Assembly: GCA_964616815.1 (NCBI GenBank)
Contig: CAZTTY010000009.1
Location: 23,735 to 55,734, forward strand
Direction of reading: 5' to 3'
Length of the DNA stretch: 32,000 nt
Source of the DNA: an uncultured Gemmatimonadaceae bacterium
GTDB lineage: Bacteria > Gemmatimonadota > Gemmatimonadetes > Gemmatimonadales > Gemmatimonadaceae
Shown here: positions 1-32,000 of the stretch, one piece after another
How the letters are laid out: each line of letters starts with the position of its first letter
How positions within the stretch are numbered: the first letter of the stretch is position 1
The notes under the pieces: model-generated
Databases searched by the model: none
Told to the model about the DNA's origin: nothing
What the model saw: the letters and a program-made list of their open reading frames with translations, nothing else
Made by a program: the position numbers and the translations under genes

Positions 1-546
1 CGTTCGCCTTCCGGGGGTAGCGAGCACCCCGTCGCCGTGATCGAAGAGAGCCAACTCCTCGCCGATGAACTGTCCGGGAGCGGTGCATTCACACGCCGAT
101 CGGCATGCGACGCCGCTTTCATCTGTCGCGAAGATTGCCGCGCCGATCGTCTGGCAGACGGAATGGGTCACCTCGTACGGATAGGAGGCTGGGAGCCCGC
201 AGGAGGCAACGCCTGCATCGCTCACCACGTCGACGACTTCGAGAGGTTGCACCGTGAATTCGACGAGGTCGGGGCGTTCCGATTCCCTGACGTCGTCCAG
301 TTCGAAGCCGCTAGCTCTGAAGTACGCACGCGCCTGGGCGGCCGCGACTGACTGCGTTGCGTTCAGGTAGAGGACGCCGAACGATCCGGGGGCGTTCCAT
401 CTCCCGCCATATTTCTGGCTGTACGATGTGTCGCCTGGATCTTCCCAGTCCGGGCCGCAAACGCGCCATGTTCTGCCGCCACGTGAGGTGGTTGGCCATC
501 TCGATGATCCGGCCCGCGGCGATCCGGTGTCTGCCTTTCTTGCCAT
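1..546 (-). CDS. RES-domain toxin (partial; 3' end lies beyond the left window edge)
   Basis: Absent from the ORF track because it runs off the edge. The minus-strand frame from ATG 546 reads MARKADTGS...TWRVCGPDWEDPGDTSYSQKYGGRWNAPGSFGVLYLNATQSVAAAQARAYF...GVACRSACE...GEELALFDHG. The WRV...GGRWN-PG-x-GVLYL core is typical of RES toxins. The ATG lies 17 nt downstream of the stop of an Xre/ParS-type antitoxin. The start codon choice is uncertain. Confidence 0.7.
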   Translation of the reverse strand, partial: MARKADTGSPRAGSSRWPTTSRGGRTWRVCGPDWEDPGDTSYSQKYGGRWNAPGSFGVLYLNATQSVAAAQARAYFRASGFELDDVRESERPDLVEFTVQPLEVVDVVSDAGVASCGLPASYPYEVTHSVCQTIGAAIFATDESGVACRSACECTAPGQFIGEELALFDHGDGVLATPGRRT

Positions 547-563
547 TCGAGATCGGGCTCGTG

Positions 564-1358
564 TCAAACCAGCTGGTAGGAGAAGAGCGCCCGGAGATGG
601 TCGAGCAACGCGATCGGGCCGTCCGCCTGTAGCACTTCCAGCATGGACCTCCCATCCAGACGGTCCGACGGACGCCGGATGATGGCGGGTATGCGTTCGG
701 CCTTGAGTTTCTCACCCAGGTAGCGTGTGACTTCGAGAACGCGGTCGATCTCGGCGCGGCGTGCGGGCGGAGCTCCTCGAATGGACCACTGCTCGAGGGC
801 CTGGCGCTTGACGCCGAAAATCCGTGCTAGCTCCGCCATACTGAGGTCGAGAGTCGTCCGGATCTCGTCTATGGGCGTCCGGGCCCCCACGACGATCGCG
901 AGCTCCTCGCTCAACAATCTGAACAACTCGGCCTCGGGAACCTTGATATGGCTCAGGGTGGCAAGGGCGCTCAGATGCTCGACGCGAGGAGGCGTGAGCT
1001 GTGCGGCGCGGAGGCCGTATTCCGCTGCCACTTCGCGCACATGATCGGTATAGGCCAGCCACAAACCGTAGCGGGGGGCAGACAGCCTCCATGCGGAGAA
1101 CGGTGCCCGCAGAGGCGCCTGCTCTACTGACAGACGGATACGCAGAAGGAGTGGGTCCGACGGGTAGTCATGAAAGGCGGTAGTGATGGCGAGATGCAGC
1201 CAGTTCACCGACTCGCGAATGAATGCAGCCGCATCGGCGCGCGATCCGGTTTGTTCGACGCGCAGGAGTGCCGCCTCCGCGCGCCGCAATGGGGCTGGCT
1301 CCCTTCCCCGGAGCAACTCATCGACGGAGTCCTCCAACAAGCTTTCGGTGTCCGGCAT
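564..1358 (-). CDS. Xre/MbcA/ParS-type antitoxin (HTH plus DUF2384-like toxin-binding C-terminus), unusually long at 264 aa
   Basis: Track ORF 564..1832 trimmed to the internal ATG at 1358, which has GGAGGGAG 7 nt upstream. The discarded 158 N-terminal codons are Arg/Cys-rich junk. An HTH-like segment reads LSMAELARIFGVKRQALEQWS. The C-terminus RPSDRLDGRSMLEVLQADGPIALLDHLRALF resembles the DUF2384 domain of RES-partner antitoxins. Confidence 0.75.
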   Translation of the reverse strand: MPDTESLLEDSVDELLRGREPAPLRRAEAALLRVEQTGSRADAAAFIRESVNWLHLAITTAFHDYPSDPLLLRIRLSVEQAPLRAPFSAWRLSAPRYGLWLAYTDHVREVAAEYGLRAAQLTPPRVEHLSALATLSHIKVPEAELFRLLSEELAIVVGARTPIDEIRTTLDLSMAELARIFGVKRQALEQWSIRGAPPARRAEIDRVLEVTRYLGEKLKAERIPAIIRRPSDRLDGRSMLEVLQADGPIALLDHLRALFSYQLV

Positions 1359-1406
1359 GGCCCGTCTCCCTCCGAGGCATTGGCGAGATTCCTGGACTCG
1401 AATGCA

Positions 1407-1435
1407 AGTATAATGCAAGCGCAAGCATTTTGCAA
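1407..1435 (-). promoter_or_regulatory. Candidate sigma70-type promoter TTGCAA-17 nt-TATACT for the antitoxin/RES operon
   Basis: Read on the minus strand: TTGCAA (1435-1430), a 17-nt spacer, then TATACT (1412-1407), about 50 nt upstream of ATG 1358. It sits within four GCAAG/CTTGC repeats at 1404, 1415, 1421 and 1432. Confidence 0.45.
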
Positions 1436-1887
1436 GCTTCGGTGCCGTGCGACCGTGAGGTCTGCGGTGCTCAGCTCGCGGGAGCTGCGCGTTCCACGCG
1501 GTGTGTCGGACACTCGTTTCACTCGAAGCCGGGCTGAACCGCCCTGGGAACGCCGGTCGGCCCGTCGCGGAGGGCCGGGCGTCAGCCGGGGGCTCATCGC
1601 CCAACATCGCCCGTCGGTGACGCGCCTGAAACGATCGCCGCACCATTCGGCGCGTTCTCCGCACGCGGCTCGTCCTTCTGCAGCGGTGTCCCATCGTCGT
1701 TGCCACCTGCATAGAAGATCGCGTCGCTCGACTTGAACAGCACGCCCTCTCTGCGCAGGTGACCATCTCCGCCGGCCTAGCGCAACGCTCGGCTCTCTTG
1801 CTACTGCTCGGCTCGCTCTCGTAGCTTGGCACTGACCTGGCGCTCGCCAGCCGTCAGCCGTCACTCACTACCTGGAGCCATCCTGCG

Positions 1888-2511
1888 ATGCCGCGCGACG
1901 CCGCCCAGCCTGCAATTGACCGACACGCTCTCGCTCTGGTCGCGGACGCGGCGACCGAGCAGGCGCTGGTCAGGGCGATCCAGCAGGGCGACGTGGAGGC
2001 GTTCCGGACTCTGCACGAGCGCTACGCCGTGGAGCTCCTCCGTTTCGCGCACAGCTACCTGCGCTCGCGCGACGATGCGGAGGAGATCGTGCAGGATCTC
2101 TTCCTGTGGATCTGGGAGCATCGCCACGAATGGAACGCGCCGGGCGGGGTACGGCCCTACCTCTTCAAGGCGACCCGTAACCGGGCCCACGGCTGGTTGC
2201 GGAAGCGGCGCACGCAGGAGCTCTTCTCCATGCGCGTGAGCCAGGGACACGACTCGGCCGCTTCCACTCCCGCCTCGCCGCCCGATCCGCTGATGGCCAC
2301 TACGGCCGGTGAGCTCGATGCGGTCCTGTCCGAAACCGTCGCGGCTCTGCCGCCGCGCTGCCGCGAGGTGTTCCTGCTCGTGCGCGAGTGTGGCCTGCCG
2401 CACGGCGAGGTCGCCGCGCTGCTCGACATCTCGCCCAAGACTGTCGAGGTCCACATGAACCGCGCGCTCGGTGCTCTGCGTCGGCGCGTGGCGGAGTGGC
2501 GCGGGGGCTGA
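1888..2511 (+). CDS. ECF-type RNA polymerase sigma-70 family factor
   Basis: Region 2-like DAEEIVQDLFLWIWEHRHEW. Region 4 HTH LPPRCREVFLLVRECGLPHGEVAALLDISPKTVEVHMNRALGALRRRV. GGAG lies about 10 nt upstream of the ATG. A FecR-type gene follows. Confidence 0.9.
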   Translation: MPRDAAQPAIDRHALALVADAATEQALVRAIQQGDVEAFRTLHERYAVELLRFAHSYLRSRDDAEEIVQDLFLWIWEHRHEWNAPGGVRPYLFKATRNRAHGWLRKRRTQELFSMRVSQGHDSAASTPASPPDPLMATTAGELDAVLSETVAALPPRCREVFLLVRECGLPHGEVAALLDISPKTVEVHMNRALGALRRRVAEWRGG

Positions 2512-2614
2512 CTGGCGCCTGCGGCGGCGGGTCGCGCCGGTCCGCCTTCGAATGTGCTTGTAAGGAATGGCGCCGGCTGGCGCGTAGTTCGGGCAACCAA
2601 GTCCACGACGCCAC

Positions 2615-3718
2615 ATGCCCGAACCCACTTCTACTCCCTCCGACTCCGAGCTGGCCCGCTACCTGGCGGGCGACGCGGGTCCGCACATCGCCCAGCGGAT
2701 CGAGCGTTGGCTGGAAGCCGCGTCCGAGAACCGGCAGCGACTCGACGACCTGCGCCTCGCCCTGGATGCGACCGAGCCGCCGAGGATCGGGTGGGATCCC
2801 GAAGCATCGTGGCAGCGGCTGGCCCAACAGTTGGAGCCGGCGCGCCGGCCTGAGATCGTCCGTACCAGAACGACGCCACCTCGTACGCCATGGCTCGCGC
2901 CGAGTGCGCCGGCGTCGAGTTGGTACGGCCGCGCGCTGATCGCTGCGGGGCTCGGCGCCATCGCCGTTGCCGGCTGGCACTTCCACGGCGGGCCGGCAGC
3001 ACGGCAGGAGCCGGCACGGTCGGTCGTGGAGCGAGTCACGCAGCGGGGCGAGCAGATGTCGTTCCGGCTGGCCGATGGTACCGCGGTCATGCTCGGTCCC
3101 GAGAGTCGGCTGCGCTATTCCGCGGCGTACGGCGATGGCGCGCGTGTCGTGGAGCTCGAGGGCGACGGATACTTCGAGGTGCTTCACGATGCGGCCCGGC
3201 CGTTCGTGGTACGCACTCCCGGGGCCGTGATCCGCGACTTCGGCACCCGCTTCGTGGTGAGCGCACGTGCCGGCGCCGCCGCCGTGGATGTCGCGGTCGC
3301 CGAAGGGGTGGTCGCGCTCGCGCGGGACGTGGCGCAGGGGGCGGGGGGCGCGGCGACGGACAGCGCCATCGCGCATCGGCCGCTGCGCCCCGACAGCGTC
3401 GTCCTCTCGCCTGGCGATGCGGCCAGCGTCGCCGAAGCCGGGGTAGCCGGCGTGCGCCGGGGCGTCGACATCCAGCGCTACCTGGGTTGGACCCGGGGAC
3501 AGCTCGTGTTCGAGCGGACTCCGCTCCCCCGAGTGGTGGAGGAGCTGGAGCGCTGGTACGACGTCGACATCGGGCTGGCCGGCCGGGAGCTCGATGACCG
3601 CTTTCTCACCGCCACTTTCCGTGACAAGCCGGTAACCGAGGTCCTCGATCTGCTCGCGGCCTCGCTCGACATCGATGTGTCGCGGGATGGGCGGCGGTTC
3701 GTGTTGTCCGCCCGGTAG
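2615..3718 (+). CDS. FecR-family anti-sigma factor / transmembrane sensor
   Basis: Central FecR-like block GTAVMLGPESRLRY...VELEGDGYFEV...PFVVRTPGAVIRDFGTRFVV. C-terminal block TPLPRVVEELERWYDVDI...FRDKPVTEVLDLLAASLDIDV. Located between an ECF sigma gene and a TonB-dependent transducer gene. Confidence 0.9.
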   Translation: MPEPTSTPSDSELARYLAGDAGPHIAQRIERWLEAASENRQRLDDLRLALDATEPPRIGWDPEASWQRLAQQLEPARRPEIVRTRTTPPRTPWLAPSAPASSWYGRALIAAGLGAIAVAGWHFHGGPAARQEPARSVVERVTQRGEQMSFRLADGTAVMLGPESRLRYSAAYGDGARVVELEGDGYFEVLHDAARPFVVRTPGAVIRDFGTRFVVSARAGAAAVDVAVAEGVVALARDVAQGAGGAATDSAIAHRPLRPDSVVLSPGDAASVAEAGVAGVRRGVDIQRYLGWTRGQLVFERTPLPRVVEELERWYDVDIGLAGRELDDRFLTATFRDKPVTEVLDLLAASLDIDVSRDGRRFVLSAR

Positions 3719-3751
3719 GGCGTTCTCCTCCCTCCAGTTATAGAGGTATCA

Positions 3752-6481
3752 ATGCGCCCGTGTGTGCTGCATCGTTCGAAGGGAGTGTCATGTCTGCTCG
3801 CCGCCGCGTTGCTGGCGGCGGCGATGGCCACTGCGACCAGCGCCGAGGCTCAGGTGGTTGCGTCGGCCGACGCGACTGCGCCCCGCTTTCTCGTAGCATC
3901 CGGGAGTGCCGGGCAACGCGTCGAGGTCGACGCCGGCACGGTGCGGCCGCTGCAGCGCACCGTGGCTCTCGCGCTCGACGGAGCGACGGTCGCCGAGGCG
4001 CTCGATGCGATCGGTCGTCGGGCGGAGCTCATGCTCACCTACGATCCGGCGATCATGCGCGCGGGCCGGCGCGTCACCATCCGTTCGGCCGGACTCCCGG
4101 TCGCTACCGCTCTCGCCGAGGTGCTCGCCGGCTCGGGGCTGGACGTGCTCGTATCGGGCGGCGGACACCTGGCGATCGTTCCGCGGCGGGAGCTGGCGGT
4201 GCGCGATACGGGGAGCATCACCGGGCGGGTGACGGATGCAAAGACCCGGGAGGAGCTCGTAGGAGCGATCGTCACGGTCGATGGCACGGAGCTGCGCGGC
4301 ACGACCGGCTCGAGCGGTAGCTTCCGCCTCGACGGGGTTCCGGCCGGATCGCGCACGCTGCGGGTGCGGTACATCGGGTACGTGCCGGCTACCCTCGGCG
4401 TCGTGGTGCCGTCGGGCCGGGAGGCGATCGCCGATGTGCTGCTCGCGCGGTCGGTGCAGCCGCTGGAGCAGGTAGTGGTCACGGGCACCGTGGTCGAGAC
4501 CGAGGTGAAGGCGCTGCCGAGTCCGATAACTGTCGTGACGGCCGAAGACATTCAGCGCGGCAACGTGCAGCGGATCGACCAGCTCTTCCGGGGCATGGTG
4601 CCCGGCACCACGTCGTGGGACAATGGCACGAACGACTGGTTCACCACCATCCGGATCCGCGGCTCCACGGATCTCAGCGGCTTTCCGTCGATCAAGACCT
4701 ACGTAGACGGGGTGGCGGTGGCCGACCCGGCCTCCATCTCGAACATCGACCCCGAGATCGTCGAGCGGATCGAGGTAATCCGTGGCCCGCAGGCCTCCAC
4801 CATCTACGGGTCCGGCGCGATCGATGGAGTGATCCAGATCTTCACGAAGAAGGGCCGGGCCGGGCTCGACCGGCCAGAAGTGCGCGGGAAAGTGAGCGTC
4901 GGCTCGGTCGACCGTGCCTACGAGGCCGGCCAGTCGTTGCGCCAGGATCACAGTCTGCAGATCGAAGGCGGCGGCTCTGGTTTCACGTACTTCGCGGGTG
5001 GCTCCTACCAGAGCGTCGGGGAGTGGATGCCCGAGTACTACTCGCGCATGCCCAGTCTGAGCGCGGGCGCACGCGTCACTCACGGCTCGCTCACCACGGA
5101 CATCTCGGCGCGCTTCGGGTCGCGGAAGTTCAGCCGTGCCTGGAATACGCAGTTGCGGGATGCGGGCTATCCACCCTTCGCCAAGCCGCCCAACCAGGAC
5201 TACGAGATCGGACAGGGAGCCTACAGCGTGAGCCTGAGCTTCAGGGCGACGCCGCGCTGGGAGCACAATCTGACCGGCGGCTTCGACGGGCAGACGCTCG
5301 AGTATTACACCACCGAGCCGCGATACGTCACGCCAGCGGACTCCCTGCTGAACGTCTTCTCGTCCCGGTGGGGGCAGCTCTCGGCGCGCTACACGACCAC
5401 CTACCGGCTGTCGCCCGGGGAAGGCGGCGGATCGTCTGTGACCGCCGGGATCGACTACTCCTCGCTCCACCACTCGCAGCTCTATGCCGCCAACGCGAGC
5501 CGCAGGGAGGGCGACATCGACGGGCAGCGATACATCTTCAGCCGCCTCCCGAGCGACAACTTCGCGGCATTCGTGCAGGCGCAGGTGGGGGTGGCCGACG
5601 CCCTCTTCATCACCGGAGGCGTCCGCGCCGACCGGGGCTCGACGTTCGGCAGCGATGTCGGGACGAAGATCGCACCGCGCATCGGAGCGACGCTGGTGCG
5701 GGAGGTCGGTGCGCTGACGGTCAAGAGCCGCGCTTCGTACGGCGAGTCGATCCGGCCGCCGCAGGTGCAACATCAGCAGGCTTTGATGACTCCCACCGTG
5801 CAGCAGCTCAGCAACCCGGATCTCGCTCCCGAGCGCCAGCATGGGTGGGATGCCGGCGTGGACCTCTATGCGGGATACAGGGCTTCGCTCAGCGTCACCT
5901 ACTACGACCAGACTGCCACGGACCTCATCGACCTCGTCATTCTCGATGCCGGAGCGCAGCCGCGAACGCAGCAATACCAGAACGTCGGTATCGTGAGGAA
6001 CACGGGATGGGAGCTCGAGGCCGAGCTCCGCCCCACCCCCTCGCTCGCGCTCTCCGGAAGTCTGACTCGCATGAACAGCGTCGTGCGCCGGCTCTCGCCC
6101 ACCTATACCGGAGAGCTGCGCACGGGAGACGATCTGCTCGGAATACCGCGCTACACCGCCGGCGCCATGATAGCGTACTCCCCCGGCCCGCTGCGGCTCA
6201 GCGTCGAGGCCACGCTACTCGGCCGCTGGGTGGAGCGCGACTGGCTCGCCTACTACGGAGTCCTCTACGCGCACGAGCCGTCGCGCGGAACTCTGCGCGA
6301 GTACTGGATGGATTATCCCGCGGTCAGGAAGTTCAACGTGGCCGCATCGCGCGACGTGACGGATCACGCGGAGGCGTTCCTTCGGATCGACAATCTGACT
6401 GGCAACCGCGCCTACGAGCGTGTGAACGTCGAGACGGCCATGGGTCGCGCGGTGACGGCCGGGCTGCGGCTCCGCTATTGA
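3752..6481 (+). CDS. TonB-dependent receptor/transducer with N-terminal STN signalling domain and carboxypeptidase-regulatory-like domain
   Basis: Signal peptide CLLAAALLAAAMATATSAEAQ. STN-like TVAEALDAIGRRAELMLTYDP. CarbopepD_reg-like GSITGRVTDAKTREELVGAIVTVDGTELRGTTGSSGSFRLDGVPAGSRTLRVRYIGY. Plug-like ITVVTAEDIQRGNVQRIDQLFRGMVPG. Long beta-barrel ending in the aromatic residue of ...GLRLRY. Confidence 0.9.
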   Translation: MRPCVLHRSKGVSCLLAAALLAAAMATATSAEAQVVASADATAPRFLVASGSAGQRVEVDAGTVRPLQRTVALALDGATVAEALDAIGRRAELMLTYDPAIMRAGRRVTIRSAGLPVATALAEVLAGSGLDVLVSGGGHLAIVPRRELAVRDTGSITGRVTDAKTREELVGAIVTVDGTELRGTTGSSGSFRLDGVPAGSRTLRVRYIGYVPATLGVVVPSGREAIADVLLARSVQPLEQVVVTGTVVETEVKALPSPITVVTAEDIQRGNVQRIDQLFRGMVPGTTSWDNGTNDWFTTIRIRGSTDLSGFPSIKTYVDGVAVADPASISNIDPEIVERIEVIRGPQASTIYGSGAIDGVIQIFTKKGRAGLDRPEVRGKVSVGSVDRAYEAGQSLRQDHSLQIEGGGSGFTYFAGGSYQSVGEWMPEYYSRMPSLSAGARVTHGSLTTDISARFGSRKFSRAWNTQLRDAGYPPFAKPPNQDYEIGQGAYSVSLSFRATPRWEHNLTGGFDGQTLEYYTTEPRYVTPADSLLNVFSSRWGQLSARYTTTYRLSPGEGGGSSVTAGIDYSSLHHSQLYAANASRREGDIDGQRYIFSRLPSDNFAAFVQAQVGVADALFITGGVRADRGSTFGSDVGTKIAPRIGATLVREVGALTVKSRASYGESIRPPQVQHQQALMTPTVQQLSNPDLAPERQHGWDAGVDLYAGYRASLSVTYYDQTATDLIDLVILDAGAQPRTQQYQNVGIVRNTGWELEAELRPTPSLALSGSLTRMNSVVRRLSPTYTGELRTGDDLLGIPRYTAGAMIAYSPGPLRLSVEATLLGRWVERDWLAYYGVLYAHEPSRGTLREYWMDYPAVRKFNVAASRDVTDHAEAFLRIDNLTGNRAYERVNVETAMGRAVTAGLRLRY

Positions 6482-6539
6482 AAGGCGCCATGAATCATCG
6501 CGCTGCCGGTCCCACTGCCGCGCGCGACGCCGTGAAGCG

Positions 6540-9131
6540 ATGACTACTTCTTTCGACATTCGCGCGGGTGTGCGGAGACGGATCCGGATGGTGGCCATGG
6601 CGGCGCTCCTGGCGCTCGCCTGCACGCTTCCCGGCGCTCCCCTCGGATCCCAGAGCGCGCGCGGCAGGCCGCTCACGCTCGGCGATCTCCTCGCCATGCA
6701 GACGATCTACGAGGTGGTACCGTCGCCGGACGGCGAGTGGTTCGCGGTGACGATCGTCCGCGGACGCACGGGGAACGAGATTTACGGTCAACCCGATCTG
6801 TTCGGTGCATCGCGCGCCGACATCTGGATAGTGCCCAGGCGTGGTGGCGAAGCTCGCAACATCACGCACGGAGCGCGTGATGGGGCGGGATACTGGAACC
6901 CGGTCTGGTCCCCGGATTCACGGCGCATGGCCGTGCTCTCGACGGCCGGAGGCGACAACATCCGCCTATACGTGCTGGACCGCACGGGCGGAACCGTTCG
7001 GCGACTGGCCGAGGATGGAATAGACGTCGAGATGAACGCGGGAGGCGTCTCGTTCCTTTCGCGCGTCGCCGCCGCCTGGACGAGCGACACGACACTACTC
7101 TGCTCCCTCCTGCCGCCGGGAGAGCTCCCGCGATTCTTCACCCGGGGCGTCGCCTTTGCACCGATGGCGTTGCGCGAATGGAACCGGATGCGGCGCGGCG
7201 CGGAACCCACTGCAAGTGTGCTCGAGTCGGGCGTCACCGTCGGCCGCCCATCGCGCCGCCTGGTGTCGATCGATGTCGAGTCGGGGAAGACCGAGCTGCT
7301 GGCCGAGGGGGCGTTCGCCAGCGCGACCCTGTCGCCGGACCGCGGGAGCGTCCTGCTCACCGAGGACACCGCCGCGTTCCTCCCAGCCGTGGACGAGCCG
7401 ATCGCGTATCCGCCCAACAACAACGTGTACCAGCATGTGATGCTCATGCATCGCAGGGTCGGTCTGCTCTCGCTGGGATCGCGCGATGCCGGGGTCCGCT
7501 GGATAGTGGGGTCCGCGGATCCGCAGGTGAATCACGCGGCCTTCGGCCCGGTGTGGTCTGCCGATGGAAGCGCGGTTGCGTGGCTGGCCGGGAATCTGGA
7601 GGCGCAGTCGGGCGGCGCGAGCTTCGCGATGCTGCTCGCCATCGGCTCGGGGTCGAAAGCGGTCCGGCTCGGGGGCCGAGGTTTTCGAGCGACGAGACTC
7701 GCGTGGGCGGGATCGGAGCTGCTGGTCCGGGGAAGGATGGACGCCGCCCCGACCGCGAGCCCCGGCGGAGAGCGGGAGGAGTGGTGGATCGTCGATGCCG
7801 GAGCGCCCGAAGCTCCGCCGCGTCCCATCACCACACGTCTCGCCGCGGTTCCCGCTCTACTCTGGGGCACGGGCGCTCCCCACGGCGTGGCGGGGGTCGC
7901 GGACGGAAGACTCTGGGAGATCGACACCCGGAGCGGCAATGCGACCGACATCACCCCGGCTTCCGTATCCGCGATCGAGGGAGTTTCGTGGCCCTCCGCT
8001 CTGGAGCTGGCCCGCGGGCGTGTCGCCGAAGTCGTCGTGTCGGCACGCGGGAGCGGGGAGGGCGAGTCGCATCGGGTCCGCATAACTGGTGGGTCCGCGG
8101 TCGCGCAGAAGCTGATCGCGCCCGCCCCCGAGGCGAAGCTCGCCGCGTTCGCGCCCGCGACCCGCACCGCGGTATTCGAGCGGCACGGTCCGGATGGGAC
8201 CTTTCTCTGGACCACCGACGCGCGGCGAGAGGGAGCGCACGATGGCGCGCCCCGCCTGGCCTTGAACGAGTACATGGCGGAGATCGCGGAGGGGAAGCAC
8301 TCGGTCGTGGAGTACTCCGGCGACGGCGGTCAGCGGCTGTGGGCGACGCTCATCCTTCCCCTGGACTACGAAGAGGGGAAGCGCTATCCGCTGGTGGTCG
8401 AGGTGTACGCCGGACATCGAGTCGCCTCGGAGCCGCGCTCGCCCGGGAGCGCCAAGGAGTATCCCAATCCTCAGCACAACCGACAGCTACTGGCCGCGCG
8501 GGGGTACGCGGTTCTCATCCCGAGTCTCCCCATGCCGTCCGGTACGGCGGCCGCGGACCCGTTCTTCGAGATGGCCCGGAACGCGCTGCCGGCGGTGGAC
8601 CGGGTCGTGGATCTCGGAATAGCCGATCCGGACCGTCTCGCACTCGTGGGCCACAGCTACGGTGGTTACGCGGCGCTCTCCATCCTAGCCCAGACGCGGC
8701 GGTTCAAGGCAGCGGTGATCAGCGCCGTACACTCCGACCTCCTCAGGTATCACCACAGCTTCCGGGTCACGCATCGGTACTACCCGTTCGCAGAGGATCT
8801 GCGGCAGTACATCATGGCCGGGCTGGAGGCTCCCACCGCGACGCTGCGACTCGGCGCCTCGCCGTGGCGGGACTATCTGCGATACATCCGCAACAGCCCC
8901 GTCTTCCATCTCGATCGCATCGAGACGCCGATTCTTCTGATGCACGGTGAGCTGGACGGGGTGCCCATCCAGCAGGCGGAGGAGGTGTTCATGGGCCTCC
9001 ACCGGATGGGCGGGCGTGTGCGCTTCGTCCGGTACTGGGGCGAGGCACACAACCTCGACTCGCCGGCGAATCTACGTGACAAGTGGAGCCGGACCTTCGA
9101 GTGGCTGGACGAATACCTCGGCGTCGATTGA
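6540..9131 (+). CDS. S9 (prolyl oligopeptidase family) serine peptidase with N-terminal beta-propeller
   Basis: The N-terminal half has TolB/DPP-IV-like repeats (WSPDSRRMAVLSTAGGDNIRLYVLD). The C-terminal alpha/beta hydrolase part has nucleophile motif GHSYGGYAA, acid in MHGELDGVP and His in WGEAHNL. A signal-like stretch reads MVAMAALLALACTLPGAPLGS. Confidence 0.9.
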   Translation: MTTSFDIRAGVRRRIRMVAMAALLALACTLPGAPLGSQSARGRPLTLGDLLAMQTIYEVVPSPDGEWFAVTIVRGRTGNEIYGQPDLFGASRADIWIVPRRGGEARNITHGARDGAGYWNPVWSPDSRRMAVLSTAGGDNIRLYVLDRTGGTVRRLAEDGIDVEMNAGGVSFLSRVAAAWTSDTTLLCSLLPPGELPRFFTRGVAFAPMALREWNRMRRGAEPTASVLESGVTVGRPSRRLVSIDVESGKTELLAEGAFASATLSPDRGSVLLTEDTAAFLPAVDEPIAYPPNNNVYQHVMLMHRRVGLLSLGSRDAGVRWIVGSADPQVNHAAFGPVWSADGSAVAWLAGNLEAQSGGASFAMLLAIGSGSKAVRLGGRGFRATRLAWAGSELLVRGRMDAAPTASPGGEREEWWIVDAGAPEAPPRPITTRLAAVPALLWGTGAPHGVAGVADGRLWEIDTRSGNATDITPASVSAIEGVSWPSALELARGRVAEVVVSARGSGEGESHRVRITGGSAVAQKLIAPAPEAKLAAFAPATRTAVFERHGPDGTFLWTTDARREGAHDGAPRLALNEYMAEIAEGKHSVVEYSGDGGQRLWATLILPLDYEEGKRYPLVVEVYAGHRVASEPRSPGSAKEYPNPQHNRQLLAARGYAVLIPSLPMPSGTAAADPFFEMARNALPAVDRVVDLGIADPDRLALVGHSYGGYAALSILAQTRRFKAAVISAVHSDLLRYHHSFRVTHRYYPFAEDLRQYIMAGLEAPTATLRLGASPWRDYLRYIRNSPVFHLDRIETPILLMHGELDGVPIQQAEEVFMGLHRMGGRVRFVRYWGEAHNLDSPANLRDKWSRTFEWLDEYLGVD

Positions 9132-9161
9132 TGCTCCACCGGGTGATGCTCCACCGGGTGA
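9129..9161. repeat. Perfect 15-bp tandem duplication TGATGCTCCACCGGG x2 followed by TGA; the first copy contains the peptidase stop codon
   Basis: Direct reading gives TGATGCTCCACCGGG at 9129-9143 and again at 9144-9158, then TGA at 9159-9161. This places three in-frame TGA codons 15 nt apart. The core GATGCTCC recurs at 9335 and 16435. Confidence 0.9.
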
Positions 9162-9249
9162 CGGCGGCGTGGCTCGGGGTCCCTCGCTGCTCCCGACTGC
9201 CCACTGCACGGCGTACGGAGCACCCGAGGTGTCGAGCAGCCGGTCGGTA

Positions 9250-9346
9250 TCGATCCCGAGCTCCTTCCCGCACCGCGTGATGGCCGAGCGTTATCGCCAG
9301 GTCGTCGGTGGGCGCCTGCGCGTGTTCGGCGTTCGATGCTCCGATC
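9250..9346. repeat. Orphan fragment related to the 5' end of abiEii (19317-19348) and to the 3' end of ORF 16113-16436
   Basis: 9250-9281 matches 19317-19348 at 29 of 32 nt. On the minus strand it encodes ITRCGKELGID, versus ITRCGKELGIE in AbiEii. 9277-9346 aligns with 16377-16446. The fragment has in-frame stops or a frameshift in either reading, so it is not an intact gene. Confidence 0.45.
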
Positions 9347-9376
9347 TCCGCTACCCGGCGGCGGGTACTCGTAGTC

Positions 9377-9435
9377 GGCTCCTCTTGCCAAACCAGAGGA
9401 GCCGCGCTAGTATCTCCTCTGGCTAAACCAGAGGA
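9377..9435 (+). promoter_or_regulatory. Candidate promoter (TTGCCA-17 nt-TAGTAT) interleaved with two palindromic operators upstream of padR
   Basis: IR1 is GGCTCCTCT (9377-9385), 9 nt, AGAGGAGCC (9395-9403). IR2 is TCCTCTGG (9415-9422), 5 nt, CCAGAGGA (9428-9435). The 22-nt units CTCCTCTtGCcAAACCAGAGGA and CTCCTCTgGCtAAACCAGAGGA match at 20 of 22 nt and start 35 bp apart. The -35 is at 9385-9390 and the -10 at 9408-9413. IR2 covers the GAGGA Shine-Dalgarno of padR. Confidence 0.5.
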
Positions 9436-9441
9436 ACCCTC

Positions 9442-9774
9442 TTGACCACCGACCGATCCCGGATCGTCCCTGGCACGCTCGAGATGCTCGTGCTCAAGAC
9501 GCTGTCTCTCGAGCCCATGCACGGGTGGGGCATCGGCGAGCGCATCCAGGAGCTCTCGCGCGACGCCTTCGCCGTGAACCAGGGGACGCTCTACCCCACC
9601 CTCGAGCGGCTGCTCCGCGCCGGGATGATCACGCCAGAGTGGCGCACCACCGAGAACAACCGCCGCGCGCGCTACTACCGCATCACGCGGTCGGGGCTCG
9701 AGCACCTCGAGACCGAGCGCCGGAAGTGGGAACGCTCCGCTCGCGCCATCAACCTCATCCTGCGCACGACCTAG
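9442..9774 (+). CDS. PadR-family transcriptional regulator
   Basis: TTG start with GAGGA 6 nt upstream. Winged-HTH signature LEMLVLKTLSLEPMHGWGIGERIQELSRDAFAVNQGTLYPTLERLLRAGMI...RRARYYRITRSG. Confidence 0.9.
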   Translation: MTTDRSRIVPGTLEMLVLKTLSLEPMHGWGIGERIQELSRDAFAVNQGTLYPTLERLLRAGMITPEWRTTENNRRARYYRITRSGLEHLETERRKWERSARAINLILRTT

Positions 9775-9790
9775 CGCACACGGGCGCCAC

Positions 9791-12502
9791 ATGTCACGAC
9801 TTGCCGGATGGCTCTACACGCTTCGCTCGCTTCTTCGCCGCAACGAAGCGGATCGCGAGATGGCCGACGAGATCGAGTTCCATATCGAGCACCAGACTCG
9901 CAAGCACGAATCGCGCGGGCTGCCTCCCGGCGAGGCGCGCCGGCGCGCGCTACGCGAGTTCGGCGGAGCTACGCGCTGGCGCGAAGAGGCCCGGCGAGCG
10001 CGCGGCAGCGGCATCATCGACGTCGTCGAGCAGGACGCTCGCGCGACGCTCCGCGGTCTGCGGCGCGATCCCGCTTTCGTCGCGATGGCGACTGTCACGC
10101 TCGCGCTGGCCATCGGCGCCAACGCCGCGATGTTCGGAATCATCGACCGGTTGCTGCTGCGCGGGCCGGAGCACGTGGTCGCGCCGGAGCAGCTCGTTCG
10201 CGTTTACGTCACGCGTGTGACGCCGAGCTCCGAGGTCACTACGTCCGGCTGGCAGCCGTACGTCCTCTACCAGAACGCGCGCGACAATACGTCGGCGTTC
10301 TCGTCGGTCGCTATCTACGCGTCCGACAGGCTCCGGATCGGCTCGGGCACGGAGGCGCGCTTCGTACCCGTGACGTATGCGACGCCGGATCTGTTCCAGC
10401 TCGCGGGAGCTCGTCCGGCGCTCGGGCGCTTCTATTCGGCTTTCGAGGACCATCCACCCACGGGAGCGCGCGTAGTGGTGCTCGGCTATGGCTTCTGGCA
10501 ACGCGAGCTCGCTGGCGACTCCTCGGTAGTCGGCAAGCTCGTCACGCTAGGGGACGGGCGCTTCCGCGTGGTCGGCGTCGCGCCTCGCGGGTTCACGGGA
10601 GTCGAACGCGCGCCGGTCGATGCCTGGATCCCCATGAGCGACCGCCCGCGCAACCCCGAGGCGGCCGCCGATTGGACGACGAGCTGGCGATCCGATCGCG
10701 CAAGCATCGTGGGCCGCTTGGCGGTGACCAGGTCCGTGGCCCAGGAGCAGCTCACCGCCATGGTGCGCCGCGCGTACGTCGGTAAGGACCAGTCGATGCG
10801 AACCGCGAAGGTGACGGTTCTACCGGTGTCGTACGATATGCACGGTGCCGAGCCCGCGGAGCTCGGCGTCGCGCGGCTGCTGGCCGGAGTGACGCTGATC
10901 ATGCTGCTCGTAGCGGCCGCGAACGCCACCAATCTCGTACTCGCCCGAGCGATCCGCCGCCGCCGCGAGCTCGGCGTTCGCGTGGCGCTCGGTGCGGGAC
11001 GGTGGCGCGTCGTTCGCCTGATGGTCTTCGAGTCGGTTACGATCGCGCTGCTGGGCGGCCTTCTGGGACTCGTGATCGCGCAGTGGGGCGGTGGGATCAT
11101 CCGTCGAACGCTGCTCCCCGAGGTCGCCTGGGATGCGATGCCGGTAGATGGTCGCGTGCTGGCGTGGACGGCGATCGTCACGCTCCTCACCGGCGTGGTC
11201 GTGGGACTCATACCGGCGCTGCGTGTGAGCGGCGGGGACGCCGTCGCTGCGCTGCGAGGAGGTAGAACGGGTGGCGGAGGCGGCGCGGATTCGCACGGTG
11301 CGGCGCGCACTACGCTGCAGGTCGCGCAGCTCGCGCTCAGTCTCGTGCTGCTCTTCGCCGCTGCTCTCTTCGTCAGGAGCCTGTTCAACATTCGCCATCT
11401 CGACCTCGGCTACGATCGCGACCGGGTACTGGCGGTGGATGCATCCTTCCCCCGGCTCGACTCGGGGGCGATGGACGCAGCCGCGCGCGGCCCACTCGCC
11501 GCGCAGGCTCGCTACGAGGAGCTGCGCGAACGATTCGCGCGTCTCCCGGGGGTCGCCAGCGCCAGCATTGCATTCGGCAGTCCGCTGGCGTCGCTCAACG
11601 TCTTGCGAATCCGGGTACCCGGCCTCGACTCGCTACCGCCAGCGAAGGGCGGTATCACCATGATCACGAATGCTGCTCCGACGTATTTCGAAACCGTCGG
11701 CACGCGGATACTGCGCGGTCGCGGCTTCACCGCGAACGATGGGTTCGGAACCGAGCCCGTTGTCGTCGTGAACGAGACGCTGGCCAGGACGATCTGGCCG
11801 CGAGTCGATCCCATCGGCCGCTGTATAGTGCTCGCCGGAGTGAATGGCGGCGCGTGTGCGCGAGTAGTGGGCATCGCGCAGGACGTCCACCACATGACGC
11901 TTCGGGAAGACGCCTTCAATCAGAGCTACATCCCCTGGGGACAGGACAGGCGTGCGGTGGAAGGCTCGGTGCTGCTGGTTCGCGCGAGCGGCGATGATGC
12001 CGCAGCGCTGGCCACGGCGCTGAACGGCGTCCTGCGGCGGTCTGCTCCGGAGATGCACTCGGTCGAAATCAGGACATTCGAGCAGTTGCTCGATCCGCAG
12101 ATACGCCCGTGGCGCGTCGGAGCGACGTTGTTCGGACTGTTCGGCGGGATCGTGATGGTGGTGGCGGCGATCGGCCTGTTCAGCGTTGTCTCGTACCTGG
12201 TCACTCAGCGCACGCACGAATTCGGCGTCCGCACCGCCCTGGGTGCCCGGCGTAGGCACGTGCTCAGTCTCGTCATGGGAAGCGGGCTGCGTACCGCCAT
12301 CGCCGGGACGGTAGTCGGAAGCGTCGTGTCGATCGCCATCGCGCCGTTCCTTCAACCGTTGCTCTTCGATATCCACGCGCGCGATCCGTGGTTGCTTGCC
12401 GTGGTCGCAGCCATCCTGTTGGTCATTGCCGCCGCGGCGAGTCTCTGGCCATCGTGGCGCGCTACACGTGTAGACCCACTCCTGGCCCTGAAAGCAGAGT
12501 AA
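9791..12502 (+). CDS. Duplicated FtsX-domain ABC-type permease (MacB-like, 'ADOP' duplicated orphan permease type)
   Basis: 903 aa. The N-terminal prefix LRSLLRRNEADREMADEIEFHIEHQT...RRRALREFGG is typical of PadR-linked permeases. There are two MacB-like periplasmic domain plus FtsX 4-TM modules; the second ends HEFGVRTALGARRRHVLSLVM...WPSWRATRVDPLLALKAE. Confidence 0.9.
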   Translation: MSRLAGWLYTLRSLLRRNEADREMADEIEFHIEHQTRKHESRGLPPGEARRRALREFGGATRWREEARRARGSGIIDVVEQDARATLRGLRRDPAFVAMATVTLALAIGANAAMFGIIDRLLLRGPEHVVAPEQLVRVYVTRVTPSSEVTTSGWQPYVLYQNARDNTSAFSSVAIYASDRLRIGSGTEARFVPVTYATPDLFQLAGARPALGRFYSAFEDHPPTGARVVVLGYGFWQRELAGDSSVVGKLVTLGDGRFRVVGVAPRGFTGVERAPVDAWIPMSDRPRNPEAAADWTTSWRSDRASIVGRLAVTRSVAQEQLTAMVRRAYVGKDQSMRTAKVTVLPVSYDMHGAEPAELGVARLLAGVTLIMLLVAAANATNLVLARAIRRRRELGVRVALGAGRWRVVRLMVFESVTIALLGGLLGLVIAQWGGGIIRRTLLPEVAWDAMPVDGRVLAWTAIVTLLTGVVVGLIPALRVSGGDAVAALRGGRTGGGGGADSHGAARTTLQVAQLALSLVLLFAAALFVRSLFNIRHLDLGYDRDRVLAVDASFPRLDSGAMDAAARGPLAAQARYEELRERFARLPGVASASIAFGSPLASLNVLRIRVPGLDSLPPAKGGITMITNAAPTYFETVGTRILRGRGFTANDGFGTEPVVVVNETLARTIWPRVDPIGRCIVLAGVNGGACARVVGIAQDVHHMTLREDAFNQSYIPWGQDRRAVEGSVLLVRASGDDAAALATALNGVLRRSAPEMHSVEIRTFEQLLDPQIRPWRVGATLFGLFGGIVMVVAAIGLFSVVSYLVTQRTHEFGVRTALGARRRHVLSLVMGSGLRTAIAGTVVGSVVSIAIAPFLQPLLFDIHARDPWLLAVVAAILLVIAAAASLWPSWRATRVDPLLALKAE

Positions 12503-12856
12503 CAGAGGACCTCTTCGCCACCATCAGGCTGCTCTACCCCGAGCCCGAAGCAACCGAGTTCGCGACCGACCTGGCCGACGACCTGGGCCAGGTCGGCGTG
12601 ATCTGGTCCAGCAACATTCTCCTCCTCTCGGCACTGCGCTCCGAAGAGCAGTGGGAGCGCATGCGTGCCTTCCTCGAGCTCACGCCCGATGCCATGAACG
12701 TTGCAGTGCAGAACGCCAGGCGTGATATCCGATTTCCTCCGCGCTGACCTCGAGCGCGAGCGATTGTCGCGAAGTTCCTCTACGCCACGCCTGCCGAAGC
12801 GACGCCATCGCCGCATCTGATCGATACCGGCGATCAGTCCCGTTCGTCCACCATGT

Positions 12857-13888
12857 ATGCGCCCTCCATCGCATGGCTGTCACGCCTGGGCGATCGCTCT
12901 CTCCCTGGCGCTCTCCATTCTCGCACCGCCGCACCCGGCCCGCGCCCAGCAGCCCGACTCCCTCCCGGATCTCGCTCCCGGCTCGATCTACATCTCGGGC
13001 TACGATGATGTCGCCCGTGCCGCCGGCCTCCAGCCGCTCCGCCTCGTGCGACTCGGCGCCGGCCGGCGCGAGGTTCGCATCTGGATCGGGGTCGCGATCG
13101 CGATCCCGATGCAGCTCTACCGCTTCGTCGATCACGGCGGACGGGTGACTGGTGAGCTCATCTATCACTGGCCGGCCTCGCCACCGGATACCGCGCTCGG
13201 CGAACGCCCGGGCGAGACGAGTCACGACTTGATGCTGCACATCCTCCGCGGGCGCTGCGATCGGTTCGCGGTTGCCGAGGAGACCGGCATCTGCCGCGCG
13301 CGTTTCACGCAGACGCCCGACTGGTCACGCGTGCTTCGCACCGCGGAGTCGCACGGCCTGTGGACGATTCCCGATCAGTCGACGCTTCCGCCGGACAGCA
13401 TCATGGTCTTCGACGGCTGGTCGATCGTCGTCGAGTTGCGCGATGCGAATGGTTATCGCTCGTACCGCTATGACACGCCCGAATCACACAGGAAATGGCC
13501 GTCCGCCGCGCAGGCCAGCGAGGTGGCCAATGCGCTCGGGGCGATCGACTCGCTCCTCGCTCCGAGTGATGTGAATCGAGTCTATCGCGGGGTGACGACT
13601 GGTCGGTACCGGAGCGCCTTCCGCTCCTGCGACGGTGACAACATGTGGGAGTTTCACTCCGATCTGCGAGCCCTCGCGCGCAACGCGCCGCCACGCATCC
13701 GTGCGCTGTTCCCCGACGACAGCAGCGGTGTCGCCTCCGACAGCTCCCTCTTCTACGTCGAGGTTTTTGCCTCGCTCACGCCCGAATGGGTCGCGCGCGA
13801 CTGGGGATCCAGCTTTCCGCGCGCGCTGGACGTCATGGAACTGCGCGACGCGCGCCCCTGGACGGGCGTGGAGTGCGGGGCGCGGTGA
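12857..13888 (+). CDS. Exported hypothetical protein
   Basis: 343-aa ORF with a signal peptide WAIALSLALSILAPPHPARAQQ and coding-like third-position G+C. I recognise no family. Confidence 0.6.
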   Translation: MRPPSHGCHAWAIALSLALSILAPPHPARAQQPDSLPDLAPGSIYISGYDDVARAAGLQPLRLVRLGAGRREVRIWIGVAIAIPMQLYRFVDHGGRVTGELIYHWPASPPDTALGERPGETSHDLMLHILRGRCDRFAVAEETGICRARFTQTPDWSRVLRTAESHGLWTIPDQSTLPPDSIMVFDGWSIVVELRDANGYRSYRYDTPESHRKWPSAAQASEVANALGAIDSLLAPSDVNRVYRGVTTGRYRSAFRSCDGDNMWEFHSDLRALARNAPPRIRALFPDDSSGVASDSSLFYVEVFASLTPEWVARDWGSSFPRALDVMELRDARPWTGVECGAR

Positions 13889-13996
13889 CGAGGTGGCAGA
13901 GCGCGTAACGCCCCTCGTGACCTTCGCTCGGAAGCGCCCGTTCCGCGGCCGGTCACTGCTCGTCGAGCGACTCGGCATTCCAAGCCAGGTAGCAAC

Positions 13997-14536
13997 TTAC
14001 ATCGACTGCGCGTGGCGCCCAACTTCGGCCGACGTCGCTTTGACCATCGTGATGCACAAGTACACGCAGACCGGCCCGATGATCAGGTCGTCGTCCGGCT
14101 CGCTGGGAACACACCCCTGGTCGTCCAGGAGGAAGCAGATCTCGTCCCCTTCGAGGGTGTAGCCGGGACATTCGCCGCACGAGGGACCTCCACCGTCGTT
14201 CTTGCGCGACATGGTGTGCGTGGTCTTGACCGCTGAGATGTCCTTCCGCCCCGTGCGTGCTTGCCAGCTCGCAATGTCCTTTGCCAGGACTTCGACCTCG
14301 CGCCTGAGATCGGGTGACATTTTTCCGGCCTTCACTACCTGCGCCTTCAGCTTCTCCGTTCTCTCCATCAGGAGCGCCAGCTCCTTGTCCGCCTCCGCCC
14401 GCGAGATGCCAGCGGTTCGCGCGCTCATCTGGGCACGTACCGTCATCGGGGGCTCGGATGGCTGCTCGTCCGAGCAGCCTCCCAGCGAGATCGCCAGGGC
14501 GCCGGCGATCAGCGTCATCCACGTTCTCGAGTGCAT
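13997..14536 (-). CDS. Hypothetical lipoprotein with coiled-coil middle and Cys-rich C-terminus
   Basis: Track ORF 13997..14785 trimmed to ATG 14536, which has GGAGA 4 nt upstream. Lipobox in MHSRTWMTLIAGALAISLGGCS. C-terminus reads GGGPSCGECPGYTLEGDEICFLLDDQGCVPSE...GPVCVYLC. Confidence 0.6.
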   Translation of the reverse strand: MHSRTWMTLIAGALAISLGGCSDEQPSEPPMTVRAQMSARTAGISRAEADKELALLMERTEKLKAQVVKAGKMSPDLRREVEVLAKDIASWQARTGRKDISAVKTTHTMSRKNDGGGPSCGECPGYTLEGDEICFLLDDQGCVPSEPDDDLIIGPVCVYLCITMVKATSAEVGRHAQSM

Positions 14537-14705
14537 GTTGTCTCCGTCGCTGTCGTTGCGATCCGTGCAAAGCTCGGCGGGCCCGATTCCCATCCGCTCT
14601 ACTGAATGAGATCGGAATTCGGAGGTCGAACGCGACAACGACTGTCGATCGAGGCTGTTTGCCGCGGCTCCCGGAGACGTGTCCGCCTCCGCGACCGCGT
14701 ACGCA

Positions 14706-15938
14706 TCACGCACCCCAGTCCGCGGTGCACGCGTAGAACCCGAGCGTCTCGGAGCTTCTCGCGACGTACTCCCGATTCGTGCCATCTCCGTTCATGATGT
14801 AGATGTCTCCGTCGGCACAGTAGACGAGCCGCCCTCCGCCGGGCGACCAGGAGGCGCTGTGGCTGTAGGCAACGTCGTCCGTCAGCTGCTCGCGGTCGCT
14901 TCCATCGCTGGCGATCGTGAAGATGTTGGAGCTTCCTGCCGGAACACCGATCGTGATGGCGAGCCTCTCTCCGGAGAGCGACCAGGCAGGGAAGCCGGTG
15001 AAACTGGCCTCGCTGGTGATCGGCTCCCGGTTGCTGCCATCGCTGTCGATGATCGCGATGTTGTAATGGCCACCGTAGGGAGGCGGGTCGCTCATGAAGG
15101 CGATGCGCGCCCCATCGCGCGACCACGCTGCCCAGTAGTCGGCGGCGGTGTCGGGTGTCACGAGATGGAGGTTTCCTCCATCGCCCGCATCGATGGTGTA
15201 GATCTCCATCCTGCCGTCGCGATTGCTGTTGAAGGCGATCTTCTCTCCGTCCGGCGACCAGGCGGGATACTCGTCGTCCCCCGGGTCGTTGGTGAGGCGC
15301 TGGAGTCCGGAGCCGTCGGCGTTCATCACGTAGATCTCGGTGTTGCCCTCCCGACTGCTCATGAACGCGATCTTCGACCCGTCCGGTGACCAGCGTGGGA
15401 CCATGTTGTCGAAGCCGCTTGTGACTGTGAGTTGGTGCAGCCCGCTCCCATCGGGGGCGATCGTGTACAACTCGAAGTTGGCGTCGCCGTCGGCTCCCTG
15501 GCGGTTGCTGTAGAAGAGGATCTTCCCGTCGGTGCACGCGACGGTGAAGGGGACGGTGGCCGTGTCACCCGCGGTCACGTTCACGGCTCGGGCGTGAGAG
15601 CCATCGATGGTACAGTGCTGCGCCACGCCGCCGAGCTCCACGTCGTGACTACCAGCGGTGAGGTTCGACAGGGTGAGCGAGCCATCGGCGCCGATCGTCT
15701 GCGCGGTGCCGCCGTCGATCGCCACTGTGTATCCGTCCCGGTCGGGATCCACGCCGGCCGTGGATGTCGTCACGGTCATCGCGCCGGTGGTCGGCGGGGG
15801 ATTCGGGCCGGTGCCGCCACTGTCTCCGCTCCCTCTGCCGCACGCTCCCAGGAGCATGGCCAGGAGGAGGACACCGGGGACTATCTCGTTCCGACGGTGC
15901 GCGCCGGTAGCGCGCCGTGCTCTACGGACATTGTACAT
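14706..15938 (-). CDS. TolB-like beta-propeller (PD40 repeat) lipoprotein
   Basis: Track ORF trimmed to ATG 15938, giving MYNVRRARR...VPGVLLLAMLLGACG with a lipobox. Repeated PD40 units include PRWSPDGSKIAFMSSREGNTEIYVMNADGSGLQRLT and PAWSPDGEKIAFNSNRDGRMEIYTI. Confidence 0.85.
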   Translation of the reverse strand: MYNVRRARRATGAHRRNEIVPGVLLLAMLLGACGRGSGDSGGTGPNPPPTTGAMTVTTSTAGVDPDRDGYTVAIDGGTAQTIGADGSLTLSNLTAGSHDVELGGVAQHCTIDGSHARAVNVTAGDTATVPFTVACTDGKILFYSNRQGADGDANFELYTIAPDGSGLHQLTVTSGFDNMVPRWSPDGSKIAFMSSREGNTEIYVMNADGSGLQRLTNDPGDDEYPAWSPDGEKIAFNSNRDGRMEIYTIDAGDGGNLHLVTPDTAADYWAAWSRDGARIAFMSDPPPYGGHYNIAIIDSDGSNREPITSEASFTGFPAWSLSGERLAITIGVPAGSSNIFTIASDGSDREQLTDDVAYSHSASWSPGGGRLVYCADGDIYIMNGDGTNREYVARSSETLGFYACTADWGA

Positions 15939-16112
15939 GGAGTTGGCTCTCGCGGGGTTGTCGTTTCCGATGGATGGCTGGCCGGGTGGCCGGCACCGGG
16001 AGCGGTGCGCGCCGGGGTGGACGGGTCGCGTGAGGCAGCCGACCTCTTCTGTAGATCGAAAACGGAGGGGGAGAGGCGACACGGGTCGCCTGGTGCCGAC
16101 GCGCGCGGTGAG

Positions 16113-16436
16113 GTGGCGTTACCGTGCGAGAGTTGCGTCGCGAGATTCGATTATTCGCCGCTCTACGACCTGCTCAATACCACGCTCGCCATTCCGGATG
16201 ACGACTTCGCGCTACCGGTGAACGGAAAGAAGAACAGGCTGCGAGTTCGTGACATTGCGAAGTTGGCGACGTGGTGGAGGGGGACCAAATCCGTGGCCGA
16301 AGAGCAGATCATGGCAGTCGCCGTCGGAGTGCGACGCAATCTCGATGAGGTCCTCGGCTGCGCACACTTGCCGGAGGTGATGGCCGAGCGTTACCGCAGT
16401 GTGGTCGACGGGCGCCTGCGGGATTTCGGTGTGTGA
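16113..16436 (+). CDS. Possible small hypothetical protein (start uncertain; GTG 16113 is the first candidate)
   Basis: Tail of track ORF 15432..16436. It reads ...FDYSPLYDLLNTTLAIPDDDFALPVNGKKNRLRVRDIAKLATWWRGTKSVAEEQIMAVAVGVRRNLDEVLGCAHLPEVMAERYRSVVDGRLRDFGV*. The last 19 codons are conserved with the copy at 9277-9333, mostly through third-position changes. The opposite strand resembles an AbiEii N-terminus, so the coding strand is ambiguous. Confidence 0.3.
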   Translation: MALPCESCVARFDYSPLYDLLNTTLAIPDDDFALPVNGKKNRLRVRDIAKLATWWRGTKSVAEEQIMAVAVGVRRNLDEVLGCAHLPEVMAERYRSVVDGRLRDFGV

Positions 16437-16680
16437 TGCTCCGACCTCGATCATCGCGCTCTCCGATGGCGGAGGTCCCGCGCGCAGCGCGCCGCCACGC
16501 ATCGCCTGATTTGCTACAGGGAGCTTTAGTACATTTCCTTGTAGTAAATGCCTCGGGGCACGAGCCGGATAGTCTCCCGTCATAGCTCCTGTCGTACATC
16601 CGGCGCCACCGAGCGCGGCGCTCCCGCTACGGCGCGGATACGAAGGGGCCTGGCCGATTTGTATGTCTGGCTTTTCGCGA

Positions 16681-17424
16681 TCAGCCCACCTCTCTCGGCC
16701 ACGAAAAATCGATCGACGTCTCACCCGTGACCACGCCGTCTGCCGTGTAGCGACGCTCGACGATTTGGCCGCCCCCTGCATCATTGATCGCCACGACGGT
16801 GCTGCATCGCGTCCCGTAGACCGGGTCCAATGTGAAGATCGGCGATGACGAAGGGTCGCGCGGCCCGGCGGGCAGCTCGACATCGGGAAGGGTGCGTTCG
16901 CCGAGCGCATCGAGCAGTTGCTCTGGCATCCATTCACCGTCCGCGACCCAGTCGGCCAGCACCGATTTCAGCCGTACTGTTTTCGGCCACGGTTCATCGA
17001 GCTGGCCGTTCGAAAGGCCGTAAATACCGGGCTCGAGCAGGGCCCGGCCAGGCTTCGGTCGGTTGGTCAGAAACCAGGCCTGCATCGGTCCGGCCTCGAT
17101 CAGGTTGAACGGATTGTAGGCGTCGGGCGCGACAGGGAGAGGATCCGCCGCACCGGCCAGTATCCGGGTGACCAGGGCGCCGCGTGATGCCCGCGCAGGT
17201 ACCGGCGGACCGAAGCCGTGCAGATTCGTCACCACCGCGAAGCGCCCGGCTTCGGAGACGCCGAGCCAGGTTCCGCCCGATTGCAGGTCTCGCCCCGCGA
17301 TCAGCTCTTCCGGGTTCCACCGGGCCAGCGGCGCGGCAGGGCGTGCATGCAATTCGTCCCTGTTGCCGGCGAGAACCAGAGGCCAGCGCGGATGCGCGTG
17401 CCAGGCGAATGCGAGTACGCACAT
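16681..17424 (-). CDS. NRDE-family protein (DUF833/TANGO2-like)
   Basis: N-terminal MCVLAFAWHAHPRWPLVLAGNRDELHARP, containing the eponymous NRDE motif and Cys2, then GGTWLGVSEAGRFAVVTN. Confidence 0.85.
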   Translation of the reverse strand: MCVLAFAWHAHPRWPLVLAGNRDELHARPAAPLARWNPEELIAGRDLQSGGTWLGVSEAGRFAVVTNLHGFGPPVPARASRGALVTRILAGAADPLPVAPDAYNPFNLIEAGPMQAWFLTNRPKPGRALLEPGIYGLSNGQLDEPWPKTVRLKSVLADWVADGEWMPEQLLDALGERTLPDVELPAGPRDPSSSPIFTLDPVYGTRCSTVVAINDAGGGQIVERRYTADGVVTGETSIDFSWPREVG

Positions 17425-17479
17425 TGGTCAGTCTCGACGGAAAGGCGTTGCGTGAAGCGGTTGGTGATATGTTCCTGGC

Positions 17480-17510
17480 CAGATTCTGCAGACAGTGTCT
17501 GCGGAATCTG
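17480..17510. repeat. 31-bp near-perfect palindrome in the NRDE/ferritin divergent spacer
   Basis: CAGATTCTGCAGACA-G-TGTCTGCGGAATCTG. The arms are 15 bp with one mismatch, which would be a G-U pair if transcribed from the + strand. Confidence 0.8.
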
Positions 17511-17892
17511 CTCGCCCGGCAACAGGCGAACAGACATCCGTGGGTAAGTCGCGGTCATCATCGCCCTGACCGCGCGCCGATGTACGGCACGCGTTCTCGA
17601 GCAGCTCCCTCATACCGTCGACGGACCCCGGCAACGTTCGAGGCGGATGGACGACGCCGTGTGACCGAAGTCCACATCCAAGCCACCCACGCCGCCCCGC
17701 ATTTGAAGCAGACCGGCCGCCGAGCGAGATTCCCCCGGTGATGGCCGCGCGTGGCAGCGGGATCGGCCGCCGGGATCATCCGATCCCGGCGCCACGACCC
17801 GCGACCCGCCGGCGCCGGACGCCGGCGAACGCTGTACCGGCCGAACGAATCGGCCCGTCAATCGATAACGGCCCACGTGGAGAGAGCCGCAG

Positions 17893-18411
17893 ATGCAACT
17901 GATCAGCGAAGCGATGAACGCAAAGATGAACGAGCAGGTGGGGCACGAGATGGGCGCTTCGATGCGCTACGTCAACATGGCGGCGTACTTCGAGAACGCC
18001 GGCCTCCCCGTATTGGCGAAGCACTTCATGCGCCAGGCGGACGAGGAGCGGCAGCACGCCATGAAGTTCGTACGCTACATCATGGATGCCGATGGGGCGG
18101 TGCGGATCCCGGCCATCCCGGCACCGGAGTATGAGTTCGCGAGCGCGGAGCACGCGGTCTCCACCGCGCTGGAGTGGGAGTTCACGGTCACGCGCCAGAT
18201 CAACGAACTGCTCGAGCTCGCGACGCGGGAGCACGACTATCTCGCGCACGACTTCCTGGAGTGGTTTGCGCGGGAGCAGCTCGAGGAATGCTCCAGCATG
18301 GATACTCTGCGGAAGATGGTCAAGCGTACCGGCGAGGCGGGACTCATGCTGGTGGAGAACGCCATCGCTTCCGGGCAGGCGCTCGGTACGGAGCCAGCCG
18401 CTGAATCATGA
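17893..18411 (+). CDS. Ferritin (non-haem, Ftn-type)
   Basis: 172 aa. Contains MNEQVGHEMGASMRYVNMAAYFENAGLPVLAKHFMRQADEERQHAMKFVRYI...ALEWEFTVTRQINELLELA...DFLEWFAREQLEE, with the ferroxidase-centre E/ExxH pattern. Confidence 0.9.
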   Translation: MQLISEAMNAKMNEQVGHEMGASMRYVNMAAYFENAGLPVLAKHFMRQADEERQHAMKFVRYIMDADGAVRIPAIPAPEYEFASAEHAVSTALEWEFTVTRQINELLELATREHDYLAHDFLEWFAREQLEECSSMDTLRKMVKRTGEAGLMLVENAIASGQALGTEPAAES

Positions 18412-18424
18412 ATGGAGATAGGCG

Positions 18425-18444
18425 CGCGCGGCTCCGGCCGCGCG
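18425..18444. terminator. GC-rich hairpin between convergent ferritin and abiEii genes (possible terminator)
   Basis: CGCGCGGC (18425-18432), loop TCCG, GCCGCGCG (18437-18444). The 8-bp stem has no clean U-tract on either side, so confidence is modest. Confidence 0.4.
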
Positions 18445-18490
18445 GTGTCGATTGTCTATCCGGCGCTCCGATATCTCCATCCATGACACA

Positions 18491-19417
18491 CTACTCTACA
18501 CTCGCGATCCGCCGCACGTACTCCACCACATACGCGGCGATGTCGGTCGCCGAGTGCTGATCCAGTCCCATCTCCATCGCTCGCTGCTCCATGGGCTCGA
18601 CCCAGTGCGGGTGTACAATGATTTCTGGAGGCCAGCGCTGTTGCTGGCGAACGTCGAAAGTCTCCTCGCAGACCGACCGTAGTGCGGCCGATGGCGGTGC
18701 CAGAGTGCTGAGCATCACTATATCCAGGAGATCGCGGAACCGGTCATTGATCCGTTCCTCAGCCGGCGTCTCGGTGACGGCGTGAAGCTTCTGTGCGACC
18801 TGCTTGATGATCGGGATGCATGGCAGAAGCGCGGGTCCTTCGATCCCGAACGGACGAAGCGAGAAGGCTCGGACCATCTCGGGTGCCAGCGGCGTTCCCT
18901 CGTAGGCAGATACCTCGAGCTTCACATTGGCGAACGGCCGCTCGACGATGCGACCGAATCGCTCTTCCTGGTAAGAGACGTGGATCCTGAACCTGCGCAT
19001 ATGGCGAGCGTCGGGGGTCTCCAGCTCCATGCGGAGTGCGAAGTTGTGGCGTGGCACTTCGAGCGCGGTACGGACGGCCGTCTCGATATCGTCCAGTGCG
19101 CCATGGTACGTTGCGTCGAGGTCCCTGGTCGCTCGTGGACGGATTGTAGTCTGCCCGGCCGTCGTACGTTGAGCATCGGCGCGCTCCAGTTGCCGCATGC
19201 GCATCTCGATCGCAGCACCACCTTTCAACTCGAACAGCGATTTACCGTCCGGCGCATAGCTCGCCAGCGCGTCTGCCACGATGGTGAATCCGACCCAGCG
19301 TTGCACCCAGTCGGTCTCGATCCCGAGCTCTTTCCCACACCGTGTGATCGCTTGCGCGAGAGCGCTCGCCGTCTGGGGCGGCAGGTTCTTCAGCAGGGGG
19401 CCGAGTTCGTCGAGCAT
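18491..19417 (-). CDS. abiEii: AbiEii/AbiGii-family nucleotidyltransferase toxin (type IV TA)
   Basis: 308 aa. Contains LFELKGGAAIEMR...RATRDLDATY, which matches the KGG(T)A...R-x-T-x-D-L-D nucleotidyltransferase core of DUF1814/AbiEii proteins. It lies directly downstream of an AbiEi-like gene. Confidence 0.8.
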   Translation of the reverse strand: MLDELGPLLKNLPPQTASALAQAITRCGKELGIETDWVQRWVGFTIVADALASYAPDGKSLFELKGGAAIEMRMRQLERADAQRTTAGQTTIRPRATRDLDATYHGALDDIETAVRTALEVPRHNFALRMELETPDARHMRRFRIHVSYQEERFGRIVERPFANVKLEVSAYEGTPLAPEMVRAFSLRPFGIEGPALLPCIPIIKQVAQKLHAVTETPAEERINDRFRDLLDIVMLSTLAPPSAALRSVCEETFDVRQQQRWPPEIIVHPHWVEPMEQRAMEMGLDQHSATDIAAYVVEYVRRIASVE

Positions 19418-19453
19418 GTCCGAACGGTCGGTTGCGAGGGATCGAAGATTCTT

Positions 19454-20032
19454 CTAAAGCTTCCCTGCCAAGTTGAGCTCTCCCGTCAGCGCATCGGCAT
19501 CGGTGGGCGAAAGCCACCCACCTCGGCGTGCGTCGTCGATCGCCTGGTGGATGAGCGCCGGCCCCATGTTAGCCATCGCACAGTCACGGATCGCCCTGTC
19601 GGCGGTCGTGACCGGGAGGCCCTCGACTGACCCTACGTCCGCAGGTGCGAGGTCGGCAAAGTGCAATACGACCCCTGGCGGCGGGTTGCGCCGGCGAGGG
19701 CGGTGCTTCCTCGGCACCGTAACGTGGATCCTGGTCGGGTTCACGTCTGACAGCTCCATCAGGTCGAGTGCGGTCTCGTGGGACAGCACGCCGGTCGTCC
19801 CCTGTGGCCACATCACGGCGGTGGCATAGGAAGTCCACCGGGTGGTTGGCGCGCCCGGGTCGTGGTACAATCCATAAGCGATCCGAACGAGACGCCCGCG
19901 CCGAGCCATCATGACCAGCGCGGTCGTCTTCACGCCAGCGGCCCGAGCTTGCTCGGCGGTAAATACTCCGTGTTGCTCGAGCGCCAGAGCATGCACGGTG
20001 GCATAGGCGTCGTAAGTGCCGTGATCTGGCAT
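19454..20032 (-). CDS. abiEi: AbiEi-family antitoxin / transcriptional autoregulator
   Basis: Track ORF 19454..20158 trimmed to ATG 20032, because the upstream 42 codons are just the translated palindromes. N-terminal wHTH-like HGVFTAEQARAAGVKTTALVMMARRGRLVRIAYGLYH. C-terminal domain VLSHETALDLMELSDVNPTRIHVTVP...LPVTTADRAIRDC. Confidence 0.8.
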   Translation of the reverse strand: MPDHGTYDAYATVHALALEQHGVFTAEQARAAGVKTTALVMMARRGRLVRIAYGLYHDPGAPTTRWTSYATAVMWPQGTTGVLSHETALDLMELSDVNPTRIHVTVPRKHRPRRRNPPPGVVLHFADLAPADVGSVEGLPVTTADRAIRDCAMANMGPALIHQAIDDARRGGWLSPTDADALTGELNLAGKL

Positions 20033-20044
20033 TGCGGGGTCCGT

Positions 20045-20077
20045 GGACAAGATATAATGACTTGTTATATCTTGTCC
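20045..20077. promoter_or_regulatory. 33-bp perfect palindrome (proximal to abiEi): likely AbiEi operator
   Basis: GGACAAGATATAA-TGACTTG-TTATATCTTGTCC, with 13-bp perfect arms. It lies 12 nt upstream of the abiEi ATG and contains TATAAT on the + strand (20053-20058). Confidence 0.6.
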
Positions 20078-20097
20078 GTTACCATCGCTCCTGTCAA
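20069..20097 (-). promoter_or_regulatory. Candidate abiE promoter: perfect -35 TTGACA (20097-20092), 17 nt, weak -10 CAAGAT (20074-20069)
   Basis: Read on the minus strand between the two palindromes. The putative -10 lies inside the palindrome at 20045-20077, which fits autorepression. The -10 assignment is weak. Confidence 0.4.
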
Positions 20098-20107
20098 GAG
20101 TTGATGG

Positions 20108-20140
20108 GGACAAGATATAACGACTTGTTATATCTTGTCC
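20108..20140. promoter_or_regulatory. Second copy of the 33-bp palindrome (proximal to jetA): likely AbiEi operator
   Basis: GGACAAGATATAA-CGACTTG-TTATATCTTGTCC. It matches the first copy at 32 of 33 nt. The centres are 63 bp apart. Each copy is followed by ACC(C)ATCGCTC. It ends 81 nt upstream of the jetA ATG. Confidence 0.6.
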
Positions 20141-20221
20141 GGATGACCCATCGCTCACGCATCGTCAACCCAACGCTTGCAGTGCCCAGATGAACTCCCC
20201 CGCCGCCCACCTGACCGATCC

Positions 20222-21706
20222 ATGGACTACCACACGCTCGATCACCTCCGACGCGACCACCCCGCCTGGCGGCTCCTCGCCGCGCAGCACGCGCCGCTGA
20301 TCGTGAGTGTCCTCCACCGCCACTTCGTCGATCCCAACGTCCGCACCATGCCGCGCAATGAGCTCGTCGAGCACGTGGAGGATGACCTCTTCCACCTCCG
20401 CGAAGAGCTCGGCGACGATGTGTTCCCCCGCTCCGCCGCGAACTATCTGGACGAGTGGGCCTCAGACGATAAAGGATGGCTCCGCAAGTACTACCCGGCC
20501 GGCACCGACGAACCGCACTACGACATCACCCCCGCCACCGAGAAGGTCATCGGCTGGCTCGCCGGGCTCCAGGAACGCCACTTCATCGGCACGGAGTCGC
20601 GATTGCTCACGGTCTTCGAGCTCCTCCGGCAGATGCTGGAAGGCACCGAGCTCGACCCCGATGCGCGCATCGCCGAGCTCGAAAGGCGCCGCGCGGAGAT
20701 CGACGCCGAGATCGGGAAGATCCGCGGCGGCCAGCTCGACATCATGGACGCCACGCAGGTAAAGGAACGCTTTCTCCAGATGTCGGCGACCGCGCGCGGG
20801 CTGTTGGCGGACTTCCGCGACGTGGAGCAGAACTTCCGCGAGCTCGACCGGAGCGTCCGCGAGCGGATCGCCGTGTGGGATGAAAGTCGCGGTGCGCTCC
20901 TGGATTCGATCTTCGACGAGCGCGATGCGATCGAAAACTCGGATCAGGGTAAGAGCTTCAACGCCTTCTGGGACTTTCTCATGTCGCCGGAGCGGCAGGA
21001 GGAGCTCACTTCGCTGTTGCGCTCCGTGATGGATCTCGATGCGGTGCGCTCCCTCTCGCCACCGCCCGATCCGCGCCTGTCACGGATCCATTACGACTGG
21101 CTGGAAGCGGGCGAGGTCGCGCAGCGCACTGTCGCCCGGCTCTCGCGGCAGTTGCGCCGCTACCTCGACGACCAGGCGTGGCTGGAGAACCGCCGCATCA
21201 TGCAACTGATCCGCTCCGTCGAGCAGCACGCGCTCGCCATTCGACACGATTTCCCGGCCGGCCCCGCCATGGAGATCGACCAGGCCGCGCCGGACATCGA
21301 CCTCCCAATGGAACGCCCGCTCTTCTCCCCATCGTTCAAGCCGGTGCTCGGTGGCGACGTGGTGCTCGCGGGTGACGAAGACATCCCCGCCGATGCGCTT
21401 TTCGATCAGATTTACGTGGACCGCGAGAAGCTCCGCTCCAACGTGCGACGCATGCTCCAGAACCGCCGCCAGATCTCGCTGATGGATGTGATAGACGAGT
21501 GCCCGCTCGAGCATGGGCTCGCGGAGCTCGTGGGCTACCTGAGCATCGCCGCCGACGATGGCAACGCGTCGATCGACGAAGAACGGAGAGAGTCCGTCGC
21601 ATGGACGGACGACGCGGGCGTCAGCCGGCGAGCAGAGCTCCCGCGCGTGCTGTTCGTGCGATCCGCGGAAGGTCTGGTGGATCCCGCCGACGCAATGACT
21701 TCGTGA
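20222..21706 (+). CDS. jetA: Wadjet JetA (DUF3375, MksF/kleisin-like)
   Basis: Track ORF trimmed to the first ATG at 20222. Contains MDYHTLDHLRRDHPAWRLLAAQHAPLIVSVLHRHF...YLDEWASDDKGWLRKYYPAGTDEPHYDITPATEKVIGWL...GTESRLLTVFELLRQM, then a coiled-coil segment and QGKSFNAFWDFLMSPERQEEL. This is characteristic of DUF3375. Confidence 0.9.
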   Translation: MDYHTLDHLRRDHPAWRLLAAQHAPLIVSVLHRHFVDPNVRTMPRNELVEHVEDDLFHLREELGDDVFPRSAANYLDEWASDDKGWLRKYYPAGTDEPHYDITPATEKVIGWLAGLQERHFIGTESRLLTVFELLRQMLEGTELDPDARIAELERRRAEIDAEIGKIRGGQLDIMDATQVKERFLQMSATARGLLADFRDVEQNFRELDRSVRERIAVWDESRGALLDSIFDERDAIENSDQGKSFNAFWDFLMSPERQEELTSLLRSVMDLDAVRSLSPPPDPRLSRIHYDWLEAGEVAQRTVARLSRQLRRYLDDQAWLENRRIMQLIRSVEQHALAIRHDFPAGPAMEIDQAAPDIDLPMERPLFSPSFKPVLGGDVVLAGDEDIPADALFDQIYVDREKLRSNVRRMLQNRRQISLMDVIDECPLEHGLAELVGYLSIAADDGNASIDEERRESVAWTDDAGVSRRAELPRVLFVRSAEGLVDPADAMTS

Positions 21707-22296
21707 CGGCCCCCGACCAGCTCCCCCGCGTCCTCATCGCCCTCATGAAGGGAGTGGTCTACCGGGAGAACGATGCCGCTCTCTGGCAGTCGCTCGAGTC
21801 GCTGCAGGCGCGTGCCCACGACTACGTGTCGCTGCTCGGCCTGGAACTCATCCTTGATGAGAGCGAGGGTTACGCGTACCTGCGGCAGCGTATGGTCGAT
21901 GTCGGTTCCGAAGATGGTGAAGACGTCGATCTTCCCCGGCTCGTCGCGCGTCGCCAGCTCGGCTTTCCGGTCAGTCTACTGCTGGCGCTTCTGCGCAAAC
22001 GCCTCGCCGAGCTGGATGCGAAGGGCGGTGAGACGCGGCTCATCGTGAGCCGCGACGACATGGTCGACATGCTGCGCCTCTTCGCCCCGGATGCATCGAA
22101 CGAAGCGCGCCTCACCGACCGCATCGATGCACACATCGCGAAGGTGGTGGAGCTCGGTTTCCTGCGCCTCCTGGCTGGCCACGCCGATCTGTACGAGGTG
22201 CGCCGTATACTGAAGGCGTTCGTGGATGCGCAATGGCTGCACGATTTCGACGAGCGCCTGTCGGCGTACCGCGAGCACGTCGATGCGCGCGCCTGA
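21703..22296 (+). CDS. jetB: Wadjet JetB (DUF4194, MksE-like)
   Basis: The GTG at 21703 overlaps the jetA stop (GTGA). Contains [57 protein letters not shown]...[25 protein letters not shown]...[16 protein letters not shown]. Confidence 0.85.
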
Positions 22297-25200
22297 CGAT
22301 CGGGCGGCGGCGGGTTCCGCGGCAGCCTCGAACACGCCGCCAGCGACGGACATCGTGCACGGACGGCGCAATCCTCGTCCCGGCTTCCGGCTCGACCGAC
22401 TCGAGGTCTACAACTGGGGCACGCTCGATGGATCGGTGTGGGGGCTCGACTGCAGCGGTGAGAACGCGCTCCTCACGGGCGACATCGGTTCCGGGAAGTC
22501 CACGCTGGTGGACGCGATCAGCACACTGCTGATCGCGCCCGGGAAGATCACCTACAACCGCGCGGCCGGCGCGGAGGCGCGCGAGCGCACGCTCCGCACC
22601 TACGTTCTGGGCCACTACAAGTCCGAACGCGGCGGCGGTTCCGCGGCGAAGCCGATCGCGCTGCGGGATCACAACAAGTATTCGGTTATACTGGGACGTT
22701 TCATCAACGAGCAGCTCGCTCAGCAGGTTACGCTCGTCGAGCTGTTCTGGTGGAAGGATACACAGGGCCAACCCGCGCGCTTCTACGTGGTCGCCGACGT
22801 TCCGCTCTCGATCGCTGAGCACTTTTCGAACTTCGGCAAGCACATCGACCGCCTGCGCAAACGGCTCCGCGAGATGGATGGAGTCGAGCTCCACGACAGC
22901 TTCCCGCCGTACGGCGCGGCGTATCGCCGCCGAATGGGGATCGAGAGCGAACAGGCGATGGACCTGTTCTACCAGACCGTGTCGATGAAGGCGGTGGGAA
23001 ATCTCACCGAGTTCGTGCGCGCGCACATGCTCGAGCCTTTCGACGTGCAGGAGCGGATCCAGGCCCTCATCGGCCACTTCGATGATCTCACGCGCGCGCA
23101 CGAGGCGGTGCAGAAGGCGAAGGCGCAGATCGAGCTCCTCGCCCCGCTGGTGGAGAATTGCGAGCGGCACTCGGCTCTGGTGGCGAGTGTGGAGTCGCTG
23201 CGAGGGTCGCGGGACGCGCTGACGCCTTGGTTCGCGATGCTCGAGGGCGGGCTGCTCGATGAGCGGATCGCGAAGCTGCAGGCCGATGCCCTGCGCATGG
23301 AGGAGCGCCTTGCAACGCTCGCCACGAAGATCAACGATGCGAGCGCGAAGTGCGCGTCGCTCGAGGCAGCCGTCAAACTGGAAGGCGGCGGACGCATAGC
23401 CGAGATCCAGCGCGAGATCGCCATGCACGTGGCTGAGCGGGATGCTCGCACCAGCAAGGCGGAGAGCTACCGTGCCCTCGTGCGTGCCGCGGAGCTTCCC
23501 ACGACATTGGACGCGGAGACGTTCATCGCCAACAGGAATGCGATTGCGGAGGAGAGTGAAGCGACGGAGATGGCGCAGGCCTCGGTACAGAACGCTCTCA
23601 CCGAGGCGAGCGTGGAGATGCGCGATCTGGAGGAGCGACACAGGGCGCTCGCGAGCGAACTGGAGTCGCTCCGGCGGCGCCGCTCGAACATCCCCACTCA
23701 CATGCTGGGGATACGCGAGCGGCTGTGCGCCGCATTGGGCCTCGAAGAGAGTGTGGTCCCGTTTGCGGGCGAGCTGATTCAGGTGCGGGAAGACGCTCGC
23801 GACTGGGAGGGCGCGATCGAGCGTCTGCTCCATGGCTTTGGGCTCTCGCTTCTCGTGAGCGATGCCGATTACGCGGCCGTGGCGGAGTGGGTGGACCGCA
23901 ACGACCTGAAGGGCAGGCTGGTCTACTATCGGACGGCCGGCGGGGCTCAGCGCGGGAGATCTCGAGTCGATCCACGCTCGGTGGGCGCCCAACTCCAGCT
24001 CGAACCGTCATCGCCATTCTATCAATGGCTCGACGATACGATCAGTCGGCGCTTCGATCATCTCTGCTGTATGTCTTCCGAAGAGCTGAGGCGCGCTTCG
24101 CGCGGCATCACGCGTGCGGGGCAGATCAAGGAAGGACCCGAACGCCACGAGAAGGACGACCGCCACGCGATCGGCGACCGCACGCGCTGGGTGCTGGGGT
24201 GGTCCAACGAGAGAAAGATCGCCGCGCTCGAGAAGCAGGCGGCGGATGTCGCCCTGCGGGGCAACGCCGCGCTCGGCCGGCTCACCGGGCTGAAGGATGA
24301 GCAGCGCGCCGTGGGTGAGCGGAAGCGCACGCTCGACCAGCTCTCGATGTTCGTCAGCTTCCGCGAGGTAGACTGGAAGAGCGTGGCGGTGGAGATCGAT
24401 GAACTCGAGCGGGAGCTGCGCGAGCTCGAGGCGGCGTCCGATCGGCTCCACGCGCTTCGCGAGCAACTGCGCGCGGCGGAGGATGTGCTGAGCCGGCTGA
24501 AAGACGAGCGCGAGACTCGCATCGATAAGCGAGGTGCGTTGCGCGGCACGCTGGAAGCCGCTCGGGGAGAACGCGCCAGGTGCGCCGATACGCTCGCCAC
24601 CACCTCCGAAGAAGAGCGCGCCGAGCGATTTCCCAGACTGGAGGCGCTGCGGGCGGACGCCATCGGTACGGCGGCGATCACCCTGGAATCGTGCGATGCG
24701 CGCGAGCGCGAGATGCGCTCGTGGATCCAGAACCGGATCGATACAGACGAGCGCCGGCGCGGACATCTCGGCGAGCGAATCGTGAGTGAAATGCAGAAGT
24801 ACATCGCCGCCTACCCGCTCGAGACGCGCGAAGTGGATGCCACCGTCGACTCGGCGGGTGAATTCGCGGCGATGCTCGAACGGCTGCGCTCGGACGATCT
24901 GCCGCGGTTCGAGGTGAGGTTCAAGGAGCTTCTGAACCAGAACACCATCCGGGAGATCGCCAACTTCCAGTCGCAACTCGCGCGCGAGAGCAGGACCATC
25001 GCCGAACGGATCGAGCGCATCAACCAGTCGCTGAACGACATCGACTACAATCCCGGCCGTTTCATATTGCTCGAAACGGAAGTGAGCACCGACCGGGAGG
25101 TACGCGACTTCCAGCAGGAGCTGCGGTCATGCACGGAGGGAGCGCTGACCGGTTCGGAAGACGACGCGTACTCGGAAACGAAGTTCGAGCAGGTGAAGCG

Positions 25201-25756
25201 GATCATCGACCGCTTTCGCGGCCGCGAGGGGAGCGCGGAGGTCGACAAGCGCTGGACGCGCACCGTCACCGACGTGCGCAACTGGTACGTCTTTTCCGCC
25301 TCGGAGCGCTGGCGTGAGGATGGGAGCGAATACGAGCACTACACCGACTCCGGTGGGAAATCCGGCGGGCAGAAGGAGAAGCTCGCCTACACCGTGCTCG
25401 CGGCGAGTCTGGCGTACCAGTTCGGACTCGACGCCGTGGCGGGGAAGGCGCGCACGTTCAGATTCGTGGTGATCGACGAAGCGTTCGGCAGGGGGTCGGA
25501 CGAGTCGGCGCGCTACGGTCTGGAGCTCTTCCGGAAGCTGGAGCTGCAGCTTCTGGTGGTGACGCCGCTGCAGAAGATTCACATCATCGAGCCGTACGTC
25601 GCGGCGGTGGGTTTCGTGTACAACCCCGACGGGAACGCCTCGATGTTGCGGAATCTCACGATCGAGGAATACAGGAAGGAGCAGGCAGCCGCGAGCGCCG
25701 ATGGCCGAAGGAATGGTGGCCGGTCGGCCGGAGGCCGAGGGGATGGGGCGGAGTAG
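22283..25756 (+). CDS. jetC: Wadjet JetC (MksB/SMC-like ATPase)
   Basis: The ATG at 22283 overlaps jetB by 14 nt. Contains [16 protein letters not shown] and Walker [10 protein letters not shown], long coiled-coil arms, the signature-like [23 protein letters not shown], and Walker [18 protein letters not shown]. Confidence 0.9.
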
Positions 25757-26953
25757 ATGAACGACTGGGTCGGACCGGCAGAGCTGACGTCGCAGCTCGA
25801 GAGACATTGGGCCCGGGGCCGAATCCTGAGGGCCATGGTGGACGGAGCATCGATATTTCCACTGCGCCTGCGGCTTCGCGGGCCGACGCGCTCCGACCTG
25901 GCCGATCGGTTCGACGAAGTGCGAAAGTGGATCGGCGAGCTGGAGGGGAGCAGCAAGAGCGCGCGCGGCTACGGGTACGATCTGGAATGGACGGAGAGCC
26001 GGCACAGGCAGTTGGGACGCAATCGGTGGCCATCCGGCGCGATCGTGTCGACCGAGGACGATGCGCTGCGTCTCATCGGGAAGCGGCGCGATGCGGCGCG
26101 CTTCAGGGAGATCATCGCGGCCACGACGGCGAGCTTCCCGGAACTGCGTGAGTGGCTGTCGCGCTATCCGTTGATCGCGCTGGAGTGCGCCGATGACTGG
26201 AGCCGGATACTCGCCGTGCTCACCTGGTTCAGGGAGCATCCGCGTAGCGGCCTCTATCTGCGGCAGCTCGACATCCCCGGCGTGGACACGAAGTTCATCG
26301 AGGACCGTCGCGGTCTCATCGCTACGCTGCTCGATCGGATACTTCCCCCGGAGTCCATCGATGCGACGGCCGTGGGGGCTCGCGGATTCGAGGTGCGCTA
26401 CGGCCTGCGATGCAAACCGGCGTTGGTGCGCTTTCGAATACTGGACCGCCGACTGCGTCTGCACGGCCTGTCCGACATCACCGTACCTGTGGAGGAGCTC
26501 GCGGAGCTCCGGTTGGGTGCGCGGCGAGCGTTCGTCACGGAAAACGAGATCAATGGACTGGCGTTTCCGGAGCTACCCGGCAGCATCGTCATCTTCGGCA
26601 TGGGCTACAGGGCGGAACTGCTCGCGGGTGTCGGGTGGCTCAACGATATCGACATCCATTACTGGGGCGACATCGACACGCACGGGTTCGGGATACTGGA
26701 CCGGCTGCGAGGTGGGATCCCACACGCTCGATCGTTCCTGATGGATCGAGCTACGCTACTCGCGCATCGCGAGCTCTGGGTGACCGAGGAGAGCGGCGAG
26801 ACGAGGGAGTTGAACCGTCTCACCAACGCGGAGCGAGTGTTGTACGACGAGCTACGGGGCGATCGATACGGTCGGAAAGTCCGGTTGGAGCAGGAACGGA
26901 TCTGGTTCGCCTGGGTGAAGCGGGCATTGCAGGAACTCGGCGTAGTGGAATGA
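25757..26953 (+). CDS. jetD: Wadjet JetD (DUF3322 plus DUF2220/Toprim-like nuclease subunit)
   Basis: The ATG immediately follows the jetC TAG. Contains ...ILRAMVDGASIFPLRLRLRGPTRSDLADRFDEVRKWI... and the C-terminal Toprim-like FVTENEINGLAFPE...IVIFGMGY...IHYWGDIDTHGFGILDRLR. Confidence 0.9.
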   Translation: MNDWVGPAELTSQLERHWARGRILRAMVDGASIFPLRLRLRGPTRSDLADRFDEVRKWIGELEGSSKSARGYGYDLEWTESRHRQLGRNRWPSGAIVSTEDDALRLIGKRRDAARFREIIAATTASFPELREWLSRYPLIALECADDWSRILAVLTWFREHPRSGLYLRQLDIPGVDTKFIEDRRGLIATLLDRILPPESIDATAVGARGFEVRYGLRCKPALVRFRILDRRLRLHGLSDITVPVEELAELRLGARRAFVTENEINGLAFPELPGSIVIFGMGYRAELLAGVGWLNDIDIHYWGDIDTHGFGILDRLRGGIPHARSFLMDRATLLAHRELWVTEESGETRELNRLTNAERVLYDELRGDRYGRKVRLEQERIWFAWVKRALQELGVVE

Positions 26954-27059
26954 ACGCTCCGTGAGCGCATGGCCGCCCGCCCCTACGGTTCGCGGTGAGG
27001 CTGGACGCGGTGGAGCGACGGGGTCAGGTCTTTAGCTCGACTTTGGCCATTTCAGGCGG

Positions 27060-27287
27060 TCAGAACGTGTAGCCCCGATCGATCCAGTAGTGCCAATCGG
27101 CGACAGCCATCCGCGTGTCGGGGCCGGTTTCGCGATCTGACAGTTGGGCGAGCGGAACCGCCAGCGAGCGGTCGCACCAATGAATCTGGACGAACATCTC
27201 GCACTCGCATTCGACTTCTGGCGCCATGGCGATTACGGTGATCACCTCACCCACTTCAGTGGTGAGATGGCATGTGCTGCGCGTCAT
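27060..27287 (-). CDS. Small conserved protein, probably N-terminally truncated (family often annotated 'calcium-binding protein')
   Basis: Contains ...GEVITVIAMAPEVECECEMFVQIHWCDRSLAVPLAQLSDRETGPDTRMAVADWHYWIDRGYTF. The EMFV-I-W-x-R-x-LAVPL-QL...DWHYW-x-RGY-F C-terminus is one I recall from longer homologues. The family name is from memory and unverified. The 5' end abuts the transposase remnant. Confidence 0.45.
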   Translation of the reverse strand: MTRSTCHLTTEVGEVITVIAMAPEVECECEMFVQIHWCDRSLAVPLAQLSDRETGPDTRMAVADWHYWIDRGYTF

Positions 27288-27300
27288 GGGTCACCGAGAC

Positions 27301-27546
27301 GACCGCCACTTCGTCAACTTCTACCGCATCTTGAACCGCGCTCGCTGGGATGTCCGGCGAGCAAGCCGTACCCTCCTCGGCCTCTTCTCTCTCGTCACTC
27401 TTCTGGCTTGCCGTCTTCCGACGTCCGAGCGCCGCGGTGCAAGAAGGGCAGCCTGGTACGAAAAGACAGTGCCGACCTTGAGCGACACACTTGCAGTCGT
27501 GCGACGGCGATCGTGGGCCTCGAAGAATTGCCCTCTTCCGGATTGA
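27301..27546 (+). pseudogene. Internally deleted DDE transposase remnant (IS701/IS4-superfamily-like)
   Basis: The frame reads ...RHFVNFYRILNRARWDVRRASRTLLGLFSLVTLLACRL...RRAAWYEKTVPTLSDTLAVVRRRSWA. The (F)xRVLNRARW motif is typical of the N-terminus of these transposases. LLGLFSLVTLLA...AWY-K-x-PT-SD-LA-VRR-LW is typical of the extreme C-terminus. The catalytic core of several hundred aa is missing. Confidence 0.55.
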
Positions 27547-27641
27547 CCAAGGAGACAGCATGTTCGGAGTGCGTAACACAAGCCTACCCACCTTCTTTAC
27601 GTCGCGTTAGACACTCACATAGTTCGTGTCGAGCCTCACTC

Positions 27642-28373
27642 ATGCAGCCAGACTTCTCGGAGCGGACGTTCGAGTTTTGCTACAACGCGGAGTTTGTACA
27701 CCGCCTTGGAGGGTTTCTCGCTGCGTACCCGCACCTCCCCAGCCTCCGGGCGGAGCGCGCGCTGGGTTATGATGTGCAGTTCCGTCTGCGAGCAGGGCGC
27801 TATCGGCGCTCACTATTCCTGCAACACAAGATCGCGCATTTCGGCGAGAACAGGCAGTGGAACAATACCGATTTCTACGACGCTCACGGCGGCCCGTATT
27901 ATCGGTTTCCGCTCGAAGATGATCAGCACAACGTACTGCTGCGAATCCGAGGACATCGGGGGGATGCGTTCTACTGCGCACCTCGTTTTCATCGGCGCAC
28001 CGACCTGAACCGGTACTTCCGGCAGCGCACGATCGTTCCAAATAGTTCCTGGTTCTGGCCGCAGAAGCTAGGCGTGCTCGCGGGCGGGCGACACCACATC
28101 AGCGTAGATCCGGCGGGGCGTCAAGCGTTCTATTACTCTGAACCTAAGCCGCTGGATGTGAGGTATTCGGGGGGTGATCGCCTTCCGGACCTCGAAGAGC
28201 ATGAGTTGAACGAGCAGTTCTTGCGATCGTTCACGGAGGAGCTGAGGGAGGAGTACGCGTATGTCAGCGGAAGGCGTCAGCTACCAGACGCCCTCGGCCG
28301 GGCTCGCGATATTGAGATTATTCAATACGTGCTATCTCAGGTTCTACGCACCAGTTGGATTATTCTCGAGTGA
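27642..28373 (+). CDS. Orphan hypothetical protein with possible PD-(D/E)xK-like nuclease motif
   Basis: Track ORF 27144..28373 trimmed to ATG 27642; the upstream part is read-through of the IS scar. 243 aa. Contains MQPDFSERTFEFCYNAEF...RAERALGYDVQFRLRAGRYRRSLFLQHKIAHF...YYRFPLEDDQHNVLL...DAFYCAPRFH. The spacing E38...D44...Q61-H-K63 resembles E/D...(E/Q)xK. The region is visibly more A+T-rich than its flanks. Confidence 0.6.
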   Translation: MQPDFSERTFEFCYNAEFVHRLGGFLAAYPHLPSLRAERALGYDVQFRLRAGRYRRSLFLQHKIAHFGENRQWNNTDFYDAHGGPYYRFPLEDDQHNVLLRIRGHRGDAFYCAPRFHRRTDLNRYFRQRTIVPNSSWFWPQKLGVLAGGRHHISVDPAGRQAFYYSEPKPLDVRYSGGDRLPDLEEHELNEQFLRSFTEELREEYAYVSGRRQLPDALGRARDIEIIQYVLSQVLRTSWIILE

Positions 28374-28674
28374 TGTGCACGAGGCGCCCGCGAGAGATAC
28401 CGTCAAGGCTCGTGGAGCATGCTGATCTGATTCATGGCGGGCCTGCCGGGTCGGAGAATGTGCCGTGATACCCGGGAGCGCACGGCTGCAGGCTGATTCT
28501 TCCGAGTCTTCGACTCGCTAGCCGCACTGTACTCCTGGCAATGACATTCACGGACATGGTATTGTTGCCGTGTGCCGATGAATTGGCGCCCATCCAGATG
28601 GTCACCATGCGCTTCGGTCGATGCGTGCACCTTACATCTCGACGAACATCGAGCCACACCAGCCACTTCCATCC

Positions 28675-29091
28675 ATGAAGCGAAGCCGCGTCCTGCTACA
28701 TGCTCTGTCCCTGATTCTGCTCGCCTGCAATGGCAGCACCGGGCCGCTCGATGTGGCTTCGACGTGCGAGCGACGAGCCGCGACGGGCGTCTACGGCTGT
28801 ACGATGGTAACCGGACTGATAAAGAACGACTCGGGCGGCGGGCAGCTGGGAGCACTCGTCACGGCGGTTCCCCTGGGCGAGCTCGTACCTGGCGCCGTAT
28901 TCCTGAGCGACACGGTCTCCACCGATGGCGCGGGGGCGTACTGGCTCTACGTACTCGTCAAGTCGCCGCCGGCGACTGACACGCTGGTGGATCCGGTAGA
29001 TGTCAGGTTGAGGGCCACTCTGGCCCCACCCGCGGGCTCTCCGGCTGGGACACCGGTCGTGTCGGCCGAGATCTTTGCCCCTCTACATTAA
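28675..29091 (+). CDS. Small hypothetical lipoprotein
   Basis: Track ORF trimmed to ATG 28675. Contains MKRSRVLLHALSLILLACNGS with a lipobox. The 3' end overlaps the convergent GMC oxidoreductase by 9 nt. Confidence 0.5.
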   Translation: MKRSRVLLHALSLILLACNGSTGPLDVASTCERRAATGVYGCTMVTGLIKNDSGGGQLGALVTAVPLGELVPGAVFLSDTVSTDGAGAYWLYVLVKSPPATDTLVDPVDVRLRATLAPPAGSPAGTPVVSAEIFAPLH

Positions 29092-30807
29092 AGACCCGAC
29101 CCCGTCGTTCACCTCCACCATCCTCGCCGCGAACCGCTCTGCCAGCGCCGCTATCGTGAGGCTCGGGTTCGCCCCCACCGGGCCCGGCATCACCGACCCG
29201 TCCGCCACGTACAGGCCCGGCACTCCGTACACTTCCCCCCATTCGTCGGTCATCCCCTCGTTCGCATCCCGCCCCATCGGACAGCCGCCGAGCGGATGCA
29301 CAGTGATCACCCGCTTGAAGAACCACATCGGGTTGTCCACGAACTTCCCGTCCCACGTGTCCACGATGTCGCGCATTGCGCCGCGCATCCGCTCGAAGTA
29401 CTGCGACGAGTTGCGGGTGCTCCAGTCGATGTCCAGCCACCCCTCCGAGAGCTGCATCTCGCCGTCGGGGGTGTCGCGCCCCATGCCGAGGAGCGGGAGC
29501 GAGTCCGACGACAGCTCGCATTCGCCCAGCAGGCGCGACATGTCGTCGCCGATCGAGCTGTCCGATGCGCCACCCATACGCGCTTTGATGCGCTGCCACG
29601 CGAAGTAGATGGCGCGCCGCGCGAAGCCCACTGTGTCGGTTGCCTCGGCGAGCCAGCCCATGAAGGCGGGGTAGCCCGCATCCTCCAGATACATCCCCCG
29701 CGCTCCGCGCAGCGATGGGTCGTCCAGCGCATCGGGATAGCGGATGGCGCTGGTGATCACCGGCCCGTTGGATGGCTCCAGCCGCCGGCCGCGTTCCACC
29801 CCGTCGCTGTTGTCGCGACAGCGGATGGCGAAGGAGAGCAGGTCGCCGTTGCCGCAGAAGCGCGTCCCCAGCAGCGGGTGCACTCCGCCGAACGCTTCGC
29901 GGTTGCGAAGCAGCAGGTACGTGGACCCGAAGGTGCCCGCCGCGATTATCAGTTTGCGGGTCGCGATGGTGGTGCGGGGGAGCTTGCCCACGTCGAGCGG
30001 CGTACCTTCGCGCTCGAGGTCGTGGCGCACGTAGCTCACGGTGAAGCCGCCCCCGCTCGCGCGCGGCGCTATCGCCTTCACTTCGCAGAGCGTGCGCAGC
30101 TCCGCGCCCGCGCGCTGCGCCGCCGAGAGATAGGTGTAGTCGAGTGTGTTCTTGCTCCCGGTGTTGCACCCGGCGTCGCACTCGCCGCAGAGTGTGCAGG
30201 TGAGCCGCGTGCGCCCGTGCAGGTTGCGGTGGGGCTCGCGGATCGGCTCGCCGGGCACCGGGGTCTCGCCTTCGTTCCCGAAGGTCACTGTGAGCGGCGG
30301 GAGCATCCAGTCGAGTCCGCGCGCCTTCGCCGCGTCGCGCATGGCGCGGGTCTTGGGGGTCTCGGAGTACGGCTGCTCGTGGAAGGGGAAGCGCTGCACG
30401 GCCAGCATCCGCTCCGCTTCATCATAGTGCGGATCCAGATCGGCGCGCGTCACGGGCCATGTCTCGTAGCCGCCGCGGTCGCGGTCGTGCACGAACCAGC
30501 GCTCGTCCTTGCGCAGCGCCACGTTCGCGTAGATGAGCGAGCCGCCGCCCAGGCCGCTCGACACCAGCCCCTCGAGCCCGCGGAACGACCAGACGTCGAA
30601 CATCCCGTAGGTGCCCTCCGAAGGGCTCCAGAAGTTGCGCGCGACTCCGCGCGGGCTGCGCGGGAAGGAGCCCGGCGGGTACGCCTTCCCGCGTTCGAGC
30701 AGACACACGCGCCACCCGGCCTGCGCCAACCGGCACGCCATCACGGAGCCGCCGAAGCCGGACCCCACTATCACGGCGTCGAAGTGTTCCCGGGTCTCTC
30801 CCTGCAT
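29083..30807 (-). CDS. GMC-family FAD-dependent oxidoreductase (cholesterol-oxidase-like)
   Basis: N-terminal Rossmann motif FDAVIVGSGFGGSVMACRLAQAGWRVCLLERG. Also GLGGGSLIYANV and C-terminal HPLGGCPMG...GLYVADGSVMPGPVGANPSLTIAALAER. Confidence 0.9.
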   Translation of the reverse strand: MQGETREHFDAVIVGSGFGGSVMACRLAQAGWRVCLLERGKAYPPGSFPRSPRGVARNFWSPSEGTYGMFDVWSFRGLEGLVSSGLGGGSLIYANVALRKDERWFVHDRDRGGYETWPVTRADLDPHYDEAERMLAVQRFPFHEQPYSETPKTRAMRDAAKARGLDWMLPPLTVTFGNEGETPVPGEPIREPHRNLHGRTRLTCTLCGECDAGCNTGSKNTLDYTYLSAAQRAGAELRTLCEVKAIAPRASGGGFTVSYVRHDLEREGTPLDVGKLPRTTIATRKLIIAAGTFGSTYLLLRNREAFGGVHPLLGTRFCGNGDLLSFAIRCRDNSDGVERGRRLEPSNGPVITSAIRYPDALDDPSLRGARGMYLEDAGYPAFMGWLAEATDTVGFARRAIYFAWQRIKARMGGASDSSIGDDMSRLLGECELSSDSLPLLGMGRDTPDGEMQLSEGWLDIDWSTRNSSQYFERMRGAMRDIVDTWDGKFVDNPMWFFKRVITVHPLGGCPMGRDANEGMTDEWGEVYGVPGLYVADGSVMPGPVGANPSLTIAALAERFAARMVEVNDGVGSLM

Positions 30808-30808
30808 C

Positions 30809-32000
30809 TCAGCTCCGTTTGATGGTGATGGGTGGTTCGATGAGCTCGGCCTCGGTGCCGTGCTCGCGCCGCGCCGAGCTCTCGTCGGGGATCCATTCCG
30901 GCGACTCGGGGCCGCCGGGATGTATGCGCCACGCTTTCCACACGCGACGGATGCCTACGGGGTAGATGGTCAGCCCGGCCGCATCCACTCTCATGCGGAG
31001 GAAGCTCTTCCAGTCGGGCGAGCGGAGCGACGAGAATGCCTCGTTGGTGTGCTGTCCGAAACCGTTGAGCGAGATCAGGAAGTAGACGCCCATGATGAAC
31101 GAGCCCACCACCCAGCCGAGCACGAAGATCAACGCTCCGGCCAGCAGCAGTTGCCTGATGCTCCCGAACGGGAGCCCCCAGCTCTGCACGGTCACTATGG
31201 TGGCCCACCATCCCAGCCCCAGCACGGCGGCGAGATGGGCGAGCGCGTGCAGCGTGCCCGCCACGTAGCGGAATGCGCGCGAGTGCGCTTCGGTGAAGAG
31301 GATGAAGCCGCCGCAGATGAGCGCCAGCCACATCACGGCGCTCTGGTTGTGCAGCAGCCCCGCGAGCGTCAGCCGCGCCACGTCGCCGTACTGCGGTATC
31401 CCGAGGGTGGAGACGTTGACGTTCACCGACCAGGCGAGCAGCAGATAAAGGAGCGCCGTGGTGATCCCGAACCACGGATTGATGAACGGGAAGAGCAGGT
31501 TGCGCCAGCAGAGGCGGCGCGACTCGCTCGCGCTCGGGAACGCTTTCCGCACGGTGTAGCCGCCGTGGAGTACGTCCACGTCGGGGCCGTGGGTGGGATG
31601 CAGGAACGCACCTCCCCCGCCGCAGGTGATCTTCTGCGCGCCATCATCGTCCTCGTGGCGGCGGTAGTGGTGCAGGTCGCCCGCGAGGTACACGGCGATC
31701 TTCCGGTTGAACACTCGCCGCTCGAGGAAGGCGAGGTTGCTCTCGTTGCAGTTGTCGTCGTGCTTGCCGTACGCCCTGGCGTACACCCAGTGCGGCTCGG
31801 CCACGCACAGCACGATCTGGTCGGTGGGCCCCATCCGCGATGCCACGCCGCGGAAGTAGGCGAGCTGCGCGGCGTCGATGTCGGAGTCGAGCTGCACGTC
31901 GGTGCCCACGAGCCACCAGCCGTGCGGGAGCTGGAGCGCGAAGTAGCTGGTGCGCTGCCTGGTGCGCCAGCCCGCGAACCAGCGTTCCGTGCAGAAAAGG
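30809..32000 (-). CDS. Metallophosphoesterase with C-terminal multi-pass membrane domain (partial; 5' end beyond right window edge)
   Basis: The frame stays open upstream of the track start: ...SYFALQLPHGWWLVGTDVQLDSDID.... Contains IVLCVAEPHW, AVYLAGDLHHYRRH and GGGGAFLHPTH (calcineurin-like phosphoesterase motifs), then hydrophobic helices. Its stop lies 1 nt before the GMC oxidoreductase ATG. Confidence 0.8.
   Translation of the reverse strand, partial: LFCTERWFAGWRTRQRTSYFALQLPHGWWLVGTDVQLDSDIDAAQLAYFRGVASRMGPTDQIVLCVAEPHWVYARAYGKHDDNCNESNLAFLERRVFNRKIAVYLAGDLHHYRRHEDDDGAQKITCGGGGAFLHPTHGPDVDVLHGGYTVRKAFPSASESRRLCWRNLLFPFINPWFGITTALLYLLLAWSVNVNVSTLGIPQYGDVARLTLAGLLHNQSAVMWLALICGGFILFTEAHSRAFRYVAGTLHALAHLAAVLGLGWWATIVTVQSWGLPFGSIRQLLLAGALIFVLGWVVGSFIMGVYFLISLNGFGQHTNEAFSSLRSPDWKSFLRMRVDAAGLTIYPVGIRRVWKAWRIHPGGPESPEWIPDESSARREHGTEAELIEPPITIKRS

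Follow-up and report, generated by a model that had tools for sequence, protein, structure and literature searches.

In an uncultured Gemmatimonadaceae bacterium, an abiE toxin-antitoxin operon and a Wadjet operon diverge from one short intergenic spacer that carries two almost identical palindromes. This arrangement raises the question of which operon the palindromes serve: the abiE operon alone, as operators of its antitoxin gene, or the Wadjet operon as well, so that, as a first-pass annotation of the same DNA had proposed, the AbiEi-DNA complex would also gate Wadjet transcription. Here, the window (the whole stretch of DNA analysed, 32,000 nucleotides in length with a GC content of about 66%) was compared with related abiE and jet loci.

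Results

Two defence operons start on either side of a 189-bp spacer

The genes flanking the spacer are as follows.

18491-19417, minus strand: abiEii, DUF1814 nucleotidyltransferase (predicted toxin), 308 aa; Pfam PF08843 E=4e-15, PADLOC AbiEii E=1e-51
19454-20032, minus strand: abiEi, winged helix-turn-helix (wHTH) protein (predicted antitoxin and repressor), 192 aa; PF13338, PADLOC AbiEi E=2e-62
20222-21706, plus strand: jetA (DUF3375), 494 aa; Pfam E=7e-163, PADLOC JetA1
21703-22296, plus strand: jetB (DUF4194/MksE), 197 aa; Pfam, PADLOC JetB1
22283-25756, plus strand: jetC, SMC-like ATPase, 1157-aa gene call; Pfam, PADLOC JetC1
25757-26953, plus strand: jetD (DUF3322 and JetD_C), 398 aa; Pfam, PADLOC JetD1

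The identities that the first-pass annotation had given to the flanking genes hold in both Pfam and PADLOC (AbiEi_4, AbiEii, DUF3375/JetA, DUF4194/JetB, JetC, and JetD). For the abiE side, Pfam placed the PF13338/COG5340 wHTH domain at the N terminus of AbiEi (43.7 bits versus a cut-off of 25) and PF08843 in AbiEii (56.8 bits versus 22.5), and a Pfam scan of AbiEi returned no WYL domain. The AbiEi family profile matches the solved S. agalactiae AbiEi structure 6y8q (E=5e-8). abiEi (20032-19454) precedes abiEii (19417-18491) on one strand with a gap of 36 nt, forming a bicistronic unit, and the gene order, the wHTH AbiEi, the DUF1814 AbiEii, and the inverted repeats in the promoter are those of an AbiE type IV toxin-antitoxin system. 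A ferritin/Dps-like gene (PF00210, 17893-18411) converges on abiEii across a gap of 80 nt.

For the Wadjet side, jetA, jetB, jetC, and jetD are co-directional and match the JetA1, JetB1, JetC1, and JetD1 profiles near full length, as in a type I Wadjet. jetA and jetB overlap by 4 nt and jetC abuts jetD; the jetC reading frame opens at an earlier ATG, 22226 (1176 aa), than the public call at 22283, which overlaps jetB by 14 nt. These overlaps and the abutment are consistent with translational coupling along the operon. No integrase or mobility gene was found by Pfam among the ORFs beyond jetD, and a scan of the window for island boundaries returned no tRNA.

Both start codons are backed by homologues. 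The first methionine of AbiEi is near-invariant among 37 homologues, which supports the ATG at 20032, and the match of JetA to the PADLOC JetA1 profile begins at residue 1, which supports the ATG at 20222. Because both agree with the homologue alignments, the divergent starts given at first pass stand, and the spacer between them measures 189 bp.

The spacer carries twin 33-bp dyads around a predicted abiE promoter

Within the spacer, the following elements were distinguished.

20045-20077, no strand: proximal dyad O1, GGACAAGATATAA-TGACTTG-TTATATCTTGTCC; position and symmetry conserved in eight lineages
20069-20074, minus strand: predicted -10 element of the abiE promoter (PabiE), CAAGAT, within O1, 17 nt after the -35 element
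20092-20097, minus strand: -35 element of PabiE, TTGACA; TTGAC(A/G) in seven of eight lineages
20108-20140, no strand: distal dyad O2, GGACAAGATATAAC-GACTT-GTTATATCTTGTCC; position and symmetry conserved in eight lineages
20141-20221, plus strand: jetA-proximal spacer, without a sigma-70-like candidate in 20166-20221

A sequence check reproduced the two copies of GGACAAGATATAA-N7-TTATATCTTGTCC that had been reported at 20045-20077 and 20108-20140. The copies match at 32 of 33 nt, the sole difference being T20058 versus C20121, and their starts lie 63 bp apart, with 30 bp between O1 and O2. O2 is a dyad with 14-nt arms and a 5-nt centre, lies upstream of the -35 element of PabiE, and ends 81 nt before the jetA ATG.

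The exact half-site GGACAAGATATAA occurs four times, and these are the sole matches in the 32-kb window even when three mismatches are allowed. We estimate that an AT-rich 13-mer would turn up as an exact match about 0.001 times per 64-kb search at 66% GC, and the four clustered copies are therefore not attributable to chance. The four half-sites are located between -13 and -108 relative to the abiEi ATG, with the -35 element between the two pairs. When metagenomes were scanned for exact copies of the operator GGACAARRTATAAYNNNNNGTTATAYYTTGTCC, the one contig returned was from the same strain.

The perfect TTGACA facing abiEi that the first-pass annotation had placed between the copies is present on the minus strand at 20097-20092. 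The best sigma-70-like pair towards abiEi is TTGACA-17-CAAGAT, with a score of 9/12, the Gemmatimonadota promoter consensus itself being uncharacterised. Read off the alignment described below, the -10-equivalent hexamers at the 17-nt spacing in the other lineages are CAAAAT, CAATAC, and CAATAT. The predicted start of abiE transcription lies near the centre of O1, which would place O1 at about -16 to +17 and O2 at about -47 to -79.

The repetition exceeds the palindrome, since each copy is followed by the ACC(C)ATCGCTC noted at first pass (as (G)..ACC(C)ATCGCTC, in 20078-20091 and 20141-20168). This tail of the duplicated unit recurs in 20141-20158, and the repeated unit comes, with gaps, to about 49 nt in all. 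A second -35-like motif, TTGACG, occupies 20168-20163 of the minus strand and precedes O2 by 22 nt. The pattern suggests that, in the window lineage, a unit made up of the -35 element, the spacer, and the dyad was recently duplicated in tandem or copied by gene conversion, which would explain the identity of O1 and O2 at 32 of 33 nt compared with the more divergent dyads of L007, L008, and L101. No third, degenerate dyad is visible one period (63 bp) further towards jetA.

The two-dyad module is conserved and covaries across abiE lineages

AbiEi has numerous relatives. Contexts of abiEi were taken from 80 loci of species-representative genomes, from the contigs encoding the closest proteins, and from a metagenome pattern scan. 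Eight lineages were aligned, with AbiEi identities of 100 (the window), 86, 79, 74, 73, 71, 70, and 67%. The contigs with 100% AbiEi identity, together with L093 and L100, were counted as one strain, and the spacer is identical across all eight same-strain contigs.

The eight lineages share a common layout: a 33-bp dyad, 9-11 nt, TTGAC(A/G), 13-14 nt, a second 33-bp dyad, approximately 10-16 nt, and the ATG. In every lineage, 13-14 nt thus separate the -35 element from the proximal dyad and 9-11 nt separate it from the distal dyad; the element is degenerate only in L101. The dyad starts are 62-63 bp apart where counted (window, L087, L007, L008, and L091). Beyond the distal dyad, the sequences do not align among lineages.

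In addition, the symmetry of the dyads has been kept while their sequences changed. Ten arm pairs have changed on both sides, and 91% of the cells are complementary over the eight lineages. None of 500 shuffles matched 10 pairs and 91%, and slid controls, in which the partner was moved by 1-3 columns, gave 0-3 such pairs and 34-50% complementarity. The inner positions of the half-sites vary between lineages with the symmetry kept. Half-sites are also more alike within a locus (12.4 of 14 positions) than between loci (10.7 of 14), a likeness that 0 of 10,000 permutations reached. Such concerted evolution of the half-sites is what co-evolution with one cognate binding protein would predict. Each 33-bp dyad comprises two such 14-nt half-sites about a 5-nt centre. 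Their consensus is GGACAAgAtwyAAC, in which G1, G2, C4, and A13 are invariant and positions 3, 5, 6, 8, and 14 nearly so.

The dyad extends to a wider clade, in which AbiEi identity to the window protein is 41-53% and most members are Solirubrobacterales MAGs: an AT-rich 33-bp GGAC...GTCC dyad is present at the abiEi start, once or more, in 50 of the 80 loci, and L067 has two such dyads at a distance of 62 bp. As judged from these loci, the 33-bp dyad is a hallmark of this AbiEi clade that travels with abiE.

The Solirubrobacterales relatives (L023, L033, L065, L068, L071, and many others, at about 7950-7990) have a single 33-bp dyad, for example GGACAAAGTAACGC-AAAAT-GCGTTAGACTGTCC, with its centre 6-8 nt before the approximate start codon. 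This position suggests leaderless or very-short-leader abiE transcripts with the operator over the start. For L101 (79% AbiEi), two transposase-related genes (DDE_Tnp_ISAZ013 and Tnp_DNA_bind, 136-1094) lie directly upstream and the -35 element reads TCGCCA, so that this promoter may be decaying or rewired.

Proposed role of the dyads in abiE autorepression

These comparisons make it very probable that the twin palindromes serve the abiEi-abiEii operon as its autoregulatory operators and form part of the abiE cassette itself. The first-pass claim that they are AbiEi operators in the abiE promoter is thereby strongly supported, through the eight-lineage comparison and the wider-clade dyads, and it agrees with what is known of the family (PMC7319586). 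We infer that the winged-helix AbiEi binds the dyads and shuts off its own promoter, the exact -10 element and start site being predictions. O1 covers the predicted -10 element and transcription start, so that AbiEi bound there would occlude RNA polymerase. O2 would reinforce the repression by cooperative or looping contacts through a short loop; because 63 bp is about six helical turns, the two dyads would present the same face of the DNA.

Two observations tell against the operator assignment. The geometry is unlike that of both characterised operators, which consist of 23-bp repeats 3 or 13 bp apart, and the -35 element of L101 is degenerate (TCGCCA). Moreover, AbiEi binding is not to be assumed for every family member: Rv1044, for one, fails to bind its own promoter (PMC7319586).

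The neighbour of the module differs in every lineage

The gene found upstream of abiE differs in every lineage, as listed here.

Window: jetA, divergent
L101: two transposase genes upstream of abiEi
L102/L103: type II secretion (T2SS) gene, co-directional
L007, L008, L104: unrelated co-directional genes
L091/L092 (67% AbiEi): long non-coding stretch with an apparent tRNA 3'-end fragment
L087 (86% AbiEi): contig ends before the upstream neighbour

The readable upstream neighbours in six further lineages are thus all non-Wadjet, and none of the 80 species-representative loci has a jet gene within 8 kb of abiEi. The first-pass annotation had suggested a survey for divergent abiE-jetABCD pairs in related genomes; no such recurrence was seen. 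The two-dyad module is independent of the gene that adjoins it.

Seen from jetA, the closest relatives whose upstream DNA is readable (76% and 73% JetA identity) have unrelated upstream genes. The same arrangement is present beside a 99% JetA match, which is effectively the same strain. The contigs with 79% JetA begin 269 bp upstream of jetA, without reaching the upstream gene, and those with 88-89% JetA (L094 and L095) break 50-72 bp upstream of it. The contigs with 86% AbiEi (L087-L090) all break 70-170 bp upstream of abiEi.

Breaks thus recur in the independent assemblies L087-L090, L094, and L095 within 50-170 bp of the start of abiEi or jetA, at positions in or next to the dyads and a C-rich tract. 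This control region apparently defeats short-read assemblers, which hides the neighbourhood in the relevant sister lineage. L087 ends in the C-rich tract, and its last 9 nt are identical to the first 9 nt of L095 (88% JetA). L094 starts with ...CGACCATCCTGTCC, a sequence that may represent the right arm of a dyad that has diverged. An adjacency of L087 with L094/L095, bridged by eye, was not counted, as it consists of a 9-nt overlap of low-complexity C-rich sequence between different samples.

The surroundings of abiE also show a mixture of shared and variable genes. For the 67% lineage, a MacB/FtsX permease gene (903 aa) and a PadR gene lie about 0.5 kb from abiE (L091 10152-13263, L092 4821-7932). 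The window also has a 903-aa MacB/FtsX gene (9791-12502), some 6 kb away from abiE, and in L001 a PadR gene follows beyond it. The chromosomal neighbourhood of abiE therefore seems to be similar in the two lineages. Variable cargo lies between: ferritin, TANGO2, a beta-propeller protein, and Wadjet in the window, and an IS and the tRNA fragment in the 67% lineage.

Fragments resembling tRNA 3' ends adjoin both systems. One, GGCGGGATTCGAACCCGCGACC, is beside abiE on the opposite strand (L091 7575-7625), and another, TTCGAGTCCGGTCGCCCGCTC, is at the start (1-25) of both contigs with 79% JetA, L096 and L097. ARAGORN found no intact tRNA at L091 7575-7625 or at L096/L097 1-25. The presence of such fragments beside abiE and beside Wadjet is a hint that tRNA genes are the integration sites through which both systems arrive.

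Does the abiE operator also control Wadjet?

The alternative that fares best against these data accepts the abiE operators and adds a second target: the AbiEi-operator complex would also control jetABCD, by design or by regulatory capture after juxtaposition. We consider this unlikely. Its more specific form is a shade more doubtful still, namely that in this lineage jetABCD has taken over the abiE operator pair as its control region, with Wadjet repressed by AbiEi and released when antitoxin occupancy falls; the ground for it is that the only usable jetA promoter would overlap the distal dyad. If coupling is real, regulatory capture after juxtaposition is more likely than a designed unit.

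The composition of the spacer makes cross-control of jetA by the operator pair physically plausible. Because abiEi and jetA are divergent, the jetA promoter must be in the spacer, half of which is operator. The first-pass statement that jetA has no other obvious promoter was confirmed by two scans: neither the strict nor the relaxed scan found a sigma-70-like promoter in 20166-20221, and the sole candidates overlap or abut O2. These are GGGACA-18-TATCTT (20107-20136, inside O2, 8/12) and TTGTCC-19-CATCGT (20135-20165, 7/12), whose -35 hexamer is the last 6 nt of O2. Against their being promoters, the hexamers score no more than 7-8/12 and are generated by the symmetric, AT-rich sequence of the dyad.

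The strict promoter tool returned only TGGACA-18-TATCTT on the plus strand, inside O1, and this hit was put down to the symmetry of O1.

Only about the last 35-40 nt before the jetA ATG are common to the window and the closest Wadjet loci, so that an ancestral jetA promoter may have been displaced as the two systems were brought together. In a comparison of Wadjet relatives for a common -10-like element, hexamers of the form nAtATT/nAAATT occur 22-45 nt before the jetA start in L095, L096, L098, and L099, and the window has TGCAGT at the aligned position. The spacer is, moreover, unchanged in all eight same-strain contigs, and the 9-nt match between L087 and L095 would mean that the adjacency may persist in the sister lineage, although a low-complexity overlap of this length between different samples speaks against giving it weight.

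Against coupling, the two-dyad module occurs at equal spacing in L007, L008, L102, and L104, where there is no divergent gene at all, and also beside transposases (L101) or a tRNA fragment (L091). Because the module and its spacing are present where nothing is transcribed divergently, O2 exists for abiE and not for jetA. The absence of jet genes within 8 kb at all 80 genome loci and the unrelated genes upstream of the 76% and 73% JetA relatives also argue against it, and constitutive expression of Wadjet is expected in the literature (PMC11662680). The proposal that the AbiEi complex gates Wadjet therefore found no comparative support. These results point to a chance juxtaposition in a variable region rather than a conserved regulatory unit. 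In the autoregulatory reading favoured here, the Wadjet operon would be a strain- or lineage-specific neighbour, for which the operator pair did not evolve.

Other explanations of the palindromes

That the palindromes belong to a mobile element as its ends or targets (MITE-like repeats, recombination sites), or are bound by some unrelated host regulator, is very improbable. The region does vary between genomes, IS genes and a tRNA fragment adjoin abiE in L101 and L091, and the unit is locally duplicated. However, the window holds no other copies and the metagenome pattern scan returned this strain only; abiE has both dyads on the same side and is not flanked by them. The distance from dyad to -35 element is fixed to within 1-2 nt (that to the ATG to about 10-16 nt) over 33% protein divergence, and the half-sites covary with the AbiEi lineage.

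Least probable of all is a function at the RNA level, with the palindromes forming hairpins (of a leader attenuator, a terminator, or a small RNA). Each dyad, once transcribed, could fold into a stem of 13-14 bp, and there are weak Rfam matches to hairpin-shaped models, but the models concerned are those of eukaryotic miRNA precursors, and the matches reach 31 bits where the cut-off is 95 bits. Within the scanned part (19400-20700) no terminator-like site turned up, and no T-run follows either dyad. O2 would fall outside the abiE transcript because it is upstream of the conserved -35 element, and the O1 hairpin could not form in the mRNA because the predicted start is at the centre of O1.

Discussion

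Among described systems, the operator layout proposed here is closest to that of M. tuberculosis Rv2827c, with other internal spacings. Rv2827c binds two inverted-repeat pairs, located at -1 to -131 and straddling the SigA site, and represses its own expression (Beck et al. 2020, PMC7319586); its operator is built of 23-bp repeats, with gaps of 13 bp inside each pair and of 4 bp from one pair to the other (PMC7319586). As in Rv2827c-Rv2826c, an AbiE-family pair related to MenAT, the wHTH antitoxin gene comes first and the DUF1814 toxin gene second in a bicistronic unit, and four repeat elements form two inverted pairs that straddle or overlap the promoter in the roughly 130 bp before the start codon. 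Negative autoregulation, which is established for Rv2827c, would by analogy apply here. The loci differ in that the window has 14-nt arms, a 5-nt centre, 30 bp between the dyads, and the -35 element between them, and the half-site sequences are unrelated.

The S. agalactiae AbiEi belongs to the same protein family and likewise has inverted repeats within its promoter. According to Hampton et al. (2018), as reported in PMC7319586, it binds a single pair of 23-bp inverted repeats, with 3 bp between them, in PabiE, and does so cooperatively, with bending of the DNA and autorepression. Unlike that operator, the one in the window consists of two separate dyads 63 bp apart. For the S. agalactiae locus, no sharing of the control region with another defence system is described.

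The first-pass annotation knew of no precedent for an antitoxin controlling an SMC-type anti-plasmid system. This stands as far as AbiEi is concerned, since our literature search found no paper linking AbiEi to Wadjet control, but it needs qualifying in that wHTH-WYL repressors of the CapW/BrxR type have already been reported adjoining Wadjet (PMC11662680, PMC9122601). The likeness lies in a winged-helix repressor gene beside a defence operon, CapW and BrxR binding inverted repeats in the shared control region. Those repressors, however, carry a WYL sensor domain (wHTH-WYL-WCX) that AbiEi lacks, and they are recurrently linked to the systems that they control, whereas AbiEi is the antitoxin of its own toxin-antitoxin pair and its link with Wadjet is not recurrent: joint presence, as in a conserved regulator-Wadjet module, was seen at 0 of the 80 loci.

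If control of jetABCD by AbiEi were true, the gating of Wadjet by an antitoxin would be relevant to the regulation of constitutive defence systems, and a toxin-antitoxin module would act as a stress sensor for an SMC-type anti-plasmid system. For AbiEi itself, the proposed operators would add a defined layout to the few characterised AbiEi autoregulatory sites, with a GGACAAgAtwyAAC half-site, a 33-bp dyad, and a pair of dyads about 63 bp apart bracketing the -35 element. This layout holds for an AbiEi clade in Gemmatimonadota and Actinomycetota MAGs, and work on the DNA specificity of AbiEi could take the natural covariation of half-site and protein lineage as a guide.

Follow-up and report, generated by a model that had tools for sequence, protein, structure and literature searches.

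An open reading frame (ORF) of 243 amino acids (aa), located beside a Wadjet system in the 32,000-nucleotide (nt) stretch of DNA analysed here (hereafter, the window), belongs to a widespread, unannotated protein family, the close subfamily of which is a one-gene integron cassette. This cassette nature is the main addition to the original prediction, in which the ORF was described as an orphan with a PD-(D/E)xK-like motif and as a candidate single-gene defence or nuclease. Tentatively, and with somewhat less than even confidence, we read the window copy as a stranded one-gene integron cassette beside Wadjet, the product of which is most likely a solo metal-dependent nuclease acting in single-gene defence; nuclease chemistry, substrate and defence role are what we infer for the protein. 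The features of the region are listed below by window coordinates and strand.

18491-19417, minus strand: AbiEii (Pfam).
19454-20158, minus strand: AbiEi (Pfam).
20177-26953, plus strand: JetA, JetB, JetC and JetD of Wadjet (Pfam).
26954-29112, no strand: strain-specific 2.1-kb block holding the ORF, between Wadjet and the GMC oxidoreductase (break in homology with the related genomes G010 and G022).
27013-27034, minus strand: left edge of the block, half-copy of a palindromic repeat with dispersed copies (repeat comparison).
27060-27287, minus strand: CcbP-like fragment (Pfam).
27226-27546, plus strand: transposase remnant upstream of the ORF (residues 61-101 share 56% identity with annotated transposases, E = 5e-4; no Pfam match).
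27606-27612, plus strand: GTTAGAC, relic of the cassette 5' boundary; an R' core site of integrons (GTTRRRY), 30 nt upstream of the ATG.
27642-28373, plus strand: the 243-aa ORF (P0001), aligned over its full length to 123 relatives, with every family-invariant residue kept.
29080-29110, plus strand: right edge of the block, a second half-copy of that palindromic repeat (repeat comparison).
29083-30807, minus strand: GMC oxidoreductase (Pfam).

The reading frame runs intact from ATG 27642 to TGA 28373 on the plus strand, and an in-frame extension upstream to TTG 27144 is also present; we take ATG 27642 as the true start because the N termini of homologues (MxPGFSERTFEF) coincide with that position. 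The open frame and the homologue N termini together bear out the uninterrupted 243-aa ORF that had been called from this ATG. Its placement in the A+T-richest part of the window likewise held, with the G+C minimum of the window at 27001-29000 (0.60-0.61, versus 0.63-0.71 elsewhere); the ORF itself has a G+C content of 0.58 and a GC3 of 0.67, and its eight neighbouring genes have GC3 values of 0.70-0.90. As first noted, no Shine-Dalgarno sequence precedes the ORF, and such a sequence is also missing from most of the well-supported genes of the window (for example, jetA, abiEii and the TANGO2-like gene). The promoter proposed upstream, TTTACG-N16-CATAGT, is present at 27596-27623 but agrees with the consensus at only 8 of 12 positions, which is below the scan threshold. 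That the ORF is spurious, as the lack of visible translation signals might suggest, is vanishingly improbable, and we rejected this reading on the basis of hundreds of homologues with common, conserved motifs and coincident ends. The nearest relative of the protein is only 47% identical to it, and an identical protein is recorded on 19 contigs.

A word-indexed search recovered 123 relatives (38-47% identity over the full length, nearly all 242-261 aa), and an exhaustive search recovered 921 cluster representatives at E <= 1e-3, of which 272 remain at E <= 1e-10. With a length of ~245 aa and about 900 clusters, the family spans Proteobacteria, Nitrospira, Acidobacteriota, Bacillaceae, Gemmatimonadota and one haloarchaeal plasmid. 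The target protein was not found in 40 relative genomes (24 of the same genus), and the family profile gave one weak match only across 400 genomes of the phylum; matches were rare among plasmid records (5 of 72,556) and absent from 50,697 phage records. The target gene is accessory and horizontally acquired. No relative found in the family searches carries a Pfam domain, and the names given to relatives are either 'hypothetical protein' or a propagated and evidently wrong 'adenylosuccinate lyase'. The protein, which the original prediction could place in no family, indeed matched no known family in profile and library searches (Pfam, NCBIfam, PADLOC, PHROGs and PDB sequences); models of known anti-phage systems (PADLOC-DB 2.0, E <= 1) did not match it, PDB sequences queried with the single sequence and with two family profiles returned no match, and Pfam searched at E <= 10 with 48 diverse family members returned a single match, to RE_HindIII (E = 0.003). 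These family searches, along with the lack of a shared neighbour gene (described below), uphold the view of the ORF as a genuine, uncharacterised single-gene unit.

The cassette nature of the family emerged from the sequences that border its genes. Upstream, 12 of 29 loci, one of them the window, carry GTTRRRY at a distance of 8-39 nt from the start codon (25-39 nt in 11 of these loci), in the form (G)CGTTAGGC or GTTAGAC; downstream, RYYYAAC directly follows the stop codon in homologues. The two motifs are core sites of integron attC sites, GTTRRRY being R' and RYYYAAC being R''. An attC covariance model (R1), built from 12 sites and run on the window and 30 loci, placed attC sites on both sides of the family gene in four loci (L031, L005, L020 and L007) and just 3' of it in four more (L010, L019, L034 and L017), with a borderline site in a Thiomonas locus (L001/L003). 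The attC totals under this model reached 26 in L031 and 17 in L005. The latter locus, from Xanthomonas arboricola, comprises ilvD, a divergent integrase and then a same-strand array, and the ancestral integron locus of Xanthomonas is ilvD-intI (bioRxiv 10.1101/2025.06.18.660453). The two attC sites that flank the gene in L031 lie 764 nt apart, with nothing but the 738-nt ORF between them; since this interval holds the family ORF alone, the protein must work without a co-transferred partner. No neighbour gene was shared among 24 independent loci (all-against-all BLAST, with upstream same-strand ORFs compared separately), and no conserved tandem repeats like those of type III toxin-antitoxin systems were found in the flanks of the loci. 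A toxin-antitoxin or other two-gene system was therefore rejected on three counts (no common adjacent partner, no conserved flank repeats and the ORF alone between attC sites), and the family gene has no obligate partner.

The window copy retains one end of such a cassette. GTTAGAC (27606-27612) falls within CGCGTTAGAC (window 27603-27612), which matches the 3' end of two attC sites of the same genome in all 10 nt, with no similarity between the window and those sites beyond it (BLAST). With default filters and a limit of E <= 1, model R1 detected no attC in the window (best E 1.6 with filters off), and neither a crude pattern finder nor BLAST with the genome's own attC sites detected any. The best explanation is that the window copy is a stranded cassette, with the 5' boundary kept, the attC lost and the gene outside the genome's own integron; the missing promoter and the 'orphan' state of the ORF follow from the gene being an integron cassette. 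The genome encodes an IntI on contig C57 (G000:C57:5923-6864; TIGR02249, 436 bits versus a cut-off of 265), and the window lies on contig C9, not adjacent to this integron.

The integron on C57 (G000:C57:5923-11765, locus L095) is a sedentary integron in a Gemmatimonadota genome, in which IntI is followed by at least seven same-strand attC sites of 126 nt, 400-800 nt apart, with integrase and cassettes in the same orientation.

There is precedent for cassettes of this kind in defence. Integron cassettes formerly of unassigned function confer phage resistance, and some homologues of these phage-resistance cassettes occur in small defence islands without attC, in genomes with an integron elsewhere (bioRxiv 10.1101/2024.07.02.601719). 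Both those cassettes and the genes of the target family consist of one promoterless ORF, with attC right after the stop codon in target homologues; target homologues also lie in long same-strand arrays beside intI and carry GTTRRRY at the upstream spacing given above. The window copy differs from the phage-resistance cassettes in being without attC and outside an integron, in having no PADLOC match and in coming from a family for which no phage-resistance phenotype is known.

The stranded gene sits in DNA that is particular to this strain. In the closest relative (G010), jetABCD is 83-86% identical (window 20186-26917 versus G010:C449 and G010:C129), and homology runs no further than the jetD end (26917); for both G010 and G022 it does not resume until 29113, at the 3' end of the conserved GMC oxidoreductase gene. 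Beyond the break, the G010 and G022 sequences differ from each other and from the window, and no empty site was found in these relatives. The different DNA that follows jetD in G010 indicates that Wadjet predates the 2.1-kb block, the contents of which are the CcbP-like fragment, the transposase remnant, the target gene and a small lipoprotein-like ORF. Pfam matches confirm Wadjet and AbiE as the neighbours named in the original prediction, and two further claims about the surroundings stood in part. Of the 'IS scar' placed before the ORF, transposase-like residues can be recognised (61-101 of ORF 27226-27546), although the match is weak (E and Pfam result as listed above); the right-hand island repeat corresponds to an 11-mer that does occur twice, but homology with relatives breaks at 26917 and 29113 instead.

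This setting bears on whether the window copy still serves its host. The family could be real and the window copy a decaying remnant, silent cargo from recombination that is of no use to the host, an alternative we regard as improbable: the copy is without attC, promoter or Shine-Dalgarno sequence, is flanked by the transposase remnant and dispersed-repeat half-copies and shares only 47% identity with its nearest relative, yet its frame is intact and full length with every family-invariant residue kept, the identical protein recurs on 19 contigs, and read-through from the same-strand jetABCD operon is possible.

Two other ORFs of the block were characterised in passing. Of the CcbP calcium-binding family, the 75-aa ORF at 27060-27287 (minus strand) covers the C-terminal 60 positions alone (E = 3e-14); it is a truncated gene abutting the transposase remnant. 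The ORF at 28621-29091 (plus strand) has a lipobox-like LLAC signal when read from ATG 28675 and no Pfam match; because it is not conserved beside the GMC oxidoreductase gene in G010 or G022, we count it as part of the variable block and not of the core flank.

Within the protein, E38, D44, Q61 and K63, the four residues singled out in the original prediction, proved to be part of the invariant core of the family (99-100% in an alignment of 252 sequences), and, judged from that alignment, their conservation is far beyond chance. The codons of the residues that matter most to the argument are as follows.

27660-27662, plus strand: E7 (97% conserved), start of the first helix (alignment; mean-field direct coupling analysis (mfDCA), 8, 11, 14 and 15 with 60-64).
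27753-27773, plus strand: E38 to D44 (E38 99%, G42 94% and D44 99%; alignment; AlphaFold pLDDT 55-66).
27822-27830, plus strand: Q61-H62-K63 (Q and K without exception in 252 sequences), forming the 'QxK' in the proposed active site.
27924-27926, plus strand: Q95 (invariant; alignment).
28092-28094, plus strand: H151 (99% conserved; alignment).

Across the 252 sequences, Q61, K63 and Q95 are 100% conserved, E38, D44, P33, P114 and H151 are 99% conserved, and P30 (98%), E7 (97%), Y111 (97%), F116 (96%) and G42 (94%) follow closely. The window protein retains every residue in this ranking. The aromatic blocks that had looked conserved in the single sequence are so across the family (around Y86, Q95-H96, Y111, P114 and F116), and S166 is also conserved. 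Conservation peaks over residues 1-120 and declines toward the C terminus, with a minimum near residues 181-220. The residues that define a PD-(D/E)xK motif, which calls for an acid on helix 1, a D where strand 2 begins and (D/E/Q)xK on strand 3, are thus found at near-invariance, with E7 on helix 1 at 97%, D44 at 99% and both Q61 and K63 at 100%.

The fold of the protein was approached through structural models, residue periodicity and covariation. AlphaFold2 models were confident, whether built from 34 sequences (pLDDT 86.1, pTM 0.85) or from 149 (pLDDT 89.2, pTM 0.88; all five models 87-89), and show alternating strand-helix units over residues 56-138, with conserved residues near strand ends. 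Foldseek searches of both models against PDB, and one search against BFVD, returned no neighbour (best E 0.12, TM about 0.1), and no restriction enzyme in the PDB library searched was matched. The sole poorly modelled part is residues 31-50 (pLDDT 55-66), which carry E38 and D44; AlphaFold renders residues 35-50, including the D44 segment, as a low-confidence helix (pLDDT 55-66) and not as a strand. Contrary to this modelled helix, columns 42-51 alternate between hydrophobic and polar (moment 1.82 at 170 degrees versus 0.80 at 100 degrees), a turn at 50-53 has a gap or indel in 30% of family sequences, the segment after the turn is the hydrophobic strand S-L-F-L-Q-H-K-V, and residues 56-63 also have strand-type periodicity, all of which argues from the alignment that residues 42-63 may resemble a beta hairpin carrying D ... 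QxK. Couplings from mfDCA, which are noisy at an effective number of 208, link positions 8, 11, 14 and 15 with 60-64, 45 with 62, 50 with 60, and 42 and 59 with 96, and are consistent with one polar cluster of E7, D44, Q61, K63 and Q95. Two further mfDCA couplings (57 with 239, 24 with 240) put the C-terminal strand beside the QxK strand, which is not the canonical PD-(D/E)xK strand order.

Profile comparisons with nuclease families gave suggestive placements at non-significant scores. Aligned by hhalign to Mrr_cat (an alignment built from ten genomes), D44 and QxK fall on the catalytic D and QxK/ExK (probability 0.16%, P 0.37, not significant); aligned to the HindIII family (36 proteins), 52 columns are collinear (probability 0.3%, P 0.2, not significant), with D44 paired with a conserved D, QxK with DxK, PYYRFP with PIYQLP and Q95 with a conserved Q. 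No significant profile similarity to a PD-(D/E)xK member family was found with Pfam, hhalign or PDB-sequence profiles. Membership of the PD-(D/E)xK fold, as the original prediction had proposed, was thus tested and not established: library and Foldseek searches gave no match, with no nuclease-fold neighbour of the AlphaFold models in PDB or BFVD, the hhalign scores were not significant and the D44 segment was modelled as helical. The nuclease reading is nevertheless the best available idea.

Three groups of known enzymes offer points of comparison. Within the PD-(D/E)xK enzymes, a PD-QXK subgroup has been described (PMC11347163), and its Mrr-like, modification-dependent restriction endonucleases (Mrr, MspJI and the BisI family; PMC11347163) share with the target family a solitary state without a methyltransferase, a conserved acidic residue on the first helix and a D followed ~16 residues on by QxK within a hydrophobic strand. 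The target family differs from them in having no recognisable modification-reader domain, and its sequence, profile and fold show no significant likeness to theirs (no Pfam match, hhalign P 0.37, no Foldseek match). Likeness to the HindIII family (PF09518) consists of the Pfam match at E = 0.003 by 1 of the 48 diverse members and of the collinear motifs; set against it are the alignment P of 0.2, the lack of a methyltransferase partner for the target family and the lack of a Foldseek match. The target family also has about the size, and a D...QxK site, of two monomeric restriction enzymes. These are HinP1I and MspI, enzymes of about 250 aa with D-X18-QxK and D-X17-NxK sites; they serve as a lead only, as no sequence or fold match was obtained and HinP1I and MspI have cognate methyltransferases.

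The same evidence can be read as pointing to a cassette-borne enzyme of other chemistry, for instance a hydrolase or transferase with a nucleotide, small-molecule or protein substrate. Its alpha/beta fold would be new, and its D...QxK likeness to nucleases convergent or accidental. We consider this unlikely on balance, though it is the alternative to be taken most seriously. It would account for confident models without a structural neighbour in PDB or BFVD, for the strand-helix alternation over residues 56-138 with conserved residues near strand ends, for the additional conservation of H151 and S166 and for the failure of every profile method to detect a nuclease family; it sits less well with the E, D, QxK and Q set and its spacing (helix-E ... 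D-16-QxK), which are typical of restriction-endonuclease-like sites, and with the best local profile alignments falling exactly on the Mrr_cat and HindIII catalytic motifs. A further possibility, which we judge a long shot, is a new fold of stand-alone effector spread by integrons as a one-gene anti-phage or anti-plasmid cassette, with a D/QxK/Q/H site either independent of the classical restriction-endonuclease-like nucleases or extremely diverged from them.

Under the preferred nuclease reading, a functional-looking gene of an unannotated family, spread as a one-gene integron cassette, would have left its integron, lost its attC and settled in the strain-specific block beside Wadjet. Its protein would work alone as a metal-dependent phosphodiesterase (nuclease), with a proposed active site of E7 on the first helix, D44, Q61-x-K63, Q95 and H151, an arrangement that would correspond to the 'PD-QxK' of Mrr-like, modification-dependent restriction enzymes. 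Incoming, perhaps modified, DNA would be cut, making the gene a single-gene defence cassette with phages or plasmids as putative targets. Besides the fold and profile results, points that weigh against this reading are the absence of matches from the phage records and their rarity among plasmid records, the homologues that lie among housekeeping genes, and a window copy that is without attC, promoter or Shine-Dalgarno sequence.

The genomic neighbourhoods of homologues are mixed. Defence-type neighbours include Wadjet and AbiE in the window, OLD-like proteins in two loci (described below), a TIR-TPR protein, DUF3644 and PDC-S19 proteins, MmeI-like enzymes and, in one block, SNF2-PLD, SIR2 and HEPN-ApeA; mobile-element neighbours include transposases, an integrase, conjugation genes and a Tn7-like module; and several homologues lie among housekeeping genes (aminotransferase, ThyX, DNA ligase and flagellin). 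This listing of neighbours, which is not an enrichment figure, supports an accessory, mobile family that is often found in defence neighbourhoods, and a defence role is plausible from these neighbours. The company of some homologues would also suit a protein that is not catalytic but serves, for instance, as an immunity or anti-defence factor on integrons and plasmid leading regions: neighbouring cassettes in L031 encode SMI1_KNR4, DUF695 and RraB-like proteins, typical of immunity-gene arrays, and on two roseobacter plasmids a homologue lies near a relaxase and a DUF736 gene. We nonetheless rate such a protein quite improbable, slightly more so than a decaying remnant, as the invariant polar residues Q61, K63, Q95, H151, D44, E38 and E7 in 250 diverse sequences point to catalysis and no phage-borne copies were found among the 50,697 phage records.

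In two homologue loci, an OLD-like ATPase-Toprim gene lies immediately downstream on the same strand (L007:8845-10524, from the gammaproteobacterium Billgrantia, and L021:7915-9819, from Oceanobacillus). The hosts are very distant from each other, and no close relationship links the two OLD-like proteins.

Integron cassettes without an assigned function constitute a large pool of compact, self-sufficient adaptive genes, some of which have lately been shown to be phage defences. The present family is noteworthy within this pool for being widespread, unannotated in all libraries searched and marked by a sharply invariant polar set and a confident model without a structural neighbour. Should the protein be a solo nuclease, single-gene defences would gain a new member, and a new class of restriction-like enzyme might become available for tools; should it not be a nuclease, it is a candidate for a new enzyme fold. 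The window offers a specific example of a cassette that moved out of an integron into a defence island beside Wadjet, and bears on gene exchange between cassettes and defence islands.

Lastly, repeat comparison revealed a dispersed element at the edges of the block and probably others in the window. The half-copies at its edges belong to a dispersed palindromic element of ~90 nt, in which two 31-nt halves (CCTCTACATTAAAGACCCGACCCCGTCGTTC), inverted relative to each other, enclose a GC-rich hairpin. At least 20 copies occur in the genome of the window (on G000 contigs C67, C81, C151, C1, C154, C175, C142, C123, C13 and others) and more in relatives, about half of them within ~20-60 nt of contig ends, and the two half-copies in the window face each other across the 2.1-kb block. 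A 49-nt inverted repeat (26986-27034 and 29089-29136) was considered as a pair of terminal repeats or as a duplicated gene end and was rejected on both counts, as its inner 22-31 nt are these half-copies; its outer 27 nt (26986-27012 and 29110-29136) are 81% inverted-complementary, the latter being the 3' end of the GMC gene. Three non-coding segments of the window (17544-17667, 28491-28569 and 15372-15497; 79-128 nt) recur at 80-86% on G041:C170 and, occurring there without flanking-gene synteny, are probably further small dispersed elements.
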